Assembly (NCBI GenBank): GCA_002719295.1
Contig: PBHC01000005.1
Coordinates: forward strand, 64,001-128,000
Reading direction: 5' to 3'
Source of the DNA: Chloroflexota bacterium
GTDB taxonomy: Bacteria > Chloroflexota > Dehalococcoidia > Lucifugimonadales > Lucifugimonadaceae
DNA: 64,000 nucleotides
The position numbers and the translations under genes are program-made. The first letter of the stretch is position 1. Each line of letters opens with the position of its first letter. Positions 1 through 64,000 of this stretch are shown here, piece by piece. The notes under the pieces are model-generated. The model saw nothing but the letters and a program-made list of their open reading frames with translations. It was not told where the DNA came from and did no database searches.

Positions 1-971
1 TTATATTTATCGGAAATATCTAATTTTTCAATTAATGATATCGTATCATTGTATTTGTCATTCAAAATTGAATCACAGTAAGATTTGATTTTATATTTAT
101 TCATTAAGTCCAATATTATCTGTTTTTCTTTTTCATTTATTTCTTCATTAAAAATTTCATTTATTAATTCTTTATCATTGGAATCGCAAGTTTGGATTAG
201 CTGCAATATTGGAAAAGATTTCTTTTTCTTTAATATGTCGCTCCCGATAGGCTTACCAAATTCGCTATTTCCCCATATTCCTAGTACATCGTCTTTTATT
301 TGAAACATATGTCCAAATGTATTCCCGATTTCTGAAAATATATCAGTGGTTATTTTATTATTTGATTCAAGAATTGAACCCAAAATTACAGATGTCTTAA
401 TTAATGCCCCTGTTTTCCTTTCTATCATTTGTAAGTAATCTTCGACATTTATTTGTTTTCTACTTTCAAAATCTATGTCTAAATATTGTCCTTCTATAAC
501 AGCTATGCATGTTTTATTTATCAATTTTCTTAGCTCTATAAGTTTAAGTTCATCTTTGGAATTGATTTCTTCTAGAGCTTTACTTGCTAAAGCATGCATT
601 GAACTTCCAGAAATAATTCCTACATCTTCACCCCAAATTTTCCAAACAGTTTTACGATTTCTTCTCATTTCGTCCCTATCCTCTATGTCATCGTGTATTA
701 ATGAAAAATTATGGAATAATTCTATGGACATTGCTAGCGGTAAAATATTTTTTTCTTTCCCTCCTAAAGCTTCATTTATAAGCATCATAATTGAAGGTCT
801 GAACGCTTTACCTGTAGTGTCATCATCGTGTCCATTTTCATCTATCCAGCCTAAAAAGTACCTGTGTGTTCCATACAAAGGATCTTTAAGCTTTTTATAA
901 AATTCTTTAGTGAATTTATTTAGAGAAGTTTGATATTTATTAAATTTTAAAGGTAATTCTGGTTTTCTCAT
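1..971 (-). CDS. Polyprenyl diphosphate synthase (GGPP/FPP synthase family), 3'-partial
   Basis: Not in the ORF track. Manual translation from ATG at 971 gives MRKPELP...GKAFRP...ELFHNFSLIHDDIEDRDEMRR...EGQYLD...KTGALI...FQIKDDVLG...GKPIGSD, with both Asp-rich motifs. The frame stays open to the window edge. Confidence 0.93.
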   Translation of the reverse strand, partial: MRKPELPLKFNKYQTSLNKFTKEFYKKLKDPLYGTHRYFLGWIDENGHDDDTTGKAFRPSIMMLINEALGGKEKNILPLAMSIELFHNFSLIHDDIEDRDEMRRNRKTVWKIWGEDVGIISGSSMHALASKALEEINSKDELKLIELRKLINKTCIAVIEGQYLDIDFESRKQINVEDYLQMIERKTGALIKTSVILGSILESNNKITTDIFSEIGNTFGHMFQIKDDVLGIWGNSEFGKPIGSDILKKKKSFPILQLIQTCDSNDKELINEIFNEEINEKEKQIILDLMNKYKIKSYCDSILNDKYNDTISLIEKLDISDKY

Positions 972-1095
972 TTTGAATAAATTATATGTGTTTCTAAATT
1001 ATATATCTCTATAAAGTTTTCGAAAACTATTTAATTATCTTATATGTTAGTTATAAGATAATCTTAGTCTGGAAATACATATTATGTATATATTA

Positions 1096-1104
1096 TGCTA
1101 TAAT
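1096..1104 (+). promoter_or_regulatory. Extended -10 promoter (TGcTATAAT) for hspR-clpC
   Basis: TGnTATAAT lies about 16 nt upstream of the SD-like GAGGT (1120-1124). Confidence 0.6.
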
Positions 1105-1130
1105 TTTATTATACGAGTAGAGGTAATATT

Positions 1131-1484
1131 ATTAGCTTTTCTAGAGAAGAACCAGTTTATGCAATAGGGATTGTTTCTAAAATTGTAGGATTGCATCAGC
1201 AAACCTTGAGAAATTATGAGAGGTGGAACCTAGTTGTACCTTTTAGATCACCAGGAGGCACTAGGTATTATTCCGTTATAGATATTGAAAAAATAGAAAA
1301 AGTTAAAGATTGGATTGAGAAATTTGGTATTAATAGAGCTGGAATTGAAATAATTACTGATTTACTTAAACAAATTAATGAACTCGAGAAGAAAAACAAT
1401 TTTCTTGAGTCTGAATTGATTAGATATAGAAGCAGGGGATCTGTAAAAGAATTGCCTGAAAATATAAGCAGGAGGAGTTTATGA
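1131..1484 (+). CDS. hspR: HspR-like MerR-family heat-shock regulator (paralog 1)
   Basis: EPVYAIGIVSKIVGLHQQTLRNYERWNLVVPFRSPGGTRYYS matches the HspR HTH pattern. The conserved N-terminus lies upstream of the track's TTG (1191), so the start is placed at ATT 1131. The stop overlaps the clpC ATG. Confidence 0.85.
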   Translation: MSFSREEPVYAIGIVSKIVGLHQQTLRNYERWNLVVPFRSPGGTRYYSVIDIEKIEKVKDWIEKFGINRAGIEIITDLLKQINELEKKNNFLESELIRYRSRGSVKELPENISRRSL

Positions 1485-4030
1485 TTTCAACAGAAATTTG
1501 GTCTAGAGATATTATGGATAAAGAACTTTTAGAAGTTTTTGATCAAGCGGAACATCTAGCAACTAGTGCATATAGAGAAGAATTTTTTACTATAAATCAT
1601 CTTATGTTGTCTCTTTTAAGAACAGATTCAGTAATTAATATTCTAAGCAATTTAGTTACAGAATCCTCTCTAAAAAATTGGGAAACAGAACTTATGAAAG
1701 GATTCAATGACAATAAGTTTCCTATTCAAGAAATTAGATATGAAAATCCTATGCAAAAGCTCTACTCAATTTGTTTAGAACTTGCGAATGCAACTCAGAG
1801 TGAAAAAATAAAAATCATTCATGTTTTACTAGGATTAGTTGAGCTAGCAAATAAAGCTCCAATCACAAGAGTGATAAATAGAAGATCTCTCCAAGAATAT
1901 AGAACAACTAATAATATAACATTTGATTTATTCTTGAGTAACAGACTGACCGTTGATAATGTACAGTTTGCATATTTGGTAGCTAATCCAAATTCCGAAC
2001 TTAAGACAAAAAAAGAAAATATTGATTTTTCTGAACAAAAATCAAATGAAGATCAGGATATAAAAGAAAAATCTAAGTACGAATTTCTGGATAAATATTC
2101 TGTTGATTTGACTAGCCTAGCAAAGCAAAATTTAATTGATCCAATAATAGGAAGAGATTCTGAAATTAAAAAAGTTCAGCAAATATTGCTACGAAGAACA
2201 AAAAATAATCCTGTACTTATTGGAGATGCAGGTGTTGGTAAAACTGCAATAGCTGAAGGCTTGGCTTTAAATATTATAGGTGGTAATGTTCACCCATTTT
2301 TAAAAGATAAAAAAGTTTTATCTCTTCAGCTAGGGCAATTATTAGCTGGAACTGGAGTTAGAGGTGAATTTGAAGAAAGAATGCAAACAATTATAAAAGA
2401 AATGGAAGATTCTCAAGGAGAGATAATTTTATTTATAGATGAAATACACACAGTAGTTGGTGCTGGATCAGGTGGTGGTGCATTAGATGCTTCAAATATG
2501 ATGAAACCCGCACTTGCGAGAGGTAAATTACAAACCATCGGAGCTACTACTCCAGATGAATACAGAAAATATATTGAATCCGACCAAGCTCTAGAAAGAA
2601 GATTTTCTCCTGTCTTTATAAATGAACCGACAAAAGAGGCATCAATTAAAATGCTTCAAGGATTAAGATATAAATATGAAAAACATCATGAATTGAAAAT
2701 TTCAGATGAAGCGATAGAATCCGCTGTGACATTATCAGATAGATATATAAAAAATAGATTTTTGCCTGATAAAGCTATAGATTTAATGGATGAATCACTA
2801 TCAAGAGTAAAAATTGAAAATCCCTTAACCCCTGATCAGATTTCTGAAATTGAAAATGAAATCAATGTGCTTAAAGAAGAAGAAAATAAACTTTTTCAAG
2901 AGGGCAATAAATCAGATTCAGAAAAAATAGTAGAAAAAAGATACCAAAAAGAAGAAAACTTAAGGTTACAAAGAGAACAGTGGGGATTTAGCGAAAAACA
3001 AGTTGAAATAGTTGAACCTAAGCATATAGCGAAAGTTATTTCTGAAAAAACAGGTATACCTATAGATAATTTAATTCAAAGTGAATCAAAAAAATTATTA
3101 AAACTTGAAGAAGAATTGCATAAAAGAGTTATTGGTCAAACTAAAGCTGTTCAAGGAATTTCAGATTCAATTAGAAGAAGCAGAGCAGGGTTGCAAGACC
3201 CTACTAGACCTATAGGATCATTTATATTTTTAGGTCCAACTGGTGTAGGAAAAACTGAACTTGCTAAATCATTAGCAGAATTTTTATTTGATGATGAAAA
3301 CAATATAGTTCGAGTTGATATGTCTGAATATAGAGAAAGTTATTCTATGGCAAGATTAATTGGAGCTCCTCCAGGCTATGTTGGGTACGATGATGCTGGA
3401 CAATTAACAGAAGCTGTAAGAAGAAATCCATATAGTGTTGTTTTATTTGATGAAATAGAGAAAGCTCATGATGATATTTTTAATGTATTGCTTCAAGTTT
3501 TGGATGATGGAAGGTTAACTGATGGGCAGGGAAGAACTGTTGATTTTACCAATACTATTATAATAATGACTTCAAATTTAGGTAGTGATTTTATAAATAA
3601 AGAATCAATTGGTTTTGTGCAAGATTCTGATAAAAAAAATGAAGAACAGCATAATAATGTATCAGAATCATTGAAATCACATTTTAGACCAGAATTCTTA
3701 AATAGGATTGATGAAATAATTATTTTTGAGTCTTTATCTAAAGAAGATTTGTTATTGATTGTTGATAAAGTATTTGATGATTTGACGAATAAATTAAAAC
3801 AAAAAAAAGTTCAATTGAAAATAAATAAAAAAGTTAAGGAATTTATTGCTGAACAGGGATTTGATAAATATTATGGAGCTAGGCCCTTAAGGCGATTGCT
3901 GCAAAAACAAATTGAAAACAAGATTTCAAAAATGATTATATCTAATGAGATAAAAAATGGAGATATTTTGAAACTAACTATGAAAGAAAATGAAATAATG
4001 ATTAAAAGGAATAAAAATAATAATAGTTAG
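1481..4030 (+). CDS. clpC: ATP-dependent Clp protease/chaperone ATPase, ClpC/ClpB family
   Basis: Two AAA+ modules ([39 protein letters not shown]). The short middle coiled coil and the IGF loop favour ClpC-type. SD GGAGGAG. Confidence 0.9.
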
Positions 4031-4032
4031 TT

Positions 4033-5184
4033 ATGAAAAAAACTGATAAAAAAGTTTCAGCAATATTACTTGCTGCTGGAAAATCAAAAAGATTTGAACA
4101 GGATAAAACTTTTTATGAAATTGATGGGACTCCTATAGCAATAAAATCTTTATTAACTATACTATCAATTAAATTTATTGAAAAAGTTTTCATAGTTTCT
4201 TCTAAGGATAACTTTATAAAATTTAAAGATTTTATAAGAGGTAAAGATTATGAAGAAAAAATTGTAATCATAGAAGGTTCAAACACTAGGTCAGCATCTT
4301 TTTTAAAAGCTGTAGATCATATAAATGATAAGAATATTCATATAGATTATTTGATTATTCATGACGCTGCTAGACCATATGCTACAGAAAAAATTTATCT
4401 AAAAGGTTTAGATTTATTAGAAAAATATGATGCTGTTATTCCAGGCTTAACTCCTACTGATACTGTAAAAGTTATAAATGAAGATGAGTTTGTAACCAAA
4501 ACTTTGGACAGATCGAAACTTATTAATGTTCAAACTCCACAATTTTTTAATAAAAAAGTTTTTTTTGAAAATATAAGGAATATTAATCCTTCTGAAATAT
4601 ACACAGATGATTCTTCCTTACTTGATAATACTTCAATAAATATAAAAACAATTCCAGGCGAAATAAACAATATAAAAATAACTACAAAGAATGACATAGA
4701 AAATAATTTGATTTATTATGGCACTGGATTTGATATACATGAACTTGAAAAAGGCTCTCCTCTTAGATTAGGAGGCTTAGATATAGATTTTCAATATAAG
4801 CTTAAAGGCCATTCTGACGGGGACGTTCTAATACATTCAATAATCGATTCCATTTTAGGAGCGGCATCATTAGGAGATATTGGAAAATTTTTTCCATCTA
4901 CTGATAATTCTTTAAAAGATATAGACTCTACATTAATGTTAAAAAAAGTTTCAGATTTAATTACTGAAAAAAAATTCAGAATTGTTAATTTAGATAACAC
5001 GATAATTGTTCAAAAGCCAAGAATGTCGAAATATATTGAAAATATGAAGTCTATTATTTCTAAAATCTTAAAAATTGATATAAAACTTATAAATATAAAG
5101 AGTACTACTACTGATTTTATTGGTATTATTGGTTCAGAAAAAGCTATAGCATCTCAATCAATTTGTAGTTTGAAAAAAAATTAA
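4033..5184 (+). CDS. ispDF: Bifunctional IspD/IspF (MEP pathway)
   Basis: IspD motifs LAAGKSKRF, IHDAARP, VQTPQ, TDD, NIKITT fused to IspF motifs GFDIH, GHSDGDV, GDIG. Confidence 0.93.
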   Translation: MKKTDKKVSAILLAAGKSKRFEQDKTFYEIDGTPIAIKSLLTILSIKFIEKVFIVSSKDNFIKFKDFIRGKDYEEKIVIIEGSNTRSASFLKAVDHINDKNIHIDYLIIHDAARPYATEKIYLKGLDLLEKYDAVIPGLTPTDTVKVINEDEFVTKTLDRSKLINVQTPQFFNKKVFFENIRNINPSEIYTDDSSLLDNTSINIKTIPGEINNIKITTKNDIENNLIYYGTGFDIHELEKGSPLRLGGLDIDFQYKLKGHSDGDVLIHSIIDSILGAASLGDIGKFFPSTDNSLKDIDSTLMLKKVSDLITEKKFRIVNLDNTIIVQKPRMSKYIENMKSIISKILKIDIKLINIKSTTTDFIGIIGSEKAIASQSICSLKKN

Positions 5185-5185
5185 T

Positions 5186-6520
5186 ATGTATTTGTATAAC
5201 ACTTTAACTAAGCAAAAAGAAAAAATAGAAAAAAAAGAAATAAAAATGTATGTATGCGGTGTTACTGTTTATGACAGACCACATTTAGGGCATGCTTTGT
5301 CTACTATAACTTTTGATGTTCTCCATAGATTCCTTGAATACACTGGTTTCAAAGTAAAAAGAGTTCAAAATTTTACAGATGTAGACGATAAAATAATTGC
5401 TAAATCAAAGGAATTAAATATTTCCCCTAAAGAAGTAGCTGAAAAATACATAAAAGCTTTTTTTGAAGACATGGATAAATTAGGTGTAAGGAGAGCAGAT
5501 GTTCATCCTAGAGCTACAGAAGACATGAATGAAATAATTGAATTGATAAAAGATTTGATTGAAAAAAATGCAGCTTATGAACTTAATGGAAGTGTATACT
5601 TCGATGTTGGATTTTCTAAAGATTATGGAAAGCTTTCAAGAAGAAATTTAGAAGATCTTATTGAAGGAAATAGAATAGAAAACGAACCTGAGAAAAAAAA
5701 TCACGGTGATTTTGCTCTTTGGAAACATGCTGAAGAAGACGAAACTCATTGGGATAGTCCATGGGGAACAGGTAGACCAGGATGGCATATAGAATGCTCT
5801 GCTATGGTCAAAAAACATCTTGGTACTTCAATTGATATTCATGGAGGAGGATTAGATTTAGTGTTTCCTCATCATGAAAATGAAATTGCTCAAAGTGAAT
5901 CTTCAACAGGCAATAAGCCTTTTGCTAAAATTTGGGTTCATAATGGTTTGTTAAAGCGTTCTGGGGATGAAAAAATGAGTAAATCTTTAGGAAACTCTCT
6001 TGATGTTATAGATGCTTTAGAAAAATATTCAGGAAATTCTATCCGATTATGGATTCTGCAAAGTCATTATAGACAACCAAGTTCGTTAGATGAAAATTCA
6101 TTAGAAATTGCTCAAAAATCTATACAAAGAATTGAGAGAACGCTTATATTAAGTGGAGAATCAGGTTTTGATGTAAAGGATTATAAAAATAAATTTTTAA
6201 TTGCAATGGAAGACGATCTTGCAACTCCTAAAGCTATAGCGATTATATTTGATTTAATTCATGAAATAAATAAAGCAAATGATAATAATAAAAAAATCAA
6301 TGAAGGTATATCTTTACTCAGAGATCTATTAAGTATTTTAGGTTTTGAATTTAATGACAGAAATCAAGATGATTCTGAAATTATAGAATTGATTAATAAG
6401 AGAAATAAATTAAGAGCAGAAAAAGAATATGATAAAGCTGATCAGATAAGAAATGATTTATTGTCTAAAGGAATTGAAATTCTTGATTCAAAAGATGGAA
6501 CTACTTTTAGAAAAATTTAG
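5186..6520 (+). CDS. cysS: Cysteine--tRNA ligase
   Basis: CGVTVYD, HLGH, GRPGWHIECSAM, FPHHENE, KMSKS. Confidence 0.98.
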   Translation: MYLYNTLTKQKEKIEKKEIKMYVCGVTVYDRPHLGHALSTITFDVLHRFLEYTGFKVKRVQNFTDVDDKIIAKSKELNISPKEVAEKYIKAFFEDMDKLGVRRADVHPRATEDMNEIIELIKDLIEKNAAYELNGSVYFDVGFSKDYGKLSRRNLEDLIEGNRIENEPEKKNHGDFALWKHAEEDETHWDSPWGTGRPGWHIECSAMVKKHLGTSIDIHGGGLDLVFPHHENEIAQSESSTGNKPFAKIWVHNGLLKRSGDEKMSKSLGNSLDVIDALEKYSGNSIRLWILQSHYRQPSSLDENSLEIAQKSIQRIERTLILSGESGFDVKDYKNKFLIAMEDDLATPKAIAIIFDLIHEINKANDNNKKINEGISLLRDLLSILGFEFNDRNQDDSEIIELINKRNKLRAEKEYDKADQIRNDLLSKGIEILDSKDGTTFRKI

Positions 6521-6729
6521 AATCTGACGTTTAATACGGCTACTCCAACAAACAAAATTATCAATAATATTGTCAATCTAAATAGTATTTGCTCTATTCC
6601 TCTTCTTGACCGGTATGATCCATCTGATTGTCCAAATAAACCTGCACTGCTTCCTCTTGTTTGCAAAAGTATTATAGCAATTATTATTACTGCAAAAACC
6701 ATCATCAATACTGAAAAAAGTAAATCCAA
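6517..6729 (-). CDS. secG: Preprotein translocase subunit SecG
   Basis: 70 aa, two TM helices, ILLQ..G..GLFG...RRGIE pattern; TTG start with SD GAGGA. Confidence 0.9.
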   Translation of the reverse strand: MDLLFSVLMMVFAVIIIAIILLQTRGSSAGLFGQSDGSYRSRRGIEQILFRLTILLIILFVGVAVLNVRF

Positions 6730-6743
6730 AATTTCCTCAATTT

Positions 6744-8192
6744 CTATTTTTTTGTTTGTAAAATTTTATTTATTAATTCGCTTGAAATTTTAGGGTCTGC
6801 TTGACCTTTAGTTTCTTTCATCACTTGTCCTAATAAAAACTTTTGAGACTGCTCTTTTCCTGCTTTGTAGTCCTCAACAGCTTTAGGGTTACTTTCAATT
6901 ATATTACTTATTGTATCTTCTAGTTCGTTTGTATCAGATATAATTACTAGATTTTTTTCATTAATAATATCATCAGGCTTAGATCCAGTATTCCACATTT
7001 CTTCTAAAACTATTTTTAAAATTTTGTTATTTATTTTTTTTTGAAAATAAATTTCTACTAATTCAGATAGGTCCTCTGGTTTAAATTTCAATTTTTCATA
7101 ACTAGTAGACTCTAAGTTTAGCAGTCTACTAAAATCTCCATTCATAAGATTTGCGATATATTTTATAGATTCATTGTTTTTATTATGAGATTCAATTGTT
7201 GCTTCAAAGAAATTTGAAAAATTAATATCTCCTGTTAATAATTCGGCATCATAATCGCTAAGTTGATATTCATTAATATATTTTTCTTTCCTAGTTTTAG
7301 GTAACTCTGGCAAAATGCTTTGAATTTGATTAACCCAATCTGAGTCAATTTCTAATGGAGGAATATCTGGTTCAGGAAAATACCTGTAGTCATTTGACTC
7401 TTCTTTTGTTCTTTGAGAAATTGTTATAGATTTTTCATCTGACCATCCTCTGGTTTCTTGGATGATTATTTCATTATTTTCTTTAGATTTAATTTGTCTT
7501 TTTATTTCATAATCAACTGCATCTGCTACTGCAGATACACGATTCATATTTTTGATTTCTACTTTTGTTCCTAATTCTTTAGATCCTTCTTCTCTTATAC
7601 TTATATTTGCATCACATCTAAAAGAACCTTCTTCCATGTTTGCAGATCCAACTCCAATATATCTTATAATTTTTTGCAAATTCTCTATATATTCAATTAC
7701 CTCTTTAGAAGAACTTAAGTCTGGTTCTGTAACAATTTCCATTAAGGGTGTTCCTGACCGATTAATATCTAGTAAGCTGTAATTAGAATCTCTGGTATTT
7801 ATATGAGTCAATTTTGCAACATCTTCTTCCATGTGAACTCTGTTGATTCTTATTTTTTTATTTGATGAAAGTTCTACAAATCCTTCATAACATATAGGTT
7901 CATCAAATTGAGAAATTTGGTAGCCTTTCATCAAGTCTGGATAAAAATACTGCTTTCTATCAAATTTTGTTTTATTTGAAATACTACAATCAAGTGCTAG
8001 TCCAATCATAATGGCACTTTCCACAGCTTTTTTATTAACAACAGGTAGAGCTCCAGGTAATCCCATTGATGTAGGATCTACTATTGTATTAGGGTCTTGA
8101 TTTTGATATTTAGCACTTGAAAGACTAAACATCTTAGAGTTTGTATTTAGTTGCACATGCGTTTCTAAACCAATTACTGCTTCATAGTTCAT
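6744..8192 (-). CDS. gatB: Asp/Glu-tRNA amidotransferase subunit B
   Basis: YEAVIGLETHVQL, FDRKQYFYPDL, HMEED, RCDANIS, DYRYFPEPD. ATG 8192 preferred; alternative TTG 8207. Confidence 0.97.
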   Translation of the reverse strand: MNYEAVIGLETHVQLNTNSKMFSLSSAKYQNQDPNTIVDPTSMGLPGALPVVNKKAVESAIMIGLALDCSISNKTKFDRKQYFYPDLMKGYQISQFDEPICYEGFVELSSNKKIRINRVHMEEDVAKLTHINTRDSNYSLLDINRSGTPLMEIVTEPDLSSSKEVIEYIENLQKIIRYIGVGSANMEEGSFRCDANISIREEGSKELGTKVEIKNMNRVSAVADAVDYEIKRQIKSKENNEIIIQETRGWSDEKSITISQRTKEESNDYRYFPEPDIPPLEIDSDWVNQIQSILPELPKTRKEKYINEYQLSDYDAELLTGDINFSNFFEATIESHNKNNESIKYIANLMNGDFSRLLNLESTSYEKLKFKPEDLSELVEIYFQKKINNKILKIVLEEMWNTGSKPDDIINEKNLVIISDTNELEDTISNIIESNPKAVEDYKAGKEQSQKFLLGQVMKETKGQADPKISSELINKILQTKK

Positions 8193-8294
8193 ATTTTCTA
8201 ATCTCAAAATTAATGTGTTTTTATATTCTATCTTAGTCGAATAAAAAGATATAATATTAAATATATAGATAAATATAAATTATTAGGAGAATTT

Positions 8295-9761
8295 ATGCCT
8301 ACCCCAGATAGCATATCACGTGATACAGATTTATCAGGAATGGACGAATATAAATGGGGCTTTACAACTGATGTTGAAACTGAGCTAGCACCAAAAGGTC
8401 TAGATGAATCAATTGTAAAATTGATTTCTAGAAAAAAAGAAGAGCCTAAATGGCTTCTTGAATGGAGATTGAAAGCATTCAGGCATTGGGAAAAATTACT
8501 TGAAAATTCTAAAGAACCGGATTGGGCGAAAGTTAAGTATCCACCTATTGATTTTCAAAATATTTATTATTACGCAGCTCCTAAATCTATGACAGAAACT
8601 CCAAAATCTCTTGATGATGTTGATCCTGAGATGCTTGAAACATTTGAAAAATTAGGTATTCCTATAAATGAGAGAGAAAAATTGGCAGGGGTGGCTGTAG
8701 ACGCTGTTTTTGATTCAGTTTCAGTTGCAAATACACTTGATGATCAATTGAAAGATATGGGTATAATTTTTTGCTCCTTCAATGAAGCTGTGAAGAAACA
8801 CCCTGATTTAGTAAAAAAATATTTAGGTTCAGTGGTCCCTTACTCGGATAATTTTTATTCAGCATTAAATTCAGCAGTTTTTAGTGATGGATCTTTTGCT
8901 TATATTCCTCCTGGAGTAAGATGTCCAATAGAATTAATGACCTATTTTAGAATAAATACAGAAGGATCTGGGCAATTTGAAAGAACATTGATTATTGCTG
9001 ATGAAGACGCATATGTATCATATTTAGAGGGCTGCACAGCACCTTTTAGGAAAACTTCACAATTGCATGCAGCTGTGGTTGAACTAGTAGCTATGAAAAA
9101 TTCTGAAATTAAATATTCTACTGTTCAAAACTGGTTTCCTGGAACAAAAGATGGTGAAGGTGGGGTTTATAATTTTGTTACTAAAAGAGGAAAAGCATTA
9201 GAAAATTCTAAAATATCTTGGACACAGGTTGAAACTGGTTCAGCAATAACATGGAAGTACCCATCAGTCATACTTCAAGGAGACAATTCTACAGGAGAAT
9301 TTTATTCTGTAGCTATGGCTAATAATTTCCAACAAGCAGATACTGGAACTAAAATGATTCATATTGGTAAAAATACTAAATCTACAGTAGTTTCTAAAGG
9401 TATTTCTGCTGGGCAAGGTCAAAATACATACCGAGGTCAAATAAAAATTATGCCAACTGCTGAAGGTGCAATGAATCACACTCAATGTGATTCTCTATTA
9501 ATTGGAGATAAATGTGGTGCTCATACAGTCCCATACATCGAAGTAAGAAATTCTTCCGCTAGGCTTGAACATGAAGCTTCTACATCAAAAGTTTCAGAAG
9601 ATCAACTTTTTTATCTTATGTCTAGAGGATTGTCCGAAGAAGAAGCAAATCATATGATTATCACAGGTTGGAGTAAAGATGTAATAAAAGAATTGCCTTT
9701 CGAATTTTCTTTGGAAGCAACACAATTATTAAAAGTCAGCTTAGAAGGTGCTGTAGGATAA
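8295..9761 (+). CDS. sufB: Fe-S cluster assembly protein SufB
   Basis: [42 protein letters not shown]. Confidence 0.98.
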
Positions 9762-9774
9762 ATTAGGAGAGAAA

Positions 9775-10533
9775 ATGCTTGAAATCAAAAACTTAAAAGC
9801 TCAAGTTGTGGATAGTGAAGACTTAATATTAAGAGGTATAAACTTATCAATCAACCCTGGAGAAGTTCATGCCATTATGGGTCCGAACGGTTCAGGAAAA
9901 AGTACATTAGCTAATGTACTAGCTGGTAAACCTGATTATGAAATTACTGAAGGTGAAATACACTTTATGAAAGAACTTTTAAATGATCTTCCTCCTGATG
10001 AAAGATCTCATTTAGGAATGTTTTTGGCTTTTCAATATCCAGCTGAAATCCCTGGAGTAAGGTCATATCAAATGTTGAAATCTTCATTGGATTCAAAAAA
10101 CGAATATTTTAAAAGAGAAAAACTTTCTGTAAGAGAATTCTCTAAGTTTTATGATCAAAAAGTTAAGGATATGGGTATTGATACAGAGCTAACTAAAAGA
10201 TCATTAAACTTTGGTTTTTCTGGAGGAGAGAAGAAAAAAAATGAAATTTTACAACTTTCAATTTTAGAACCAAAATTAGCTATTTTAGACGAAACGGATT
10301 CAGGCCTTGATGTAGATGCTTTAAAGGCTGTTTCTGATGGAGTTAATCTAATGAGGTCTGAAGAAAGGTCATTCATAATTGTTACTCATTATCAAAGAAT
10401 TCTGAACTATATTGAACCTGATTATGTCCATATTTTAGTAAATGGTGAGATCGTAAAATCTGGAACTAAAGAATTAGCCCTCGATATAGAAACCAATGGT
10501 TATGAAAAAATAATATCTGGTCTTGGTAAATAA
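9775..10533 (+). CDS. sufC: Fe-S cluster assembly ATPase SufC
   Basis: GPNGSGKST, FQYPAEIPGV, GFSGGEKK, LDETDSGLD, THYQR. Confidence 0.98.
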   Translation: MLEIKNLKAQVVDSEDLILRGINLSINPGEVHAIMGPNGSGKSTLANVLAGKPDYEITEGEIHFMKELLNDLPPDERSHLGMFLAFQYPAEIPGVRSYQMLKSSLDSKNEYFKREKLSVREFSKFYDQKVKDMGIDTELTKRSLNFGFSGGEKKKNEILQLSILEPKLAILDETDSGLDVDALKAVSDGVNLMRSEERSFIIVTHYQRILNYIEPDYVHILVNGEIVKSGTKELALDIETNGYEKIISGLGK

Positions 10534-10534
10534 A

Positions 10535-11839
10535 ATGAAAGGCATTGAATTTAACAACATTAGTGATATAACTAGACCTTCAGGATTTTCTAACAAAAAT
10601 GTAAATAAAGTTAATAATTTAGGTTGGAAAAATTTTACTAAAAATGGACTTCCTCCTAACCCTAAGACTTCAGAATTGTGGAAATATACAAATTTCCATA
10701 ACTTGAGTAAAACTAACTTTTTTTTGCCTCAAAAAGAATCTTTAGATCTAAAAACTAATCCAGAGGTTTTTTCAAGTAAAAAATTTCAAACTATATATAT
10801 AGTTGATGGCTTTTATAATTCAGAAAAATCTTTCCATTCTGATAATATAACTGTAGAAAAATCTAATGAATTAAGCGCACTAGAAACTCTATCAGAAAAG
10901 TTTGGTGAAATAGCATCTAATGATGAAAATGAAATGATTGCTTTAAATTCTGCTTTTATGCTAGATCCTATCTTTATTTCTATAGACGATTCTAAAAAAG
11001 AAAATAATTTAAATATTGTTTTTGTTACAACTAATAATAAAAATAATATATCTTCTTTCCCAAGATTGTTTGTTCAAGTAAATTCTAAATCTCAAACAAA
11101 TATTCTTGAATCTTACTTTAATCTATCTTCAGACAAGAAGAATAATTTAGTGGTTCCAGTGATTGAATATCTTTTAGAGAAAGGAAGTAATGTTTCTCAT
11201 AAAAGAATGCAAATAGATTCAGGGAATTCATTTTTCTTTCAGTTTGATAGAGTGCTTCAAAAAGAAGAATCAAAATTTATTTCAACTTCTTTTTCTCTAT
11301 CAGGATTGGTTTCAAGATATGATATTCATAGTGATTTAGTTGGAATAAACTCTGAATGTAATTTTCATGGATTGTACATAACAAATAAAAATCAGCTTCA
11401 AGAAAATGAAATATCTATAACTCATTCTGTAGAAAAATGTTCTAGTGATCAAATGTTTAAGGGAATTTTAGCAGGTAAATCAAAAGCTGTTTTTAGTGGG
11501 AAAGTTTTAGTAAAGCAAGATGCGCAAAAAACAAGGGCATTTCAAAAAGATCTAAACTTCTTACTATCAAAAGACTGTGAAGTAGATACTAAACCTAGTT
11601 TAGAAATATATGCTGATGATGTTGAGTGTAGTCATGGAGCTACTGCAGGTAATATGGATAAAAATATGTTATTTTATCTTCAAAGTAGAGGAATAAATAA
11701 CGAAGATGCAATGTCAATGTTGATTAGAGGTTTTGCTCAAGAAATTATCGATGAATTTGAGGATGATGAAATAATAGAATATTTAGAAAATTCAATTGAT
11801 AATTCTATTCCCTCATTAGATATCCAAGGGATTTTGTAG
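10535..11839 (+). CDS. sufD: Fe-S cluster assembly protein SufD
   Basis: ELWKYT, TKPSLEIYADDVECSHGAT, LFYLQSRGI; follows sufC. Alternative TTG start 10523. Confidence 0.95.
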   Translation: MKGIEFNNISDITRPSGFSNKNVNKVNNLGWKNFTKNGLPPNPKTSELWKYTNFHNLSKTNFFLPQKESLDLKTNPEVFSSKKFQTIYIVDGFYNSEKSFHSDNITVEKSNELSALETLSEKFGEIASNDENEMIALNSAFMLDPIFISIDDSKKENNLNIVFVTTNNKNNISSFPRLFVQVNSKSQTNILESYFNLSSDKKNNLVVPVIEYLLEKGSNVSHKRMQIDSGNSFFFQFDRVLQKEESKFISTSFSLSGLVSRYDIHSDLVGINSECNFHGLYITNKNQLQENEISITHSVEKCSSDQMFKGILAGKSKAVFSGKVLVKQDAQKTRAFQKDLNFLLSKDCEVDTKPSLEIYADDVECSHGATAGNMDKNMLFYLQSRGINNEDAMSMLIRGFAQEIIDEFEDDEIIEYLENSIDNSIPSLDIQGIL

Positions 11840-11841
11840 AT

Positions 11842-12291
11842 ATGGTAAACGATGAATTAAATGAGATGTATGAAGAAATTGTGATGGATCATTATCATAA
11901 TCCTAGAAATACTGAATTATTAGAAACCCCAGATTTTGAAGTCGAAAAAAATAATCCTTTCTGCGGAGATGAAATTAAGATTCAATTAAACGTTTTAGAA
12001 GAAAATAAAGTTTCTATAGCCGTTACCGGTAGAGGTTGTGCCATATCTCAAGCTTCTGGATCTTTATTAGCTGAAAAAATCAATAATATTGATACTAAAG
12101 ATTTGCAAAATACGGTGGATCTTTTCAGAAAATTGATAAAAAGTGAAGAGCTTAGTGAAAATGAGCTTGACGTATTAGGTGATATTTCTGCATTATCAGG
12201 AGTTAGAAAATTTCCTGTAAGAATTAAGTGTGCAATGTTATCTTGGGTGGCATTGGAAGAAATAATCAAGCAATCTGAATCTAAAAATTAA
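11842..12291 (+). CDS. sufU: SUF-system NifU/IscU-like protein SufU
   Basis: DHYHNPRN, NPFCGD, GCAISQAS, RIKCAML. Confidence 0.93.
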   Translation: MVNDELNEMYEEIVMDHYHNPRNTELLETPDFEVEKNNPFCGDEIKIQLNVLEENKVSIAVTGRGCAISQASGSLLAEKINNIDTKDLQNTVDLFRKLIKSEELSENELDVLGDISALSGVRKFPVRIKCAMLSWVALEEIIKQSESKN

Positions 12292-13186
12292 CAGTTTTTT
12301 CTATTCCATCAACAATATTAGTGAACTGACTATAATTAGTAATGCTTATTAATTCTGAATTATCAAGAACAATATTTTCTACTTCGCCTTTTCTTTTTTC
12401 TTTAAATATTGGATTTAATTTATAGTTTAATTTTTCCTTAAGTATTTTATATATATCGATTATTTTAACTTCGTAATTTGAAGAGAGGTTAATTTTAGAA
12501 CTAATTTTTTTTGTACAAAAAAGATTTATTATATTAACCAGATCATCAATGTATATATAATCTCTTGTTGAATTTCCATCTCCATAAATAATAATTTTAT
12601 TATTCTTCAACATTTTATTTATAAAAATAGGAATTACATTTTGACTTTTTTGTTTTGGTCCATATATGTTTGAAGGTCTTAAAATTGAATATTCTATTTT
12701 TGATTTATAAAGTAATTTTGAAACTATTTTTTCTCCTTCAAGTTTGGATTTTCCATATTCTGAAATTGGGTTAGCTGAATGCTTTTCATCAACAGGTAAA
12801 TATTTAGGTTCTCCATAAATTGCTCCTCCAGACGAAATAAAAGTAAAATAACAACCATCTAATTTTTTTATCTCGCTTACAAGATTATTTGTCCCTTCAA
12901 TATTTATACTTTTTGTTTTTTCTGGGTCTTTAATTGAATCTATGACACTAGTTTGTGCTGCGCAATGAATGATTGAGGTAGGCTTAAATAGCGAAATGAT
13001 TTTTGAAATTTTTTCACTTCTAATATCTATATTTTCTATTTCAACATTAGGACTTGTCTTAATTTGATATGGATTTGAATTTTCGATATCTAAAATTAAT
13101 ACTTCATTTAATTCAGAGAAAAAATTTGTTAAATTAGAACCTACGAATCCTAGTCCACCTGTAATTAAAATCTTTTCCTTTTTCAA
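12281..13186 (-). CDS. NAD-dependent epimerase/dehydratase (UDP-glucose 4-epimerase-like)
   Basis: ITGGLGFVGS, SSGGAIYG, YGKSK, RDYIYIDD. Confidence 0.9.
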   Translation of the reverse strand: MKKEKILITGGLGFVGSNLTNFFSELNEVLILDIENSNPYQIKTSPNVEIENIDIRSEKISKIISLFKPTSIIHCAAQTSVIDSIKDPEKTKSINIEGTNNLVSEIKKLDGCYFTFISSGGAIYGEPKYLPVDEKHSANPISEYGKSKLEGEKIVSKLLYKSKIEYSILRPSNIYGPKQKSQNVIPIFINKMLKNNKIIIYGDGNSTRDYIYIDDLVNIINLFCTKKISSKINLSSNYEVKIIDIYKILKEKLNYKLNPIFKEKRKGEVENIVLDNSELISITNYSQFTNIVDGIEKTVNF

Positions 13187-13190
13187 TTTT

Positions 13191-14078
13191 TTAGTCCTCT
13201 GAATATAAAACTACATCATCTTTTGAGTAGTTTTTACTTATAAGATTTGAAAATTGAAATACTTCTATTGCTTTTTGATATTCAATGTCACTTATTTTTG
13301 TATCTGAATCCCATGTACCTAACTTTTGATAATCTTTTATAGCATTTGAGACAGAATCTAGCTCAAAATCATTAAAGTATGAATGAACACTTTTCGCTAC
13401 ATCCATTGAATCTGAATTTTGAACCCATTTTTTAGACTTTTTAAAAGCATCTGAAATTTTTTTCCCTATATCTGATTTAATTGTTTTTTCTTCTGCGCAT
13501 AAGGTTGAAAATGCTACTGGCCCAATAATATCACCGATTGAAGCAACTATCTTGCCATGACCGTCTAATTGTAATTGATGGGGATAGCTCCCTTGTTCAT
13601 GAAAAAACCCAGAATTACCTTGAGAAAATAAATCATACATTTCTTTAGTATTTAAAGGATTTTTTGAGACTAATTTGATTTTATTTATGTCTATATTTTT
13701 TTTATCTAATGCATATTTCAACATTGCCTCTGGTTGTCCACCTCTTACATAATAAAAGGGACCTTTGTACAAGTCTTCCCATTCAAATCCCTCCTTATTT
13801 TTAGAGTTTATAAAGAAGCCATCAAAAGAGTTTATTAATGCAAAATGTTTTATAGAAGAAGGGATATTCTTTTCTATGAAGTTCCAGCTTTGTGAAACAG
13901 CAGATTGTGCAAAATCAATTTCTCCGTTTGATATTTTTTCGTAAACATTAATGCCTGGATTTGGAATATGATATTCGCCTTTTAATCCTTCATTTTCCAA
14001 AAAACCTTGACTTACTAAAGCAATTAATGGGCTGTAAAAAACAGCATGTCTAGAAGCAGTTAAGTTAATAGTTTTCAT
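13191..14078 (-). CDS. ABC-type substrate-binding-fold protein (NMT1/TauA/SsuA-like)
   Basis: FYSPL...GFLENEGL, GGQPEAML and similar family patterns; no permease gene adjacent. Confidence 0.7.
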   Translation of the reverse strand: MKTINLTASRHAVFYSPLIALVSQGFLENEGLKGEYHIPNPGINVYEKISNGEIDFAQSAVSQSWNFIEKNIPSSIKHFALINSFDGFFINSKNKEGFEWEDLYKGPFYYVRGGQPEAMLKYALDKKNIDINKIKLVSKNPLNTKEMYDLFSQGNSGFFHEQGSYPHQLQLDGHGKIVASIGDIIGPVAFSTLCAEEKTIKSDIGKKISDAFKKSKKWVQNSDSMDVAKSVHSYFNDFELDSVSNAIKDYQKLGTWDSDTKISDIEYQKAIEVFQFSNLISKNYSKDDVVLYSED

Positions 14079-14174
14079 AATTCACCTTTTTTTATCAATA
14101 AATACATATATTAGTAGTTTTTTGAATACATTTTATAATAGAATTCAGGACATAATTTATTTGAAAAGTACTAA

Positions 14175-14948
14175 TTGTCAAGATATTCAAGAAATAAAAC
14201 AAACCTTAGACAGATTGAAGGAAGGCATTCAGTAATTGAAACTTTATTGTCAAACAAAAGAGTTGCATATATTGATCTTTCAGATTCTAATGATAAAGGT
14301 CCCCAAATCGAGAAAATTATATCCCTTGCTAATTCAAAAAACATAAGAATTAATACAATTGACAAAAAGGCCATAGAAAAAAAATCAGCAACAAAAAAAT
14401 CCCAAGGAGTAATTTTATATCTTGATGACAATTATCAATCTTCAGTTGAAGAGATGATATTTTCAGCAGATAGAAAAAAAGAAATTCCTTTATTGATTTT
14501 TCTTGATAGAGTTCAAGATCCTCATAATTTGGGAGCTATTGCGAGAACAGCTGAAATATTTGGTGCACATGGATTAGTTGTACCAGCTAAAGATTCAGCA
14601 AAAATTTCTCCTGGTGCTATTAGGGCTTCAGCTGGAGCTTTGGAACACATGGAATTTACAATAGTGAACTCTATATTAAAAACCTTAGAATATTTAAAGA
14701 AAATGAATTTTCAAATTTTCTCCTTAGATATGGATGGGGAAAATATTAGAGATTCCAAAATTGATAAAGAAAAACCAACTGCACTAGTTGTGGGTTCTGA
14801 ACATGATGGGGTTGAGGAAAAAATAATTAAAGTTTCCGATAAAATTTTGTCTATTCCTATGAGAGGAGAAATTTCTTCATTGAATGTTTCTGTAGCTACA
14901 GGAATCACTTTACATGAACTTTTTTACAAAAGGAATTTAAATGGATAA
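14175..14948 (+). CDS. rlmB: 23S rRNA 2'-O-methyltransferase RlmB (TrmH/SpoU family)
   Basis: GRHSVIE, QDPHNLGAIAR, VGSEHDG, SLNVSVA. Confidence 0.92.
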   Translation: MSRYSRNKTNLRQIEGRHSVIETLLSNKRVAYIDLSDSNDKGPQIEKIISLANSKNIRINTIDKKAIEKKSATKKSQGVILYLDDNYQSSVEEMIFSADRKKEIPLLIFLDRVQDPHNLGAIARTAEIFGAHGLVVPAKDSAKISPGAIRASAGALEHMEFTIVNSILKTLEYLKKMNFQIFSLDMDGENIRDSKIDKEKPTALVVGSEHDGVEEKIIKVSDKILSIPMRGEISSLNVSVATGITLHELFYKRNLNG

Positions 14949-16344
14949 AAAATTATTTTTAATTGTTTTTCCAGTAGTTTTTACTGCAAATATTTTTCTT
15001 CTCGATTTCAACACAACAATTATTGCTATGCCTGCTATAATTGATGAATTTGATTTATCCCTTAAATTAGCATCATGGATAATACTTTCCGCATCTATTG
15101 TTATGACAGCCTTACTTATGCCAATAGGAAGAATGGCAGATCTAATAAATAGAAAAACATTTTATATTTTTTCTTTAATTCTGGCTTTAATAGGAATAAT
15201 TTTTGCAAGTTTTGCAACTAACGTTTATATCCTGATTTTGTTTAAGACTATCTCAGCTATTGGTACGACAGGGACTTCTATAATGATGTTTGTTATCGTA
15301 ACTGTTACATTTCCTAAAAAATATCAAGGTTTAGGGTTAAGTATAATTACAACTTCTGTTGCTCTTGGAATGATGATAACTCCTTTTATAGGAGGGCTAA
15401 TGTTAGATAATTACGGTTGGAGATATGCTTATAGAATAATAGGATTTCTAGGTATTTTTACTGTTCTTATGACTTTCTTATTTGTCCCCAAAATGGAAAA
15501 ATTAGAAGTTGATAGACATTCTTTAGATCTAATAGGAATGGTGTATTTTATTTTTATAATGACTTTGTTTGTATTTATAATAAATGATCCTATTTCTTTT
15601 GGATTCTTTTCAATTTTGCATTTTTTGATGATAATAGTATTTCTGACTCTAATATTTTTATTCTATAAGCATGAAAAAAAACAAACTCAGCCGATCTTAA
15701 ATTTTTATAATTATAAGAAACCTTCATATCTTTGGGGGTCAATTTCTAGAATGACAGGTTTTGTAGGTTTTTCTGTGTTAATGTTCTTAAATCCAATTTT
15801 TTTGCAAAAAATAATTGGCCTTAGTGAAACTTCTGTTGGAATTATACTTTTATATTCTGGAATAGGTACTGTAATCGCCTCTTCTATTTCCGGGAGATTG
15901 TCTGATAAATTTGGTCATAAAATTTTTACTGTAATAGGAATGATTTTCTCAGCATCAGCAAATTTATCTTTATCATTTTTAGCAAATAATTTTAATTTGA
16001 ATATATTTACGATATTGATGTTTATAAATGGTTTTGGAATAGGAATGTGGATGGCTCCAAATATGAGTGCTGTTTTAAGTAGTATAAATAAAGATCAATA
16101 TGGTTCTGTAAGTGCATATTTAAATTTAATTAGAAATGTAGGAACCACTATAGGACAAAGCTTTGCAGCAACTATTTTAGTTATATTTTTAACTACAGGT
16201 CCTATCACTGCTCAACTAAGCGAAATAAATTCTAACTCCTCGGATGAGATATTGTCCTTATTTATCAATGGATGGCGAACAACTTTAATTATTTCTAGTA
16301 TTATAGTTTTTATATCTAGTTTTGCTTCATTCAAAACAAAATAG
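14941..16344 (+). CDS. MFS transporter (DHA2/EmrB-like, about 14 TM)
   Basis: GRMADLINRK and GRLSDKFGHK motifs; hydrophobic throughout. Confidence 0.9.
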   Translation: MDKKLFLIVFPVVFTANIFLLDFNTTIIAMPAIIDEFDLSLKLASWIILSASIVMTALLMPIGRMADLINRKTFYIFSLILALIGIIFASFATNVYILILFKTISAIGTTGTSIMMFVIVTVTFPKKYQGLGLSIITTSVALGMMITPFIGGLMLDNYGWRYAYRIIGFLGIFTVLMTFLFVPKMEKLEVDRHSLDLIGMVYFIFIMTLFVFIINDPISFGFFSILHFLMIIVFLTLIFLFYKHEKKQTQPILNFYNYKKPSYLWGSISRMTGFVGFSVLMFLNPIFLQKIIGLSETSVGIILLYSGIGTVIASSISGRLSDKFGHKIFTVIGMIFSASANLSLSFLANNFNLNIFTILMFINGFGIGMWMAPNMSAVLSSINKDQYGSVSAYLNLIRNVGTTIGQSFAATILVIFLTTGPITAQLSEINSNSSDEILSLFINGWRTTLIISSIIVFISSFASFKTK

Positions 16345-16355
16345 AAGGAGATTTT

Positions 16356-17099
16356 ATGAATATTTTAAAAGATAAAGTAGCAATTGTAACTGGTGGTGGA
16401 ACAGGAATAGGAAAAGCCATTGCAAAATTATTTTCATTAGAGGGGGCTAAAGTCATAATAGCATCAAGAAACCAAGAAAATTTAATTAATGCTGTGAATG
16501 AAATTAGGCAATCAGGTAATGAAATAATCGATTATTATAAAACAGATGTCACGAATACAGAAGATGTTGCAAATTTGTTTTCCTTTGCATTCAATAGATA
16601 TGGATCTGTCGATATTCTTGTAAATAATAGTGGAGTAATGGCAGGGAGTCCTATTGATAAAGTTTCAGATGATCAATGGGAACAAGTAATTTCTGTAAAT
16701 GTTACAGGAACATTTAAGTGTACTAGAGAAGGGTTCAAGTATATGAAATCCAAAGGTGGAAAGATTATAAACATAGGTTCTATAGCTGGTGATTCTCCAA
16801 GAATGTTTTCATCTCCATATACTACGAGCAAACATGCAGTTAGAGGATTGACAAAATCTGCAGCATTAGATGGTAGAGAATATGGAATATCTGTTAGTTG
16901 TTTAAATCCAGGGAATACTATGGTTGAAAGAAGATCTGATGGCAGATCAGGAACAGGTAAGGATGAAGGCCCTGAAATTCTTATTGATGCTAATGATATA
17001 GCTAGAACTGCTCTTCTAATGGCATCATTACCACAAGGAACCAACATGCTTGATGCAACAGTATTACCTGTAAAACAAGAATTTATTGGTAGAGGATAA
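16356..17099 (+). CDS. Short-chain dehydrogenase/reductase
   Basis: TGGGTGIG, NNSG, YTTSK. Confidence 0.95.
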   Translation: MNILKDKVAIVTGGGTGIGKAIAKLFSLEGAKVIIASRNQENLINAVNEIRQSGNEIIDYYKTDVTNTEDVANLFSFAFNRYGSVDILVNNSGVMAGSPIDKVSDDQWEQVISVNVTGTFKCTREGFKYMKSKGGKIINIGSIAGDSPRMFSSPYTTSKHAVRGLTKSAALDGREYGISVSCLNPGNTMVERRSDGRSGTGKDEGPEILIDANDIARTALLMASLPQGTNMLDATVLPVKQEFIGRG

Positions 17100-17142
17100 T
17101 AAAAAAAATCGTATAATAATAAAAAAATGAAGGGGAGCTAAA

Positions 17143-17841
17143 ATGTACATATTAATGGTAAGACTAAAAGTTAAAGAAGAAAAAATTGAAGAATTTATTA
17201 AGGAATCAATAGGAGATGCTGAAGGTTCTGTTAAGAATGAACCTGGTTGTAGAAGATTTGATATTATACAAGATTCTTCCGATCCCACTTTGTTTGCTTT
17301 TTGCGAGATTTATGATGACGAGGATGCATTTAAAGCGCATACGACATATGATCATTTTAAAGTTTGGGCTGAGAATACAAAAGATTTTTATGCATCCGAA
17401 ACTGAAGTATCTTTTTGTAAGCCTGTTTATCCAAATAAAAATGTTATTTGGGACTCTGCGAGAGAAAATGCTTCAAACCATGACTACTTTTCTAATTCTT
17501 CTTTAATGGTCATTGCAGCTCCACAATATGTAAAAGAAGAGAATATAGATGAATTCATAAAATCTATTACATTAGATAGCATTGGATCCACTAACGAAGA
17601 GCCAGGATGTTTAAGATTTGATGTTTACCAAAATCTAAATGATCCTACTGAACTTTATCTATATGAAGTTTATTCTAACGCAGATGCATTTGAATATCAT
17701 AGAGGTACTCCACATATTAAAAATTGGCAAGATACTGTAAAAGATATGTATGATGAGTCTAGAAAAGGACAAAACGGTAGAAGAGGAAAAAATATATGGC
17801 CACCTGATAATTGGGAATGGAACTCAGGGCAAAGAAAATAA
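17143..17841 (+). CDS. Tandem ABM/LsrG-like domain protein
   Basis: Two repeats: NEPGCRRFDI...EIY..EDAFKAH...HF and EEPGCLRFDV...EVY...AFEYH..TPHI. Confidence 0.85.
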   Translation: MYILMVRLKVKEEKIEEFIKESIGDAEGSVKNEPGCRRFDIIQDSSDPTLFAFCEIYDDEDAFKAHTTYDHFKVWAENTKDFYASETEVSFCKPVYPNKNVIWDSARENASNHDYFSNSSLMVIAAPQYVKEENIDEFIKSITLDSIGSTNEEPGCLRFDVYQNLNDPTELYLYEVYSNADAFEYHRGTPHIKNWQDTVKDMYDESRKGQNGRRGKNIWPPDNWEWNSGQRK

Positions 17842-17853
17842 TTTGAGGTAAAA

Positions 17854-19035
17854 ATGAAAGTAACAGGGGTAAAAACATACGTAATAGAAAATGAGTCTGC
17901 ACCACGTTCAGGCGGAGGTGAAGAAACTGGTAATTGGTATATAGGAGGGAAGTATTTTCTTATTCTAGAATTATCAACTGATGAAGGAATTATAGGTCTA
18001 GGCGAAAAACTTACAGGAAGTTCTTTTACAGGAAATATGACTTGGAAAGATTTTAAGTCCCAAATTCAATTAGTTCATGAAACTGTAGAAGCATTCGTAG
18101 TTGGTAAAAATCCCTTTGATATAGAAAAAATTTACTATGATATGTATGCTGGAAGACATGATTATAGACTGCCTAGCTTACATTATGGAATGGTTTTGTC
18201 AGGAATCGAAATGGCGCTATGGGATATAGTTGGAAAAGCAACTAATCAACCTATATATAATTTACTCGGCGGGAAATGCTGGGATAAATTGAGAGCTTAT
18301 GCGTATATGCCACCTATCCCAGAAGGAAAACCTGAAAATGCTGGTTCTGTTGCAGAACAATTGTTAAGAGAAGGAAATACTGCTTGTAAGTTTGATCCTT
18401 TTCACCCTATAACAGGTGTTCCTAGAGATATTAGTTTAAAAGAAATAACTTATACGGAAAACATATTTAAGAACATACGGTCTGCTGTAGGCAATGAATT
18501 AGAAGTTGCTTTAGGTACCCATGGTCAATTGACAACTTATAGTGCTATCAGGGTGGCTAAAGCTATAGAGCCTTATCAACCTTTTTGGTTTGAAGAGCCT
18601 GTATCTCCCGAAAATATTGATGAAATGGCAAGAGTAGCTTCACATACTAGCATTCCTATTGCAACAGGAGAAAGACTAGCTACTGTTTTTCAATTCTCCG
18701 AATTATTAAAAAAACAAGCAGCTCAAATAATTCAGATTGATATTGGTCAAGCTGGTGGTATATTGGTGGGTAAAAAAGTAGCGGCAATGGCAGAGGCAAA
18801 TTATGCAGTTATAGCTCCACACATGTATTGTGGACCGGTTGCAGCAGCAGCAGCTTTACAGGTAGCTACTTGTGCTCCTAATTTTATGATAGCTGAAGCT
18901 AACCAAGGTCCTCTTCATAAAAAAATATTTAAGGATCCAATTGTATTTGAAAATGGTTTTATAGAAATACCAGAAGGACCAGGTTTAGGAGTTGAATTTG
19001 ATCCTAAAGTACTTGAGAAGCATATAGTTAGCTAA
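17854..19035 (+). CDS. Mandelate racemase/acid-sugar dehydratase-like enolase-superfamily enzyme
   Basis: EMALWDIVGK, KFDPF, WFEEP, IATGER, APH. Confidence 0.92.
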   Translation: MKVTGVKTYVIENESAPRSGGGEETGNWYIGGKYFLILELSTDEGIIGLGEKLTGSSFTGNMTWKDFKSQIQLVHETVEAFVVGKNPFDIEKIYYDMYAGRHDYRLPSLHYGMVLSGIEMALWDIVGKATNQPIYNLLGGKCWDKLRAYAYMPPIPEGKPENAGSVAEQLLREGNTACKFDPFHPITGVPRDISLKEITYTENIFKNIRSAVGNELEVALGTHGQLTTYSAIRVAKAIEPYQPFWFEEPVSPENIDEMARVASHTSIPIATGERLATVFQFSELLKKQAAQIIQIDIGQAGGILVGKKVAAMAEANYAVIAPHMYCGPVAAAAALQVATCAPNFMIAEANQGPLHKKIFKDPIVFENGFIEIPEGPGLGVEFDPKVLEKHIVS

Positions 19036-19728
19036 TTATAAATCTATAGTTGCAAAACATGGTTTTCCCATTAGAGTATTACTGTGTAATTTTCCTCCAA
19101 AGTTGGCGTCAGAAATCCACATTTTATTTCCTTTTATAGACATTCCGTGAGGATAAGGGTCATCTTCATCAAATTGAATCGTGTCTAAAATGGAACCATT
19201 ATTAATATCATACTTTATTATTTTTTTAGTTGATGTATGGGCGCACCATATACCATCATCTTGCCTAGCAAGTCCATGTAATCTTTCTTCATCAACAACG
19301 AATTTTGATACAATTTCATAAGTCTCAGCTTCAATTTTATAAATTGCTTTTGGATTAAATGCTGTTACCCATATAAATCCATCATCCCATTCAATTCCGT
19401 GAATTCCTCCACCATCAGGAGTTGGGATTTTATCTATATAATCTCCTGTTTCTAAATCCAATTTATATATTAATCCTTCGTGAGTATCAGTAGGCTTAAA
19501 ACTTCTTGCCTGTGTTTCACCATTGGAAGCTGTCCATATGAATCCTCCTCCTACGGTAATTCCTGAACCATTTTCAGTAATAGTTTCATATTTATGTTTT
19601 ATATTCCCTTTTTCATCTAATACGTAAACATCATCTAATTCTTGATCCATTACGTATAATCCTTTTGAAGTCCATTGCAATCCATTAGGATGTTTACAGG
19701 GGGATTTAAATACTTCAGTAGTAATCAT
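19036..19728 (-). CDS. Beta-propeller repeat protein, function unknown
   Basis: Roughly 40-50-aa repeats HPNGLQW / SGITV / IHGIEW / LHGLA / PHGMS. Confidence 0.7.
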   Translation of the reverse strand: MITTEVFKSPCKHPNGLQWTSKGLYVMDQELDDVYVLDEKGNIKHKYETITENGSGITVGGGFIWTASNGETQARSFKPTDTHEGLIYKLDLETGDYIDKIPTPDGGGIHGIEWDDGFIWVTAFNPKAIYKIEAETYEIVSKFVVDEERLHGLARQDDGIWCAHTSTKKIIKYDINNGSILDTIQFDEDDPYPHGMSIKGNKMWISDANFGGKLHSNTLMGKPCFATIDL

Positions 19729-19822
19729 TTTAACCTCGTTTATTTTTATAGCTGTGATGAAATTAAAAAAATGTCATCATATACAAATAAAATTTATTTA
19801 TATATTATTACAAATACATATT

Positions 19823-20464
19823 ATGTTTTCCATATTTAATCGAAAAAAGAAAGTAATGATTTTTATAGATGGTTCAAATCTATATCATGTTCTGTTAAGA
19901 AATTGTGGCAGAAGTGATCTAATGTTTTCATCGTTTGGTGAAAAGCTAACAGGCAGAAAACGATCATTAGTTAAGATATTTTATTACAACGTAAGACAGG
20001 AATTAGAAGGTAAAATTAAGATTCCTGATGAACAAAAGAAATTTTTGGCTAGCTTAAATAAAGTAGAAAAAATAGAAATAAAGTTAGGTATTTGGAAAGA
20101 ACAAAATGGCTCTATTGTAGAAAAAGGAGTAGATGTATTATTAGCTACTGACTTAGTTTTAAACGCTGTAAAAAATAATTATGATCATGCAATTATTGTT
20201 AGTGGAGATGGAGATTTTTTCCCTGCTATTGATGCAGTTAAGAAAGAAGGAAAAAGAGTTGAAGTGGCAGCTTTTGAATCAAATATTTCTAAGGAAGCTA
20301 GTGAGTCAGCAGATAGAGTCTTAAAGTTAAAAAAATCTTTTTTTAATAATTTATGGATGCCAAAAAGAAATTCACGAAAATATTCAGATAAAAATAGAAA
20401 TTCTTCTGAAAAGAAAAACTCAAAAACTAGAGGTTCTAATAAAAGAAGAAAATTACTTGTGTAG
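19823..20464 (+). CDS. NYN (LabA/PIN-like) domain protein with basic C-terminal tail
   Basis: IFIDGSNL, EKGVDV, VSGDGDF. ATG 19823 is more plausible than the track's 19754. Confidence 0.9.
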   Translation: MFSIFNRKKKVMIFIDGSNLYHVLLRNCGRSDLMFSSFGEKLTGRKRSLVKIFYYNVRQELEGKIKIPDEQKKFLASLNKVEKIEIKLGIWKEQNGSIVEKGVDVLLATDLVLNAVKNNYDHAIIVSGDGDFFPAIDAVKKEGKRVEVAAFESNISKEASESADRVLKLKKSFFNNLWMPKRNSRKYSDKNRNSSEKKNSKTRGSNKRRKLLV

Positions 20465-20478
20465 TATATTAGAACCAA

Positions 20479-21705
20479 ATGAATCTATTCAAAATACCTA
20501 GGCAGATAACATATACGATTATCCCGTTGAGTTTGATTATTATGGGAGATAGTATTCTATATGTAATATTACCTACAAACTATGAATTTTTTGAAATTAA
20601 TTCATATTTAAGTTTGCCTTATGAATTTTGGATAGGTTTTATTCTTTCTATTAATAGGTTTATTCGTTTTTTTTCAAATATTTTTTCTGTAAAAATATTT
20701 AAGTTTTTTGGATTTAGAAACACTATATATATAGCATGTTTTTTAGGTGCAGGTTCAACATTATTTTATGCATTATTTAAAGGTGTACTTCTATTAATAC
20801 TTGCTAGAATAATTTGGGGATTTTCATATTCTTTGTTTAGGCTTGGCTATCAATTAAAAGTATTTAGTTTTTCTGTAAATAATTATGGAAAATATCTAGG
20901 TTACTGTTTAGGAATACAAAGAACGGGTAGCTTTTTGGTAGTAACTTTGGGTGTATTGATTTCAATAAAATTTGGAATTTATTTAACTTTAATTCTTTTA
21001 TCATTATTGATAATTCCTGCATTAATAATTTCTTATTTTATTAAAAATCTAGAAATGTCAAAATATACTCCCGGTAAAATAAATTGGAACTTAATTTATA
21101 ATGACCAAAAAAATAATATTAGAAATAAAATAATAACTATTTCTTTTTTTAAATTTACTTCTTCTTTTACATCAAACGGCTTAGCAATAGCTACAATCAC
21201 TCCTTTTTTATTATCAATAAATAAAGATCTATATAATGTTGAAACTATAATAGCAATTGCAGGATTCGTTGTTGGATTTAGATGGATAGCTGATATATTC
21301 TTTGGGATTATTTTTGGAACGATTTCAGATAAATTTGGTAGAAAAATAAATATTTTATTTAGCTCGTCGCTCATGATAATTTGCATTTTGTTTTCTATAA
21401 GTGGAATAAGTTTTTATTTAAGTATAATTTCTTTAGTTCTAATGTTTTTCTTTAGCGTTTCTTTAGAAACTTCATTAGATGCTTTATTGGGAGAAATATC
21501 ACCAGAGAATCAAAAATCTTCCATAATTTCTAGGTACTCTACGTGGCAGGACTTAGGTGCAGCATTGGGGCCTATGATTGGTTTTATTATTGCTAGTGGT
21601 CTTGGGATTTCTTTTGGATACTATTTGTCTATTTTTATGTTCTTTTTATGCATAATCCCTTTTCTAAGGTTATTTACCAATCAAGAAAAACAAAATTATC
21701 CTTAG
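20479..21705 (+). CDS. MFS transporter
   Basis: About 12 TM; GTISDKFGRK; DLGAALGP. Confidence 0.88.
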   Translation: MNLFKIPRQITYTIIPLSLIIMGDSILYVILPTNYEFFEINSYLSLPYEFWIGFILSINRFIRFFSNIFSVKIFKFFGFRNTIYIACFLGAGSTLFYALFKGVLLLILARIIWGFSYSLFRLGYQLKVFSFSVNNYGKYLGYCLGIQRTGSFLVVTLGVLISIKFGIYLTLILLSLLIIPALIISYFIKNLEMSKYTPGKINWNLIYNDQKNNIRNKIITISFFKFTSSFTSNGLAIATITPFLLSINKDLYNVETIIAIAGFVVGFRWIADIFFGIIFGTISDKFGRKINILFSSSLMIICILFSISGISFYLSIISLVLMFFFSVSLETSLDALLGEISPENQKSSIISRYSTWQDLGAALGPMIGFIIASGLGISFGYYLSIFMFFLCIIPFLRLFTNQEKQNYP

Positions 21706-22690
21706 AATTTAATATAATCTCTTGAGAAGAACCATTTGGCTTCATCTGATAAATATCAGAATTATTATATGCATTAGAGGTAAATAAAATACTTTTATAT
21801 CTTTCTGACCAAACTATATTGCTTTCGTCTACTTTATTATTAGTGAGTCTTTCTATCTTTTTTGATTTTATATCCATCATGTATATTTCTTTGTCATTTG
21901 GAAGGTTATTTATATATAAAATCTTATTTCCGCCAAATGCCCATGTGTATTCACTGATATTTACTTTTTGATTTTCATGAATATTCTCGCCAAAATAATC
22001 GTTTTTATCAATTTCTTTTCCAGTTTTCTTAACAACCTGATCAATGTCTTTATAAATCCAAATTGATTGAAGATCCTTATCGACCCGGCTAAAAACTAAG
22101 TATTCTCCATTTGGACTCCATTTTGGATTATTTCCTTTAGTAATAAAAATTTCATTAACACCCTTTGGATTTGATAAATAAATTGAATCTTCTGTATTGA
22201 AAACTATCCATTTACTATCTGGTGACCATGATCCTAATTTTGCTTCTTTATCAGGTCTAGTTATTGGAAGAAAACTTTTTAAACTTAAAGAATATAAAAA
22301 TATATTAGCTTCATTATCAATGGGTTTAAATTCAATTGCAATTTCTTTTGAATTTGGCGCCCATTCAAATCTATTAATATCTCTATTTTTATGATTTGCT
22401 ATCTCTAGTTCTGTTCCTTGATCATTTGATATCCATAATGTTTTTTGGTTATTTCGTTCTTTTATAAAAGCGAAGTTCTCTTTGTTAGGTGACCATTGTG
22501 GATTTATAGATTTTGATTCTAAATCAGTTATAAACTTGAATGATGGATTTGAAGTTGTGTTAATAAGTACAATTCTTGAGTAATCTCCAATTTTTTGTTC
22601 TGCCAAAATAGCTTGATTTGAGTTAAAAGAACACCCTGAAAACAGAAAAACTGTAAGGCATAATATTTTTATTATTATTGTTTTATTCAC
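21674..22690 (-). CDS. TolB-like (PD40-repeat) beta-propeller lipoprotein
   Basis: Lipobox FSGC; repeats PQWSPN, EWAPN, SWSPDS, PKWSPNG. Confidence 0.85.
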   Translation of the reverse strand: MNKTIIIKILCLTVFLFSGCSFNSNQAILAEQKIGDYSRIVLINTTSNPSFKFITDLESKSINPQWSPNKENFAFIKERNNQKTLWISNDQGTELEIANHKNRDINRFEWAPNSKEIAIEFKPIDNEANIFLYSLSLKSFLPITRPDKEAKLGSWSPDSKWIVFNTEDSIYLSNPKGVNEIFITKGNNPKWSPNGEYLVFSRVDKDLQSIWIYKDIDQVVKKTGKEIDKNDYFGENIHENQKVNISEYTWAFGGNKILYINNLPNDKEIYMMDIKSKKIERLTNNKVDESNIVWSERYKSILFTSNAYNNSDIYQMKPNGSSQEIILNSKDNFVFLDW

Positions 22691-22796
22691 TATAAATTTA
22701 TTTAGTGGTTTTTTTTTATTAGTTTAATGATTATAATCAAAATCAAATTTCTAGGCATTTATAGAATTTTACAGAAATATATCTTAGGAGGTATTA

Positions 22797-23972
22797 ATGA
22801 AGTTTTCTTTTTTTTCAATGCCCTTACATTTGCCTAATGAAAACCCTGCACTAGCTTTTAAAAGAGATTTGGAATTAATAAAAAAAGCTGAAGATCTTGG
22901 ATTTGATGGTTTTTTTGTAGGAGAGCATCATACTGCTGCCTGGGAAAATATTCCTTCTCCCGAGTTGTTTTTATCAAAAGCATCTGCTTATACAAAAAAT
23001 ATTCAGTTAGGTTCTTCTTTAGTCAGCTTGCCCTTTCACCACCCTTTTAATGTGGCAGAAAGATTTGCATTTCTTGATCATTTGACTGAAGGAAGAGCTG
23101 TTTTAGGAGTTGGTCCTTGTAGTTTGCCCCCTGATGTCAAACTATACAATGTCCCTGCTCAAGAATTAAACCCTATGATGAGAGAATCTTTACAAATTAT
23201 TGATTTACTCTTAACTTCAGATGATCCAATTAGTTATTCAGGAAAATACTGGGATATAAAAGATATGTTTATACAATTAAAATCATTTCAACAACCTAGA
23301 ATCCCTTACGCAACAGCTTCAGTAGGATCTGAAAGATCATTAGAATTTGCTTCAATGTATAATATGCATCTTTGGTCATTGGCTTTAGAAAATACACCTC
23401 CTAATGGAATTCATTGGTCTAAACAATGGCAAAAAACAGAAGAAATTTCAAAAAAACTAGGAACGAACCCCTCAAAAGATGATTGGAGAGTCGTGACTTA
23501 TGTACATCTAGCCGAAACAAGTAAGCAAGCTTGGGACGAAGTAGAGAAAGCGATTGAAAGAGATATCCACGAATATTTTTATGTTATTGGTGGCCATGAA
23601 GGATGGTTATTAGATAAAGAACAAGATCCTTACTCATTAACTGCTAAAGAAATTGTCGAATCAAGAAACTGGATTATAGGTACACCTGATGAGGCTATAA
23701 AGAAAATTAATCAAATGAATGAGAAAGCAGAAGGATTAGGAGGTTTGATGTTTACTACACATGAATGGACTAATCAAAATTCTATAAATAATTCATTAGA
23801 ACTTTTTGCAAGATACGTTATGCCGGAATTTAAGGGACATACAAAATCTATCAAAAAAGCATGGGATCTGACAAAGGAAGACAGAAAAAATAACAAGATT
23901 CCTTCTTTATCTTCTAAAGATAAACCTCCAGATATAGATGATCATAAATCTAATCTATTTATAAACAGATAA
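22797..23972 (+). CDS. LLM-class (luciferase-like) flavin-dependent monooxygenase
   Basis: AEDLGFD..FVGEHH, LPFHHP..VAER...LDHLTEGR, IGTPD, ELFARYVMP. Confidence 0.93.
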   Translation: MKFSFFSMPLHLPNENPALAFKRDLELIKKAEDLGFDGFFVGEHHTAAWENIPSPELFLSKASAYTKNIQLGSSLVSLPFHHPFNVAERFAFLDHLTEGRAVLGVGPCSLPPDVKLYNVPAQELNPMMRESLQIIDLLLTSDDPISYSGKYWDIKDMFIQLKSFQQPRIPYATASVGSERSLEFASMYNMHLWSLALENTPPNGIHWSKQWQKTEEISKKLGTNPSKDDWRVVTYVHLAETSKQAWDEVEKAIERDIHEYFYVIGGHEGWLLDKEQDPYSLTAKEIVESRNWIIGTPDEAIKKINQMNEKAEGLGGLMFTTHEWTNQNSINNSLELFARYVMPEFKGHTKSIKKAWDLTKEDRKNNKIPSLSSKDKPPDIDDHKSNLFINR

Positions 23973-23984
23973 TATAGGAGCCTT

Positions 23985-25355
23985 ATGAAAAATACAGATT
24001 TAATAACACTTATTGATGAAATAGATCAGAATTCTGATGAACTTGTTAATTTACATCAAAGTTTAGTAAAAATTGAGTCAGTAAATACAGGGTATATGCC
24101 TACTGGAAACGAGACCAAAGTAACTGAATTTTGCGCCAATTGGTTAGGTAAATATGGAATAGAATCTAGCCAACTATCTAGAGTTAAAGAGAGGGGAAAT
24201 ATTATTGCCAAATATCCATTATCTGGTGATAGGAAAAAACTTTTGTTGATGTCTCATACAGATGTAGTCCCTGTTGAAAATTATGACAAATGGGAATTTG
24301 AACCTTTTAGTGCTGAATTAAAGAATGGAAAAATTTTAGGAAGAGGATCTTCAGATTGTAAGGGTTTATTAGCTTCTCAAATGATGGCAATGGCTATATT
24401 GGCTAAAAATGAGATTGAATTTCAAGATAATTTTACATTAATCTCAGGTGCAGATGAGGAACATGGTGGAAGATATGGATTTGGCTGGTTGCTTGAAAAT
24501 CACCCTGATGAGTTAAGATTTGAGTATGCAATTAATGAAGGAGGAGGGTCTCCTGTTACTATTGGGAATAATTTATATTATCTTTTAGGAACAGGAGAAA
24601 AAGGTAGGCTTGAAATTAATATAAAAATTAAAGGAGAAAGTGCTCATGCATCAGTTCCATGGTTAGGGGAAAATGCTATGGGATCAACATCAAAAGCGAT
24701 AGACAAAATATTAAATTATATTCCAGATTTAGATTGTTCAACTGATATATTTAACTACTTAGGTTTGTTTGGAATAGAAACTAAACCTTCAATAAAAAAT
24801 TTGGATTTAATAATTAACGAAGCTTATGAAAAAAACTCTAATCTTGGAACTCTTTTAAAAGCTTTATCTAGAATGACTATTACTCCTACAATTATTAAAG
24901 GCGGTATAAAATCTAATTCGGTTCCAGAATTTATTGAGTTAGTGCTTGATGTAAGAACATTGCCAAATCAAAATGACAAAGAAGTTGAAATTCAATTGAA
25001 TAAAATATTCGAAGGGATTCCAAATCTTACTTATGATATTGATTATATGGCAAAGCCAAATTCCTCACCTTTTAATACAGAGCTGCTCAATGCTATAAAA
25101 AAATCACAAGCATTGAGTGTAGGTAGAGACGATATTCAATGGATTCCTTCTGTTTCAACTGGTTTTACGGATTCTAGATTTACAAGAGAATTGAATGTGA
25201 TTACCTATGGATTTAGAGGAACTCATCCAGATGATAATCCTGATTCAGAGAATGTTCATGGAACTAATGAGAACTATGGTATTAAATCATTAATTAGCTC
25301 ATCAAAAACAATGCTTGGAACTATATGGGAGATGTGTAAGCCTGTTACCCAGTAA
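23985..25355 (+). CDS. M20/M25/M40 metallo-hydrolase (ArgE/DapE-like)
   Basis: [33 protein letters not shown]. Confidence 0.92.
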
Positions 25356-27042
25356 CTGCTCCTTCTGAGGCAGGTTGAACAAGTTTTATATATTTTCCTA
25401 AAGTCCCTTTCTCATATAGTGGCTTTCTTGGCTTCCAACTTTTTAATCTTTCAGTTATTTTTTCAGAAGGGATCATTAAATTTAGTTCAAATTTATCTAA
25501 GTTTATTTCTATTGTATCTCCATCTTCTACAGCTGCAATTGGACCTCCTACAGCAGCTTCTGGGCCTAAATGTCCAATTATTGCTCCTGTAGAACCTCCA
25601 GAAAATCTACCGTCAGTAATTAAGTAAACACTTTCACTTAGACCTTGTCCAACTAAAGCTCCAGTTATAGATAACATTTCTCTCATTCCAGGTCCTCCTT
25701 TTGGACCTTCATACCTGATTATTACTACATCTCCTGCTTTAATTTCTCTTTTTCTCAAAGCTTCCATTGCTTGTTCTTCTTGATCAAAAACTTTAGCAGG
25801 ACCTGTAAATTTTTTACCAAAATCGTGACCTGCAACTTTTAAAACACAGCCATCAGGTGCTAAGTTTCCAAATAAAGTTACTAATCCACCTGTTTTAGAA
25901 ATAGGATTATCAATAAGTCTAACGATTTTATTTTCATTAGGATTTATATCTATATCTTTTAAATTTTCTTCTATTGTTTTACCCGTTACGGTCATTTGAT
26001 CTCCATGAAGTAATCCACCTACTAAAAGTCTTTTCATTACAAGTTGAACACCTCCAACTTTATCTAGATCAAACATAACATATTTTCCTCCTGGCTTCAT
26101 ATCTGCAAGTAGTGGAGTCCTCATCGATATATCATGTATTTCTTTCAATGTAAGTTTTATACCCATTTCATTAGCAATTGCTGGAAGATGCAAAGCTGTG
26201 TTAGTAGATCCTCCCATGGCAACAACAAGAGTGACAGCATTTTCAAAAGCCTTTTTTGTTAATATGTCAGAAGGCCTAATGTTTTCTCTAACAAGATTCA
26301 TTACAGCAGCTCCTGCTACTTTTGAAGAGTCTTTTTTTCTCTGGTCTACGGCAGCTTCTGACGCTGATCCAGGGATACTCAATCCTAGAGCTTCTCCAAT
26401 ACTAGACATTGTATTTGCTGTGAACATACCACCACAAGATCCTGGCCCAGGACATGCATGAGTTTCAATTGCTTTTAATTGTTCATCATCTATTTCTCCT
26501 GCTTGTCTTTTTCCTACTGCTTCAAAAGCACTTATAATAGTAAGATCTTCACCATTAAGATGCCCTGGCAAAATTGATCCACCATATACAAACACGCTAG
26601 GTATATTTAATCGAGCCATAGCCATCATGGCTCCAGGTAATGATTTGTCACATCCAGCTATTGCTACCAGTCCGTCATATCTTTCTGCAAAACATACAGT
26701 CTCTATAGAATCAGCAATAATTTCTCTAGATACTAATGATCCCTTCATACCTTCTGTACCCATTGAAATTGCATCTGATACAGTTATAGTCCCAAATTCA
26801 AATGGTGTTCCTTTTGAAGATCTGATTCCTGCTTTTACTTCATCAGCAAGAGGTTTTATTCCTGAATTACATGGGGTAACTTCATTATGAGTAGAAGCTA
26901 CTCCAATAAAAGGAGCATTTATATCGTCATCATTCAACCCCATTGCTCTCATCATTGATCTATGAGGGGCTCTTGCAACTCCTTCTGTAGTTTCCCAACT
27001 TCTCCATTTTCCTTTTTGTCTTTCTTCTTTTTTTCTCTTCAT
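25345..27042 (-). CDS. ilvD: Dihydroxy-acid dehydratase
   Basis: [47 protein letters not shown]. Confidence 0.97.
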
Positions 27043-27160
27043 TTAATCCTCAACAATTTGTACAGATTTAATTAATCTTTTTATAACTATTTAGTATATA
27101 ACGGTATAGTATTTATAAGAGTATACTATTTCAAGAAATTATAAAATTATGAGGTTTTTT

Positions 27161-29668
27161 ATGACAGAAAAATTAGAAAATTTTAGATTACCAAAATATG
27201 CATCTCCAACAAAATATAATATTGAACTATCACCAGATTTACAAGAAAAGAAATTTTTAGGCAATGTTGATTTGTCTATAAATATTTTGGAAAAAACAAA
27301 TGAAATTTCATTAAATGTTGCTGAGTTGCAAATTAGTTCTATAAATATAAATTCAGATCAAAATAAAAATTTGAAGGTTATAAATTGGGATATAGATGAC
27401 AAATATGAAATCATGAAAATAAATTTTTCAGATATTTTAGACCCAGGAGAAATCAATTTATCTATTTCATACACAGGAATATTAAATGACAAATTAAGAG
27501 GTTTTTATCACTCTACATTTGATGATTCTGATGGAATAACACAATCAATTGCAACTACTCAATTTGAGTCTACGGATGCTCGGAGGGCCTTTCCATGTTT
27601 TGATGAGCCTGAGTATAAATCTGTTTTTTCAGTTTCATTGATTGTAAATAAAGATCTATTTTGTGTTTCAAATGCATCGATTAAGAATGTTGATGAAAAT
27701 TATACAAATGAATTAAAAAAGATTGATTTTGAAAATACTATTCCAATGTCCACTTACTTAGTTGCTTTTATTGTCGGTCCTTTTGAAGCTTCTAAGGCTA
27801 TTAATGTTGCAGGAACAGATTTGAGAATTATATATCCAAAAGGAAAAGGTCACCTTTGTGATTTTGCCCTTGAATTGGGAAAATATTCTTTAGATTATTT
27901 TTCTGATTACTATAAAATTCCATATCCTGGAGATAAGTTAGACATGATAGCTATACCAGATTTTGCTTTTGGAGCAATGGAAAATCTTGGATGTATTACT
28001 TATAGAGAAGCTTTATTGTTAGTAGATGATAAAGAAGCAACTTCCAACGAATTAATTAGAATTGCTGATGTTATCGCTCATGAAATTGCTCATATGTGGT
28101 TTGGAGATCTTGTTACTATGAAATGGTGGAATGGAATTTGGCTTAATGAGGCATTTGCTACTTTTATGGCAACAAAGGCAGTTGCAGATTATAAAGAGGA
28201 ATGGAATAGATGGGCTCAATTTTCTCTAGAAAAATCTATGGCAATGGATATAGATTCTTTGAACACTACAAGGCCTATAGAATACCCGGTTATTTCTCCT
28301 TCTGATGCTGATGGAATGTTTGATTTGATTACCTATGAAAAAGGAGGTTCTATACTTAGAATGCTTGAACAATTTTTAGGTGAAGAAATTTTTAGAGATG
28401 GTGTATCTTTATACCTTAGTAAACATTCGTACGGTAACACAGAAACAGATGATTTATGGGATTCATTAGAAAAAGTGTCTAATCAACCAGTAAAAGAAGT
28501 AATGGACTCTTGGATTTTTCAAGCAGGTCATCCGATGATTACATATTCTTATAAAGATGGAAATCTAGTTGTTTCTCAAAAAACTTTTAGATACTTGAAA
28601 ACTTCTGATAAGACCAAATGGGGAGTTCCTTTGTTTATAAAATATTCTTCTGGTAGTCAAAATAAAGAAATGAAATTTCTATTAACTACTCTAGATCAAG
28701 ACATTGATTTAGGAAAAAATGTAGACAATGTTTTTCTTAATTCTAATGCTTTTGGTTTTTACAGAACTGATACTAAAGATTTAGACCTTTTATTTAATAT
28801 TAATGAGTTGTCGTCTGAAGAAAAATATTCAATTTTGGATGATTATTGGGCATTATTATTAAATGGTTCTAAAAAAGTTGATGACTTCTTAGGTTTTTCA
28901 GAACAATTTTCTGATGAATATGACCCTGATATTTTAACATTACTTTACTCATGTTTTAGTAACTTAAACAGAAATTTATCTGATAAAACGTATTTGCAAA
29001 CTGTTGTAGAAAAAGTTTTTAGTAAAACATTAAAAATCCTGGATAATAAAGTCCAAAGATCTATTAGAGAAGCTCAAGCGCTTTCTGTCTGTTTTAGGGC
29101 AATGGCTACAATCAGCAATGACTCTGATATTATTAGCAAATCTAAAAATATTCTAAAAGATTACTTAAGTGGTAAATCAGAATATGAACCGGATATTATA
29201 TCCACTGTAATATCTATTAATGCTTATAATGGTGATTCAAGTTTGTTTCAAGATTATGTGAATTACATGAATAATGCAAAAACACCGCAAGATGAAGTAA
29301 GATTCCAAAGATCTTTATCTTTATTTAAGGGAGATAAGGAGATAGAAAAATTATTTAATCTTATTTTAGAAAATAAGATAAGATCACAAGATTCACCTTA
29401 TCTTTTAGCTTCTACTCTAAATAATGAAGCAGTTGGATGGAAAACTTGGAAATTTATAGAAAAAAATTGGGAAGACTTAACAAAGAGATTCCCAGAAAAC
29501 TCTATAGTAAGAATGTTGTCAGGAATAAGATCTCTTAATAAAAGGGATTACTTAAACCACCTTAAAGCTTTTTTTGATGAAGGAGATAAAATAAAACAAG
29601 GTAGACTTCAACTAGATCAACATCTTGAGAAATTGGAGATAAATGTAAACTTTAGAGAAAGTTTATAA
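27161..29668 (+). CDS. M1 family aminopeptidase (puromycin-sensitive/ERAP-like C-terminus)
   Basis: GAMEN, HEIAH(x18)E, YEKG. ATG 27161 follows SD GAGG; alternative 27149. Confidence 0.95.
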   Translation: MTEKLENFRLPKYASPTKYNIELSPDLQEKKFLGNVDLSINILEKTNEISLNVAELQISSININSDQNKNLKVINWDIDDKYEIMKINFSDILDPGEINLSISYTGILNDKLRGFYHSTFDDSDGITQSIATTQFESTDARRAFPCFDEPEYKSVFSVSLIVNKDLFCVSNASIKNVDENYTNELKKIDFENTIPMSTYLVAFIVGPFEASKAINVAGTDLRIIYPKGKGHLCDFALELGKYSLDYFSDYYKIPYPGDKLDMIAIPDFAFGAMENLGCITYREALLLVDDKEATSNELIRIADVIAHEIAHMWFGDLVTMKWWNGIWLNEAFATFMATKAVADYKEEWNRWAQFSLEKSMAMDIDSLNTTRPIEYPVISPSDADGMFDLITYEKGGSILRMLEQFLGEEIFRDGVSLYLSKHSYGNTETDDLWDSLEKVSNQPVKEVMDSWIFQAGHPMITYSYKDGNLVVSQKTFRYLKTSDKTKWGVPLFIKYSSGSQNKEMKFLLTTLDQDIDLGKNVDNVFLNSNAFGFYRTDTKDLDLLFNINELSSEEKYSILDDYWALLLNGSKKVDDFLGFSEQFSDEYDPDILTLLYSCFSNLNRNLSDKTYLQTVVEKVFSKTLKILDNKVQRSIREAQALSVCFRAMATISNDSDIISKSKNILKDYLSGKSEYEPDIISTVISINAYNGDSSLFQDYVNYMNNAKTPQDEVRFQRSLSLFKGDKEIEKLFNLILENKIRSQDSPYLLASTLNNEAVGWKTWKFIEKNWEDLTKRFPENSIVRMLSGIRSLNKRDYLNHLKAFFDEGDKIKQGRLQLDQHLEKLEINVNFRESL

Positions 29669-29675
29669 TATTTAA

Positions 29676-30527
29676 TTAGTTATCCTCTAAGTCTTTAAGA
29701 AAATTTTCAATTTCAGGAGGCAGATCAATTTCTTCTTTTTCAGAAGCTTCTATCTCAAATTGTTTTATCATTTCATTAACTTGATTGTTATTTTGTAGAT
29801 TTTTGTGTATTTCAATATATTGATTTTCACCTTTTTTTCTTTCGGGAAAATCTTTTGAGAATTTATATATATGAGATAAGCTTTCTAACAATCTAGATGT
29901 AGCTAGAAAATCATCTTCTAGTTTTACATAAAGAGGGATATGTACCATTAGGGATAATGTTTCTAAAGAGAGATCATTGTGTAAAATTTGTGATAACTGT
30001 GAAGTCATACTTGTTGGTCCTGTATAATTTGATTTGTTTTTTAATGTTTCATTTAATGGTTCAGGTGGAATCCATCCTTTATAGCTTCCAGTGACGGGTA
30101 AAGGTTTAGTATGAGGTACAGAATCAAACATTCCTCCTATAGAAATATATCTTTTACCTTGAAGATTTTTAATTAAATCAACAATAGCTAAATTAAATTC
30201 CTCTGCAAAATTATGAGGTTCCAAAAGATATAGTAAAAAAATATTTTGATCAGATTGATTTTTACTTCCGAAAATAACAGTATTAGGAATTCTGATTTTT
30301 CTTTCACCATTTTCATTTAATAGTTCAGGTCTATAACGAGTCATATCATAATATTTACTAGGGTTCTTAAGCTTTCCAATTTCTTCAAGATTAAAAATTT
30401 TTACTAATCTGCTAATTGTATGGTGACCAACATTCCCAACATTTATCCAAGGCCTAAGAATACTTATAAAATGACTATTTTTATAGTTTGATATAGGTAT
30501 ATTTAGTTCAAATTCTTTAATATTCAA
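29676..30527 (-). CDS. PAC2 (proteasome assembly chaperone-like) family protein
   Basis: PWINVGNVG, YYDMTRYRP, LEPH, DSVPHTKP, YTGPTS, HIPLY, EIENFL. Confidence 0.8.
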   Translation of the reverse strand: MNIKEFELNIPISNYKNSHFISILRPWINVGNVGHHTISRLVKIFNLEEIGKLKNPSKYYDMTRYRPELLNENGERKIRIPNTVIFGSKNQSDQNIFLLYLLEPHNFAEEFNLAIVDLIKNLQGKRYISIGGMFDSVPHTKPLPVTGSYKGWIPPEPLNETLKNKSNYTGPTSMTSQLSQILHNDLSLETLSLMVHIPLYVKLEDDFLATSRLLESLSHIYKFSKDFPERKKGENQYIEIHKNLQNNNQVNEMIKQFEIEASEKEEIDLPPEIENFLKDLEDN

Positions 30528-30614
30528 TTTATTTTATTTAATTCTTTTTTTAAAAATTTTACATATTTATATAATAAAAATAAATGTATCAAAAATAAAA
30601 AATAAAAAAAGTTA

Positions 30615-30643
30615 TTGAAATAATTTTTTGATATCACTATTAT
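30615..30643 (+). promoter_or_regulatory. Sigma70-type promoter TTGAAA-N17-TATTAT
   Basis: Each box is 5/6 consensus with 17-nt spacing; predicted start about 30650. Confidence 0.6.
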
Positions 30644-30703
30644 TTAATTGTAATGCTTATGCATTATTTAAATTTAAACAAGTATGAAAGGAGGATATTT
30701 TAA

Positions 30704-30739
30704 TTGGAAACGAATAATAAGCGAGGTGCTCTTAACTGA
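30704..30739 (+). CDS. Putative 11-aa micro-peptide METNNKRGALN
   Basis: TTG start 9 nt after AAAGGAGG (30687-30694); TGA stop at 30737-30739. Confidence 0.35.
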   Translation: METNNKRGALN

Positions 30740-30766
30740 AGGCGCCAAGAGGGTTAAGATACCTCC

Positions 30767-30823
30767 ACTAAGAGTGAAATTATCCGGTAAGGTTTCTCCT
30801 TACCCGATAATTTCACTCTTAGT
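30767..30823. repeat. Long inverted repeat (18 bp + C/C mismatch + 7 bp, 5-nt loop)
   Basis: ACTAAGAGTGAAATTATC-C-GGTAAGG tttct CCTTACC-C-GATAATTTCACTCTTAGT. Confidence 0.95.
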
Positions 30824-30844
30824 ATTTAAAAAGAGATAAAAAAA

Positions 30845-31327
30845 ATGATTAGACATTTTACTTCTACTGTTTTTGTAGTATTTGAAAATAAAATAGCTTT
30901 GCATTGGCATGAAAAGGTCAACATGTGGTTACCTCCAGGTGGACATGTTGACAATAATGAAGATCCCATTCAAACAGCAATTCGTGAGTGTAAAGAAGAA
31001 ATGGGAATTGATATATCTATATTTTCTGATAGCTCTTATAAATTTACTGATGATAATTTGAAAAATATTTATCCACCAGAAACGATACTTATAGAAAACG
31101 TAAATGATAATAAAACAGGACCACATCAGCATATCGATTTTATTTATTTTGGTTATCCTAACTATTCTAAGTTCGATTTAAATTCTGAATGGATTTGGGT
31201 AAATAAAAAAGATTTAATTAATGAAGTTGAATTTAAGAATCCATACTCGAAATATTTTCCACCACCTAATGATGTTAAAATTTTAGGTATTGAGGCGTTA
31301 CTTAAATTAAAAAATCTGAACAAATAG
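30845..31327 (+). CDS. NUDIX hydrolase
   Basis: Nudix box GGHVDNNEDPIQTAIRECKEEMG; RHFT N-terminus, HQHIDFIY. Confidence 0.92.
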   Translation: MIRHFTSTVFVVFENKIALHWHEKVNMWLPPGGHVDNNEDPIQTAIRECKEEMGIDISIFSDSSYKFTDDNLKNIYPPETILIENVNDNKTGPHQHIDFIYFGYPNYSKFDLNSEWIWVNKKDLINEVEFKNPYSKYFPPPNDVKILGIEALLKLKNLNK

Positions 31328-31349
31328 TTATTACTTGCTCAGATTTTTT
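31309..31349. terminator. Possible bidirectional terminator hairpin between convergent NUDIX and garR-like genes
   Basis: AAAAAATCTGA-a-CAA...TTG-c-TCAGATTTTTT, with A and T tracts at the ends. Confidence 0.5.
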
Positions 31350-31360
31350 AATTTATTGTT

Positions 31361-32254
31361 CTAGTGTTTTTTTATTTCAACATCAGCTAATTCTTCAACA
31401 TGTTTTGCTATAGCTGAGTGATCGCTTTTTCCTTCACCTTTTGTTACCAAACTTGTTAGAACTTGTTGTAAGTTTGCAGTAACTTGCAATGGTATATTTA
31501 AATCTCGTGCAGCTTCCATTGCATTATTAATGTCTTTATAGTGTAATTCAATTCTGAAACCAGGTTCAAAATTCCTGTCTACCATCATAGGAGCTTTTGC
31601 ATTTATAACGTTTGATCCTGCTAAGCCTCCCTGAATAGCTTTATAAACTGTTTCAGGGTTAACTCCAGCTTTTGCAGCAAGTGCTAATGCTTCTGCTAGT
31701 GCATGAATATTTGCACCAACGCATATTTGGTTAGCCAATTTTGTTATTTGGCCAGCACCGTGTTCTCCACATAGTATTGCTGATTTTCCTAATATGTCAA
31801 ATAATGGTTTAGCCTGCTCAAAATCATCAGCAGCTCCTCCTACCATTATTGCTAAATCACCAGATATCGCAAAAGGTTCTCCCCCAGAAACAGGTGCATC
31901 TAAAAAGTTGATACCTTTTTCTGAACAGCCTTTTCCAATTCTTTGTGAAACACCAGGAGCAATAGAGCTCATATCAACAACTAAATGTCCTTTAGATGCT
32001 CCATCTGCAACGCCACCCTCTCCTAAAATTGCTGACTCTGCTTGAGGTCCATCTTGAACCATAGTTACTGTTATGTTTGCATTTGAAGATGCTTCAGCTG
32101 CAGACTTACATCCAGTTGCACCTTCTTTCTCTAATTCAGAAACAGGGTCTGGAAATAAGTCGTAAACGTAAAGTTCATATCCTGCTTCCATAAGGTTTTT
32201 TGCCATAGGTTTTCCCATGATTCCTAAACCTACAAATGCTATTTTTTCTGCCAT
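31361..32254 (-). CDS. garR: 2-hydroxy-3-oxopropionate (tartronate semialdehyde) reductase / beta-hydroxyacid dehydrogenase
   Basis: FVGLGIMGKPMAKNL, DAPVSGGE, KLANQ, FEPGFRIELHYKD. Alternative start 32269. Confidence 0.85.
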   Translation of the reverse strand: MAEKIAFVGLGIMGKPMAKNLMEAGYELYVYDLFPDPVSELEKEGATGCKSAAEASSNANITVTMVQDGPQAESAILGEGGVADGASKGHLVVDMSSIAPGVSQRIGKGCSEKGINFLDAPVSGGEPFAISGDLAIMVGGAADDFEQAKPLFDILGKSAILCGEHGAGQITKLANQICVGANIHALAEALALAAKAGVNPETVYKAIQGGLAGSNVINAKAPMMVDRNFEPGFRIELHYKDINNAMEAARDLNIPLQVTANLQQVLTSLVTKGEGKSDHSAIAKHVEELADVEIKKH

Positions 32255-32313
32255 AATTTTTCCCTTCAAAATTTTTGTAAATATAATTTTCTATATTATA
32301 AGAATTAACAAAT

Positions 32314-33048
32314 TTAATCTTTCCAAAATCTTTCTTCTAAGAATGTGTACTCTGTATCTTCTAATCTTTCGTTAACATCTTCAATCATTCCTGGATGTCC
32401 ACATGCGTAAACTATAGTATCTTTTGGATTTAATCCCCAAGCCTTTAGTCTATCCTCAAGAATATTGTTAACTCTTCCTTCAAAACCATTCCAGTTATTA
32501 TTTCTATCCTCACCAGGACGGCTAATTGAAGTTTCAAATACCACGTTTTCATTTTTTGCAAACTCGTTTAGCTCTTCATCATATCCGAACTCATCTAAAT
32601 AAGAAGCTCCTTCTAAAACAAAGAAGTTACAATTTGAAAATTCTTCTTCAGTTAGGTGTTTTCTAAGCATACTTACATAAGGAGCTATTCCAGTAACTGT
32701 ACCAACCATTACATGATTCTTGAATCCTGGTTTAATTACAAAGATTCCTTTTGCTCTTAGTCTCATGGTTACAGATTCACCTACTTTAAGGTCATTTAAT
32801 AGTGGAGTTAGATTACCATCAGGTGGCGGTACTAGTTCAATAAAAAGCTCTATTTGATCTTCATCAGGAGATGATGCTATTGAATATGCTCTTTCTATTC
32901 CACCTGATCCAATAGTACAATATTGACCAGGTTTGTAATCAAATTTATTCTCTGGTTTGAGCCACATTTTCCATAAATCTTCTGTTAGTTGTTCTTTTTT
33001 CGTTATTTTGGCCCACTGAAATTTACCTTTTACAACATCTAGAGTCAT
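32314..33048 (-). CDS. fpr: Ferredoxin--NADP+ reductase (bacterial Fpr type)
   Basis: PGQY, RAYSIAS, TGIAPY, YACGHPGMI, ERFW. Confidence 0.85.
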   Translation of the reverse strand: MTLDVVKGKFQWAKITKKEQLTEDLWKMWLKPENKFDYKPGQYCTIGSGGIERAYSIASSPDEDQIELFIELVPPPDGNLTPLLNDLKVGESVTMRLRAKGIFVIKPGFKNHVMVGTVTGIAPYVSMLRKHLTEEEFSNCNFFVLEGASYLDEFGYDEELNEFAKNENVVFETSISRPGEDRNNNWNGFEGRVNNILEDRLKAWGLNPKDTIVYACGHPGMIEDVNERLEDTEYTFLEERFWKD

Positions 33049-33244
33049 TTAATTGACCTCCCAATTTTTATTTTTTAAACGTTAGTATTATAGACTTTTA
33101 ATTTCAGAATCAATAGGATTAAAGCACTTAAAATTTATCATCATAAAAGTAATTACTAAATTGTATTTTTTTACAAATTCAAAGAGATAATATAAATCAC
33201 TATTGAATAATAAATTATTATTGCTATCATTTATTTGATCTAAA

Positions 33245-33277
33245 TTCTTTAAGAAGGTTCAGAGAGGCCTCAAGGAT
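33245..33277 (+). promoter_or_regulatory. PyrR-binding RNA element
   Basis: TTCTTTAA-gaAGGTTCAGAGAGGCCT-cAAGGA matches the UUUAA...ARUCCNGNGAGGYU consensus with one mismatch; it lies just upstream of pyrR. Confidence 0.88.
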
Positions 33278-33283
33278 AAATAA

Positions 33284-33835
33284 TTGAAATCATTTGAAAA
33301 TTATAAAACGCTCTTAGATGAAGATGATATCAGACGAGCAGTAGCACGTTTGTCACACGAAATTATAGAGTCAAATCAGGGCACGAATAACCTAATTTTA
33401 ATTGGTATAGAAACAAGAGGGCATCATATAGCATCAAGAATTGTTAATATGATTAATACTTTTGAAAATGCTACCCTTAATTGTTACTCAATTAATCCTC
33501 AGTTTTTTAGAGATGATATCAAAAACAAAAATCAGAAACCTAAAATAGATTTAAGAGTTGATGTTCATGAGAAAAATCTAATATTGATTGATGATGTTTT
33601 ATATACTGGCAGAACTATAAGAGCAACATTAGAAGCAATTTTTAAGCTTGGAAGACCTAATAGTATAAAACTTGCAGCCCTTGTAGACAGAGGTCATAGA
33701 GAAATTCCTATAAGACCAGATTTTATTGGTAAAAGTATTCCAACTGCAAATTCTGAACACGTAAAAGTTTTTATGAAAGAAGAAGATGGTATAGATAAAG
33801 TAGGTTTATCAAAGGAGCAAATCGCCAATATATGA
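33284..33835 (+). CDS. pyrR: Pyrimidine operon regulator / uracil PRTase PyrR
   Basis: RLSHEIIE, IDDVLYTGRTIRA, LVDRGHREIPIRPDFIGK. Confidence 0.97.
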   Translation: MKSFENYKTLLDEDDIRRAVARLSHEIIESNQGTNNLILIGIETRGHHIASRIVNMINTFENATLNCYSINPQFFRDDIKNKNQKPKIDLRVDVHEKNLILIDDVLYTGRTIRATLEAIFKLGRPNSIKLAALVDRGHREIPIRPDFIGKSIPTANSEHVKVFMKEEDGIDKVGLSKEQIANI

Positions 33836-34767
33836 ACTACCTAGCAAAACATTTATTAGACATAGATCATCTTTCAAAAGATTATATCTATGATTTACTT
33901 ATAGGTGCAAAGAATATCAAAAATAACAAAAACAATTCTGACTTTAACTTTAAAGGTAAAGATGTCTGTGCACTATTTTATGAGGATTCTACAAGAACAA
34001 AACTAAGTTTTCAAAAAGCAGCTAGTAATCTTAATCTAAATTTTCATAATCTTGATGTTCAAAAGTCCAGTTTAAATAAAGGAGAGTCTTTTTATAACAC
34101 AATAAAAACAATTAATAGTATTGGTATGGATTTAATTATCATTAGGCATTTTTCATCTGGAGCTGCTTACTTTTTAGCAAAAAATACAAATTCGTCAGTT
34201 ATAAATGCTGGAGATGGCTCACATGCCCATCCTACTCAAGCACTTTCTGATTTATTAACTATTTATGAATTAGAGAACAACTTTGAAGATTTAGAAATTT
34301 CAATTATTGGAGATGTTTTATACAGTCGTGTTGCTAGGTCAAATGTTTTAGGTTTGCTTAAAATGGGGGCAAAAATAAATATTCTTGGACCAAAAGAATT
34401 AACTCCTAAGGTCATTATAGAAATATATGAATCGATTGATAAATCCTACAATAATAAAATTAAATTTTATGAAGATTTTGAAAAACCAATATTAAATTCA
34501 AATTTTATTATGGCTTTACGTATTCAAAAAGAAAGATTTGATTCTGAAAATTTTATGAATTTTCATGCATATAAATGGAAAATTGATACTGAAAAATTAG
34601 AATCTTTTAAAAATAATGTTTTTGTAATGCACCCAGGGCCAGTAAATGAAGAAATTGAATTGTCACACGAAATTGTACACTCTGAACGTTCTCTAATATC
34701 TAAACAAGTAGAAAATGGAGTCCACATAAGACAAAAAGTTATAGAGGAGTTGTTAGAAAATGAATAA
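33832..34767 (+). CDS. pyrB: Aspartate carbamoyltransferase catalytic subunit
   Basis: FYEDSTRT, INAGDG, HPTQAL, MHPGP. Confidence 0.97.
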   Translation: MNYLAKHLLDIDHLSKDYIYDLLIGAKNIKNNKNNSDFNFKGKDVCALFYEDSTRTKLSFQKAASNLNLNFHNLDVQKSSLNKGESFYNTIKTINSIGMDLIIIRHFSSGAAYFLAKNTNSSVINAGDGSHAHPTQALSDLLTIYELENNFEDLEISIIGDVLYSRVARSNVLGLLKMGAKINILGPKELTPKVIIEIYESIDKSYNNKIKFYEDFEKPILNSNFIMALRIQKERFDSENFMNFHAYKWKIDTEKLESFKNNVFVMHPGPVNEEIELSHEIVHSERSLISKQVENGVHIRQKVIEELLENE

Positions 34768-36091
34768 ACTTTTATTAAAAAATTTTACTATCATTGATCC
34801 TTCTGAAAATTTTAAAAATGTAAAAGATTTATTAATTGTTGAAGGGAAAATTAAAGAGATCTCTGAATCAATTGATTTATCTGATATCAAAATTATTGAA
34901 GGAAATAACAATTATCTCATCCCTGGTCTTATAGATTTACATGTGCATTATAGAGATCCAGGGGAGACTTATAAGGAAGATATAAAAACAGGTTCATATG
35001 CATCTGCCAAAGGTGGATTTACTACTGTAGTTATGATGTCAAACACAAACCCAACAATTGACAATTTAAATTCTTTGATAGAACAAAAAAAACTAATTGA
35101 TCAATATTCTAAAATAAGAGTTCTTCAAACATCCTCGGTAACAGTTGGTAGAAAAGGAAAAGAGATAGTTGATATGGATCTTCTTTCTCAAAACGGTGTT
35201 GTTTCCTTTAGTGACGACGGAGATGTTATATCAGACCCAAATATTCTAAATCAAGCTTTGAAGCTTGCTAATAAAAATAATAGAACCATTTTTGAACATT
35301 GCGAAGACCATGAACTAATCAATGATGGGATTATAAACGATGGAAGTGTTTCAGTTAGATTAGGAATTAAGCCTAGGTCAAAAGAAGCTGAAATAAGTAG
35401 TGTTAAAAGAGATATTGAAATTGCTAAAGAAAATGATTTATGGATTTATTTACAGCATATTTCATGTAAAGAGAGTATTGAACTAATTAGAATAGCTAAA
35501 AATGAAGGAGTAAAAGTCACAGCAGAAGTAACACCACATCATCTGTTTATGAATGAATTTTGGACTTATGGAAAAAAAGGAGACGTGCCTTCTTGGATTG
35601 ACTTAAAATCCTATGACACAAATACAAGAGTCAATCCTCCACTTAGATCTGAACTAGATAGAAAAAGTTTACTTGATGCCATTATGGATGAAACCATCGA
35701 TATCATTGCAACAGACCATGCACCTCATAGTAAGGGGGATAAGTTAGATACTTTTGATAATGCCCCAGCAGGAATAAATGGCGCCGAAACAGCTCTAATT
35801 ACTTTAATGGAATTAGTTGATAGAAAAGAAATAAGTTTTGAAAAGATAGTACAAACTATGTGTAATAAACCTGGAGAAATACTAGATAATATTTTGAACT
35901 TAAAAATAGGAAAAATAAAGAAAAATTACTTAGCAGATCTAGTAATTATAGATAATAATTCCATTACAAAAATTGATGAAGACTTTTTTGTTTCTAAAAG
36001 TAAAAATTCTCCTTTATTAGGATCTGAAATGAAAGGAAAAATAAGAATGACTATTTTTGATGGAAATGTGATATATGAGGACCAGAAATGA
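34760..36091 (+). CDS. pyrC: Dihydroorotase
   Basis: DLHVHYRDPG, EVTPHHL, VNPPLR, ATDHAPH. Confidence 0.96.
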   Translation: MNKLLLKNFTIIDPSENFKNVKDLLIVEGKIKEISESIDLSDIKIIEGNNNYLIPGLIDLHVHYRDPGETYKEDIKTGSYASAKGGFTTVVMMSNTNPTIDNLNSLIEQKKLIDQYSKIRVLQTSSVTVGRKGKEIVDMDLLSQNGVVSFSDDGDVISDPNILNQALKLANKNNRTIFEHCEDHELINDGIINDGSVSVRLGIKPRSKEAEISSVKRDIEIAKENDLWIYLQHISCKESIELIRIAKNEGVKVTAEVTPHHLFMNEFWTYGKKGDVPSWIDLKSYDTNTRVNPPLRSELDRKSLLDAIMDETIDIIATDHAPHSKGDKLDTFDNAPAGINGAETALITLMELVDRKEISFEKIVQTMCNKPGEILDNILNLKIGKIKKNYLADLVIIDNNSITKIDEDFFVSKSKNSPLLGSEMKGKIRMTIFDGNVIYEDQK

Positions 36092-37179
36092 AAAAAATAA
36101 ATTTAGTTTTACAAGATGGAAGTTTGTATGAAGGTTTTTCTTTTGGTCATCACGGTGATGTCACTGGAGAAGTAGTCTTCAATACATCTATGACAGGTTA
36201 TCAGGAAATGTTAACAGATCCCTCATACAGAGGGCAAATTTTAATTCCTACATATCCTATGATTGGAAATTATGGAGTAAGTTATTCTGATGTTGAATCT
36301 AATGAAATACAAGTTTCAGGATTTGCAGTTAGGCAATTTTGCGAAACTCCATCACATAATAATTCAATAATGAATATAGATGAATATTTGAAAAAAAATA
36401 AAATTCCAGGGATTTATGGATTAGATACAAGATCAATAGTAAAAAAAATCCGAAATTATGGAGTGATGATGGGTTCAATTACTTTAGATGAAAATGTAGA
36501 TTTAGTATTAAAAAAACTAAATTCTATTGGATCATATGATGAATATAATTTTGTTTCAGAAGTTTCCAGTATTAAAAAAACTATTAGAAAGTCAGATGAT
36601 AAAAAATTTAATATCGCTGTTTTAGATTTAGGTGTCAAAAATAATATTATAAGATTGTTGGAATCTAGATCTTGCAAAGTTACCGTATATCCATTTAATA
36701 CTGAACCAACCGAAATTATTAGTTCAAAACCTGACGGAATAGTTTTGTCTCCTGGTCCCGGAGATCCAAATAATTTAGTTGATATTTTAGAAAATGTTAA
36801 AAATTTAATTTCCTCTAAAATCCCTATTTTAGGAATTTGCTTGGGGCATCAATTAATAGCAAAGTCTTTAGGAGCCTCAACATATAAACTACCTTATGGA
36901 CATAGAGGGGGAAACCAACCTGTAAAGGATCTCAAATCTAATAAAGTATATGTTACTGCTCAAAATCATGGTTATGCAGTTTCAAATGAAAATATGCCAT
37001 CTGAACTTGAGGTTACTCACCTAAATTTGAATGATAATACTATTTCTGGTTTATGTCATAAAAATTTACCAGTTTTTTCTATTCAATATCATTCTGAAGC
37101 TTCCCCTGGTCCTAAAGATTCAGAATATATTTTTGATGAATTTATCCAAAAAATTATTTCAATGAAAGAGAGTCTATGA
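36088..37179 (+). CDS. carA: Carbamoyl-phosphate synthase small subunit
   Basis: VFNTSMTGYQE, SPGPGDP, GICLGHQ, QYHSEASPGP. Confidence 0.98.
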   Translation: MKKINLVLQDGSLYEGFSFGHHGDVTGEVVFNTSMTGYQEMLTDPSYRGQILIPTYPMIGNYGVSYSDVESNEIQVSGFAVRQFCETPSHNNSIMNIDEYLKKNKIPGIYGLDTRSIVKKIRNYGVMMGSITLDENVDLVLKKLNSIGSYDEYNFVSEVSSIKKTIRKSDDKKFNIAVLDLGVKNNIIRLLESRSCKVTVYPFNTEPTEIISSKPDGIVLSPGPGDPNNLVDILENVKNLISSKIPILGICLGHQLIAKSLGASTYKLPYGHRGGNQPVKDLKSNKVYVTAQNHGYAVSNENMPSELEVTHLNLNDNTISGLCHKNLPVFSIQYHSEASPGPKDSEYIFDEFIQKIISMKESL

Positions 37180-40100
37180 AAAATAAAACAGTATTAGTTG
37201 TAGGTTCAGGTCCAATAATAATTGGCCAAGCAGCAGAGTTTGATTATGCTGGGGCACAAGCATGTAAATCTTTGAGGGAGGATGGATATAGAGTCGTTTT
37301 AATAAACTCTAACCCTGCTACAATAATGACGGATAAAGAGATGGCTGACAGGGTATATATTGAGCCCATAACAACAGAAATTGTTGAACAAATTATTTTA
37401 AAAGAGAAACCTTTTGGAATTTTAGGAACTTTAGGCGGGCAAACTGGTCTGAATCTTACTTCTGAACTCCATAAAGAAGGCATACTTGAAAAATATGATG
37501 TTGAAATTTTAGGAACCAGTATTGACTCTATTGAAACTGCAGAGGATAGAGATAAATTTAGAGAATTTTTGATGAAAATAGATCAACCTACTCCTCCTTC
37601 AATTGCAGTTAACGACGTTCAAAATGCTAAAAATGCGGCAAAAAAAATTGGATATCCTGTAGTTATCAGACCTGCATATACACTTGGAGGTACAGGTGGC
37701 GGAATTGCAAAAAATGAAAATGAACTAGAGGAAATTTCTAGCCAAGGAATAAGTCTTTCTAGAGTTGGACAAGTATTAATAGAAAAATCACTTGTTGGAT
37801 GGAAAGAAGTTGAGTATGAGGTGATGCGAGATAATATTGGAAACGTTATTACTATTTGTAATATGGAAAATATTGATCCAATGGGAGTACATACAGGAGA
37901 TTCTATTGTAGTAGCTCCATCTCAAACCTTAAACGACAAAGAATATCAAATGCTCAGAACAGCTAGCCTAGATATAATATCAAATTTAGATATTAGAGGT
38001 GGATGTAATGTTCAACTAGCTTTGAAGCCTTCAAAAATTGTTAAAGATACTATAGGAAATGATTTTGAAACAGACCCAGATTACTATGTAATTGAAGTAA
38101 ACCCTAGAGTATCTAGGTCGTCTGCTTTAGCTTCAAAAGCAACAGGATATCCAATAGCAAGAATTGCATCAAAAATAGCTCTTGGGAAAAATCTTGATGA
38201 AATCACAAACCCTGTTACAGGTAAAACATTTTCAGTATTTGAACCTGCTCTTGATTATTGTGTCGTAAAAATTCCTAGGTGGCCATTTGATAAATTTCCA
38301 GATGCAGACAGAAGCCTAGGTACGCAAATGAAAGCAACTGGTGAAGTAATGGGCATAGAAAGGACATTTGAAGCCGCTTTATTGAAATCTATAAGATCTT
38401 TGGAAAACAATAAGCCAGATTTATTAGTTGATCCGGATAACATCAATTCAGATAAACCTATGGATGATAGGCTTTGGGATATTGCTAAAAGAATAAGAAA
38501 TGGTTCAAATGCTCTAAATGAGACTAAGAGAACATATATTGACTTTTGGTTCACGAATGCTATCGAAAGAATTATAAATATTGAGAAAAAAATAATAGAC
38601 AGTGAACTTTCTAAAGATTTATTTTCACTGGCAAAAGATTTTGGATTTTCAGATAAATATATTGGAAAATTGAAAAATATTGAAGAGACTAAGATTAGAG
38701 AATTAAGAAAAAGTTTTGGTGTCATTCCCACTTATAAAATGGTAGATACTTGTGCTGCTGAATTTGAAGCATTGACGACATATTTTTATAGTACATATGA
38801 AAATGAGAATGAAGCTATACCTTTGGAAGGAAAAAAAGCAATAGTCTTAGGATCTGGGCCTATTCGTATTGGTCAAGGAATTGAATTTGATTATTGTTCG
38901 GTTCATGCATCGATAAGTTTACAGCAAAATGGAATTAAATCGATCCTTATAAACTCTAATCCAGAAACAGTTTCTACAGATTTTGACACATCTTCTAGGC
39001 TTTATTTTGAACCATTAGACTCTGAGAGCGTTATGGATATTATAGAAAATGAATCTATTGCTGGGGAATTGGTAGATTCGTTAGTTCAATTTGGAGGGCA
39101 AACTGCGATAAATATGTCTCAGGACCTTGGCAAATATAAATTTCCAATTAGAGGATCTTCAGCTGATGTAATAAATCTTGCTTCTGAAAGAGGAAGCTTT
39201 GAATCAATATGTAAAAAGTCAGGAGTTTTACAACCAGAAGGTGCAGCAACTATAGACTTAGATAAGGCTATAAGTATAGCTAATAAAGTAGGTTATCCCG
39301 TAATGGTTAGACCTTCTTATGTACTTGGTGGAAGAGCAATGGAAATAGTCTATAAAGAAAAAGACCTAATAAGATATTTTAAGAGAGCTCAGAATTTTGT
39401 GCCAGGTCAAACTATATTAGTAGATCATTATATAGATGGAATAGAAATAGAAGTTGATGCAATTTGTGATGAAGAAAATATATTGATTCCTGGAATTATG
39501 CAACATGTTGAAAGGGCAGGGATTCACTCTGGTGATAGCACTGCTGTATATCCTGCATATGATCTTTCAGAAACAGAGAAAAAAAATCTTGTAGAAGCTA
39601 CAAGGAAATTGGGTAAATCATTAGGAATTAAGGGTTTAATGAATATACAGTTTATAGTAAAAAGATCCAAGAAATCTTTTTTTGATTCATCAAATAAAAT
39701 TTCTCCTGAAGAATCAACATTGTATGTGATTGAGGTGAATCCTAGGTCTAGTAGAACAATTCCGTTTATTTCTAAAGTTACAGGCGTCCCAATGATAGAC
39801 CTAGCAATTAAAGTAATATACGGAGAAAAATTAGATAAATTAGGATTTTCTGAAGGATTAGTGAAGGAAAAAAATCTTTTTGCAGTAAAATCCCCTGTTT
39901 TTTCTATGTCTAAATTATCAGGAGTTGATACTTATTTAGGTCCAGAAATGAAATCTACTGGAGAAGTTATGGGAATTGATAATAATCTCCCAAACGCAAT
40001 GAAAAAAGCTATGATTGCATCAGGTCTAGAAGTTGATTCTAAAACAAGCTTTTTATTGTCTATAGCGGATAGGGATAAGAAAGATTCTGTAAATTTTATT

Positions 40101-40430
40101 AAAAAATTAAATAAAAACGGAAATAAGATTTATGCAACAGAAGGAACTTACAATTTCATAAAATCTATGGGATTTGATGTAGAAAAAGTAAATAAAATAT
40201 TGAGCCAATCACCTACAGTAATAGATTTGATTTCCAACGGAAAAGTTGGAGCTGTTCTAAACACTGTAACTGGAGATAGATCTGCAATGCAAGACGGATA
40301 TCATATTAGAAGAAAAGCAACTGAGCTTTCTATTCCTTGTTACACATCAATAGACACAGCATATGCCACAGTTATGGAAACACACAATAAAACTATGAAT
40401 GTAAGCACTGTAGATGATTATACTGATTAG
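37176..40430 (+). CDS. carB: Carbamoyl-phosphate synthase large subunit
   Basis: GSGPIIIGQAAEFDY, two ATP-grasp halves each with IEVNPR, C-terminal MGS domain. Confidence 0.98.
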   Translation: MKNKTVLVVGSGPIIIGQAAEFDYAGAQACKSLREDGYRVVLINSNPATIMTDKEMADRVYIEPITTEIVEQIILKEKPFGILGTLGGQTGLNLTSELHKEGILEKYDVEILGTSIDSIETAEDRDKFREFLMKIDQPTPPSIAVNDVQNAKNAAKKIGYPVVIRPAYTLGGTGGGIAKNENELEEISSQGISLSRVGQVLIEKSLVGWKEVEYEVMRDNIGNVITICNMENIDPMGVHTGDSIVVAPSQTLNDKEYQMLRTASLDIISNLDIRGGCNVQLALKPSKIVKDTIGNDFETDPDYYVIEVNPRVSRSSALASKATGYPIARIASKIALGKNLDEITNPVTGKTFSVFEPALDYCVVKIPRWPFDKFPDADRSLGTQMKATGEVMGIERTFEAALLKSIRSLENNKPDLLVDPDNINSDKPMDDRLWDIAKRIRNGSNALNETKRTYIDFWFTNAIERIINIEKKIIDSELSKDLFSLAKDFGFSDKYIGKLKNIEETKIRELRKSFGVIPTYKMVDTCAAEFEALTTYFYSTYENENEAIPLEGKKAIVLGSGPIRIGQGIEFDYCSVHASISLQQNGIKSILINSNPETVSTDFDTSSRLYFEPLDSESVMDIIENESIAGELVDSLVQFGGQTAINMSQDLGKYKFPIRGSSADVINLASERGSFESICKKSGVLQPEGAATIDLDKAISIANKVGYPVMVRPSYVLGGRAMEIVYKEKDLIRYFKRAQNFVPGQTILVDHYIDGIEIEVDAICDEENILIPGIMQHVERAGIHSGDSTAVYPAYDLSETEKKNLVEATRKLGKSLGIKGLMNIQFIVKRSKKSFFDSSNKISPEESTLYVIEVNPRSSRTIPFISKVTGVPMIDLAIKVIYGEKLDKLGFSEGLVKEKNLFAVKSPVFSMSKLSGVDTYLGPEMKSTGEVMGIDNNLPNAMKKAMIASGLEVDSKTSFLLSIADRDKKDSVNFIKKLNKNGNKIYATEGTYNFIKSMGFDVEKVNKILSQSPTVIDLISNGKVGAVLNTVTGDRSAMQDGYHIRRKATELSIPCYTSIDTAYATVMETHNKTMNVSTVDDYTD

Positions 40431-40434
40431 AAAG

Positions 40435-41259
40435 TTATGCTTTTACTGCTCTAACTGAAAGCCAATTTCTTGGGACAGTAACCAAACTCATTTCATCAAA
40501 TACTTCTCTTAGAGCTTTTTGAAGAGTAGACTTTCCTATTTCTAATGGAACTCCAGGAAGAACACCTTCAATCCAATCCTTGAATTCACTTATATAGTGA
40601 AATCCATCTATTGGGACCTGATATGACTTTGCTTTAATATGCTCAACTTTATAACCAGTATTTTCTAGCAAATCTTGGTAATCTTCAGGAGTTAGCTGCT
40701 CTCTTGAAGAAACCTTGGCTGATTTATCTGGCTTTAAGTCATGATCTTTTTTTAATAATCTGAATGATCTAAACATCCATTTTTTATAAAAATCTAAAGA
40801 TTCTTCAGGATGAGAACCGTCATAAAAAGAAGAATTAAACGCTAAAACTCCATTTTGGTTAAGTTTATTCCTTATTTCTGTCAAAAGTTTTTGTTTGTCA
40901 GGAACATAATGAATCGAATTACAATATATCATTGCATCTGCTTTTTCCTTAACTGCTTCTGTAAGGTTTTGAACTTCTGAGTGAATAAACTTTACAATAG
41001 AATTATTTTCTACTTCTTGAGCTGCTGTAACTAAAGCACTTTTTGAACTGTCTACAGCATAGATTACGGAATCTTTAGCTAATTGTAATTTTTTTAATAT
41101 AAGCTTTGTAATATTTCCTGTGCCACATCCAAGATCTACTATTGATTTTTTGTCATAAACATTTGCTAACTCTATAAATTCAGAGTTTATTGAACCGTAA
41201 AAAGGTAAATTTGCAAATGCATTGAATGCATATTGTTCACTTTCAGATTGATTAGCCAT
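40435..41259 (-). CDS. Class I SAM-dependent methyltransferase, substrate unknown
   Basis: VDLGCGTG, AVDSS, NSIHY. Confidence 0.88.
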   Translation of the reverse strand: MANQSESEQYAFNAFANLPFYGSINSEFIELANVYDKKSIVDLGCGTGNITKLILKKLQLAKDSVIYAVDSSKSALVTAAQEVENNSIVKFIHSEVQNLTEAVKEKADAMIYCNSIHYVPDKQKLLTEIRNKLNQNGVLAFNSSFYDGSHPEESLDFYKKWMFRSFRLLKKDHDLKPDKSAKVSSREQLTPEDYQDLLENTGYKVEHIKAKSYQVPIDGFHYISEFKDWIEGVLPGVPLEIGKSTLQKALREVFDEMSLVTVPRNWLSVRAVKA

Positions 41260-41354
41260 AATTCAAAATTTCTTTAAACTTGTTAGTATTTTGATATTTA
41301 ATAAATATTTTAACTTAGAATAACAGTATATCGAATAGATTTATATATATAAAA

Positions 41355-42119
41355 ATGCTTAATATTTTTTTTACTAAATTACTTATTATTTCTATGTTTT
41401 TATTAGTTCTATTGATTTTTGCAGGATGCGACGATGATAGAACAAAAATTATTATGGTAGCTGCTTCATTAGAAGAAATAGTAAATAGTGAATACGTAGA
41501 TACTGTAGATAAAGATAAATTTTTTATAAATTATGGAGGCTCACTAAGCCTTGCAAGAAGAGTAGAGCAGAACCAAAAAAAAATTGGTGCTGTAATATTT
41601 GCATCTGATTATTCTATAGACCTGCTTGTCAAAAAAGGAATTATTGACAAAAAAAATATAAAAACTTTAGTTAATAACTCTTTGGTTTTAGCAACTAAAA
41701 ACAAAAATCAATCATATGAAGATTTTATGGATAAAATCAATAAAGGTTATCCTTATAAAATAGTCATTGCTGATGATAAATTAGCACCTGCAGGAAAATA
41801 CTCTATACAGATAGTAGATAAACTTTTTTCAGAGGATATAAAGAATAAAAATTTTATTTCTTCAGGAGATGTTTCTTATGTTTCTAATTTATTAATGTAT
41901 AAAGATGATTATTATGGGATTATTTATAAAACAGAAGCTATTAAGAATGATTTGGATATAATCTATGAATTTCCTAATCATCTACATGATGAAATTGTTT
42001 ATAAAATAGGGATTTTGAATCATAACAACAATCTATCAATTAATAATTTTATTGATAGACTTACTTCAAAGAATGCATTAATAAAATTGATTGATTTAGG
42101 ATTTAAGGTCGAAAAATGA
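41355..42119 (+). CDS. modA: Molybdate ABC transporter substrate-binding lipoprotein
   Basis: Lipobox FAGC, AASL, GGSLSL, NSLVL, APAGKY, IYKTEA. Confidence 0.85.
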   Translation: MLNIFFTKLLIISMFLLVLLIFAGCDDDRTKIIMVAASLEEIVNSEYVDTVDKDKFFINYGGSLSLARRVEQNQKKIGAVIFASDYSIDLLVKKGIIDKKNIKTLVNNSLVLATKNKNQSYEDFMDKINKGYPYKIVIADDKLAPAGKYSIQIVDKLFSEDIKNKNFISSGDVSYVSNLLMYKDDYYGIIYKTEAIKNDLDIIYEFPNHLHDEIVYKIGILNHNNNLSINNFIDRLTSKNALIKLIDLGFKVEK

Positions 42120-42739
42120 ATTATTTTGAAATCTTGATTACTACTTTGAAAATTGCTGTTACAGGTACTGCTATTTGCTTCTTTACTTCAATTTTAATGA
42201 TTCTTTTTGTAAAAAAATATGAAAAATTAAAAGGTTTTTTTGATTTTATTACAGCTCTACCTCTTGCTCTTCCTCCTGTTATTTCAGGATATTTTATTTT
42301 AATTGTTTCAGATGGAAACTTATCATTTGAATGGATAGGAGGTAGCCTCGCATGTGCTGTTATTTCTTTGCCATTAGTATACAGAATGATTTCAGTGACA
42401 ATATTAAGTATTGATCAAAAAATTATTAATACAGCAAAAATTCTTGGTTCTGATAACAAAAACACTTTTGCTTTCATTATTTTTCCTATGGTAAAAACGG
42501 GAATAATATCCGCTATATTTTTAGGGTTTATTAGATCAATAAGTGAATTTGGAGCAACTATGATTATTGCAGGGAATATTTCTGGTAAAACTCAAACTTT
42601 ATCAACTGCAATTTATACTTCAATTCAAAGTGGTGATAAGGAGTCTATATATATTTTGTCTTCACTATCAATATTAATTGCTATAATAACTATTTTTATT
42701 TTCAATTTTATAAATAAAAAAGATGGTGTTGGTCTATGA
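42116..42739 (+). CDS. modB: Molybdate ABC transporter permease
   Basis: LPLALPPVISGY, RSISEFGATMIIAGNISGKTQT. Confidence 0.92.
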   Translation: MNYFEILITTLKIAVTGTAICFFTSILMILFVKKYEKLKGFFDFITALPLALPPVISGYFILIVSDGNLSFEWIGGSLACAVISLPLVYRMISVTILSIDQKIINTAKILGSDNKNTFAFIIFPMVKTGIISAIFLGFIRSISEFGATMIIAGNISGKTQTLSTAIYTSIQSGDKESIYILSSLSILIAIITIFIFNFINKKDGVGL

Positions 42740-43695
42740 ACAATATTGATTTTAATATTATTTCAAATCTGGGTGATTTTAGATTGGAAGCCAAATCTGA
42801 ATTTTCTCAAGGTGTAAATTTTATTTGGGGTAGATCAGGTAATGGAAAATCGACATTATTAAATAATCTTGCAGGTTTTATAACTCCTGATGAAGGACAA
42901 ATAATAATTAATGAAAAAATATATTTTTCTTCAAATGAAAATATTAACGTACCTCCAAATAAAAGGCATATTTCATATGTTCAGCAGGAAGAAAAACTCT
43001 TCCCAAACTTTAATGTTTTAAAGAATATTGAATTTGGATTCAAATTTTTGAATAACATTCAAAAGAAAATAACACCATCCGAGATCATAGATCTTTTTGA
43101 AATTAGGCACCTTTTAGATTTTTATCCAACACAACTTTCTGGAGGCCAAAAACAAAAAGTAGCTTTGGCTAGAGCTCTAGCAAGAAATGGAAATGTCTTG
43201 ATGTTAGATGAACCATTAAATTCAATTGATTTTATTTCAAGTAAAAAAATTTTTGAAATAATTGAAAATCTTTCTAATGAGTTTAAATTGTGTGTACTTT
43301 ATATTACTCATTCTATTGATGAAATCTCTAGAACTAATAAAAATATTCTTTATGTAAATAATGGATATGCTAATGAAAAAAAGACAAAAAGTAGTATTTT
43401 AGAATTTTGGGAAGATGAAAATTTGTTGAATGACATTGATAATGGAAAATATTTTGAAAATTATTTTTCATCTAAAAGTGTGATGGTTTCAAAAAATAAA
43501 TTTTCGCACAATGATTTGGGATTTTATTTTTCTGGAGAAATAAAAGGAATAATTAAGAATGATAAATCTACTTTGATTAAAATAAAATCAGATAAAGATT
43601 ACTTTGTTTCACTAGATAATGAGATTTTTAGTAAACTAGAATTGAATAGAGAGGATAAAGTTTTTTGTTTTGTTTATAAAAACTTAGTTTTATGA
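42736..43695 (+). CDS. modC: Molybdate ABC transporter ATPase
   Basis: GRSGNGKST, VPPNKR, LSGGQKQ, LDEP; TOBE-like C-terminus. Confidence 0.88.
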   Translation: MNNIDFNIISNLGDFRLEAKSEFSQGVNFIWGRSGNGKSTLLNNLAGFITPDEGQIIINEKIYFSSNENINVPPNKRHISYVQQEEKLFPNFNVLKNIEFGFKFLNNIQKKITPSEIIDLFEIRHLLDFYPTQLSGGQKQKVALARALARNGNVLMLDEPLNSIDFISSKKIFEIIENLSNEFKLCVLYITHSIDEISRTNKNILYVNNGYANEKKTKSSILEFWEDENLLNDIDNGKYFENYFSSKSVMVSKNKFSHNDLGFYFSGEIKGIIKNDKSTLIKIKSDKDYFVSLDNEIFSKLELNREDKVFCFVYKNLVL

Positions 43696-44507
43696 GTTCA
43701 TTTAATAATAATCTAATTGAATCAGTAATTAATAAAAAATCTTTTTTAATTGTTGGTTTGGATCCTAGCCCAGAAAAAATGCCTATCAAAGATGTTTTTG
43801 AATTTAACAAAGAGATTATTGATAGTACTTATGATCTTGTTGTAGGTTATAAACCTCAATTAGCATATTATGAATCAACTGGTTTTGAAGGTCTAGAAGC
43901 TTTATATAAAACGGTAGATTACATTAAGAATTTACCTGAAAAAAAAATTCTAATTGGAGATTGTAAAAGATCTGATATTGATTCTACAAGTGAAGCTTAC
44001 GCAAGAGCTATGTTTGGGTTTTGGGATTTTGATGCTGTGACTATTGTACCTTTTTTTGGTTCAGATGGAATCAAGCCTTTTGTAGATTTCAAAGATAAGG
44101 GAATTTTTATTGTTTGTAAATCAAGTAATAAATCTGGAGGAGAGATTCAAGATTTTTATTCTGAAAAAAACAATATGACTCTTTTTGAAAATATTGCAAA
44201 TTTGTCAGATAAGTTAAATGTTAACAATAATGTTTGCTTGGTAATGGGAGCTACTTATCCAAGCGAATTAAAAATAGTGAGAAAAAAACATCCGCAATTG
44301 CCTTTTTTGATTCCAGGTTTAGGACATCAAAAAGGTGATTTGTCTGAAGTTATTGATAATGCAATAATTAATAATATTCCAAATATTTTAATCAACTCTT
44401 CTAGAGGAATAATTTATGCATCTGATGATCCAAATAAATTTGCAGAAATGGCAAGAGAAAAGGTTCAACAAATAAATACTCAGATAAATGACCTATATTC
44501 ATTTTAA
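43692..44507 (+). CDS. pyrF: Orotidine-5'-phosphate decarboxylase (type 2)
   Basis: VGLDP, YKPQ, DCKRSDI, GATYP, LIPGLG.Q, NSSRGI. Confidence 0.95.
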   Translation: MSSFNNNLIESVINKKSFLIVGLDPSPEKMPIKDVFEFNKEIIDSTYDLVVGYKPQLAYYESTGFEGLEALYKTVDYIKNLPEKKILIGDCKRSDIDSTSEAYARAMFGFWDFDAVTIVPFFGSDGIKPFVDFKDKGIFIVCKSSNKSGGEIQDFYSEKNNMTLFENIANLSDKLNVNNNVCLVMGATYPSELKIVRKKHPQLPFLIPGLGHQKGDLSEVIDNAIINNIPNILINSSRGIIYASDDPNKFAEMAREKVQQINTQINDLYSF

Positions 44508-44557
44508 AAAATGCTGAATTTTATTGACCAATATCCAAAAATAATTATTCTATAAAT

Positions 44558-45094
44558 ATGTACGAAATGATAGTAGACAGTCTAAAAATTAACGCAATGG
44601 GGCAAAGAGTAATGATCCTAAAGCAAAAATCAGGATCTTTGTATCTAGCAATATGGATTGCTGCAGCAGAAGCAGATGCAATTGCAATTAGGATGCAAAA
44701 AGTTGATGTCCCTAGGCCACTTACTCATGATCTTTTTTGCAATGCTATAGAAAAACTTGGAGGACAAATTAACAAAATTATAATTGATAATTTAGATTCA
44801 GGAACTTTTTTTGCAAAAATTTCTATGTCTATAAATGGTAAAGAAGTAGAATTAGATTCTCGTCCATCTGATGCAATGGTTATTGCACTTAAGCTAAATA
44901 TTCCTATTATGTGTGTAGCTAAAGTTATTGAAAAGGCTGGATTTCAAAAGTCCAACATGGATATAGACAAATCACATGATGAAAATGAAACTTCGGGTGA
45001 TGATGAAGATTCTTATTCTCCTATGGGAGAAAAAGAAAGAGAGAGATTATCTGTCTTTGAGTCATTTATTGATAGCTTGGATATAGATGAGTAA
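44558..45094 (+). CDS. Bifunctional nuclease family (DUF151) protein
   Basis: LAIWI...EA.AI, RPLTHDL, DSRPSDA. Confidence 0.92.
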   Translation: MYEMIVDSLKINAMGQRVMILKQKSGSLYLAIWIAAAEADAIAIRMQKVDVPRPLTHDLFCNAIEKLGGQINKIIIDNLDSGTFFAKISMSINGKEVELDSRPSDAMVIALKLNIPIMCVAKVIEKAGFQKSNMDIDKSHDENETSGDDEDSYSPMGEKERERLSVFESFIDSLDIDE

Positions 45095-45323
45095 AAATAA
45101 TAATAATGATGAAAATTCTAAGAGTACTATAATTTCTTCATTTTATTTGGCTGGCAAATATTTAGGTATGGGATGGATTATGATAACACCTATAGTAATT
45201 TTTACTTTTGGTGGCAATTTTTTAGATAATCGATTAAATCTTGGCTATTTTATGACCTTAATGGGTTTGATGATTGGACTTTTTGTAGGTATTATTTGTA
45301 CGGTTAGAATTTTAAAAAGCTAA
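45087..45323 (+). CDS. AtpZ/AtpI-family small ATP synthase accessory protein
   Basis: Two TM helices, G.FLD motif; first gene before atpB. Confidence 0.75.
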   Translation: MSKNNNNDENSKSTIISSFYLAGKYLGMGWIMITPIVIFTFGGNFLDNRLNLGYFMTLMGLMIGLFVGIICTVRILKS

Positions 45324-45345
45324 AAATAAGGAAAATTTAATTTAG

Positions 45346-46590
45346 ATGTTTCTTAAACCAAAAATAATTTTAATTCTTTCAGCTCTTTTATCTGTTTTTG
45401 TAATATCAACATTAGGTGGAGCTCTTGGTGATAGTTTTGGGTTTGGTTTTCTTGGTGGACCGATGCCATTTATTTCTATTGCAGCTGAAACAGTCTTGCA
45501 TATTTCAACACCCTTTTCTTATGATTTGAAAAACTCTACCATAATGCTTTGGATTGCAATGATAGTTATTATAACTTTGTCTTGGTTAGCAACAAGAAAT
45601 ATGAAAGAAATTCCTTCTGGTCTGCAAAATGTATTTGAACTTATTTTTCAATTTTGGATTGACACTGCGGATGAAGCGGGAGGGAAATCATCAAGAAGAT
45701 TCCTGCCTGTAGTTATAACTATTTTCTTAGGTGTTCTTATATTTAACTGGCTTGGAATACTTCCTGGAGTAGGATCAATTGGAAAAGTAGAAACAGTTGA
45801 AGAATGGGTACACCATCATTCACATTCAGGTCACTGTGGCGATGATTACAAGTCAGATCAAACTCTTGCTGAGTTATGTGTTCTAGAAGAAGATTATAAT
45901 CATGGATTCGTTGTTTTTGACACTAACGGTTCAATCAATATAATGCCACTTGGTAGAGGAGAGACAAGTAGAGCTCCTTTAAGTGCAATTGGAGGATATG
46001 TTCCTGACGATATAGTAAAAATCAAGAAAAAAATTAAAAGCGGAACTTCTCCTTCTGATATACCAGAGTTTGTACAGATACAAAAAAATATACATGACGG
46101 TAAAGTTGTAAATTTATATACTAAAGAATCTGATGGATCAATTAGCCCTAAATCATATTTAGGTAAAAACACAGGAGAGCTAATTCCATACTTCAGAGGT
46201 GCATCAACTGATGTAAATACTACCCTAGCGATAGCAATTTTTTCAATGATGGCTATCCAATTTTGGGGTTTTTCATCCCTTGGATTTAAAGGTTATGGTG
46301 GAAAATTTATTAATTTTTCACACGGTCCTATAAATGCATTTGTAGGGATACTTGAATTATTTGGTGAATTTGCTAAAACTATTAGTTTTACATTTAGGCT
46401 TTTTGGAAACATGTTTGCTGGTGAAATTGTGTTGATATCTATGGGATTTTTATTACCATTAATAGGTATGATGCCTTTTATGGGGCTTGAAATTTTTGTG
46501 GGTATGATTCAAGCCTTAATATTTTCAATGTTAACTTTAGTTTTTGGTGTAATGGCAGTAACATCTCACTCAGAGCATGATGACCATTAG
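45346..46590 (+). CDS. atpB: F0 subunit a with large internal insertion
   Basis: PSGLQN, NWLGILP, STDVNTT, SFTFRLFGNMFAGE, IQALIF; 414 aa. Confidence 0.95.
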   Translation: MFLKPKIILILSALLSVFVISTLGGALGDSFGFGFLGGPMPFISIAAETVLHISTPFSYDLKNSTIMLWIAMIVIITLSWLATRNMKEIPSGLQNVFELIFQFWIDTADEAGGKSSRRFLPVVITIFLGVLIFNWLGILPGVGSIGKVETVEEWVHHHSHSGHCGDDYKSDQTLAELCVLEEDYNHGFVVFDTNGSINIMPLGRGETSRAPLSAIGGYVPDDIVKIKKKIKSGTSPSDIPEFVQIQKNIHDGKVVNLYTKESDGSISPKSYLGKNTGELIPYFRGASTDVNTTLAIAIFSMMAIQFWGFSSLGFKGYGGKFINFSHGPINAFVGILELFGEFAKTISFTFRLFGNMFAGEIVLISMGFLLPLIGMMPFMGLEIFVGMIQALIFSMLTLVFGVMAVTSHSEHDDH

Positions 46591-46632
46591 GGGCAAATTG
46601 GGAAAAAAATAAATAAGTGAAGGGAGAAACAA

Positions 46633-46860
46633 ATGGCAAGTGAATGGCAACCAATAGGAGCTGCGTTATCAATGGGGTTAGGAGCAATTGGATCAGCTTT
46701 AGGGATTGGAATGTTAGCTAATGGAGCTTTACAATCTTTAGGAAGAAATCCTGAAGCTAGAGGGCCTATTCAGCAAAGTATGATTTTAGCTATTGCATTT
46801 ACAGAAGCGATTGCTATTTATGCTTTAGTTGTAGCCATATTAATACTGTTCGTTTTATAA
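46633..46860 (+). CDS. atpE: F0 subunit c (probably H+-type)
   Basis: RNPEA loop; FTEAIAIY has the carboxylate but not the Na+-type Q...ES signature. Confidence 0.97.
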   Translation: MASEWQPIGAALSMGLGAIGSALGIGMLANGALQSLGRNPEARGPIQQSMILAIAFTEAIAIYALVVAILILFVL

Positions 46861-46862
46861 GA

Positions 46863-46890
46863 TTTTCAGCTGAGATTTCTCAGCTGAAAA
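46863..46890 (+). promoter_or_regulatory. Intercistronic stem-loop between atpE and atpF
   Basis: TTTTCAGCTGAGA-TT-TCTCAGCTGAAAA, a perfect 13-bp inverted repeat. Confidence 0.75.
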
Positions 46891-46905
46891 AATAGGAGAT
46901 TAAAT

Positions 46906-47397
46906 ATGGAAGCATTAGGTATAAATTTATCAGTACTTATTACTCAGTTAGTAAGTTTTATAGTTTTGTTTTTAATACTTAGAAAACTTTTGTTTGGACC
47001 AATAAGCTCTATGCTTCAAAGTAGATCTGAAAAAATAAAAGAAAGCTTAGAAGCTGCTGAAAAAGTAAAAAATGAAGCTGATGAATCTGCTGAAAAATTA
47101 GAAAAAGAAATAAACATTGCAAGACAAGAAGGTCAGAAGCTTATTCAAGTTGCAAGAGATGCCGCGGAGAATTTTAGGCAGCAAGAGATAGAAAAAGCTG
47201 AACAAGAATCTCAAGAGATTATTTCAAAGGCAAATAAAGCAATTGAGAAAGAAAGAGATCTTGCAATACAAAGTGTTAGAAAAGAATTTTCTTCATTGGT
47301 AATTTCAGCTGCAACTAAAGTTGTTGATAAATCTATTGATGAAAAGGATCATAAAGATCTTATAGATAAAACACTAAAAGAAGAAATCAATAAGTAG
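46906..47397 (+). CDS. atpF: F0 subunit b
   Basis: MEALGIN...single TM helix followed by coiled coil; operon position. Confidence 0.96.
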   Translation: MEALGINLSVLITQLVSFIVLFLILRKLLFGPISSMLQSRSEKIKESLEAAEKVKNEADESAEKLEKEINIARQEGQKLIQVARDAAENFRQQEIEKAEQESQEIISKANKAIEKERDLAIQSVRKEFSSLVISAATKVVDKSIDEKDHKDLIDKTLKEEINK

Positions 47398-47403
47398 TAA
47401 GTT

Positions 47404-47946
47404 ATGGCAAGTTCAGTTATTAAAAGATTTGGAAAAGCGATACTAGATATTGCAAAAGAGAAAAAAAACACAGATGTTTGGATTGAAAATTTTACTAGTT
47501 CAAAAGACATTATGTCTGATGATGATTTGAAGTCCTTTCTGATTTCTCCTGAAGTTCCTAATTCTGAAAAATATAAATCTATTGACACATTATTTAAGGA
47601 TTATGATGAACTTTTTATAAATTTCTTAAAAGTTCTTATAACTAAAAGTCAAGTCAATTTTTATGAAGGAATTATGACTGAGTTTTTCAATCAAAATCAA
47701 ATCTCAGAGGGGAAAGTCTCAGCCACGATTACTTCATTTGTAGATTTGACAAAACAACAGGAAGAGCAAATTACAAAAAAAATATGTGATGTTTTCCAGG
47801 TAGAGGATGTTGATATAACTAAAAAAATAGATCAATCTATTCTGGGAGGATACATTATAAATGTGGGGGATACTATTATTGATTGCTCCACAAAAAACAA
47901 ACTAAATGATCTACAAGATCATTTATTAAGATCAACTGCATTATAA
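47404..47946 (+). CDS. atpH: F1 subunit delta
   Basis: IDQSILGGYIINVGDTIIDCS; operon position. Confidence 0.93.
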   Translation: MASSVIKRFGKAILDIAKEKKNTDVWIENFTSSKDIMSDDDLKSFLISPEVPNSEKYKSIDTLFKDYDELFINFLKVLITKSQVNFYEGIMTEFFNQNQISEGKVSATITSFVDLTKQQEEQITKKICDVFQVEDVDITKKIDQSILGGYIINVGDTIIDCSTKNKLNDLQDHLLRSTAL

Positions 47947-47961
47947 GTATGGAGAAAAATT

Positions 47962-49473
47962 ATGTCACCAAATAGCCAAGATATAGCATCAATAATAAAG
48001 AGTCAAATTGAAGAATTTGGCGGAGATTTCAGCATGGTTGATATAGGAACTGTTGTTGAAGCTGGAGACGGTGTTGTTACGATACACGGTTTATCAAGTG
48101 TCAAAGTAAACGAGTTATTGCAATTTCCAAATGATATTATTGGACTTGCATTGAACCTCGAAGAAGATACTGTGGGAGCTGTGGTTTTAGGAGATTTCCT
48201 CTCAATTAAAGAGGGAGATGAAGTTAGATCTACAGGTAGAATAGTAGAGGTCCCTGTTGGAGATAATATGCTTGGAAGAGTTATTGATCCTTTAGGCAGA
48301 CCATTAGATGGTAAAGGAGATGTTTCTTCATCTGAATCTTTGCCAGTGGAAAAAATTGCCGCAGGTGTTGTTGAAAGAAAATCAGTAGATCAACCTGTTC
48401 AATTTGGACTAAAAATAGTTGATGCAATGGTACCTGTTGGAAGAGGGCAAAGAGAACTTGTAATTGGAGATAGAACAACTGGAAAAACATCTCTTTGTGT
48501 AGACGCACTAATAAACCAGAAAGATTCAGATATCATTGGAGTTTATGTAGCTATAGGTCAAAAAGCATCCAAAGTAGCATCTGTTGTAACTAGACTTGAA
48601 GAACAAGGTGCTTTGGAAAATACAATCGTAGTTACTGCTAACGCATCAGATTCAGCTGCACTTCAATATTTAGCTCCATATGCAGGAGTTACAATGGCTG
48701 AGTATTTTATGTCTCAAGGTAAAGATGTATTAATTGTTTATGATGACCTTAGTAAGCATGCTTGGGCTTATAGGCAAATGTCTCTGTTATTAAGAAGGCC
48801 TCCTGGAAGAGAGGCTTATCCTGGAGATGTTTTTTATCTTCATTCAAGGCTGCTTGAGAGAGCTGCAAAACTTGATGATGCTTATGGTGGAGGATCAATA
48901 ACAGCTCTTCCTATTATTGAAACTCAAGCTGGTGATGTTTCAGGATATATCCCAACAAATGTTATTTCAATTACAGACGGTCAATTATATCTAGAACCTG
49001 ATTTATTTAACTCTGGAATTAGACCTGCAGTAAACGCTGGTTTGTCAGTTACAAGAGTTGGTTCATCAGCTCAAAGAAAAGCAATGAAAGAAGTTTCAGG
49101 TTCTCTTAAAGGTGAAATGGCTCAATATGATTCATTGAAAACTTTTGCTCAATTTGGAACTGATGATTTAGATGCAATAACAAAACAACAATTAGCAAGA
49201 GGAGAGAGACTAACTGAGCTATTGAAACAAAATGAAAATGAACCTCTTCCTTTTGAAAATCAAGTTTCTATTTTTTACGCTGCAAATCAAGGGGCTTTAG
49301 ATGATGTTGAAATAGAAAAAATTTCAGAATTTGAAAGAGGATGGTATGATTTTATATCTGCAAATATCCCAGATGTAATGAAAGCAATTTCTGATGAAGG
49401 TGAATTGTCAGATGAGACAAAAAAAGGATTAGATGGTGCAATTAAAACATATAAAGGAACCTTTGGGAATTAA
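47962..49473 (+). CDS. atpA: F1 subunit alpha
   Basis: [38 protein letters not shown]. Confidence 0.99.
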
Positions 49474-49478
49474 AAAAA

Positions 49479-50339
49479 ATGCCTAGTACTAAAGAATTAA
49501 GAGCAAGAATTAAATCTGTTTCAAATACAGCCAAGGTTACTGGTGCAATGCAACTTATTGCAGCTTCAAAGATGAGGAGAGCCCAGCAAAATGTTTTGAT
49601 GGGTAAAAAGTATGCAGAAACTATTCAAAGTTTACTCTCAAATTTATCTTCATCTGTTGATTTAGAAAAAGTAAATATCCCTTTATTAGAAAATAGAGAA
49701 GTAAATAATAAGCTTATGATTTTAATTACACCTGACAGAGGTTTGGCAGGAGCTTTAGTGGGAAATATAAATAGGAAAGCAATAGAAGTTATTCAATATT
49801 CTGAAGAAAAATACAGTATCCTTTCTGTAGGTAGAAAAGGATATAGATTCTTAAATTCAAGAGATCAAGAAATAGTTGATCAACTTGAAATACCAGATAA
49901 ACCTGAAATGTCAGATACTTTAAAAGTTTCAGATTTTGCAATTGAAGGATTTTTAGAAGGTAAGTGGGATCAAGTTGATTTAGTTTATAGTGAATTTATA
50001 AATACAACTTCTCAGATTCCAAAAGTTCAAACTGTTTTACCTATTTCAAATAATGAAGAAACAGAAGAAGGTATAAGCGACTATATTTATGAACCTTCTG
50101 ATTATGAAGTTCTTATTGAACTTACTCCAAAATATGTAAGATCTCAAATATTTCAATCGATTCTTGAGTCATTTGCGAGTGAGCACTCCGCAAGGATGGT
50201 AGCTATGCAAAATGCTACAGATAATGCTAATGAATTAATTGGTGAATTGACTTTAGATCTCAATAAAGCAAGGCAAGAAACAATAACTGCAGAATTACTT
50301 GATTTAATAGGTGGAATTTCTGCACTAGAAGGAAAATAA
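49479..50339 (+). CDS. atpG: F1 subunit gamma
   Basis: KVTGAMQLIAASK, DRGLAG, SEHSARMVAMQNATDNA, NKARQ. Confidence 0.98.
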   Translation: MPSTKELRARIKSVSNTAKVTGAMQLIAASKMRRAQQNVLMGKKYAETIQSLLSNLSSSVDLEKVNIPLLENREVNNKLMILITPDRGLAGALVGNINRKAIEVIQYSEEKYSILSVGRKGYRFLNSRDQEIVDQLEIPDKPEMSDTLKVSDFAIEGFLEGKWDQVDLVYSEFINTTSQIPKVQTVLPISNNEETEEGISDYIYEPSDYEVLIELTPKYVRSQIFQSILESFASEHSARMVAMQNATDNANELIGELTLDLNKARQETITAELLDLIGGISALEGK

Positions 50340-51770
<1,431 letters not shown>

Positions 51771-51772
51771 AC

Positions 51773-52036
51773 ATGGCAGACAATATTAAGGTTAATATAG
51801 TATCGCCTAGTGGTGAAGTTTTTTCAGGAGAAGCTGTTAGCGTTCAAGTTCCTGGTTCTTTAGGTCAAATGACAATATTGCCAAAACATGCTGCAATTTT
51901 GTCTTCATTATCTAAAGGGACAATAACTGTAAATACAACCCAAGGAAAAAATACGGATTTCGTAATTGAATCAGGGTTTATAGAAAATATTAATGATTCT
52001 TTAACGATAATTATAGAAAATATTATAGAAAATTAG
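51773..52036 (+). CDS. atpC: F1 subunit epsilon (N-terminal beta-sandwich only)
   Basis: IVSP, PGSLGQMTILPKHA; ends at 87 aa. Confidence 0.93.
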   Translation: MADNIKVNIVSPSGEVFSGEAVSVQVPGSLGQMTILPKHAAILSSLSKGTITVNTTQGKNTDFVIESGFIENINDSLTIIIENIIEN

Positions 52037-52048
52037 TTTTTTTTGTAC

Positions 52049-52204
52049 TTAAGCTACTTTAGGTTGAGTTTTCCTAAGTAATTCTAAAGCTTCTGATTTA
52101 GAAATTTCTTTACTGCACTGAATGCATGATAAATGAAATTTTCCATCGTAATCAGTATTTATTTCAATATCTCCGCCACATGGGCAACATTTAGAATAAA
52201 TCAC
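52049..52204 (-). CDS. Small Zn-ribbon-like protein (51 aa), not in ORF track
   Basis: GTG start after SD GAAGGA; MIYSKCCPCGGDIEINTDYDGKFHLSCIQCSKEISKSEALELLRKTQPKVA. Confidence 0.75.
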   Translation of the reverse strand: MIYSKCCPCGGDIEINTDYDGKFHLSCIQCSKEISKSEALELLRKTQPKVA

Positions 52205-52353
52205 TATTGTTTTCCTTCTTAATATTTATATTTTCCAAGAAATTATAATATACGTGCTTTTAAAAATAATCAAGCAAATAAAAATATAATTCGTTAACAA
52301 AATGTAAACTTTTTTTTTAACAGAAATATTTGATCGATTTCGTAAATATAGAA

Positions 52354-52383
52354 ATTGACACATGTCGTGTTAAGTATTATTAT
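52354..52383 (+). promoter_or_regulatory. Promoter TTGACA-N17-TATTAT with overlapping HAIR-like inverted repeat
   Basis: Perfect -35 (52355-52360), -10 at 52378-52383; ATTGACA-N7-TGTTAAG overlaps the -35. Confidence 0.75.
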
Positions 52384-52403
52384 ATGTCTTAAGGGAGTTT
52401 TAT

Positions 52404-52844
52404 ATGGTTAATAGAGGTTGGATAGTTTCAAAATCTCTTACTGTGTCTAACATAAGATCAGAGAATGATTCGACTCTTGAAGTTAATTCAGATCCTGTTG
52501 TTGGTGTTTACACTATAAGTGTTGCTTCTCATCTTATTTCTATGCATCCAAATACTCTAAGAAAATATGATAGAAATGGTTTAGTAAAACCTTCTAGAAC
52601 TGACGGTAGAAGAAGATTGTATTCAGAAAATGATCTTCTTAGACTCAGAATTGTAAAATTATTAACTGAAAGATATGGATTAAACCTTGAAGGAGCAAAG
52701 TTAGTGTTAGCGCTGTCTATTAGAATTAAAGAAGTGGTTGATCTATTGGAACAAGGTGTTAATAATCAGGTTTATAAAAATTCTGCTAAAGTTGCTTCTA
52801 AAGAATTGCGCCAACTTTTTCTAGATTTAGGGATTAAAATTTAA
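52404..52844 (+). CDS. hspR: HspR-like MerR-family regulator (paralog 2)
   Basis: GVYTISVASHLISMHPNTLRKYDRNGLVKPSRTDGRRRLYS...GLNLEG; heads grpE-dnaK. Confidence 0.85.
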   Translation: MVNRGWIVSKSLTVSNIRSENDSTLEVNSDPVVGVYTISVASHLISMHPNTLRKYDRNGLVKPSRTDGRRRLYSENDLLRLRIVKLLTERYGLNLEGAKLVLALSIRIKEVVDLLEQGVNNQVYKNSAKVASKELRQLFLDLGIKI

Positions 52845-52846
52845 TT

Positions 52847-53353
52847 ATGGCAAAAGAATCAAAAAAAGATAAGGAAATAAAAAATCTTGAAGAGAAATTG
52901 AGTGAATTATATTCAGAAAAAGAAAAATATCTGGATATTGCTCAAAGAGCACAAGCTGATTTAGTTAATTATAGAAAAAAAGTTACACTGGATATTAAAG
53001 AATCTGATGACAGAGCGCAAAGAAAAATCTTTATGCAAATAATTAATGTTCTTGATCAGTTTAGTATGGCACTCTCTTCAAAAGTAGACACTAAAACTTA
53101 TAAATCATGGATACAGGGAATAGAATCTGTTAATAGTAATTTCAAAACACTTTTATCTTCTTTTGATTTTGTTGAAATAAACTTAAGTAAAGGCGATAAA
53201 TTTGACCCAAATAATCACGAGGCAATTTCTAGAATTGAAACAGATGAATTTGAGGAAGGAGAAATTGTTCGACAACTATCTCCAGGTTATAAACATAAAG
53301 AATATCTACTAAGACCAATCTTAGTAGAAATAGCATTTAAGAAGAAAGATTAA
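52847..53353 (+). CDS. grpE: Nucleotide exchange factor GrpE
   Basis: [21 protein letters not shown]...LLRP. Confidence 0.95.
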
Positions 53354-53366
53354 GAAAGGAAATAAA

Positions 53367-55259
53367 ATGGCAAAAGTAATAGGAATAGATCTAGGAACCA
53401 CTAATTCTGCAATGGCAGTTATGGAATCTGGAGAACCAATAGTGATTGAAAATAATGAAGGAAAAAGAACTACTCCTTCTGTTGTAGCATTGAATACAAA
53501 ATCTGATGAAAGATTTGTTGGAGAAACTGCAAAAAGACAGTCAATCACTAATCCTGAAAATACTGTATATTCTGCAAAAAGATTTATCGGAAGAAGATTT
53601 AATCAAACAGAAATGAAAAATGAAAACAGCAGAGTCTCTTATAAATTAGATAAAAGAGCTAATGGTGATGTTGGAATAAAGCTAGGAGAAAAAGACCATG
53701 CTCCAGCTGAAATTTCTGCAATGGTGCTTAGAAAATTAAAAGAGGATGCAGAGAGTAAACTTGGAGATAAAGTAGACCAAGCTGTAATTACTGTTCCAGC
53801 ATATTTTAATGATTCTCAAAGAGAAGCTACAAAAGTTGCGGGACAAATAGCAGGATTAGAAGTTCTAAGAATAATAAATGAGCCTACAGCTGCTTCACTA
53901 GCATATGGTCTTGATAAAGAAGGGGACAGGACTATTGCAGTTTATGACTTAGGAGGCGGAACCTTTGATATAACAATACTTCAGCTAGGAGATGGTGTGT
54001 TTGAAGTAAAGTCGACCAATGGAGATACTCAACTTGGAGGAGATGATTTTGATAACGTGATTGTTGATTTCATTTGTGAAGATTTTAAAAATGAAAACTC
54101 TATAGATTTGAAATCAGACCCTGCAGCCTTACAAAGAATCAGAGTTGAAGCAGAAAGAGCTAAAATTGAATTATCTTCTGTAAATCAAACAGAAATTAAT
54201 TTACCTTTTATTACAGCAGATTCTAATGGCCCAAAACATCTTCAGCTAAATCTCAATAGATCAAAGTTAGAAGAACTAACTTCACTACTAGTAGAAAAAA
54301 CAGTAAAACCAACTTTATCTGCCCTAAAGGATGCTGAAGCAAAGCCTGCAGACATAGATGAGGTTGTTTTAGTTGGAGGAATGACAAGAATGCCACTTGT
54401 TTCAGAAAAGGTAAAAGAGTTATTTAAGAAAGAGCCAAACAAAACAATTAATCCAGATGAAGTGGTTGCACTAGGTGCAGCAATTCAAGCAGGAGTTCTT
54501 CAAGGAGATGTAAAGGATGTTTTATTACTTGATGTAACTCCATTGACTCTTGGTATAGAAACTTTAGGAGGAGTAAAGACTCCTTTAATAGAGAGAAATA
54601 CAACAATCCCTACATCAAAGACAGAAACCTTTACTACTGCTGCTGATAATCAGCCTTCTGTAGAAATACATGTTGTACAAGGTGAAAGAGAAATGGCTAA
54701 TGATAATGTTTCTATAGGTAGATTTTCTTTAGATGGTATACAGCCAGCACCTAGAGGTGTACCTCAGATAGATGTTACTTTTGATATTGATGCTGATGGA
54801 ATAGTTACTGTAATGGCTAAAGATAGAGCAACAAATAAAGAGCAGAAAATTACTATAACAGGGCGTTCAGGAATGTCAGATGATGAAATAGATAAAATTG
54901 TTAAAGATGCTGAAAAATTTGCTGAAGAAGATCAGAAAAAGAAGGCTAATATTGAGTCAAAAAATTCTGCTGAAGCTGTGATATATCAATCTGAAAAACT
55001 AATAAAAGAAAATTCAGACAAAGTACCAGAAGAAATCACAAAAGAATTGCAAGATGAAGTAGATATACTCAAAGCTGCAATTGCTAAAGAAGATTCAGAA
55101 TCTGAAGAGATAAACGAAAGTATAGAAAAAGTAAACTTGGCTTTACAAAAATTCGGCCAAAATTTACCTCAGCAAGAAAATGATCCTTCAGACCCTTCAA
55201 AAACTGATGACAAATCTGATGAAGATGATACTGTTGATGGTGAATATAAAGAAGTCTAG
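53367..55259 (+). CDS. dnaK: Chaperone DnaK (Hsp70)
   Basis: [33 protein letters not shown]. Confidence 0.99.
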
Positions 55260-55267
55260 GGGCACAT

Positions 55268-56122
55268 ATGAAAATTTATCAAATTGGCAAAAAAGTTTTT
55301 GTAGAAGATGGTAAAAATCTAAAAGATATTACTAAATTAAGACCATCCATAAAATCATCAATAGATTTAATTAAGGTTGCATTAGGTAATGACCTTTCTG
55401 TTTCTGAGTATCTCAAAAAAACAATGGGTACAAAAGAAGATGGAACACCTGTTTCTGTCCTTTCGAGTGCAAGAATTCCAATAGATTCTCCTGAAACATG
55501 GGCATTCGGTGTTACATATGAAGATTCTATGAAGGAAAGGCAAGCTGAATCTGATACTCCAGATGTTTATGGCAAGGTTTATACAGCAGATAGACCAGAA
55601 GCATTTTTTAAGAGTACTTTATCTAGACTTAAGGGTCCAAATGACCAAGTAGGTATTAGAAAAGATTCTACCTGGGATGTTCCAGAACCCGAACTTACGT
55701 TTATTGTTTTTCATGGAAAAATAGTAGGATTTACAGTTGGAAATGATATGTCTAGTAGATCAATAGAAGGAGAGAATCCTTTATATATACCTCAAGCTAA
55801 GATTTATAACAATTCAGCATCAATTGGTCCTTGCTGGGTTCCAATAGAATTATTAGATTACAATAATTTGAATGTTGAAATGGTAATAAAGAGAAATTCT
55901 AAAGAAGTATTTTCAGGATCTGGAGATACTAACCTTATGAAAAGAAAGTGTGATGAATTAAATGAGTGGCTTCATACAAGTAATGATATACCTGATGGAA
56001 CTACTGTAATGACAGGAACTGGAACTATTCCTCCTGAGGAATTTACATTAAAAGCTGGAGATGAAATCTCTATTACAATAGAAAATATAGGAACTTTGGT
56101 AAATACAGTAATTGAAGTTTAA
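55268..56122 (+). CDS. Fumarylacetoacetate hydrolase family protein (2-keto-3-deoxy-pentonate dehydratase-like)
   Basis: ETWAFGVTY, RPEAFFK, VPEPEL, GNDMSSRSIEGENPLY, MTGTG. Confidence 0.88.
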   Translation: MKIYQIGKKVFVEDGKNLKDITKLRPSIKSSIDLIKVALGNDLSVSEYLKKTMGTKEDGTPVSVLSSARIPIDSPETWAFGVTYEDSMKERQAESDTPDVYGKVYTADRPEAFFKSTLSRLKGPNDQVGIRKDSTWDVPEPELTFIVFHGKIVGFTVGNDMSSRSIEGENPLYIPQAKIYNNSASIGPCWVPIELLDYNNLNVEMVIKRNSKEVFSGSGDTNLMKRKCDELNEWLHTSNDIPDGTTVMTGTGTIPPEEFTLKAGDEISITIENIGTLVNTVIEV

Positions 56123-57555
56123 GAAATATTTATAACTCTAATTAAGTTTGTATTTCCTTTTACTCCAATAGGAAGACCCGCAACTACTACTATAGTGTCT
56201 CCTATAGAAGCTAAATTTAGTTCTTTGACTATATCATTTGCGTATTCAAACATTTCTTCAATTTGTTCGAAATTAGAAACATTTATAGTGTTAACTCCCC
56301 ATCTTAATCCTAGGTTTATTTCTGCACTCAAATCAGGAGAAAGTGCAATTACAGATTGAGAAGGCCTATAAGAAGCAACTCTTGCAGCTGTTGAGCCAGA
56401 TTCTGTAAATGCAACAATTAATTTTGATTCTAATTGTTCTGCTATACTTGCGGCACCATGTGCTATAAGTTCATCAACATGATTTGAATCTGAAGAATTT
56501 ATATTTTCTAATTTGAGATTTCTGATGTAGTTGTTGTTTATATTTTTTTCAGCAATATCAGAAATTTCTCTCATGAATTCTACAGCTCTTATAGGATAGT
56601 TTCCAACTGATGTTTCTCCAGATAACATAATTGCATCTGTACCATCTAAAACAGCGTTATGCACGTCTGTAGATTCTGCTCTAGTTGGTTGGGGGTTTTC
56701 CGTCATTGACTCCAACATTTGAGTTGCGGTAATAACCTCTTTTCCTTTTTTATTTGAAAGGTTAATAATATATTTTTGTGCAGATGGGACTTCAGAAATT
56801 GGGAGATGAACACCTAAATCTCCTCTAGCAACCATAACTACATCTGAATTATCAATTATTTCTTCCAAATTATCTAATGCTTTTTGCAATTCTATTTTAG
56901 ATATAATTCTTAGTTTTTTATCACCTAATTTTTCTTTAACTCTTTTTATATCTTCTGCATTTCTTACATAAGAGAGTCCAATGTAGTCTATATCATTTGT
57001 AATGACAAAATTTAATGCACTTTCTGTTTCTTCTGTGAAATAATCTAGCATTGATGGATAACCTCTTGCTACTACGGCTTTATTACTACTTATTTTTCCT
57101 GACAATTTTACTTTGGTTTCTAATTGAGTTTGATTTTTCCCTGTAACTTCCAGCTCAACAGCACCATCGTCAATCATTAATATTGCACCTTTTTCTACAT
57201 CATCATTTAATCCAGATGGCCAAATATTTAACAATTTTGATTCAAGTTTTTCATTATCACATTCGAATATAATTTTTTGATTTTCTGTGACTTCCATAAT
57301 TCCATTTTCAATTTCACCTACTCTATATTTTGGTCCAGGAAGATCAGCCAAAATTGGAAGATATATTTTACGATTTTTTGCAGCTTCTCTTAAGTTAGAA
57401 ATTATTTTTTTATGATCACTTTGGTTTCCGTGTGAAAGATTCATTCTGGCAACATTCATGCCAGCGTCAATTAATCCTTCAATAATTTCAACGGATTCTG
57501 AGGAAGGGCCTATAGTACATACTATTTTGGTTTTTTTTAATATACTTTTTTGCAT
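56119..57555 (-). CDS. pyk: Pyruvate kinase
   Basis: TKIVCTIGP, RMNLSHG, MVARGDLG, TATQMLESM, MLSGET. Confidence 0.97.
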   Translation of the reverse strand: MQKSILKKTKIVCTIGPSSESVEIIEGLIDAGMNVARMNLSHGNQSDHKKIISNLREAAKNRKIYLPILADLPGPKYRVGEIENGIMEVTENQKIIFECDNEKLESKLLNIWPSGLNDDVEKGAILMIDDGAVELEVTGKNQTQLETKVKLSGKISSNKAVVARGYPSMLDYFTEETESALNFVITNDIDYIGLSYVRNAEDIKRVKEKLGDKKLRIISKIELQKALDNLEEIIDNSDVVMVARGDLGVHLPISEVPSAQKYIINLSNKKGKEVITATQMLESMTENPQPTRAESTDVHNAVLDGTDAIMLSGETSVGNYPIRAVEFMREISDIAEKNINNNYIRNLKLENINSSDSNHVDELIAHGAASIAEQLESKLIVAFTESGSTAARVASYRPSQSVIALSPDLSAEINLGLRWGVNTINVSNFEQIEEMFEYANDIVKELNLASIGDTIVVVAGLPIGVKGNTNLIRVINIS

Positions 57556-57651
57556 AATTTATAAAATATTTTTATAGAAATAGAATTCAATTAAGATTTA
57601 TATATCGTATTATATATTATAGTTATAGAAGAGAATCTAATAGAGGGTGTT

Positions 57652-58353
57652 ATGGCTGAAGAAAATCATAATTTGTTCCAATTGCAAGAATATGATTTAG
57701 GTATTTTTAACAATGAAGATAAAGTGAATCAGATTCTAAAAAAAATAGATGAAAAACTAGGAATTGATGATCTTAAATCAAAATTAGAATTAATAGAAAA
57801 AAAATTTGAAGATCTTACTAAACTTCAATTAAGAGTGAATCAAATAATAGATCAAACTAGTAATGAAATCAACGAATTAAATACAACTCTATACTCAGGA
57901 AAAATTAGAAATACTAAAGAGGTAGAGGCAATAGAAATTGAAATCAAAAATAAGAATGAACATTTGACATCATATGAATCTAAGATAAGTAAGGTTAATG
58001 AAAATATTACAAAATTAAGTGAAATTAAAGAAAACTATGAGTTGAAAATTTTTTCACTTGAAGAGAAATGGATTGATTTGGAAAAAAAATTTAATTATGA
58101 AATTGAAACCTTAAATAATGATAGGTTGAATCTTGAAGAAAAAAGAGAAGGATTATCAAGAAAATTAGATAAAAACACACTTAACTTATATGATTCTTTT
58201 ATGAAAAAGAGCAGGAATGTTGGAATTTCTAAATTAGACAATAAAATAAGTACTTGTTGTAAAATTGAGCTTCCTAATGCATTTGTAGAGAAAATAAAAA
58301 ATAGCGAATTACCTATAGTATGTAATTGTGGTAAATCTTTAATTTCGGAGTGA
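57652..58353 (+). CDS. DUF164-like coiled-coil / C4 Zn-ribbon protein
   Basis: LFQLQEYD N-terminus, LYSG...KE, long coiled coil, Cys cluster at the C-terminus (TCC...CNCGK). Confidence 0.8.
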   Translation: MAEENHNLFQLQEYDLGIFNNEDKVNQILKKIDEKLGIDDLKSKLELIEKKFEDLTKLQLRVNQIIDQTSNEINELNTTLYSGKIRNTKEVEAIEIEIKNKNEHLTSYESKISKVNENITKLSEIKENYELKIFSLEEKWIDLEKKFNYEIETLNNDRLNLEEKREGLSRKLDKNTLNLYDSFMKKSRNVGISKLDNKISTCCKIELPNAFVEKIKNSELPIVCNCGKSLISE

Positions 58354-58357
58354 TTTT

Positions 58358-59479
58358 TTGAATTGTTTAGCGGTTGTTCATGACGAAAGAAATAGTGAAG
58401 AAATAAATAAAATAAATGAATTTTCTCGTTATGAAAATGTTTCTATAGATTATTATCTTGGTAGACTTGATTTCAAAAAAACCTTTGACTTTATAGTAAA
58501 GAACAATATATCAAAAGTATTTTTATCGGATGCAAATGTTTTAGATAATGATCTAAGCTCTTTTACTGAAAAAATCATAGCATTACATAAAAATAACATT
58601 TCTGTATTGTGTGCTTCTTATGATTTTCCTGACCCATTTCAGCTAGCTATAAGAACATTAAGTTTAAATGGGAAAGATCCTGGCAGAATAAACAAAATAA
58701 AAGATTCAATAAATAAGAAAGCTTCAAGAGGTCAGGTTTTAGGAAAAATTCCCTATGGATATAAAAAAAATCTCACAGGGTTCTTTGAAGAAGATTCATC
58801 TCAGTCAAAAAATGTAAAAAAGATTTTTTCTCTGTATAATCAAAATTTTTCTATTTCGGATATAACTAAGGAATTACAAAATACTTTGTTAACTGAGAAA
58901 TGGTCTAATCAAAAAGTAAAACATATTTTAGAAAATGATTTTTATATTGGAATTTATAGAAGATATAATGTTGTAATCCCTAATTCACACATATCAATAA
59001 TCGATAAAAAAGATTTTGATAATGCAAATAAGAAATTAGATATTGATGATAAAAGATCTTATATAAAGAATTATTGGACGAGATTTCTTTTTTGTGGATT
59101 TTGTTTTAATAAATTATCAATATCTAATCATAAAAATTCATGGATAAGTAAAGGTGAAAGAAAAAGTAAAAATTATAAATATTATATTTGTGATCATAAA
59201 AACTCTGAAATTGGATTTTCAAAAACTCTGAAAATTAAGTATGAAAAATTGAATGATTTATTAGAAATAAATATTAATAAAGAATTGATTTTAGAAAAAA
59301 AATTTGAAGATTCATACGTATATAAATTAATCTCAAAGCTATCTAATTCAAAAATTGTTTTTGATGATTTTATAGAAAAATTTGAAAATTATAAAAAATC
59401 TTCTTTGCAAAATAAAAATATGATTGAAAAGATTTTTATAAAGCAAATGAATAATGAAATATTTATATCCTCTACATAA
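58358..59479 (+). CDS. Large serine recombinase-like protein, catalytic motifs degenerate
   Basis: Recombinase-domain hallmarks G...GKIPYGY, VKKIFSLY, W....VKHILEN.FYIG, H..II....F; Zn-ribbon LFCGFC...YYIC; no YxRxS motif. TTG start after GGAG. Confidence 0.8.
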   Translation: MNCLAVVHDERNSEEINKINEFSRYENVSIDYYLGRLDFKKTFDFIVKNNISKVFLSDANVLDNDLSSFTEKIIALHKNNISVLCASYDFPDPFQLAIRTLSLNGKDPGRINKIKDSINKKASRGQVLGKIPYGYKKNLTGFFEEDSSQSKNVKKIFSLYNQNFSISDITKELQNTLLTEKWSNQKVKHILENDFYIGIYRRYNVVIPNSHISIIDKKDFDNANKKLDIDDKRSYIKNYWTRFLFCGFCFNKLSISNHKNSWISKGERKSKNYKYYICDHKNSEIGFSKTLKIKYEKLNDLLEININKELILEKKFEDSYVYKLISKLSNSKIVFDDFIEKFENYKKSSLQNKNMIEKIFIKQMNNEIFISST

Positions 59480-59527
59480 ATTAGTTATAATGTAAAAGTT
59501 AGACTATAAATTTAGTTTTTAACAATG

Positions 59528-59873
59528 AGGTAAAAGAAAGACGAGTGATCGCTGGCTTTGCCAGAGGAAAGTCCGAGCACCACTAGGATAAAGTGCCTGT
59601 TAACGGCAGGGCAGGGCAACCTGACGGATAGTGCAACAGAAAATATACCGCCATTATGGTAAGGGTGAAAAGGTAAGGTAAGAGCTTACCACAAATTTGG
59701 TAACAAGTTTGGTATTGTAAACCCCACTTGGTGCAAGGCTAAATAGAGGAACGATAAGTTATCCTAGACAGTTCCCGGGTAAGCTGCTCGAGCTAGTTGG
59801 TGACAGCTAGCCTAGATGGATGATCACATCTACATATAGAAACAGAACTCGGCTTATAGTCTTTCTTTTATCT
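59528..59873 (+). ncRNA. rnpB: RNase P RNA (bacterial type A)
   Basis: GAGGAAAGTCC, AGTGCAACAGAAA, AAGGGTGAAAAGG, GGTAAGAGC, ACAGAACTCGGCTTA; P1 helix AGGTAAAAGAAAGAC/GTCTTTCTTTTATCT; TATAAT at 59486-59491. Confidence 0.98.
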
Positions 59874-59880
59874 TTATTTA

Positions 59881-61464
59881 CTAAGGTACTGCATGACCCG
59901 CAAATATCCCTGTGCATTTTTCATTTTTTACCGCAATATTTCCATTTACAATTACGTAAGGAATTCCTACAGGAAATTGCTTTGCATCATCATAAGTAGC
60001 TGTATCAATTATTTTTTCTTCATCAAAAATTACTATGTCTGCGAAATATCCTTCTTTTAAAGAACCTCTTCCAGTTAATTTAAAAGTTTTGGCAGGATTG
60101 TTGCAGATTCTTTGAATCATTTGTTCAAGTGATATTATGTTATTAAATTGTCTTCTAAGCCTTCCAATAAACCTTGGAAATGTACCGTAAGCTCTAGGAT
60201 GAGGCACGTTTCCCAATCTAATTGAATCGCTTCCTATCATATAATCAGGTCTTGATAAAAATTCCACAGCATCTTTGCTGATTTGTCTCCAAGTAGAAAT
60301 ACTTTCAGGAGGAATTTGCCAAAAACCTACCTGTAAATCTTGTTCTATTAATATATTACAGATCAAATCTCCCATAGATAATCCTCTGATTTCTGCAAGT
60401 TGAGAAACTGTCATACCTTCTAATTCAGGATTATTTGGCAAATAAGAAAGTAATATGTGATCCATTCTTCTTTTTTTATTTAATCCAAAGCTTTCTATAA
60501 TTTTTGAACGTGCATTGTTATCATTTAATCTTTCTAAAATTTCCTTTGGTCCTCCCTCATGAGCCCAGCTTGGTAAATTGCTAAGTAAGAAAGAACTCCC
60601 AGTAGGATAAGGATATAATTCTAAAGTACAATCTACTCCCTCATCTTTAGCTTTATCAATTAATTCTAGTACTTCGGAAACTTGTCCAGCATTCTCAGCA
60701 CTTGTTCTTGTGTGAGAAAAATGAACTCTGACCCCCGATATTCTACCTATTTCAAGAGCTTCGGGAATACCTCCTCCGCCAAAACCTCTTTCTTTATTTA
60801 CATCTCTCAAATGAGTAATATAGACACCGTCTTTTTCTTTTACAACTTTGCATAACTGTATCAATTCTTCTGTGTTACTCCACGCATTAGGATGGTATGA
60901 CATTCCAGTAGCTAATCCTACAGAACCTTGTTCTAAACCTTCTCTAAGTAGACTTTTTGCATTCTCTAGTTCTTTTCCTTCTAAAGGTTTATCATAAAAC
61001 CCTACTGATTCCATTCTTAGAGCACCATGTGAAACTGGGTATGCAGTATTGATAGAAACTTTTTTATGATAATTAGATCTAAAAGCACTTATACTGCTCA
61101 TGTCCAGATTTTCTGGAGGCATGCCTAATATTCCGCCTAAATATTTTCTTTGAATTTTATAATTTTCTGATGAAAGAGGTGCATAAGAAAGTCCATCTTG
61201 TCCTAAAATTTCTGTGGTTACTCCTTGCCTTAAGCTACTAGCATGCTGAGGATCGTTAAGTAAAACCCCGTCATGGTGAGTATGAGTATCTATAAAGCCA
61301 GGCGAAACAATTAGTCCATTTGCATCAATAGTTTCTTTTGACTCTTTTCCGGTTGAATCTCCAATAAAGCTTATTTTTTCTCCTGAAATACCTATATCTG
61401 CTATAAATCTCTTTTTCCCAGAACCATTTATAACATTTCCATTTTTTATAAGTAAATCGAACAT
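59881..61464 (-). CDS. N-acyl-D-amino-acid deacylase (D-aminoacylase) family amidohydrolase
   Basis: PGFIDTHTH, QGVTT, YPY, GSD, HPRAYGTFPR, ADIVIFD. Confidence 0.9.
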   Translation of the reverse strand: MFDLLIKNGNVINGSGKKRFIADIGISGEKISFIGDSTGKESKETIDANGLIVSPGFIDTHTHHDGVLLNDPQHASSLRQGVTTEILGQDGLSYAPLSSENYKIQRKYLGGILGMPPENLDMSSISAFRSNYHKKVSINTAYPVSHGALRMESVGFYDKPLEGKELENAKSLLREGLEQGSVGLATGMSYHPNAWSNTEELIQLCKVVKEKDGVYITHLRDVNKERGFGGGGIPEALEIGRISGVRVHFSHTRTSAENAGQVSEVLELIDKAKDEGVDCTLELYPYPTGSSFLLSNLPSWAHEGGPKEILERLNDNNARSKIIESFGLNKKRRMDHILLSYLPNNPELEGMTVSQLAEIRGLSMGDLICNILIEQDLQVGFWQIPPESISTWRQISKDAVEFLSRPDYMIGSDSIRLGNVPHPRAYGTFPRFIGRLRRQFNNIISLEQMIQRICNNPAKTFKLTGRGSLKEGYFADIVIFDEEKIIDTATYDDAKQFPVGIPYVIVNGNIAVKNEKCTGIFAGHAVP

Positions 61465-61489
61465 GTTTAACTGAAATCCATAACTATAT

Positions 61490-62665
61490 TTATTCTGATT
61501 GTCCTCGTTTAGCCCAATCCATTTTTTCGAACATATTTAGACCAGGATCTAAATTGATTCCTTCTTTATTTTTTTCTGGAGGATGAGAAAGTATAAATTC
61601 TTCATTCAATTCAATACCCCATCCAGGTTTATCAGGCACGCTAAAAAACCCATCGACAACTTCTGGATAGAAGTTGGCAGCTTCTTTTACAAATGGATCA
61701 GCAAAATCATTAAAGTGTTCTAATATTTTAACATTTCGTAATGTTACACATAGATGAATTGCTGCTAATGTAGAAACAACACCACCCACATTATGAGGAG
61801 CTACCATTATAGAGTAAATTTCAGCAGTTGATGCAATTTTTTTTGTCTCAAATATACCTCCTGTTTGGGTGATATCAGGTTGTATTATGTCTACAGATTT
61901 ACTGTTCCATATCTCTCTAAATTCTGAAGCTCCATATAATCTTTCACCTGTTGCAATAGGAAGAGAGGTTTGAATTCTAACTTTCTCTAAACTAGGGTTG
62001 TCGCTTGGCCTTACGGGTTCTTCAATCCAGCCTATATTAAGATGATTTATTTTATTTGCTATTTCAGTTGCTTGATGAGCTGCAAATCTTCCGTGCATTT
62101 CAATCATCATTTGCATATCATCAGTTATTGTGTCTGATACAGCTTCTATTATTTCAAGAGATTTAAATAGTTCATCTCTTGATAATTCTAAGTCACCATT
62201 TCCAAATGGATCAAATTTTAAAGCTTTATATCCTTTAGATACAACTTTTGAAGCAGCTAAGGAAAAGCTATCAGGAGTCCTTTCAACTGTATACCAACCA
62301 TTGGCATATGCTTGAATCTTATCCTGAACTTTACCACCAATTAGTTTATATACAGGTTGATTTGTAGCTTTACCCATAATATCCCAAAATGCCATTTCAA
62401 CCATTGCTAAACCTGTATGAACTACTTCACCTGCTTTACCAAAATCAAGTAATGTAAATCTTCGATACAAGGCTTCTATATCAAAAGGATCATGCCCAAT
62501 AAAATGTCTTTCAACATCTTTTAGATACTCAGCCACTGTATGAGTTTTTCCTACAACTCTTGCCTCTCCAACTCCAGTAATTCCTTCATCAGTTTCAACA
62601 ACTATATATGATAAATTCCTCCAAGGAGTACCTAACTGTAATAATCTAAATCCAGTAGTTTTCAT
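61490..62665 (-). CDS. Galactonate dehydratase-like enolase-superfamily enzyme
   Basis: EMAFWDIMGK, YANGW, KFDPFG, IEMHGRF, WIEEP, IATGER, APHN. Confidence 0.92.
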   Translation of the reverse strand: MKTTGFRLLQLGTPWRNLSYIVVETDEGITGVGEARVVGKTHTVAEYLKDVERHFIGHDPFDIEALYRRFTLLDFGKAGEVVHTGLAMVEMAFWDIMGKATNQPVYKLIGGKVQDKIQAYANGWYTVERTPDSFSLAASKVVSKGYKALKFDPFGNGDLELSRDELFKSLEIIEAVSDTITDDMQMMIEMHGRFAAHQATEIANKINHLNIGWIEEPVRPSDNPSLEKVRIQTSLPIATGERLYGASEFREIWNSKSVDIIQPDITQTGGIFETKKIASTAEIYSIMVAPHNVGGVVSTLAAIHLCVTLRNVKILEHFNDFADPFVKEAANFYPEVVDGFFSVPDKPGWGIELNEEFILSHPPEKNKEGINLDPGLNMFEKMDWAKRGQSE

Positions 62666-62666
62666 A

Positions 62667-64000
62667 TTAGCTTACGATTTTTCCTCCAGTTACACTATCG
62701 TCATTGTAGTATCTACTAAATCGTCCTTCTTGCTGAGTAATAACTTCAATAAGTGCACTTTGGCCATCTTTATTTGTTTTTTGAGCATCTTTTATAGCTG
62801 GAACTATTTCTTCTGGTTTTTCAACATAAATTCCTTTGGCTCCTAGCCCTTCAGCAATTGTAGTGTAGGAACCTGTATTGTTTCCAGCTCCATATCTCTC
62901 CATAGCTGTAGGCATATGATGATCATAACCACCCATTGTACTATTATTTAATAAAATAGTTGTAATAGGGTTTTCAGATCTAACTGAAGTTTCTAAATCT
63001 AAACCAGAAAGACCAAAAGCTGTATCTCCCATAAAGTTAACACAAAACTTATCAGGGTGAGCTATTTTAGCTCCAATTACTAATGGTAATCCATATCCTA
63101 AATGAGTAGATTTACCCCATCCAATATAACTGTTTGGGACTGTTGCCGGATAGAAAGGCATAATTTGATCTCTAGGATGACCTGCGTCATGAGTCATTAT
63201 TGTATTTTCATGATCAACTGCGTTATTAATTTCAGTAATCAATCTGTATGGATTTATAGGAACATCGTTAGAATTTAATAGCGGTGCCCAATCTGCTTCC
63301 CATTCTTTTTTTACTTGAGCAATTGATTCTACTATTTTTGTATCTTTAGTTCTTGAATCTCCATAAGTTCCTTTTGCTTCATCAATAAGCATTTTTAGAG
63401 TAGATTTCACATCTCCTAATAGTCCAATTTCGGTTGGATATTCTTTATCAATATCTTCAATATTATTTGTATTGTGAATTATAGATTTACCTTCTGGTAT
63501 GTCTATTCCAAAAGTGGTTCTTGAAAAGCTAGCCCCTAAACCAATAAGTACATCGGAGTCCTTCAGCCAAGACCAAACAGCTTTAGGAGCAGTTCTATTT
63601 GCAGCTCCTAATGATAGAGGATGACGTTCATCAAAAGCAGATTTTCCTGGCATCGTTGTAATAACTGGAATTTGCATTATTTCTGCAAATTCTTTTAGTT
63701 CTTCAGTTGCTGCACCATATAGGATTCCTTGACCTGCCCAAATTACGGGGTTTTTAGCAGTTCCAAGAGCTTTTATAGCATCCTTAACATTTGAAAGACT
63801 TGGAGCAGTCAAATTACTATTAGGACTTGAATAATCATCAGTGTTATCTACTTCTCCTGCCATAGCATCGCTTCTCATTTCAAGAAGCACAGGTCCTGGC
63901 CTGCCATTTTTTAATGCCGACATGGCTCTTCTCATTTGAGTAGAAATTTCGGAACTCTTTGTTATTGAAGAACACCATTTAGTTATGTTTGCAAAGTTAG
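62667..64000 (-). CDS. Thiamine-diphosphate-dependent enzyme (acetolactate synthase-like), 5'-partial
   Basis: GRPGPVLLE, GD...NN TPP motif (MGDTAFG...LLNN). The frame stays open from 63935 to the window edge. Confidence 0.9.
   Translation of the reverse strand, partial: NFANITKWCSSITKSSEISTQMRRAMSALKNGRPGPVLLEMRSDAMAGEVDNTDDYSSPNSNLTAPSLSNVKDAIKALGTAKNPVIWAGQGILYGAATEELKEFAEIMQIPVITTMPGKSAFDERHPLSLGAANRTAPKAVWSWLKDSDVLIGLGASFSRTTFGIDIPEGKSIIHNTNNIEDIDKEYPTEIGLLGDVKSTLKMLIDEAKGTYGDSRTKDTKIVESIAQVKKEWEADWAPLLNSNDVPINPYRLITEINNAVDHENTIMTHDAGHPRDQIMPFYPATVPNSYIGWGKSTHLGYGLPLVIGAKIAHPDKFCVNFMGDTAFGLSGLDLETSVRSENPITTILLNNSTMGGYDHHMPTAMERYGAGNNTGSYTTIAEGLGAKGIYVEKPEEIVPAIKDAQKTNKDGQSALIEVITQQEGRFSRYYNDDSVTGGKIVS

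Follow-up and report, generated by a model that had tools for sequence, protein, structure and literature searches.

A conserved, folded mini-gene with two ribosome-binding motifs in a marine SAR202-type bacterium

In the genome of a marine SAR202-type bacterium, we found a folded and conserved mini-gene of about 175 bases in which an 11-codon open reading frame (ORF) is placed between two ribosome-binding (SD) motifs, SD1 and SD2. Judged by sequence comparison, the element is real, conserved, and uncatalogued, and it is of a known kind, the free-standing micro-mRNAs with an oversized SD, on record since rreB was described. The Chloroflexota family offers a comparative handle on the role of such RNAs. 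Its peptide drifts, while four nucleotide features are kept, namely the reading frame, an SD2 at 6 to 9 nt before the stop codon, stop codons in the -1 frame, and a helix between SD2 and an anti-SD strand, and these kept features allow that role to be probed by mutations aimed at termination and recycling. SAR202 is an abundant deep-ocean lineage. The element is a candidate core regulatory RNA of SAR202, and no Hfq, CsrA, or 6S RNA match was found in the genomes tested.

The element and its distribution

The window, by which we mean the whole 64,000-nt stretch of DNA that was analyzed, has the element in a 317-bp gap flanked by a divergent PAC2-family gene and a NUDIX hydrolase gene (Table 1). 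A preliminary description made from the sequence had named a promoter, a 5' hairpin, an SD, an ORF, a stem, and a 25-bp hairpin, and all of these parts were found in place. It had also called the gap the longest intergenic one in the window, which it is not, as the gap with the RNase P RNA measures 401 bp; two larger gaps in the map of ORFs of at least 100 amino acids contain shorter ORFs.

Table 1. Features of the element and its flanks (positions in the window)
Feature	Positions	Strand	Remarks
PAC2-family gene	29676..30527	-	Divergent neighbor of the mini-gene in its genus
Predicted sigma-70-type promoter	30615..30643	+	-35 TTGAAA 30615-30620, 17-nt spacer, -10 TATTAT 30638-30643
5' terminal hairpin, 7 bp	30650..30667	+	Predicted fold; the transcript likely starts here
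SD1, 9-nt complement of the 16S rRNA 3' tail	30686..30694	+	From sequence
SD1 arm	30690..30705	+	Predicted pairing with the anti-SD strand (closed fold, P1)
Micro-ORF METNNKRGALN, 11 codons	30704..30739	+	TTG start, TGA stop; TAA TAA inside in the -1 frame
SD2 (GAGGTG, 30723-30728) and 5' arm of the conserved hairpin	30723..30736	+	8 nt before the stop codon
GGCGCC segment	30741..30746	+	Forms the loop of the open fold and a helix with 30725-30730 in the closed one
Anti-SD strand	30751..30766	+	Pairs with SD2 or SD1; its terminal ACCTCC copies the core of the 16S tail
25-bp hairpin (18 bp, C-C mismatch, 7 bp)	30767..30823	+	Other clades have their intrinsic terminator at this place; the U-tract here is weak
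NUDIX hydrolase gene (PF00293)	30845..31327	+	Neighbor in the family; not a fixed partner of the RNA

The support for the promoter comes from conservation and not from the match itself. By itself the match is not above chance, with 9 sites found against 14 ± 4 expected, but the boxes reported earlier are present, both are kept in the genus alignment while the spacer between them diverges, and TATAAT-like boxes are present upstream of distant homologs. At the position of the 5' hairpin, genus homologs have a hairpin of different sequence (by eye from the alignment), and in other clades the 5' domain is longer and different. In other families (loci L143 to L168), the roughly 70 nt ahead of SD1 contain a 5' stem directly next to SD1; the purine-rich loop that this stem closes has a recurring GA(U/C/A)AG motif.

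At SD1, GAAAGGAGG has one of its two occurrences in the 1.27-Mb genome; the other is the 16S tail, read as its complement, so that this 9-nt string is unique apart from the 16S gene. The length of the complement, measured against the 16S tail of the window's genome, G000, is 8 to 12 nt in SAR202 homologs and 13 to 15 nt in the class pattern set, where the pattern itself required 13 nt.

With BLAST, the element was found beside the same neighbors in all 12 of the 12 genus relatives, and 19 metagenome loci came from an exact pattern. The range was then widened with three covariance models in succession. R1 detected the element in 5 genomes of two other genera, R2 in 111 of 150 genomes of the family (in 62 of the 74 that are near-complete) and 31 of 151 order genomes, and R3 in 77 of the 151 genomes sampled from the order, 13 of 151 from the class, and 29 of 151 from the phylum, the class and phylum matches having weak E-values, the phylum count being taken at E ≤ 0.1, and the homologs being kin, which makes such conservation counts non-independent. 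There is one locus per genome; second covariance matches are nearly all the long hairpin read on its other strand. When all GTDB species were scanned with a pattern, which like the covariance models contains SD2 and the TAG repeat by construction, 105 loci were obtained, all of them titled Chloroflexota, Chloroflexi, Dehalococcoidia, or SAR202. A class-level pattern matched 26 of 251 genomes and had no match in the reversed control, and a loose pattern in genus g5 gave matches no commoner than those in its reversed control. The element was not detected in the sampled genomes of three small-genome genera of the family (0/15, 0/5, and 0/4) or in about half of the sampled order genomes, which is to be read as nondetection in the sample and not as absence. 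Viral contigs yielded 4 pattern matches, none with the architecture of the element, and no NUDIX relative.

For expression, the region from 30612 to 31150 was searched in 4 of 16 RNA runs, each with a small share and as contigs that reveal neither ends nor level. A single 214-nt contig, which may be DNA, covers 30676 to 30879 at a depth of 3.5, through the hairpin and into the NUDIX gene; two of the other runs gave only pieces of the NUDIX gene, and one gave none. From the sequence, we infer that a discrete RNA is transcribed from about 30650 to about 30830.

The reading frame, the second SD, and the fold

Of 33 loci from the genus and from metagenomes, 31 have an ORF of 11 codons (the other two are truncated), with all three stop codons occurring; the ORF has 10 to 12 codons in 39 of 40 family loci (L293 was unparsed) and 9 to 11 codons in 88 of 88 distinct scan hits. 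In the phylum sample, a strict parser found 10 to 23 codons with a -1 stop in 20 of 28 hits, and a looser parser recovers 22 of 26. Overall, homologs range from 9 to 24 codons and use ATG, TTG, and GTG starts and all three stops. Both in the scan hits (88/88) and in the family loci (39/40), the spacer between SD and start varies by single bases and the ORF length by whole codons. The encoded peptide takes 42 different forms among 88 scan sequences, and the nucleotides of SD2 are read as R-C, G-V, or E-V depending on the clade, that is, in three frames. By this pattern of variation, the ORF is selected for its frame and not for its peptide.

Stops in the -1 frame fall within the first 7 codons in 9/9 genus, 31/31 family, 85/85 scan (where they are built into the pattern), and 24/24 class sequences (where the pattern required TAR in any frame), and +1-frame stops in the same stretch are found in 0/9, 6/31, 15/85, and 4/24, respectively; the homologs are kin, so these trials are not independent, and L274, L275, and L294 were skipped and L401 has no short ORF, here as for the SD1 lengths above. 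Ordinary genes of this genome have stops in 488 (-1) and 645 (+1) of 796 cases. Three other interpretations of the coding sequence were rejected: a 51-codon frame from an ATG inside the SD, since 1-nt spacer changes in relatives break it; selenocysteine read-through of the TGA, since relatives have TAA or TAG; and a serine-sensing leader, since Ser codons are absent from the genus and the TAG triplet is retained even with AGA, AGG, and AAG as the codons over it.

SD2 keeps its distance from the stop codon. The distance is 8 nt in 14 of 14 sequences, 7 or 8 nt in 88 of 88 scan hits, and, in 36 of 39 family loci, again 8 nt, the other 3 having 11 nt. In class loci found by a pattern without SD2, SD2 lies 6 to 9 nt before the stop in 17 of 24, versus 12 of 417 long-ORF stops in the fetched loci. 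The search for an SD2 ahead of the stop gave nothing in 7 of 25 loci at class level and 8 of 22 at phylum level. One phylum-level family (L356, L357, L359, L369, and L372) has a doubled SD core and, before the stop, an anti-SD-like string, not SD2. Genus g13 (L141:1415-1636; L283, L285, L291, L292, and L306 to L311) has an insertion of about 80 nt in the loop of the SD2 hairpin, and these copies retain the 11-codon ORF and the 8-nt distance.

The region from 30645 to 30845 folds at -66.9 kcal/mol (z = -7.6), and none of 200 shuffles was as stable. The stem named in the preliminary description, between the SD2 arm and positions 30753 to 30765, is a helix conserved across the order, but it is not the minimum-energy fold in this genome, in which the anti-SD strand pairs with the SD1 arm. 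That description had called for homologs and a covariation test; homologs exist across Chloroflexota, and the SD2:anti-SD helix covaries. In 32 sequences, 91.9% of the cells of this helix are paired, a fraction that 0 of 500 shuffles reached and to which slid controls of 44 to 58% compare, and two-sided changes occur in 6 of its 10 pairs. Two-sided changes were counted in 15 of 20 pairs for the 25-bp hairpin and in 16 of 20 for the SD2 helix and the second hairpin in the 32 sequences; both structures come from RNAalifold on the same alignments, toward which the covariation counts lean. In 14 family sequences, 96.4% of the cells of the SD2 helix are paired; for the SD2 helix and the second hairpin, the figure is 98.6%.

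After the equivalent 3' hairpin, a T-rich tail as in intrinsic terminators follows in 59 of 75 other-order homologs (L274 and L294 skipped and duplicates collapsed, as also for the extended helix below). The second hairpin of this family is longer and has a weaker tail than that of other families, and a terminator scan found none at the element. The C-C mismatch recurs in 7 of 8 genus and 28 of 37 family sequences by a crude pattern. GGCGCC is a family-level motif, and other families have a GTGTTC motif after the stop.

The closed fold, SD1 with the anti-SD strand, is predicted to be dominant (P ≥ 0.85) in 9 of 9 genus sequences, and in 14 family sequences both folds lie within 0.7 to 5.5 kcal/mol of each other. 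The extended SD1 helix beats shuffled spacers in only 3/8 genus, 5/37 family, and 0/75 other-order sequences, and because of this poor support beyond the family we regard it as a local elaboration. A general bistable switch was accordingly rejected and is kept as a local feature only. In folds of fragments without the 5' domain, SD1 pairs downstream in 10/10 genus, 36/40 family, and 57/79 other-order cases when the ribosome footprint is held open; without the footprint, it is predicted to be open (>0.5) in only 0/10, 14/40, and 3/79, respectively.

A ribosome-docking reading and its precedent

The known RNAs of this kind are the rre small mRNAs, rreB in Bradyrhizobiaceae and rreR in Rhodobacterales, described by Hahn et al. 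(PMC5711450). According to that description, rreB is a free-standing mRNA of 165 nt whose SD spans 17 nt and whose 14 codons begin with GTG; this mRNA co-sediments with the 30S subunit, is weakly translated, decays in a start-codon-dependent manner, and can be overexpressed without an effect on growth. The comparison with the element is one by description. Alike are the free-standing RNA, some 165 nt long and equipped with a promoter and a terminator, the oversized SD, the SD predicted to be partly hidden in a stem, and the neighbors that are not conserved between lineages (PMC5711450); for the element, a free-standing transcript with promoter, terminator, and variable neighbors is read from sequence only. 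The rre short ORFs have about 14 to 18 codons and a weak start codon (PMC5711450); that of the element has 11 codons and a TTG start, and its homologs have 9 to 24 codons with TTG, ATG, or GTG.

The differences described are of several kinds (PMC5711450). In the rre mRNAs, a complementarity of 16 to 17 nt reaches the GTG start, whereas the element has 9 nt (8 to 15 in homologs) and a free spacer. The rre peptide is conserved within its clade, whereas that of the element drifts. The element has, in addition, SD2 before the stop and the -1-frame stops, neither of which is described in the available rre text; the first six codons of rreB, as given by the primers in the supplement, contain no -1 stop (PMC5711450). 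By analogy, the RNA of the element likely works like an rre mRNA to which SD2, the anti-SD helix, and the -1 stops are added. The earlier suggestion of an undescribed system is partly right. For Chloroflexota, a literature search at the level of result lists brought up no paper on this RNA, but from Alphaproteobacteria, micro-mRNAs are described that are free-standing and have an oversized SD (PMC5711450). An SD placed before a stop codon is not addressed in the available portions of PMC5972666 or PMC13009471.

We favor, tentatively and stopping just short of calling it probable, the reading that the RNA is a ribosome-docking micro-mRNA, which would load and briefly hold ribosomes and would serve neither to make a useful peptide nor to control the next gene. 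SD1 would bind the 30S subunit tightly, and initiation at UUG would be weak. Ten elongation steps would then unzip the SD2:anti-SD helix. With the stop codon in the A site, SD2 would be about as far from the P-site codon as an SD is at initiation and could pair with the 16S tail again, which would slow release or recycling of the terminating ribosome. The distance from GGAGG to the P site at the stop is about 6 to 8 nt, and the optimum for SD spacing is given as 5 to 9 nt (PMC5711450). The freed anti-SD strand would close SD1 and limit reloading, the closed fold being the predicted resting state in this genus, and the -1-frame stops would release ribosomes that had slipped or begun out of frame. 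The net role may be to park or meter ribosomal subunits, or to report the supply of free ribosomes through RNA fold and decay; the peptide is likely a by-product.

This docking reading is drawn from the conservation of the element, SD1, the frame-preserving ORF with its drifting peptide, the SD2-stop distance that is kept across frames, the -1-frame stops, the SD2:anti-SD helix, the downstream pairing of SD1 when a footprint is held open, the 3' hairpin, and the variable neighbors, and the precedent of rreB, with its 30S co-sedimentation, weak translation, and start-codon-dependent decay, supports it (PMC5711450). Several points speak against it. SD1 has only 9 nt here and is rarely predicted to be open, the extended SD1 helix is not general, SD2 was not found in some class and phylum loci, and the RNA went undetected in three small-genome genera and in about half of the order sample. 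The one RNA-library contig over the element continues into NUDIX and may be DNA. In the account of Hahn et al., moreover, a 20-fold overexpression of rreB left growth unchanged, the authors argue against simple ribosome titration, and rreB derivatives with a 14-nt SD were mostly outside the ribosome pellet (PMC5711450). We are more doubtful of a wider form, in which a two-SD device throughout the phylum would catch a ribosome, run it over 10 to 20 codons, and park it after termination, the mimic of the 16S tail acting as release or lock. If true, it would be an RNA-encoded ribosome storage device or recycling sensor in Chloroflexota.

Other readings, neighboring genes, and known RNA families

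The anti-SD strand could also act in trans. In this reading, which we consider unlikely, the RNA is a translation-gated small RNA whose anti-SD strand, set free when a ribosome melts the hairpin, would serve as the seed for SDs on other mRNAs. C-rich anti-SD seeds occur in Hfq-independent small RNAs, and no Hfq was found in five of five genomes. The conserved copy of the 16S tail core would lie just beyond the footprint of the terminating ribosome, and the unit is free-standing. However, the strand covaries with its partner in cis, whereas a seed for many targets would resist covariation, and three phylum-level homologs (L356, L357, and L359) have a different arrangement.

It is improbable that the RNA makes a functional micro-peptide and that its structure only limits the dose. 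Throughout the phylum, starts of the form M-D/G-x-x-S turn up repeatedly, the family repeatedly shows G-[AV]-L encoded with synonymous Leu codons, and the RreB and RreR peptides are described as conserved within their own clades (PMC5711450). Against this stand the clade-dependent reading of the SD2 nucleotides and the spread of ORF lengths given above; further, AGT is the codon of almost every serine, a sign of constraint on nucleotides, and the peptides of this genus are entirely without serine. Of the first two of the three forms in which the preliminary description had put its claim, a new small RNA or micro-peptide mRNA, we can uphold a stand-alone RNA or micro-ORF mRNA without an Rfam family, on the grounds of conservation, covariation, and the frame-preserving ORF. 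A sequence-specific peptide product is not supported, as the same nucleotides are read in three frames across clades.

The preliminary description had further proposed a leader of the downstream NUDIX gene. Attenuators of the trpL type have a short ORF whose stop lies in a hairpin directly before a terminator, and the element resembles them in that the stop of its ORF lies in a hairpin with a terminator-type hairpin directly after it. NUDIX follows directly in its own genus and in two other genera, the U-tract here is weak, and the one RNA-library contig on the element spans the hairpin into NUDIX. The comparison ends there: the element has no conserved co-directional downstream operon, no conserved control codons, and no conserved antiterminator that we could see. 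In a fourth genus of the family, an opposite-strand DUF2267 gene sits between the element and NUDIX. At 22 loci from other families, the downstream gene encodes CinA, a phosphotriesterase, an aminotransferase, a methyladenine glycosylase, or others and is often convergent, a divergent glyoxalase gene lies upstream in 15 of the 22, and NUDIX was not seen among the flanking ORFs scanned (88 of 145). MurE and BirA genes flank several class-level copies (26 of 36 ORFs scanned). Conversely, no such element was found upstream of the NUDIX orthologs of other families among the matches listed. The variable and often convergent neighbors indicate a free-standing element and not a NUDIX leader, and we consider ribosome-dependent attenuation of NUDIX very unlikely. 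Two observations on neighbors may be added. The class-level copies L318, L320, L321, and L325 have a gene for a Mur ligase on one side and one for a biotin ligase (BirA) on the other. In the order sample, families with the RNA largely overlap families with this NUDIX subfamily even when the two are unlinked, which probably reflects shared ancestry.

The proposed Rfam check agreed with an uncatalogued element. No family reached its gathering score at the locus, where the E-value list had only generic hairpin matches, and RNase P was the sole match in the window (class A, 59533 to 59872 on the + strand, 305.6 bits). Among 15 homolog loci, the best match was BjrC68 at 28 bits, driven by the terminator and below the 39-bit cutoff. 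Ms_IGR-5 (RF02471) is described as a validated, uncharacterized, NAD-capped small RNA of actinobacteria (10.1101/2021.12.14.472595; PMC10454040). The RF02471 model (gathering threshold, 45 bits) scored nothing at the element in G000 or in 4 carriers, and the family is absent from the Rfam match lists of the window, the locus, and the 15 homolog loci.

Housekeeping RNAs were searched with their own models. The 6S RNA model RF00013 had no match in G000 or in five of five relatives, and the fold of the element is without the 5'-3' closing stem and central bubble of the 6S rod. Canonical SRP RNA is found elsewhere in the genome in three of three distant carriers tested (G168, G163, and G203), and tmRNA and RNase P are located elsewhere in G000. 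RNAs of the CsrB/RsmZ type require a CsrA in the host, and CsrA (PF02599) was found in 0 of 5 carriers (G000 is 81% complete, and the other four are 93 to 97% complete). That the element is a divergent 6S or SRP RNA, or an RNA titrating CsrA or Hfq, with an incidental ORF, is thus hardly credible, although it has one locus per genome and repeated GGA and ARN-like triplets, with no 6S match in those six genomes and no SRP match in three genus genomes: the SRP and 6S models do not match at the element, neither titrated protein was found in the five genomes, and the ORF frame is under selection.

The SRP search gave an observation of its own. There was no RF00169 match in G000, G007, and G002, one of which is 97% complete (RF01854 was tested in G000 only), and three family relatives of this genus score 72 to 73 bits. 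A divergent or lost SRP RNA in the streamlined genus of G000 is possible. Identical sequence contexts also occur on two contigs each in G000 (C12 and C19, and C1 and C20), which suggests duplicated assembly segments. Lastly, a 51-codon ORF at 52049 to 52204 (+) of the window, after an ATP synthase epsilon-like gene, has two Cys pairs and may presumably encode a zinc-ribbon micro-protein.

What the first reader, a model, noticed from the sequence alone, without database searches (positions are those of the whole stretch)
30690..30766. Mutually exclusive SD / anti-SD pairing suggests an RNA switch
Seen: GTTAAGATACCTCC (30753-30766) can pair either with GAGGTGCTCTTAAC (30723-30736, the 3' end of the micro-ORF) or with GGAGGATATTTTAAT (30690-30704, the SD through the first start-codon base; 14 pairs including two G-U and one bulge). 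Two imperfect direct copies therefore compete for one complement. Known: such alternatives underlie attenuators and type I toxin mRNAs. Inference: a ribosome or trans factor on the ORF end would release the anti-SD and close the ribosome-binding site.
Basis: partly seen in the sequence, partly recalled or inferred. Interest (0 to 1): 0.7.

Follow-up and report, generated by a model that had tools for sequence, protein, structure and literature searches.

The report
Ribosome-operated mini-mRNA switch in SAR202
The two competing pairings lie in a conserved, free-standing gene of SAR202-type marine bacteria for a predicted 175-base RNA with a strong ribosome-binding site, an 11-codon reading frame and a second, hidden ribosome-binding-like site just before the stop, so the RNA is likely opened and refolded by the ribosome itself; its purpose is untested.

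Summary
Bases 30753-30766 can pair with the SD (14 pairs) or with the end of the micro-ORF (13 pairs), and this is far beyond chance. The element is not an attenuator or a toxin leader. It is a stand-alone unit of about 175 nt: promoter, 5' hairpin, 9-nt SD, UUG start, 11 codons, a second SD-like motif 10 nt before the stop, its CCUCC complement, and a long end hairpin. It was found in 112 of 151 family genomes and 76 of 151 order genomes, with changing, often convergent neighbours. Longer relatives occur across Chloroflexota. The strongly covarying helix hides the second SD. The SD-closing helix is kept in this genus but has no two-sided change, and its extension is unselected outside this family. 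Best reading: a ribosome-operated mini-mRNA whose translation shuts its own start site. It works like rreB but fails rreB membership, and it matches no Rfam family. The scan reported this two-SD design before on other DNA, and other readers flagged this stretch. Expression is not shown.

The parts
30615..30643 (+). Sigma-70-like promoter, TTGAAA-17-TATTAT; start of transcription inferred near 30650
   Evidence: Only site found in 30400-31000 (shuffles give a mean of 4, so the scan alone is no evidence). Both boxes are kept in same-genus copies. A -10-like hexamer lies 48-91 nt before the SD in 51 of 57 copies.
30650..30667 (+). 5' hairpin; a larger 5' stem domain in GC-rich relatives
   Evidence: MFE. 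The sequence differs but can still pair across the genus (alignments, read by eye). Larger stems in other genera.
30686..30704 (+). Segment 1: SD GAAAGGAGG (9 nt complementary to the 16S tail), spacer and first base of the start codon
   Evidence: 16S tail read from the own genome. 1 of 1057 long ATG ORFs of the genome has an upstream site as strong. AAGGAG is invariant in 42 aligned representatives.
30704..30739 (+). Micro-ORF, TTG start, 11 codons (METNNKRGALN), TGA stop
   Evidence: 11 codons with TGA, TAG or TAA in 13 of 13 same-genus loci. 10-12 codons in 57 of 57 model-found copies (the script accepted 7-14). Translation is inferred.
30723..30737 (+). Segment 2: second SD-like motif (GAGGUG) and ORF end; GAGG ends 10 nt before the stop
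   Evidence: Spacing is 10 nt in 46 and 13 nt in 3 of 49 family copies, and 9 nt in 125 of 125 others. 12 of 1057 genomic stops have an equally strong motif. The helix with segment 4 covaries.
30741..30746 (+). Segment 3: palindrome GGCGCC, in the loop of the 2:4 hairpin or paired with segment 2
   Evidence: GGCGCC in 37, GGTACC in 4, none in 8 of 49 family copies (the 8 belong to one genus with a large loop insert). A 2:3 hairpin forms in 13 of 14 representatives that carry the hexamer. Other families carry invariant UAGGUGUUC (123 of 125).
30752..30766 (+). Segment 4: CCUCC-ending strand that pairs with segment 2 or segment 1
30767..30823 (+). Long 3' hairpin with a conserved C-C mismatch; sits where other families have a GC hairpin plus U-tract (probable terminator)
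   Evidence: Many two-sided changes across 11 sequences. No U-tract called in the window. At least 6 T after the last hairpin in 9 of 20 family and 24 of 43 other representatives.
30845..31327 (+). NUDIX hydrolase gene, a downstream neighbour; probably syntenic rather than a regulated target
   Evidence: PF00293. Lies 8-1232 nt downstream in 32 of 41 family loci, about 1.1 Mb away in G024, and is not in any of the 16 other-family loci.

Best explanation
This is a conserved free-standing gene for a predicted small RNA of about 175 nt, likely a mini-mRNA that the ribosome operates: a ribosome would load at the strong first SD and UUG start, melt the hairpin that hides a second SD-like site, and likely be held at the stop codon by that site, while the freed CCUCC strand is predicted to close the first SD. 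Shown: the anatomy, its conservation, the stand-alone context, the covarying 2:4 hairpin, the fixed distance from the second SD to the stop, and nucleotide-level constraint on the ORF. Computed: two states, open (2:4) and closed (1:4 plus 2:3). In this genus the closed state is 7.2 kcal/mol lower and the SD is predicted free until base 30765 is made. Inferred: transcription, translation, ribosome holding, and that the act of translation matters more than the peptide. The most likely outcome is a self-limiting cycle of one ribosome per RNA. It would tie the RNA's fold and lifetime to ribosome availability, as start-codon-dependent turnover does in rreB.
For: The hairpin begins 17-21 nt after the first start base in 173 of 174 copies (15 in one), just outside an initiation footprint (footprint size recalled). 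The second SD stays 8-11 nt before the stop while ORF length ranges from 10 to 24 codons: 23 of 29 short-ORF weak hits in other families. In the 20-codon forms it lies beyond the 46-50 nt that most model matches covered. That spacing puts it 5-8 nt from the P-site codon of a terminating ribosome. An SD upstream of the stop slowed mRNA release 50-fold in vitro (PMC5737721, passages). The 2:4 helix has 90.5% of cells paired, 9 of 13 pairs with two-sided change, and all slid controls at 53% or less. Masking tests give the flip. Ser codons in positions 2-5 are AGT in 63 of 83 cases against 41 of 569 in flanking genes, and the frame relative to GAGGUG differs between subtypes. The start is TTG in 136 of 175 parsed copies. 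Neighbours vary. Precedent: rreB binds 30S, is weakly translated and decays in a start-codon-dependent way (PMC5711450).
Against: There is no expression, probing or ribosome data. The 1:4 helix has no two-sided change in 20 same-genus sequences, and outside this family its extension is no better than shuffles (mean z -0.10), so the SD-closing step may be a by-product of hiding an SD-like motif. In the other families the conserved alternative is a 3:4 hairpin (43 of 43), which would compete with 1:4. Six of 29 longer relatives lack the second SD, and rreB has no GGAGG in its ORF (supplement oligos). My parser and the pattern scan partly imposed ORF length and spacing. Kin are not independent. 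SD-driven pausing in vivo is disputed (recalled; I saw only a listing of PMC6377232). Overproduced rreB did not affect growth, and its authors argued against simple ribosome sequestration.
Confidence: 0.55

Rival explanations
1. It is a trans-acting regulatory sRNA. The invariant loop (UAGGUGUUC or the palindrome), or the CCUCC strand released by translation, pairs with other RNAs, and the micro-ORF only gates that activity.
For: The loop is invariant in 123 of 125 other-family copies. The gene stands alone. C-rich anti-SD seeds are used by known sRNAs (recalled).
Against: The loop's conservation is explained in cis by the 3:4 hairpin, with a compensated version in L311. The loop sequence changes wholesale between subtypes. 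No target search was run.
Confidence: 0.17
2. It is a micropeptide gene. The 10-12-residue basic peptide is the product, and the folds merely keep its synthesis low.
For: ORF length and stop are conserved. Codon 2 varies synonymously, GAT 37 and GAC 18 of 65. MDS- starts recur across the phylum.
Against: 175 parsed copies give 99 different peptides. The C-terminal frame shifts between subtypes. Ser is encoded almost only by AGT in GC-rich genomes. The window's genus has lost the Ser codons.
Confidence: 0.13
3. It is a cis-acting leader or attenuator of the NUDIX gene.
For: NUDIX follows in 32 of 41 family loci, and only 8-18 nt behind the model match in the three g1 loci checked. The window's hairpin has no U-tract, so read-through is possible.
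Against: The distance varies from 8 to 1232 nt. The gene is unlinked in genus g13. The downstream gene is convergent in 7 of 16 other-family loci. The 3' hairpin stays formed in every masked fold of the window RNA; one intermediate-length prefix (30798-30804) paired the SD with its 5' arm.
Confidence: 0.08
4. There is no switch. A stalled 30S on a strong SD and one hairpin simply stabilise a structural RNA, and the SD helix never forms in the cell.
For: The 2:4 helix dominates the free RNA in 14 of 20 family and 38 of 43 other representatives. The 1:4 helix lacks two-sided changes.
Against: A conserved second fold exists in both subtypes: 2:3 in 13 of 14 and 3:4 in 43 of 43. The 1:4 state is the MFE in this genus. 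An intact short ORF with a fixed stop is kept throughout.
Confidence: 0.07

Closest known systems
rreB / rreR small mRNAs of Alphaproteobacteria (Hahn et al. 2016, PMC5711450; read parts 1-4 of 6 of the main text and the text of the supplement; figures not seen)
   Same: Stand-alone RNA of about 165-175 nt with its own promoter and terminator, an over-long SD, a weak start codon, a tiny ORF, an SD that can be sequestered in a hairpin, variable genomic context and unknown function.
   Different: The SD match is 9 nt here (7-15 across copies) against 16-17 nt reaching the start codon. The start is UUG, not GUG. The ORF has 10-12 codons, not 14 or 18. The anti-SD lies after the stop here, whereas the rreB ORF oligo holds CACCTC inside the ORF and no GGAGG. 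The paper's text describes no second SD and no alternative fold.
Ms_IGR-5 (Rfam RF02471) and the two-SD mini-mRNAs noted earlier in this scan
   Same: According to unchecked scan notes, the same design: long SD, 13-17 codons, second SD hidden before the stop. I found this design in longer Chloroflexota relatives.
   Different: RF02471 gives no match at E<=1 in 5 carrier genomes and none at the element in 5 genomes with distant relatives. I could not view the RF02471 consensus. The passages of bioRxiv 10.1101/2021.12.14.472595 call IGR-5 uncharacterised.
Ribosome-dependent leader-peptide attenuators (trpL, hisL type; recalled)
   Same: Short ORF overlapping alternative helices, read by the ribosome. 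SD-like motifs near leader stop codons are mentioned in PMC5737721.
   Different: No conserved downstream operon, no antiterminator in the full-length folds, and no regulatory codon run tied to a pathway.
Type I toxin mRNAs with SD sequestration (hok, tisB, aapA, txpA; recalled)
   Same: SD occluded by a CCUCC strand of the same RNA; two folds.
   Different: The peptide is 10-12 hydrophilic residues. The gene is a single chromosomal copy. I looked for no antitoxin RNA, and the promoter scan found no opposite-strand site.

Membership tests
rreB/rreR | At least 16 nt complementary to the 16S 3' end, reaching the start codon | tested here: not met
   9 nt in the window. Medians are 9 and 11, maximum 15 with G-U, over 63 representatives; up to 15 in the weak hits. 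The G000 tail was used for all.
rreB/rreR | Weak (GUG) start codon | tested here: inconclusive
   TTG 136, ATG 32, GTG 7 of 175. Non-AUG in most copies, but a different codon.
rreB/rreR | sORF of 14 or 18 codons with a clade-conserved peptide | tested here: not met
   10-12 codons, 99 peptides.
rreB/rreR | Stand-alone unit with promoter and terminator | tested here: met
   (sequence evidence only).
rreB/rreR | 30S co-sedimentation, weak translation, start-dependent decay | not testable with these tools
   Needs bench work.
Ms_IGR-5 (RF02471) | Score at or above 45 bits on the Rfam model | tested here: not met
   0 of 5. 0 of 5 over the cut-off, and the weak hits lie elsewhere. Not listed.
Any Rfam 15 family | Match at gathering score on the element | tested here: not met
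   Window, 20 homolog loci, E-value scans. Only sub-threshold hairpin or terminator-like hits such as BjrC68 and suhB.
Leader-peptide attenuator | Conserved co-oriented downstream target gene | tested here: not met
Leader-peptide attenuator | Antiterminator overlapping the terminator 5' arm | tested here: inconclusive
   The 3' hairpin persists in all masked full-length folds of the window RNA; one transient prefix fold pairs the SD with that arm. Homologs were not tested.
Type I toxin-antitoxin | Small hydrophobic membrane toxin | tested here: not met
   Peptides such as METNNKRGALN and MDSSSRRCSG.
Type I toxin-antitoxin | Antisense antitoxin RNA | not tested
   Only the window promoter scan bears on it.
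tmRNA / 6S RNA | Rfam match; for 6S, one long rod with paired ends | tested here: not met
   tmRNA lies on contig C16. 6S was not found in this 81% complete genome, and the fold is not a single rod.

The most novel reading that the evidence does not exclude
The RNA is a ribosome-storage device of slow-growing Chloroflexota. It parks a ribosome between two SD sites, and in this family it pairs with a second copy through its palindromic loop, giving RNA-bridged ribosome dimers. The loop hexamer is GGCGCC in 37 and GGUACC in 4 copies from two genera, and never the plain complement GGCACC. The hibernation factor family PF02482 was found in only 1 of 5 genomes tested, though that genome also carries the RNA.
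Probability: 0.08. Interest if true: 0.9.

Novelty: new variant of a known kind. Interest (0 to 1): 0.6.

Why it matters
It is an RNA family without an Rfam match, kept mostly as one copy in about half of the sampled genomes of a SAR202-type order, even in 1.3-Mb streamlined ones, with relatives across the phylum. It belongs by design to a small group of ribosome-binding mini-mRNAs whose role is unknown. At about 85 nt of core, with natural variants that favour the open or the closed fold, it is a compact test case for two open points: what an SD just before a stop codon does in a natural RNA, and whether translation of a tiny ORF can act as a mechanical switch.

Tried and rejected
Expression: 16 public runs (13 on record as RNA, 10 studies) hold 0.06-0.16 of the sampled words of window 30300-31300. 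No reads were laid, so this is no evidence. A 51-codon ATG frame through the element has no Pfam hit and is 9-51 codons long in relatives: rejected. A second ORF from the GTG after the stop in other families has no conserved length: rejected. There are no further copies in the own genome. The viral scan gave 0. Model R2 gave 0 of 151 in class and 0 of 151 in phylum but also missed G000, so these blanks show nothing. A match of the loop to 16S (GAACACC) exists, but a 7-mer is expected by chance and the family loop differs: not pursued. Complementarity with hibernation factor HPF is unclear. One search had a coordinate bug and was replaced. One search used a mis-registered structure and was replaced. 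One of 175 parsed elements (L226, opposite strand) was dropped as a false parse. Of 32 weak model hits, 3 were ordinary gene starts, and L363, L361 and L365 are doubtful. In 10 genomes first scored negative, a relaxed search showed a clear diverged copy in G016 and a probable one in G032 (9 of 18 loci viewed), so 'not found' is partly a detection limit. Literature: searches listed no paper on this RNA. PMC11109978 (term search of the main text) mentions only the rdhA motif for Dehalococcoides; its supplement could not be read and could list such a motif.

Full report
Observation. Bases 30753-30766 pair with 30690-30704 (14 pairs, two G-U, one bulge, -13.7 kcal/mol) or with 30723-30736 (13 pairs, -15.1). 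None of 3000 random genomic 14-mers and none of 1000 shuffled cores had two such partners. The region lies between a divergent PAC2-family gene and a NUDIX gene, and its GC content is 36% in a genome of about 30% GC.

Anatomy. On the + strand there is a sigma-70-like promoter at 30615-30643, a 5' hairpin at 30650-30667, and the SD GAAAGGAGG at 30686-30694. A TTG-started 11-codon ORF runs 30704-30739, followed by GGCGCC at 30741-30746, the CCUCC strand at 30752-30766 and a long hairpin at 30767-30823. I number the segments 1 (SD), 2 (ORF end), 3 (GGCGCC) and 4 (CCUCC strand). The MFE is 1:4 plus 2:3 at -66.5 kcal/mol; with the start region held open it is 2:4 at -59.3. The 2:3 helix was not in the finding. 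Predicted barriers are 17.3 kcal/mol from closed and 10.1 from open (findpath upper bounds). In prefix folding the SD is free from 30745 to 30764 and closes at 30765. The SD is stronger than all but 1 of 1057 crude gene starts, and segment 2 is itself SD-like, matched by 12 of 1057 stop regions.

Distribution. BLAST found the element in 12 of 12 same-genus genomes and a pattern found 19 metagenome loci. Of these, 18 run on into the NUDIX start and one ends at a contig edge. Three distant copies upstream of NUDIX orthologs seeded model R1, which matched 112 of 151 family genomes in 12 of 19 genera and, weakly, 16 genomes of other families; these proved real on inspection. R2 matched 72 of 151 and R3 76 of 151 order genomes, one match each. 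The SAR202 label for the window rests on these titles for its order. R3 also gave weak hits in class and phylum. Of 32 weak hits inspected (2 in the order, 5 in the class sample, 25 in the phylum sample), 3 were ordinary gene starts and 29 were short ORFs of 10-26 codons behind an 11-15-nt SD (9 nt in one), mostly starting GAY AGT and often ending in a terminator-like hairpin (part was cut from view).

Context. In the family the NUDIX gene lies 8-1232 nt downstream in 32 of 41 loci. It is missing from the 8 loci of one genus and from one locus at a contig end. In 16 other-family loci the downstream gene is a Pfam-named convergent gene in 7, a co-oriented glycosylase in 3, DUF6088 in 1 and unnamed in 5. 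The unit is therefore a gene in its own right, not a leader.

What is conserved. All 57 model-found copies had a 10-12-codon ORF behind the SD (the script accepted 7-14). In 174 parsed copies (63 clusters) the 2:4 helix beats shuffles at p<=0.05 in 62 clusters. On a 42-sequence alignment 9 of 13 pairs show two-sided changes and slid controls fall to about half paired. The 1:4 helix is weaker. It is fully kept in 20 same-genus sequences but with only two one-sided changes. Beyond the GGAGG core it is slightly better than shuffles in the family (19 of 20 below the mean, 2 at p<=0.05) and no better elsewhere (20 of 43). Partner swaps agree: 0.35 and 0.53 for segment 1, 0.10 and 0.16 for segment 2. 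Each subtype keeps a second fold. In the family it is 2:3 (13 of 14 representatives with the hexamer), which frees segment 4 for the SD. In the other families it is 3:4 (43 of 43), with a compensated version in L311. The free RNA prefers 1:4 in 6 of 20 family representatives, including all three from this genus, and in 2 of 43 others. With the ORF end masked, 12 of 20 and 33 of 43 close the SD.

The second SD. GRGG ends 9 nt before the stop in all 125 other-family copies, and 10 nt (46) or 13 nt (3) in the family. This is partly built in, because the pattern scan fixed the spacing for its loci and the parser required the motif 5-22 nt from the end. The longer relatives are a freer test: 23 of 29 have the motif 8-11 nt before the stop although ORF length runs from 10 to 24 codons. 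The motif thus tracks the stop codon, at the distance an SD normally keeps from the P site. In model post-termination complexes an upstream SD raised mRNA affinity 7-fold and slowed mRNA release 50-fold (PMC5737721, passages).

Peptide or RNA. The 175 parsed copies give 99 peptides, and the frame across GAGGUG differs between subtypes. Ser codons in positions 2-5 are AGT in 63 of 83 cases from GC-rich loci, against 41 of 569 in neighbouring long ORFs. Codon 2 varies synonymously in most other-family ORFs, so a peptide role is not excluded.

Mechanism (inferred). A 30S subunit loads on the 9-15-nt SD and the mostly non-AUG start, on a 15-20-nt open stretch that ends where the 2:4 hairpin begins. 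Elongation melts the hairpin. At the stop the second SD pairs with 16S rRNA and delays release, while segment 4 moves to the first SD, helped in this family by 2:3 once the ribosome has left. The RNA would admit one ribosome at a time, and its fold and stability would report ribosome availability. In the window's genus the closed state is the predicted ground state, so loading would happen mainly during transcription. No step has been observed, and expression is not shown.

Known relatives. There is no Rfam match at threshold and no credible weak match. tmRNA lies elsewhere and 6S was not found. Earlier scan notes pointed to Ms_IGR-5 and rreB and supplied the idea of a ribosome-holding second SD. 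RF02471 does not match. rreB shares the plan of a stand-alone, ribosome-bound, weakly translated mini-mRNA, but is defined by a 16-17-nt SD and a GUG start (PMC5711450), and its ORF oligo holds an anti-SD and no GGAGG. So this RNA works like the rre type but is not a member as defined. Nine paper searches listed nothing on it; the supplement of PMC11109978 could not be read.

Verdict. This is a real, conserved RNA gene and a new variant of a known but unexplained kind. The order-wide invariant is the hidden second SD before the stop. Interest 0.6.

Noticed in passing
window 59533-59872 (+): RNase P RNA, bacterial class A, 305.6 bits.
   Followed up: no
L341-L364, L328-L334 (families f90, f103, f123, f125, f130, f135, f24, f41): Longer relatives across Chloroflexota: 12-14-nt SD, start, GAY AGT, mostly 13-24 codons, second SD 8-11 nt before the stop, terminator. 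They deserve their own models.
   Followed up: partly
L352, L356, L358 (family f128): A 15-codon variant with an anti-SD inside the ORF and no second SD, closer to the rreB layout.
   Followed up: partly
L123-L130 (genus g13): The loop of the 2:4 hairpin carries a 60-70-nt structured insert with an extra SD-like/anti-SD-like pair, and the gene has moved next to an alpha/beta hydrolase gene.
   Followed up: partly
5' domain of other-family copies, e.g. L139-L154: A closing stem with a purine-rich interior and a recurring GAHAGY motif, absent in the window's genus; could be a protein-binding site.
   Followed up: no
window 30786 and 30804, long 3' hairpin: A C-C mismatch is kept in the family hairpins while the flanking pairs covary; could be an RNase III or protein recognition feature.
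   Followed up: no
window 33284-36091 (+): Three ORFs that read like pyrR, pyrB and pyrC (named from recalled sequence features; ORFs, not scanned).
   Followed up: no
G000 whole genome: No 6S RNA match and no HPF (PF02482) match in this 81% complete genome. HPF was also not found in G007, G016 and G221, each 95% complete or more. A tRNA-SeC is present on C16.
   Followed up: partly
G000 contigs C1 and C20: Identical stretches appear on both contigs, which suggests a duplication or redundant assembly.
   Followed up: no

Follow-up and report, generated by a model that had tools for sequence, protein, structure and literature searches.

The locus

The gene studied here lies in the window, by which we mean the whole 64-kb stretch of DNA that was analysed. 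Counts out of 91 refer to orthologous loci that were fetched as a subset of the 112 genomes carrying the gene and were chosen to span families. The gene and its surroundings comprise:

57599..57622, + strand: AT-rich block of 24 bp between the divergent pyk and DUF164 genes, kept in most of the genus
57652..58353, + strand: DUF164/CT398-like coiled-coil zinc-ribbon gene, the conserved upstream neighbour (81/91 loci)
58347..58350, + strand: Shine-Dalgarno-like GGAG, 7 nt 5' of the start of the open reading frame, overlapping the DUF164 stop codon
58358..59479, + strand: large serine recombinase (LSR) homologue of 373 aa, catalytically dead, with a TTG start
59533..59872, + strand: rnpB, RNase P RNA class A (Rfam RF00010, 305.6 bits; 59/91 loci as fetched)

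The frame 58358-59479 (+) contains no stop codon, its TTG lies 4 nt past the DUF164 stop codon (TGA, 58351-58353), and the position of this start is identical in all 11 loci of the genus that were compared. Start, GGAG and spacing therefore verify the initial annotation, which had described an intact 373-aa frame with a Shine-Dalgarno sequence 4 nt past DUF164; the distance to rnpB, given there as 48 nt, is 53 nt by the Rfam boundary. The neighbours (pyk, DUF164, rnpB and an amidohydrolase) are housekeeping genes, no tRNA was found in the 64-kb window, and no att-like repeats flank the frame, the repeats present being low-complexity AT matches. This agrees with the earlier description of a locus free of cargo, att repeats and phage genes. 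In metatranscriptome contigs from four of seven runs, rnpB and one 217-nt piece of DUF164 were covered, and the frame itself was without informative cover.

In the window genome, PF02591 fails to detect the DUF164 gene (57652-58353), whose zinc knuckles are degenerate (STCCK...CNC); a local HMM nevertheless identifies it as orthologous, and it is under purifying selection. The AT-rich block at 57599-57622 occurs as a single copy in the window genome and is probably the promoter, an operator role being only a candidate. Near-duplicate stretches link contigs C11/C17 and C12/C19 of the window genome, which also gives two rnpA matches; together these probably reflect strain mixing or redundancy in the bin.

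Fold and loss of the catalytic residues

The protein has the domain order of an LSR, that is, a resolvase-type N-terminal fold followed by the Recombinase domain (RD) and the zinc-ribbon domain (ZD). Its parts are:

58358..58657, + strand: resolvase-fold N-terminal domain, aa 1-100, without catalytic residues
58373-58387, + strand: V6-E10, in place of YxRxS
58535-58549, + strand: N60-N64, in place of [DS]RLxR
58634..58729, + strand: helix E region, aa 93-124, with a predicted break at aa 101-107, a Pro/Gly-rich N-terminal half and a kept C-terminal half (KxSIxKKAxRG)
58730..59047, + strand: Recombinase domain (RD/DBD1), aa 125-230, with family-specific Y200 and R202
59048..59257, + strand: zinc ribbon (ZD/DBD2), aa 231-300, with C246, C249 and C278 and a hairpin (aa 254-277) carrying W262 and G266
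59258..59476, + strand: shortened coiled-coil tip (two short helices, aa 320-349) and terminal beta-hairpin

The Pfam scan proposed with the initial annotation found Recombinase at residues 149-228 (E 2.9e-13), a weak Zn_ribbon_recom match under the cut-off (E 0.017) and no match to Resolvase in the window protein. Over 83 family members, the same three models match 83, 80 and 27 proteins, respectively. Structure prediction, likewise proposed, returned an LSR fold: the AlphaFold2 model, built on a 27-sequence alignment, has a pLDDT of 84.7, and its best Foldseek matches are the SPbeta, Bxb1, LI/A118 and PhiC31 integrases (E 3e-17 to 1e-9). The family profile additionally matches gamma-delta resolvase over positions 1-146, and ESM features of the orthologue P0027 indicate a resolvase-like N-terminal domain.

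This fold has lost its active site. In an ungapped comparison with MRAIGYFRES-type orthologues, which sets the register where aligners gap the shortened first loop around V6-E10, V6-V7-H8-D9-E10 occupies the place of YxRxS, with Glu10 at the nucleophilic Ser. N60-V61-L62-D63-N64 stands at [DS]RLxR. The register first proposed for the dead motifs (LAVVHDE for YxRxS, DANVLDND for DRLxR) is thus borne out against the orthologues. For the arginines of [DS]R[LF]xR we use R68 and R71, presumably their gamma-delta resolvase numbers. In the joint alignment, the nucleophile column is Ser in 11/91 orthologues and R68 is present in 8/91, but the two occur together in none, contrary to what would be expected if the orthologues had retained the catalytic Ser and Arg. 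Both arginines are found in three of the 91, all from f31, a family without the YxRxS strand motif. In the mobile LSR controls, a small sample (n=18, many related) in which the invariance of the arginines was checked directly, Y, R, S, R68 and R71 are all present in 18/18. The Ser is essential in LI integrase, where S10A is reported to abolish recombination (PMC5499577). The catalytic set is lost across the whole orthologue family, and we are highly confident that the family is domesticated and incapable of recombination.

The protein could still be an enzyme if its nucleophile had moved elsewhere or its N-terminal domain had acquired a new chemistry. The N-terminal fold is kept, the dead domain evolves under purifying selection within the genus (dN/dS 0.04-0.19), and a Cys (83/91) and an Asp (D92, 82%) are conserved within it. 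However, these are the only two columns of aa 1-100 conserved at 80% or more, no polar catalytic constellation is kept, the window protein itself has Ser in place of the Cys, and the N-terminal domain is the least conserved of the folded domains. We consider enzymatic activity very improbable.

DNA-binding domains, helix E and coiled coil

Identity among the orthologues, compared with that among active LSRs, is 24 vs 37% in the catalytic domain, 27 vs 42% in helix E, 49 vs 36% in RD, 45 vs 39% in ZD and 22 vs 28% in the C-terminal region. The conservation pattern is inverted relative to active LSRs, having shifted to the DNA-binding domains, and RD, which was annotated from the outset as retained, is the best conserved of all. 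Any LSR conserves the structural residues of RD and ZD, so that the case for a fixed target comes only from positions specific to the family. These are Y200 (87/91), R202 (90/91) and W262 (85/91), each of which is found in 0/18 actives, and further R258 (79/91; His in the window genus) and G266 (73/91). The hairpin at 254-277 aligns with the long ZD hairpin of SPbeta integrase, which is described as occupying the major groove, its tip placed on bases; the RD hairpin loop of that integrase inserts arginines into the major groove (PMC11722253). R202 may be equivalent to these arginines, though the RD hairpin is short here. Y273 aligns with Tyr297 of LI integrase, described as a base contact (PMC3783163). 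The recognition helix and hairpin have drifted in the window genus (R258 to H, V185 to Q). The zinc ribbon had also been annotated as retained, and this stands as far as C246, C249, C278 and the family-wide Pfam matches (80/83) are concerned, the Pfam match of the window protein itself falling under the cut-off. The fourth Cys is present in 66 of 75 other orthologues vs 3 of 10 genus members, and the fourth ligand position is Cys or His in 8 of these 10.

Helix E and the coiled coil appear eroded. Pro occurs in the N-terminal half of helix E in 41/91 orthologues vs 0/18 actives, and a homodimer prediction for P0027 scored 0.00, which is uninformative either way. The tail past the last YYxC measures 91-97 aa in the genus, whereas its median length is 157 aa for the remaining orthologues and 207 aa for active LSRs, so that the short C-terminal coiled coil noted initially is confirmed. 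The full-length coiled coil is absent from the window protein and only the tip is left. Its helix-Gly-helix is kept (Gly in 77/91) and survives the trimming in the window genus. The tip segment of the orthologues aligns with the CC-CC interface segment of LI integrase, for which L368, Y369 and L379 are reported (PMC5499577), the Y369 position being mostly Ala. At 22% identity the coiled coil is the least conserved region, with dN/dS of up to 0.58 in single pairs. Overall, the sequences indicate erosion of the helix-E interface and of the coiled coil, which goes furthest in the streamlined window genus.

Distribution, inheritance and selection

A search with the single protein gave a match in 51/61 relatives, including all 13 genus genomes and 35/36 family genomes, a count that takes in a few weak matches, possibly mobile LSRs. 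With alignment A1, 158/201 Dehalococcoidia genomes gave a match and 112, from 22 families, carry the orthologue, with exactly one top match each and no internal stops. The scores are bimodal: orthologues have E<=4.5e-54 and the next best matches, from 5.3e-39, are mobile LSRs, all 24 of the examined class matches below the gap carrying YxRxS and [DS]R[LF]xR. Under the broad alignment A4, the scores of genus members (209-236 bits) overlap those of the actives (up to 222), so that the assignment of the genus members rests on A1, the tree and synteny. Two short genus matches, in G006 and G007, were considered as pseudogenes and rejected, as they end at contig ends.

Carriage tends towards all-or-none by family (12/12 in each of f31, f39 and f44, 11/11 in f51, 0/10 in f42). 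The orthologue was not found in 89/201 class genomes, among them whole families and complete genomes, and the gene is therefore dispensable. For five non-carriers we considered whether divergent orthologues had been overlooked, and the top matches of a broader profile that were examined proved to be active LSRs; the absences include real losses. In a 251-genome sample of the phylum, genomes from other classes gave no match scoring as high as the orthologues, and the eight best non-class matches comprise five with both catalytic motifs and three broken or truncated frames. The phage and viral relatives found are distant, 6/9 viral matches having intact motifs. Source labels of the cluster members read Chloroflexota, Dehalococcoidia and SAR202.

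In FastTree analyses with 18 and subsequently 33 active LSRs, the 91 orthologues grouped as a single clade separate from the actives, and all 15 multi-member host families were monophyletic. IQ-TREE, run on 48 of the 91 orthologues and 16 actives with long branches and compositional bias flagged for the AT-rich window genus, supported the orthologue clade with an SH-aLRT of 99; family labels required 12 changes, the minimum possible, compared with a shuffled mean of 30.5. The vertical phylogeny that the initial annotation had called for is therefore recovered, as judged against family labels rather than a marker tree. By the Nei-Gojobori method, 10 pairs gave dN/dS values of 0.06-0.24 (0.11-0.20 within the genus), some pairs having dS >1, and these values are similar to those of DUF164 (0.12-0.25). 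The dead LSR is vertically inherited, single-copy and under purifying selection after the loss of catalysis; neither a patchy distribution with mobile cargo nor neutral evolution was observed.

The same data bear on the possibility that the gene is a pseudogene, the decaying remnant of a prophage or integrative element. The window genus does sit on a long branch, and its proteins are trimmed at the C-terminus and shortened in the first loop. Against this, all complete loci are intact, dN/dS in the genus is low, inheritance is vertical class-wide and neither cargo nor att repeats are present. We regard decay as refuted, in line with the first reading of the gene.

The nearest sampled relatives of the dead family are compact active LSRs (L098 in G169, L122 in G109, and P0167), which can serve as controls or stand in for the ancestral form. 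At another locus (L139, G049 C2:679876-682919), two LSR genes stand back to back, one on each strand; the genome is without the dead family. The descent of the family from integrases, its kept att-type DNA-binding modules and the fact that its closest sampled active relatives (L098, L122) come from the same class would suit a defence decoy, which occupies an attB-like site or poisons incoming integrases and thereby blocks the integration of LSR elements. By hand count, however, further LSR-like matches (matches, not copy numbers) occur in 46/112 carriers vs 46/89 non-carriers, so there is no general exclusion of other LSRs. No other LSR was found in the window genome, no PADLOC model matched the window protein, and the helix-E interface that mixed dimers require appears eroded. 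We therefore give the decoy only a small probability.

History of the locus and its neighbours

The initial annotation had called for orthologues between DUF164 and rnpB, and the 91 loci contain DUF164 in 81 cases, rnpB in 59 and an RNase HI gene in 28, all minimum counts since flanks of only 1-3 kb were fetched. The non-carrier L101 has DUF164-rnhA-rnpB with nothing intervening; the context is thus probably older than the LSR gene, and the simplest history would be that the gene was inserted once between DUF164 and rnhA and was later lost in some lineages. In the window order the locus rnhA is gone, and RVT_3 matches there are mostly frames of about 290-350 aa, which suggests that such frames replaced it. 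An RNase H-like gene lies away from the rnpB locus in G000 (C10:48517-48939).

DUF164 was not found in f31, f54 and G016, and the orthologue is kept in 12/12 f31 genomes without a detected DUF164. An alignment search for DUF164 in f31, run without a positive control, gave 0/5. These absence calls are soft because PF02591 also misses the divergent DUF164 of the window genome. The most divergent orthologues, L064-L066 (f31) and L063 (G016), lie outside the DUF164 context; the f31 members have a shortened N-terminal domain, and a metallophosphoesterase-like gene adjoins in 2/3 loci. An obligate partnership with DUF164 is unsupported given the retention of the gene where DUF164 was not found, and an obligate tie to the locus RNase HI is rejected because rnhA left the locus in the window order. 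As the gene persists in lineages that lost each neighbour, its link with rnpB, DUF164 and RNase HI is mostly historical. Of the proposed co-option in a housekeeping locus, then, the syntenic and vertical part holds, and the functional weight of the neighbours is reduced by their loss in some lineages.

This history also affects the reading of the protein as an RNA- or structure-specific binder that acts with RNase P RNA, RNase HI or DUF164. The conserved DUF164-gene-rnhA-rnpB context (81, 28 and 59 of 91 for the three neighbours) and the tight coupling to DUF164 speak for it, and the invariant hairpin Trp might stack on unpaired bases. But DUF164-rnhA-rnpB occurs without the gene in L101, the gene is kept in all 12 f31 genomes, in which DUF164 was not found, rnhA has left the locus in the window order, and RnpA is encoded in 196/201 genomes. 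Such a role is improbable, if less so than that of a decoy. Replacement of the RNase P protein, considered separately, is rejected on the same RnpA count, and replacement of XerC/D is rejected since 199/201 genomes have XerC/D-like genes.

Proposed function

We propose that the dead LSR is a sequence-specific DNA-binding host protein that acts by occupying its site, most likely in transcription control, and assign this reading a probability of roughly 55%. The cutting residues are lost, yet the gene is intact, single-copy, under selection and held at one chromosomal spot, which makes a host DNA-binding regulator its likely present role. The initial annotation had proposed a co-opted host DNA-binding protein; its domestication is well supported by lost catalysis, vertical inheritance and selection, and conservation of RD and ZD suggests the DNA binding. 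On that conservation, the family probably binds DNA specifically. Between a regulator and a bridging factor, we clearly favour the regulator, the bridging factor keeping a substantial minority share.

The gene may go back to an LSR-bearing element whose integrase stayed behind between DUF164 and rnhA in a forebear of many Dehalococcoidia; the stranded gene would then have come under the operon's sigma-70-type promoter. The protein would read DNA as integrases read an att half-site, through helix H, the RD hairpin (Y200/R202) and the long ZD hairpin in the major groove (R/H258, W262, Y273). The canonical synaptic tetramer is probably lost, given the eroded N-terminal half of helix E and coiled-coil arms, and an asymmetric site of about 25 bp may be bound.

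We searched for such a site in several ways. Repeated gapped palindromes and k-mers in the 1.27-Mb window genome, a weak test, yielded nothing convincing, the output consisting of AT-rich noise, tRNAs, coding repeats and duplicated contigs. A Gibbs search for a class-wide operator upstream of the operon in 64 genera, also a weak test, returned only the -10 box. The genus-conserved upstream block was found nowhere else in the genome, being present in one copy.

The retained tip allows for a chromosome-architecture factor, in which RD and ZD bind sites and the coiled-coil tip bridges or loops them, as in synapsis without cleavage. The alignment of the helix-Gly-helix (Gly 77/91) with the LI CC-CC interface segment and the persistence of the tip even through the trimming in the window genus are consistent with this. 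The coiled coil is nevertheless the least conserved region, with the Y369 position mostly Ala, no repeated site family was found in the window genome, and XerC/D-like genes are present in nearly all genomes (199/201), so that the protein does not replace them. We hold this reading to be unlikely, though a better candidate than the RNA binder. More specifically, the protein could be a chromosome factor of Dehalococcoidia class-wide (SAR202 and kin) that recognizes one att-like sequence of about 25 bp and uses its coiled-coil tip to loop or tether sites, a doubtful idea to which we give slightly more credit. The occupancy-based regulator remains our preferred reading.

Relation to known systems and significance

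Serine integrases are familiar as active enzymes that belong to mobile elements. The large serine integrases (SPbeta SprA/YokA 9dxd/9y66, Listeria LI/A118 4kis, Bxb1 9iu2 and PhiC31) share the domain order and the inserted coiled coil with the dead family, and the long ZD hairpin of SPbeta integrase resembles its own. In contrast to them, the dead family is without the Ser/Arg set, cargo and att sites, its helix-E N-terminal half is eroded and its coiled coil short, and it is single-copy and vertically inherited. Mobile LSRs of Dehalococcoidia (L098, L122, L085, L109), from the same class, include its nearest sampled active relatives in the tree; they have YxRxS and [DS]R[LF]xR intact and number zero to several per genome, and the DUF164/rnpB adjacency is absent in all four mobile LSRs checked for context (L085, L086, L097, L098).

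XisF, CcrA/B/C and SpoIVCA are developmental or host-adopted LSRs, active excisases tied to their element. The orthologues give weak NCBIfam matches to XisF and CcrA/B/C, far under the cut-off, and no NCBIfam model reaches its cut-off for the family; chromosomal residence is shared with these recombinases, but the dead family has neither catalytic set nor element. TldR, a transcription repressor derived from TnpB, is a dead DNA-cutting enzyme of a mobile element kept as a DNA-binding regulator. Its fold is unrelated and it is RNA-guided, but the dead LSR family probably works similarly. Chordopoxvirus F16 is described as an inactivated serine-recombinase descendant conserved in a new role, nucleolar and of obscure function (PMC4304020). 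It is viral, whereas the genes of the dead family are bacterial and chromosomal, and the LSR RD and ZD modules form their conserved core. No published description of the dead LSR family was found in the full-text literature searched (PMC6188088 included), a body from which subscription papers are mostly absent.

Domestication is real and well supported, and the mechanism is proposed. Databases label the orthologues 'recombinase family protein', so that tallies of mobile elements could wrongly include them and searches for genome-editing integrases could pick them up. A dead integrase that has become a fixed part of the core genome in about half of the class points to an unrecognised host function, and it is kept even in streamlined marine genomes of 1.3 Mb in which no other LSR was found. 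It also points to a route by which the DNA-reading modules of integrases become regulators. The family offers a natural map of the RD and ZD residues that fix target specificity, with the trimmed 373-aa form of the marine lineage as a minimal module. If a looping factor with a site of about 25 bp proved true, the family would represent a novel kind of chromosome organiser or global regulator in bacteria, one that uses the scaffold of an integrase.
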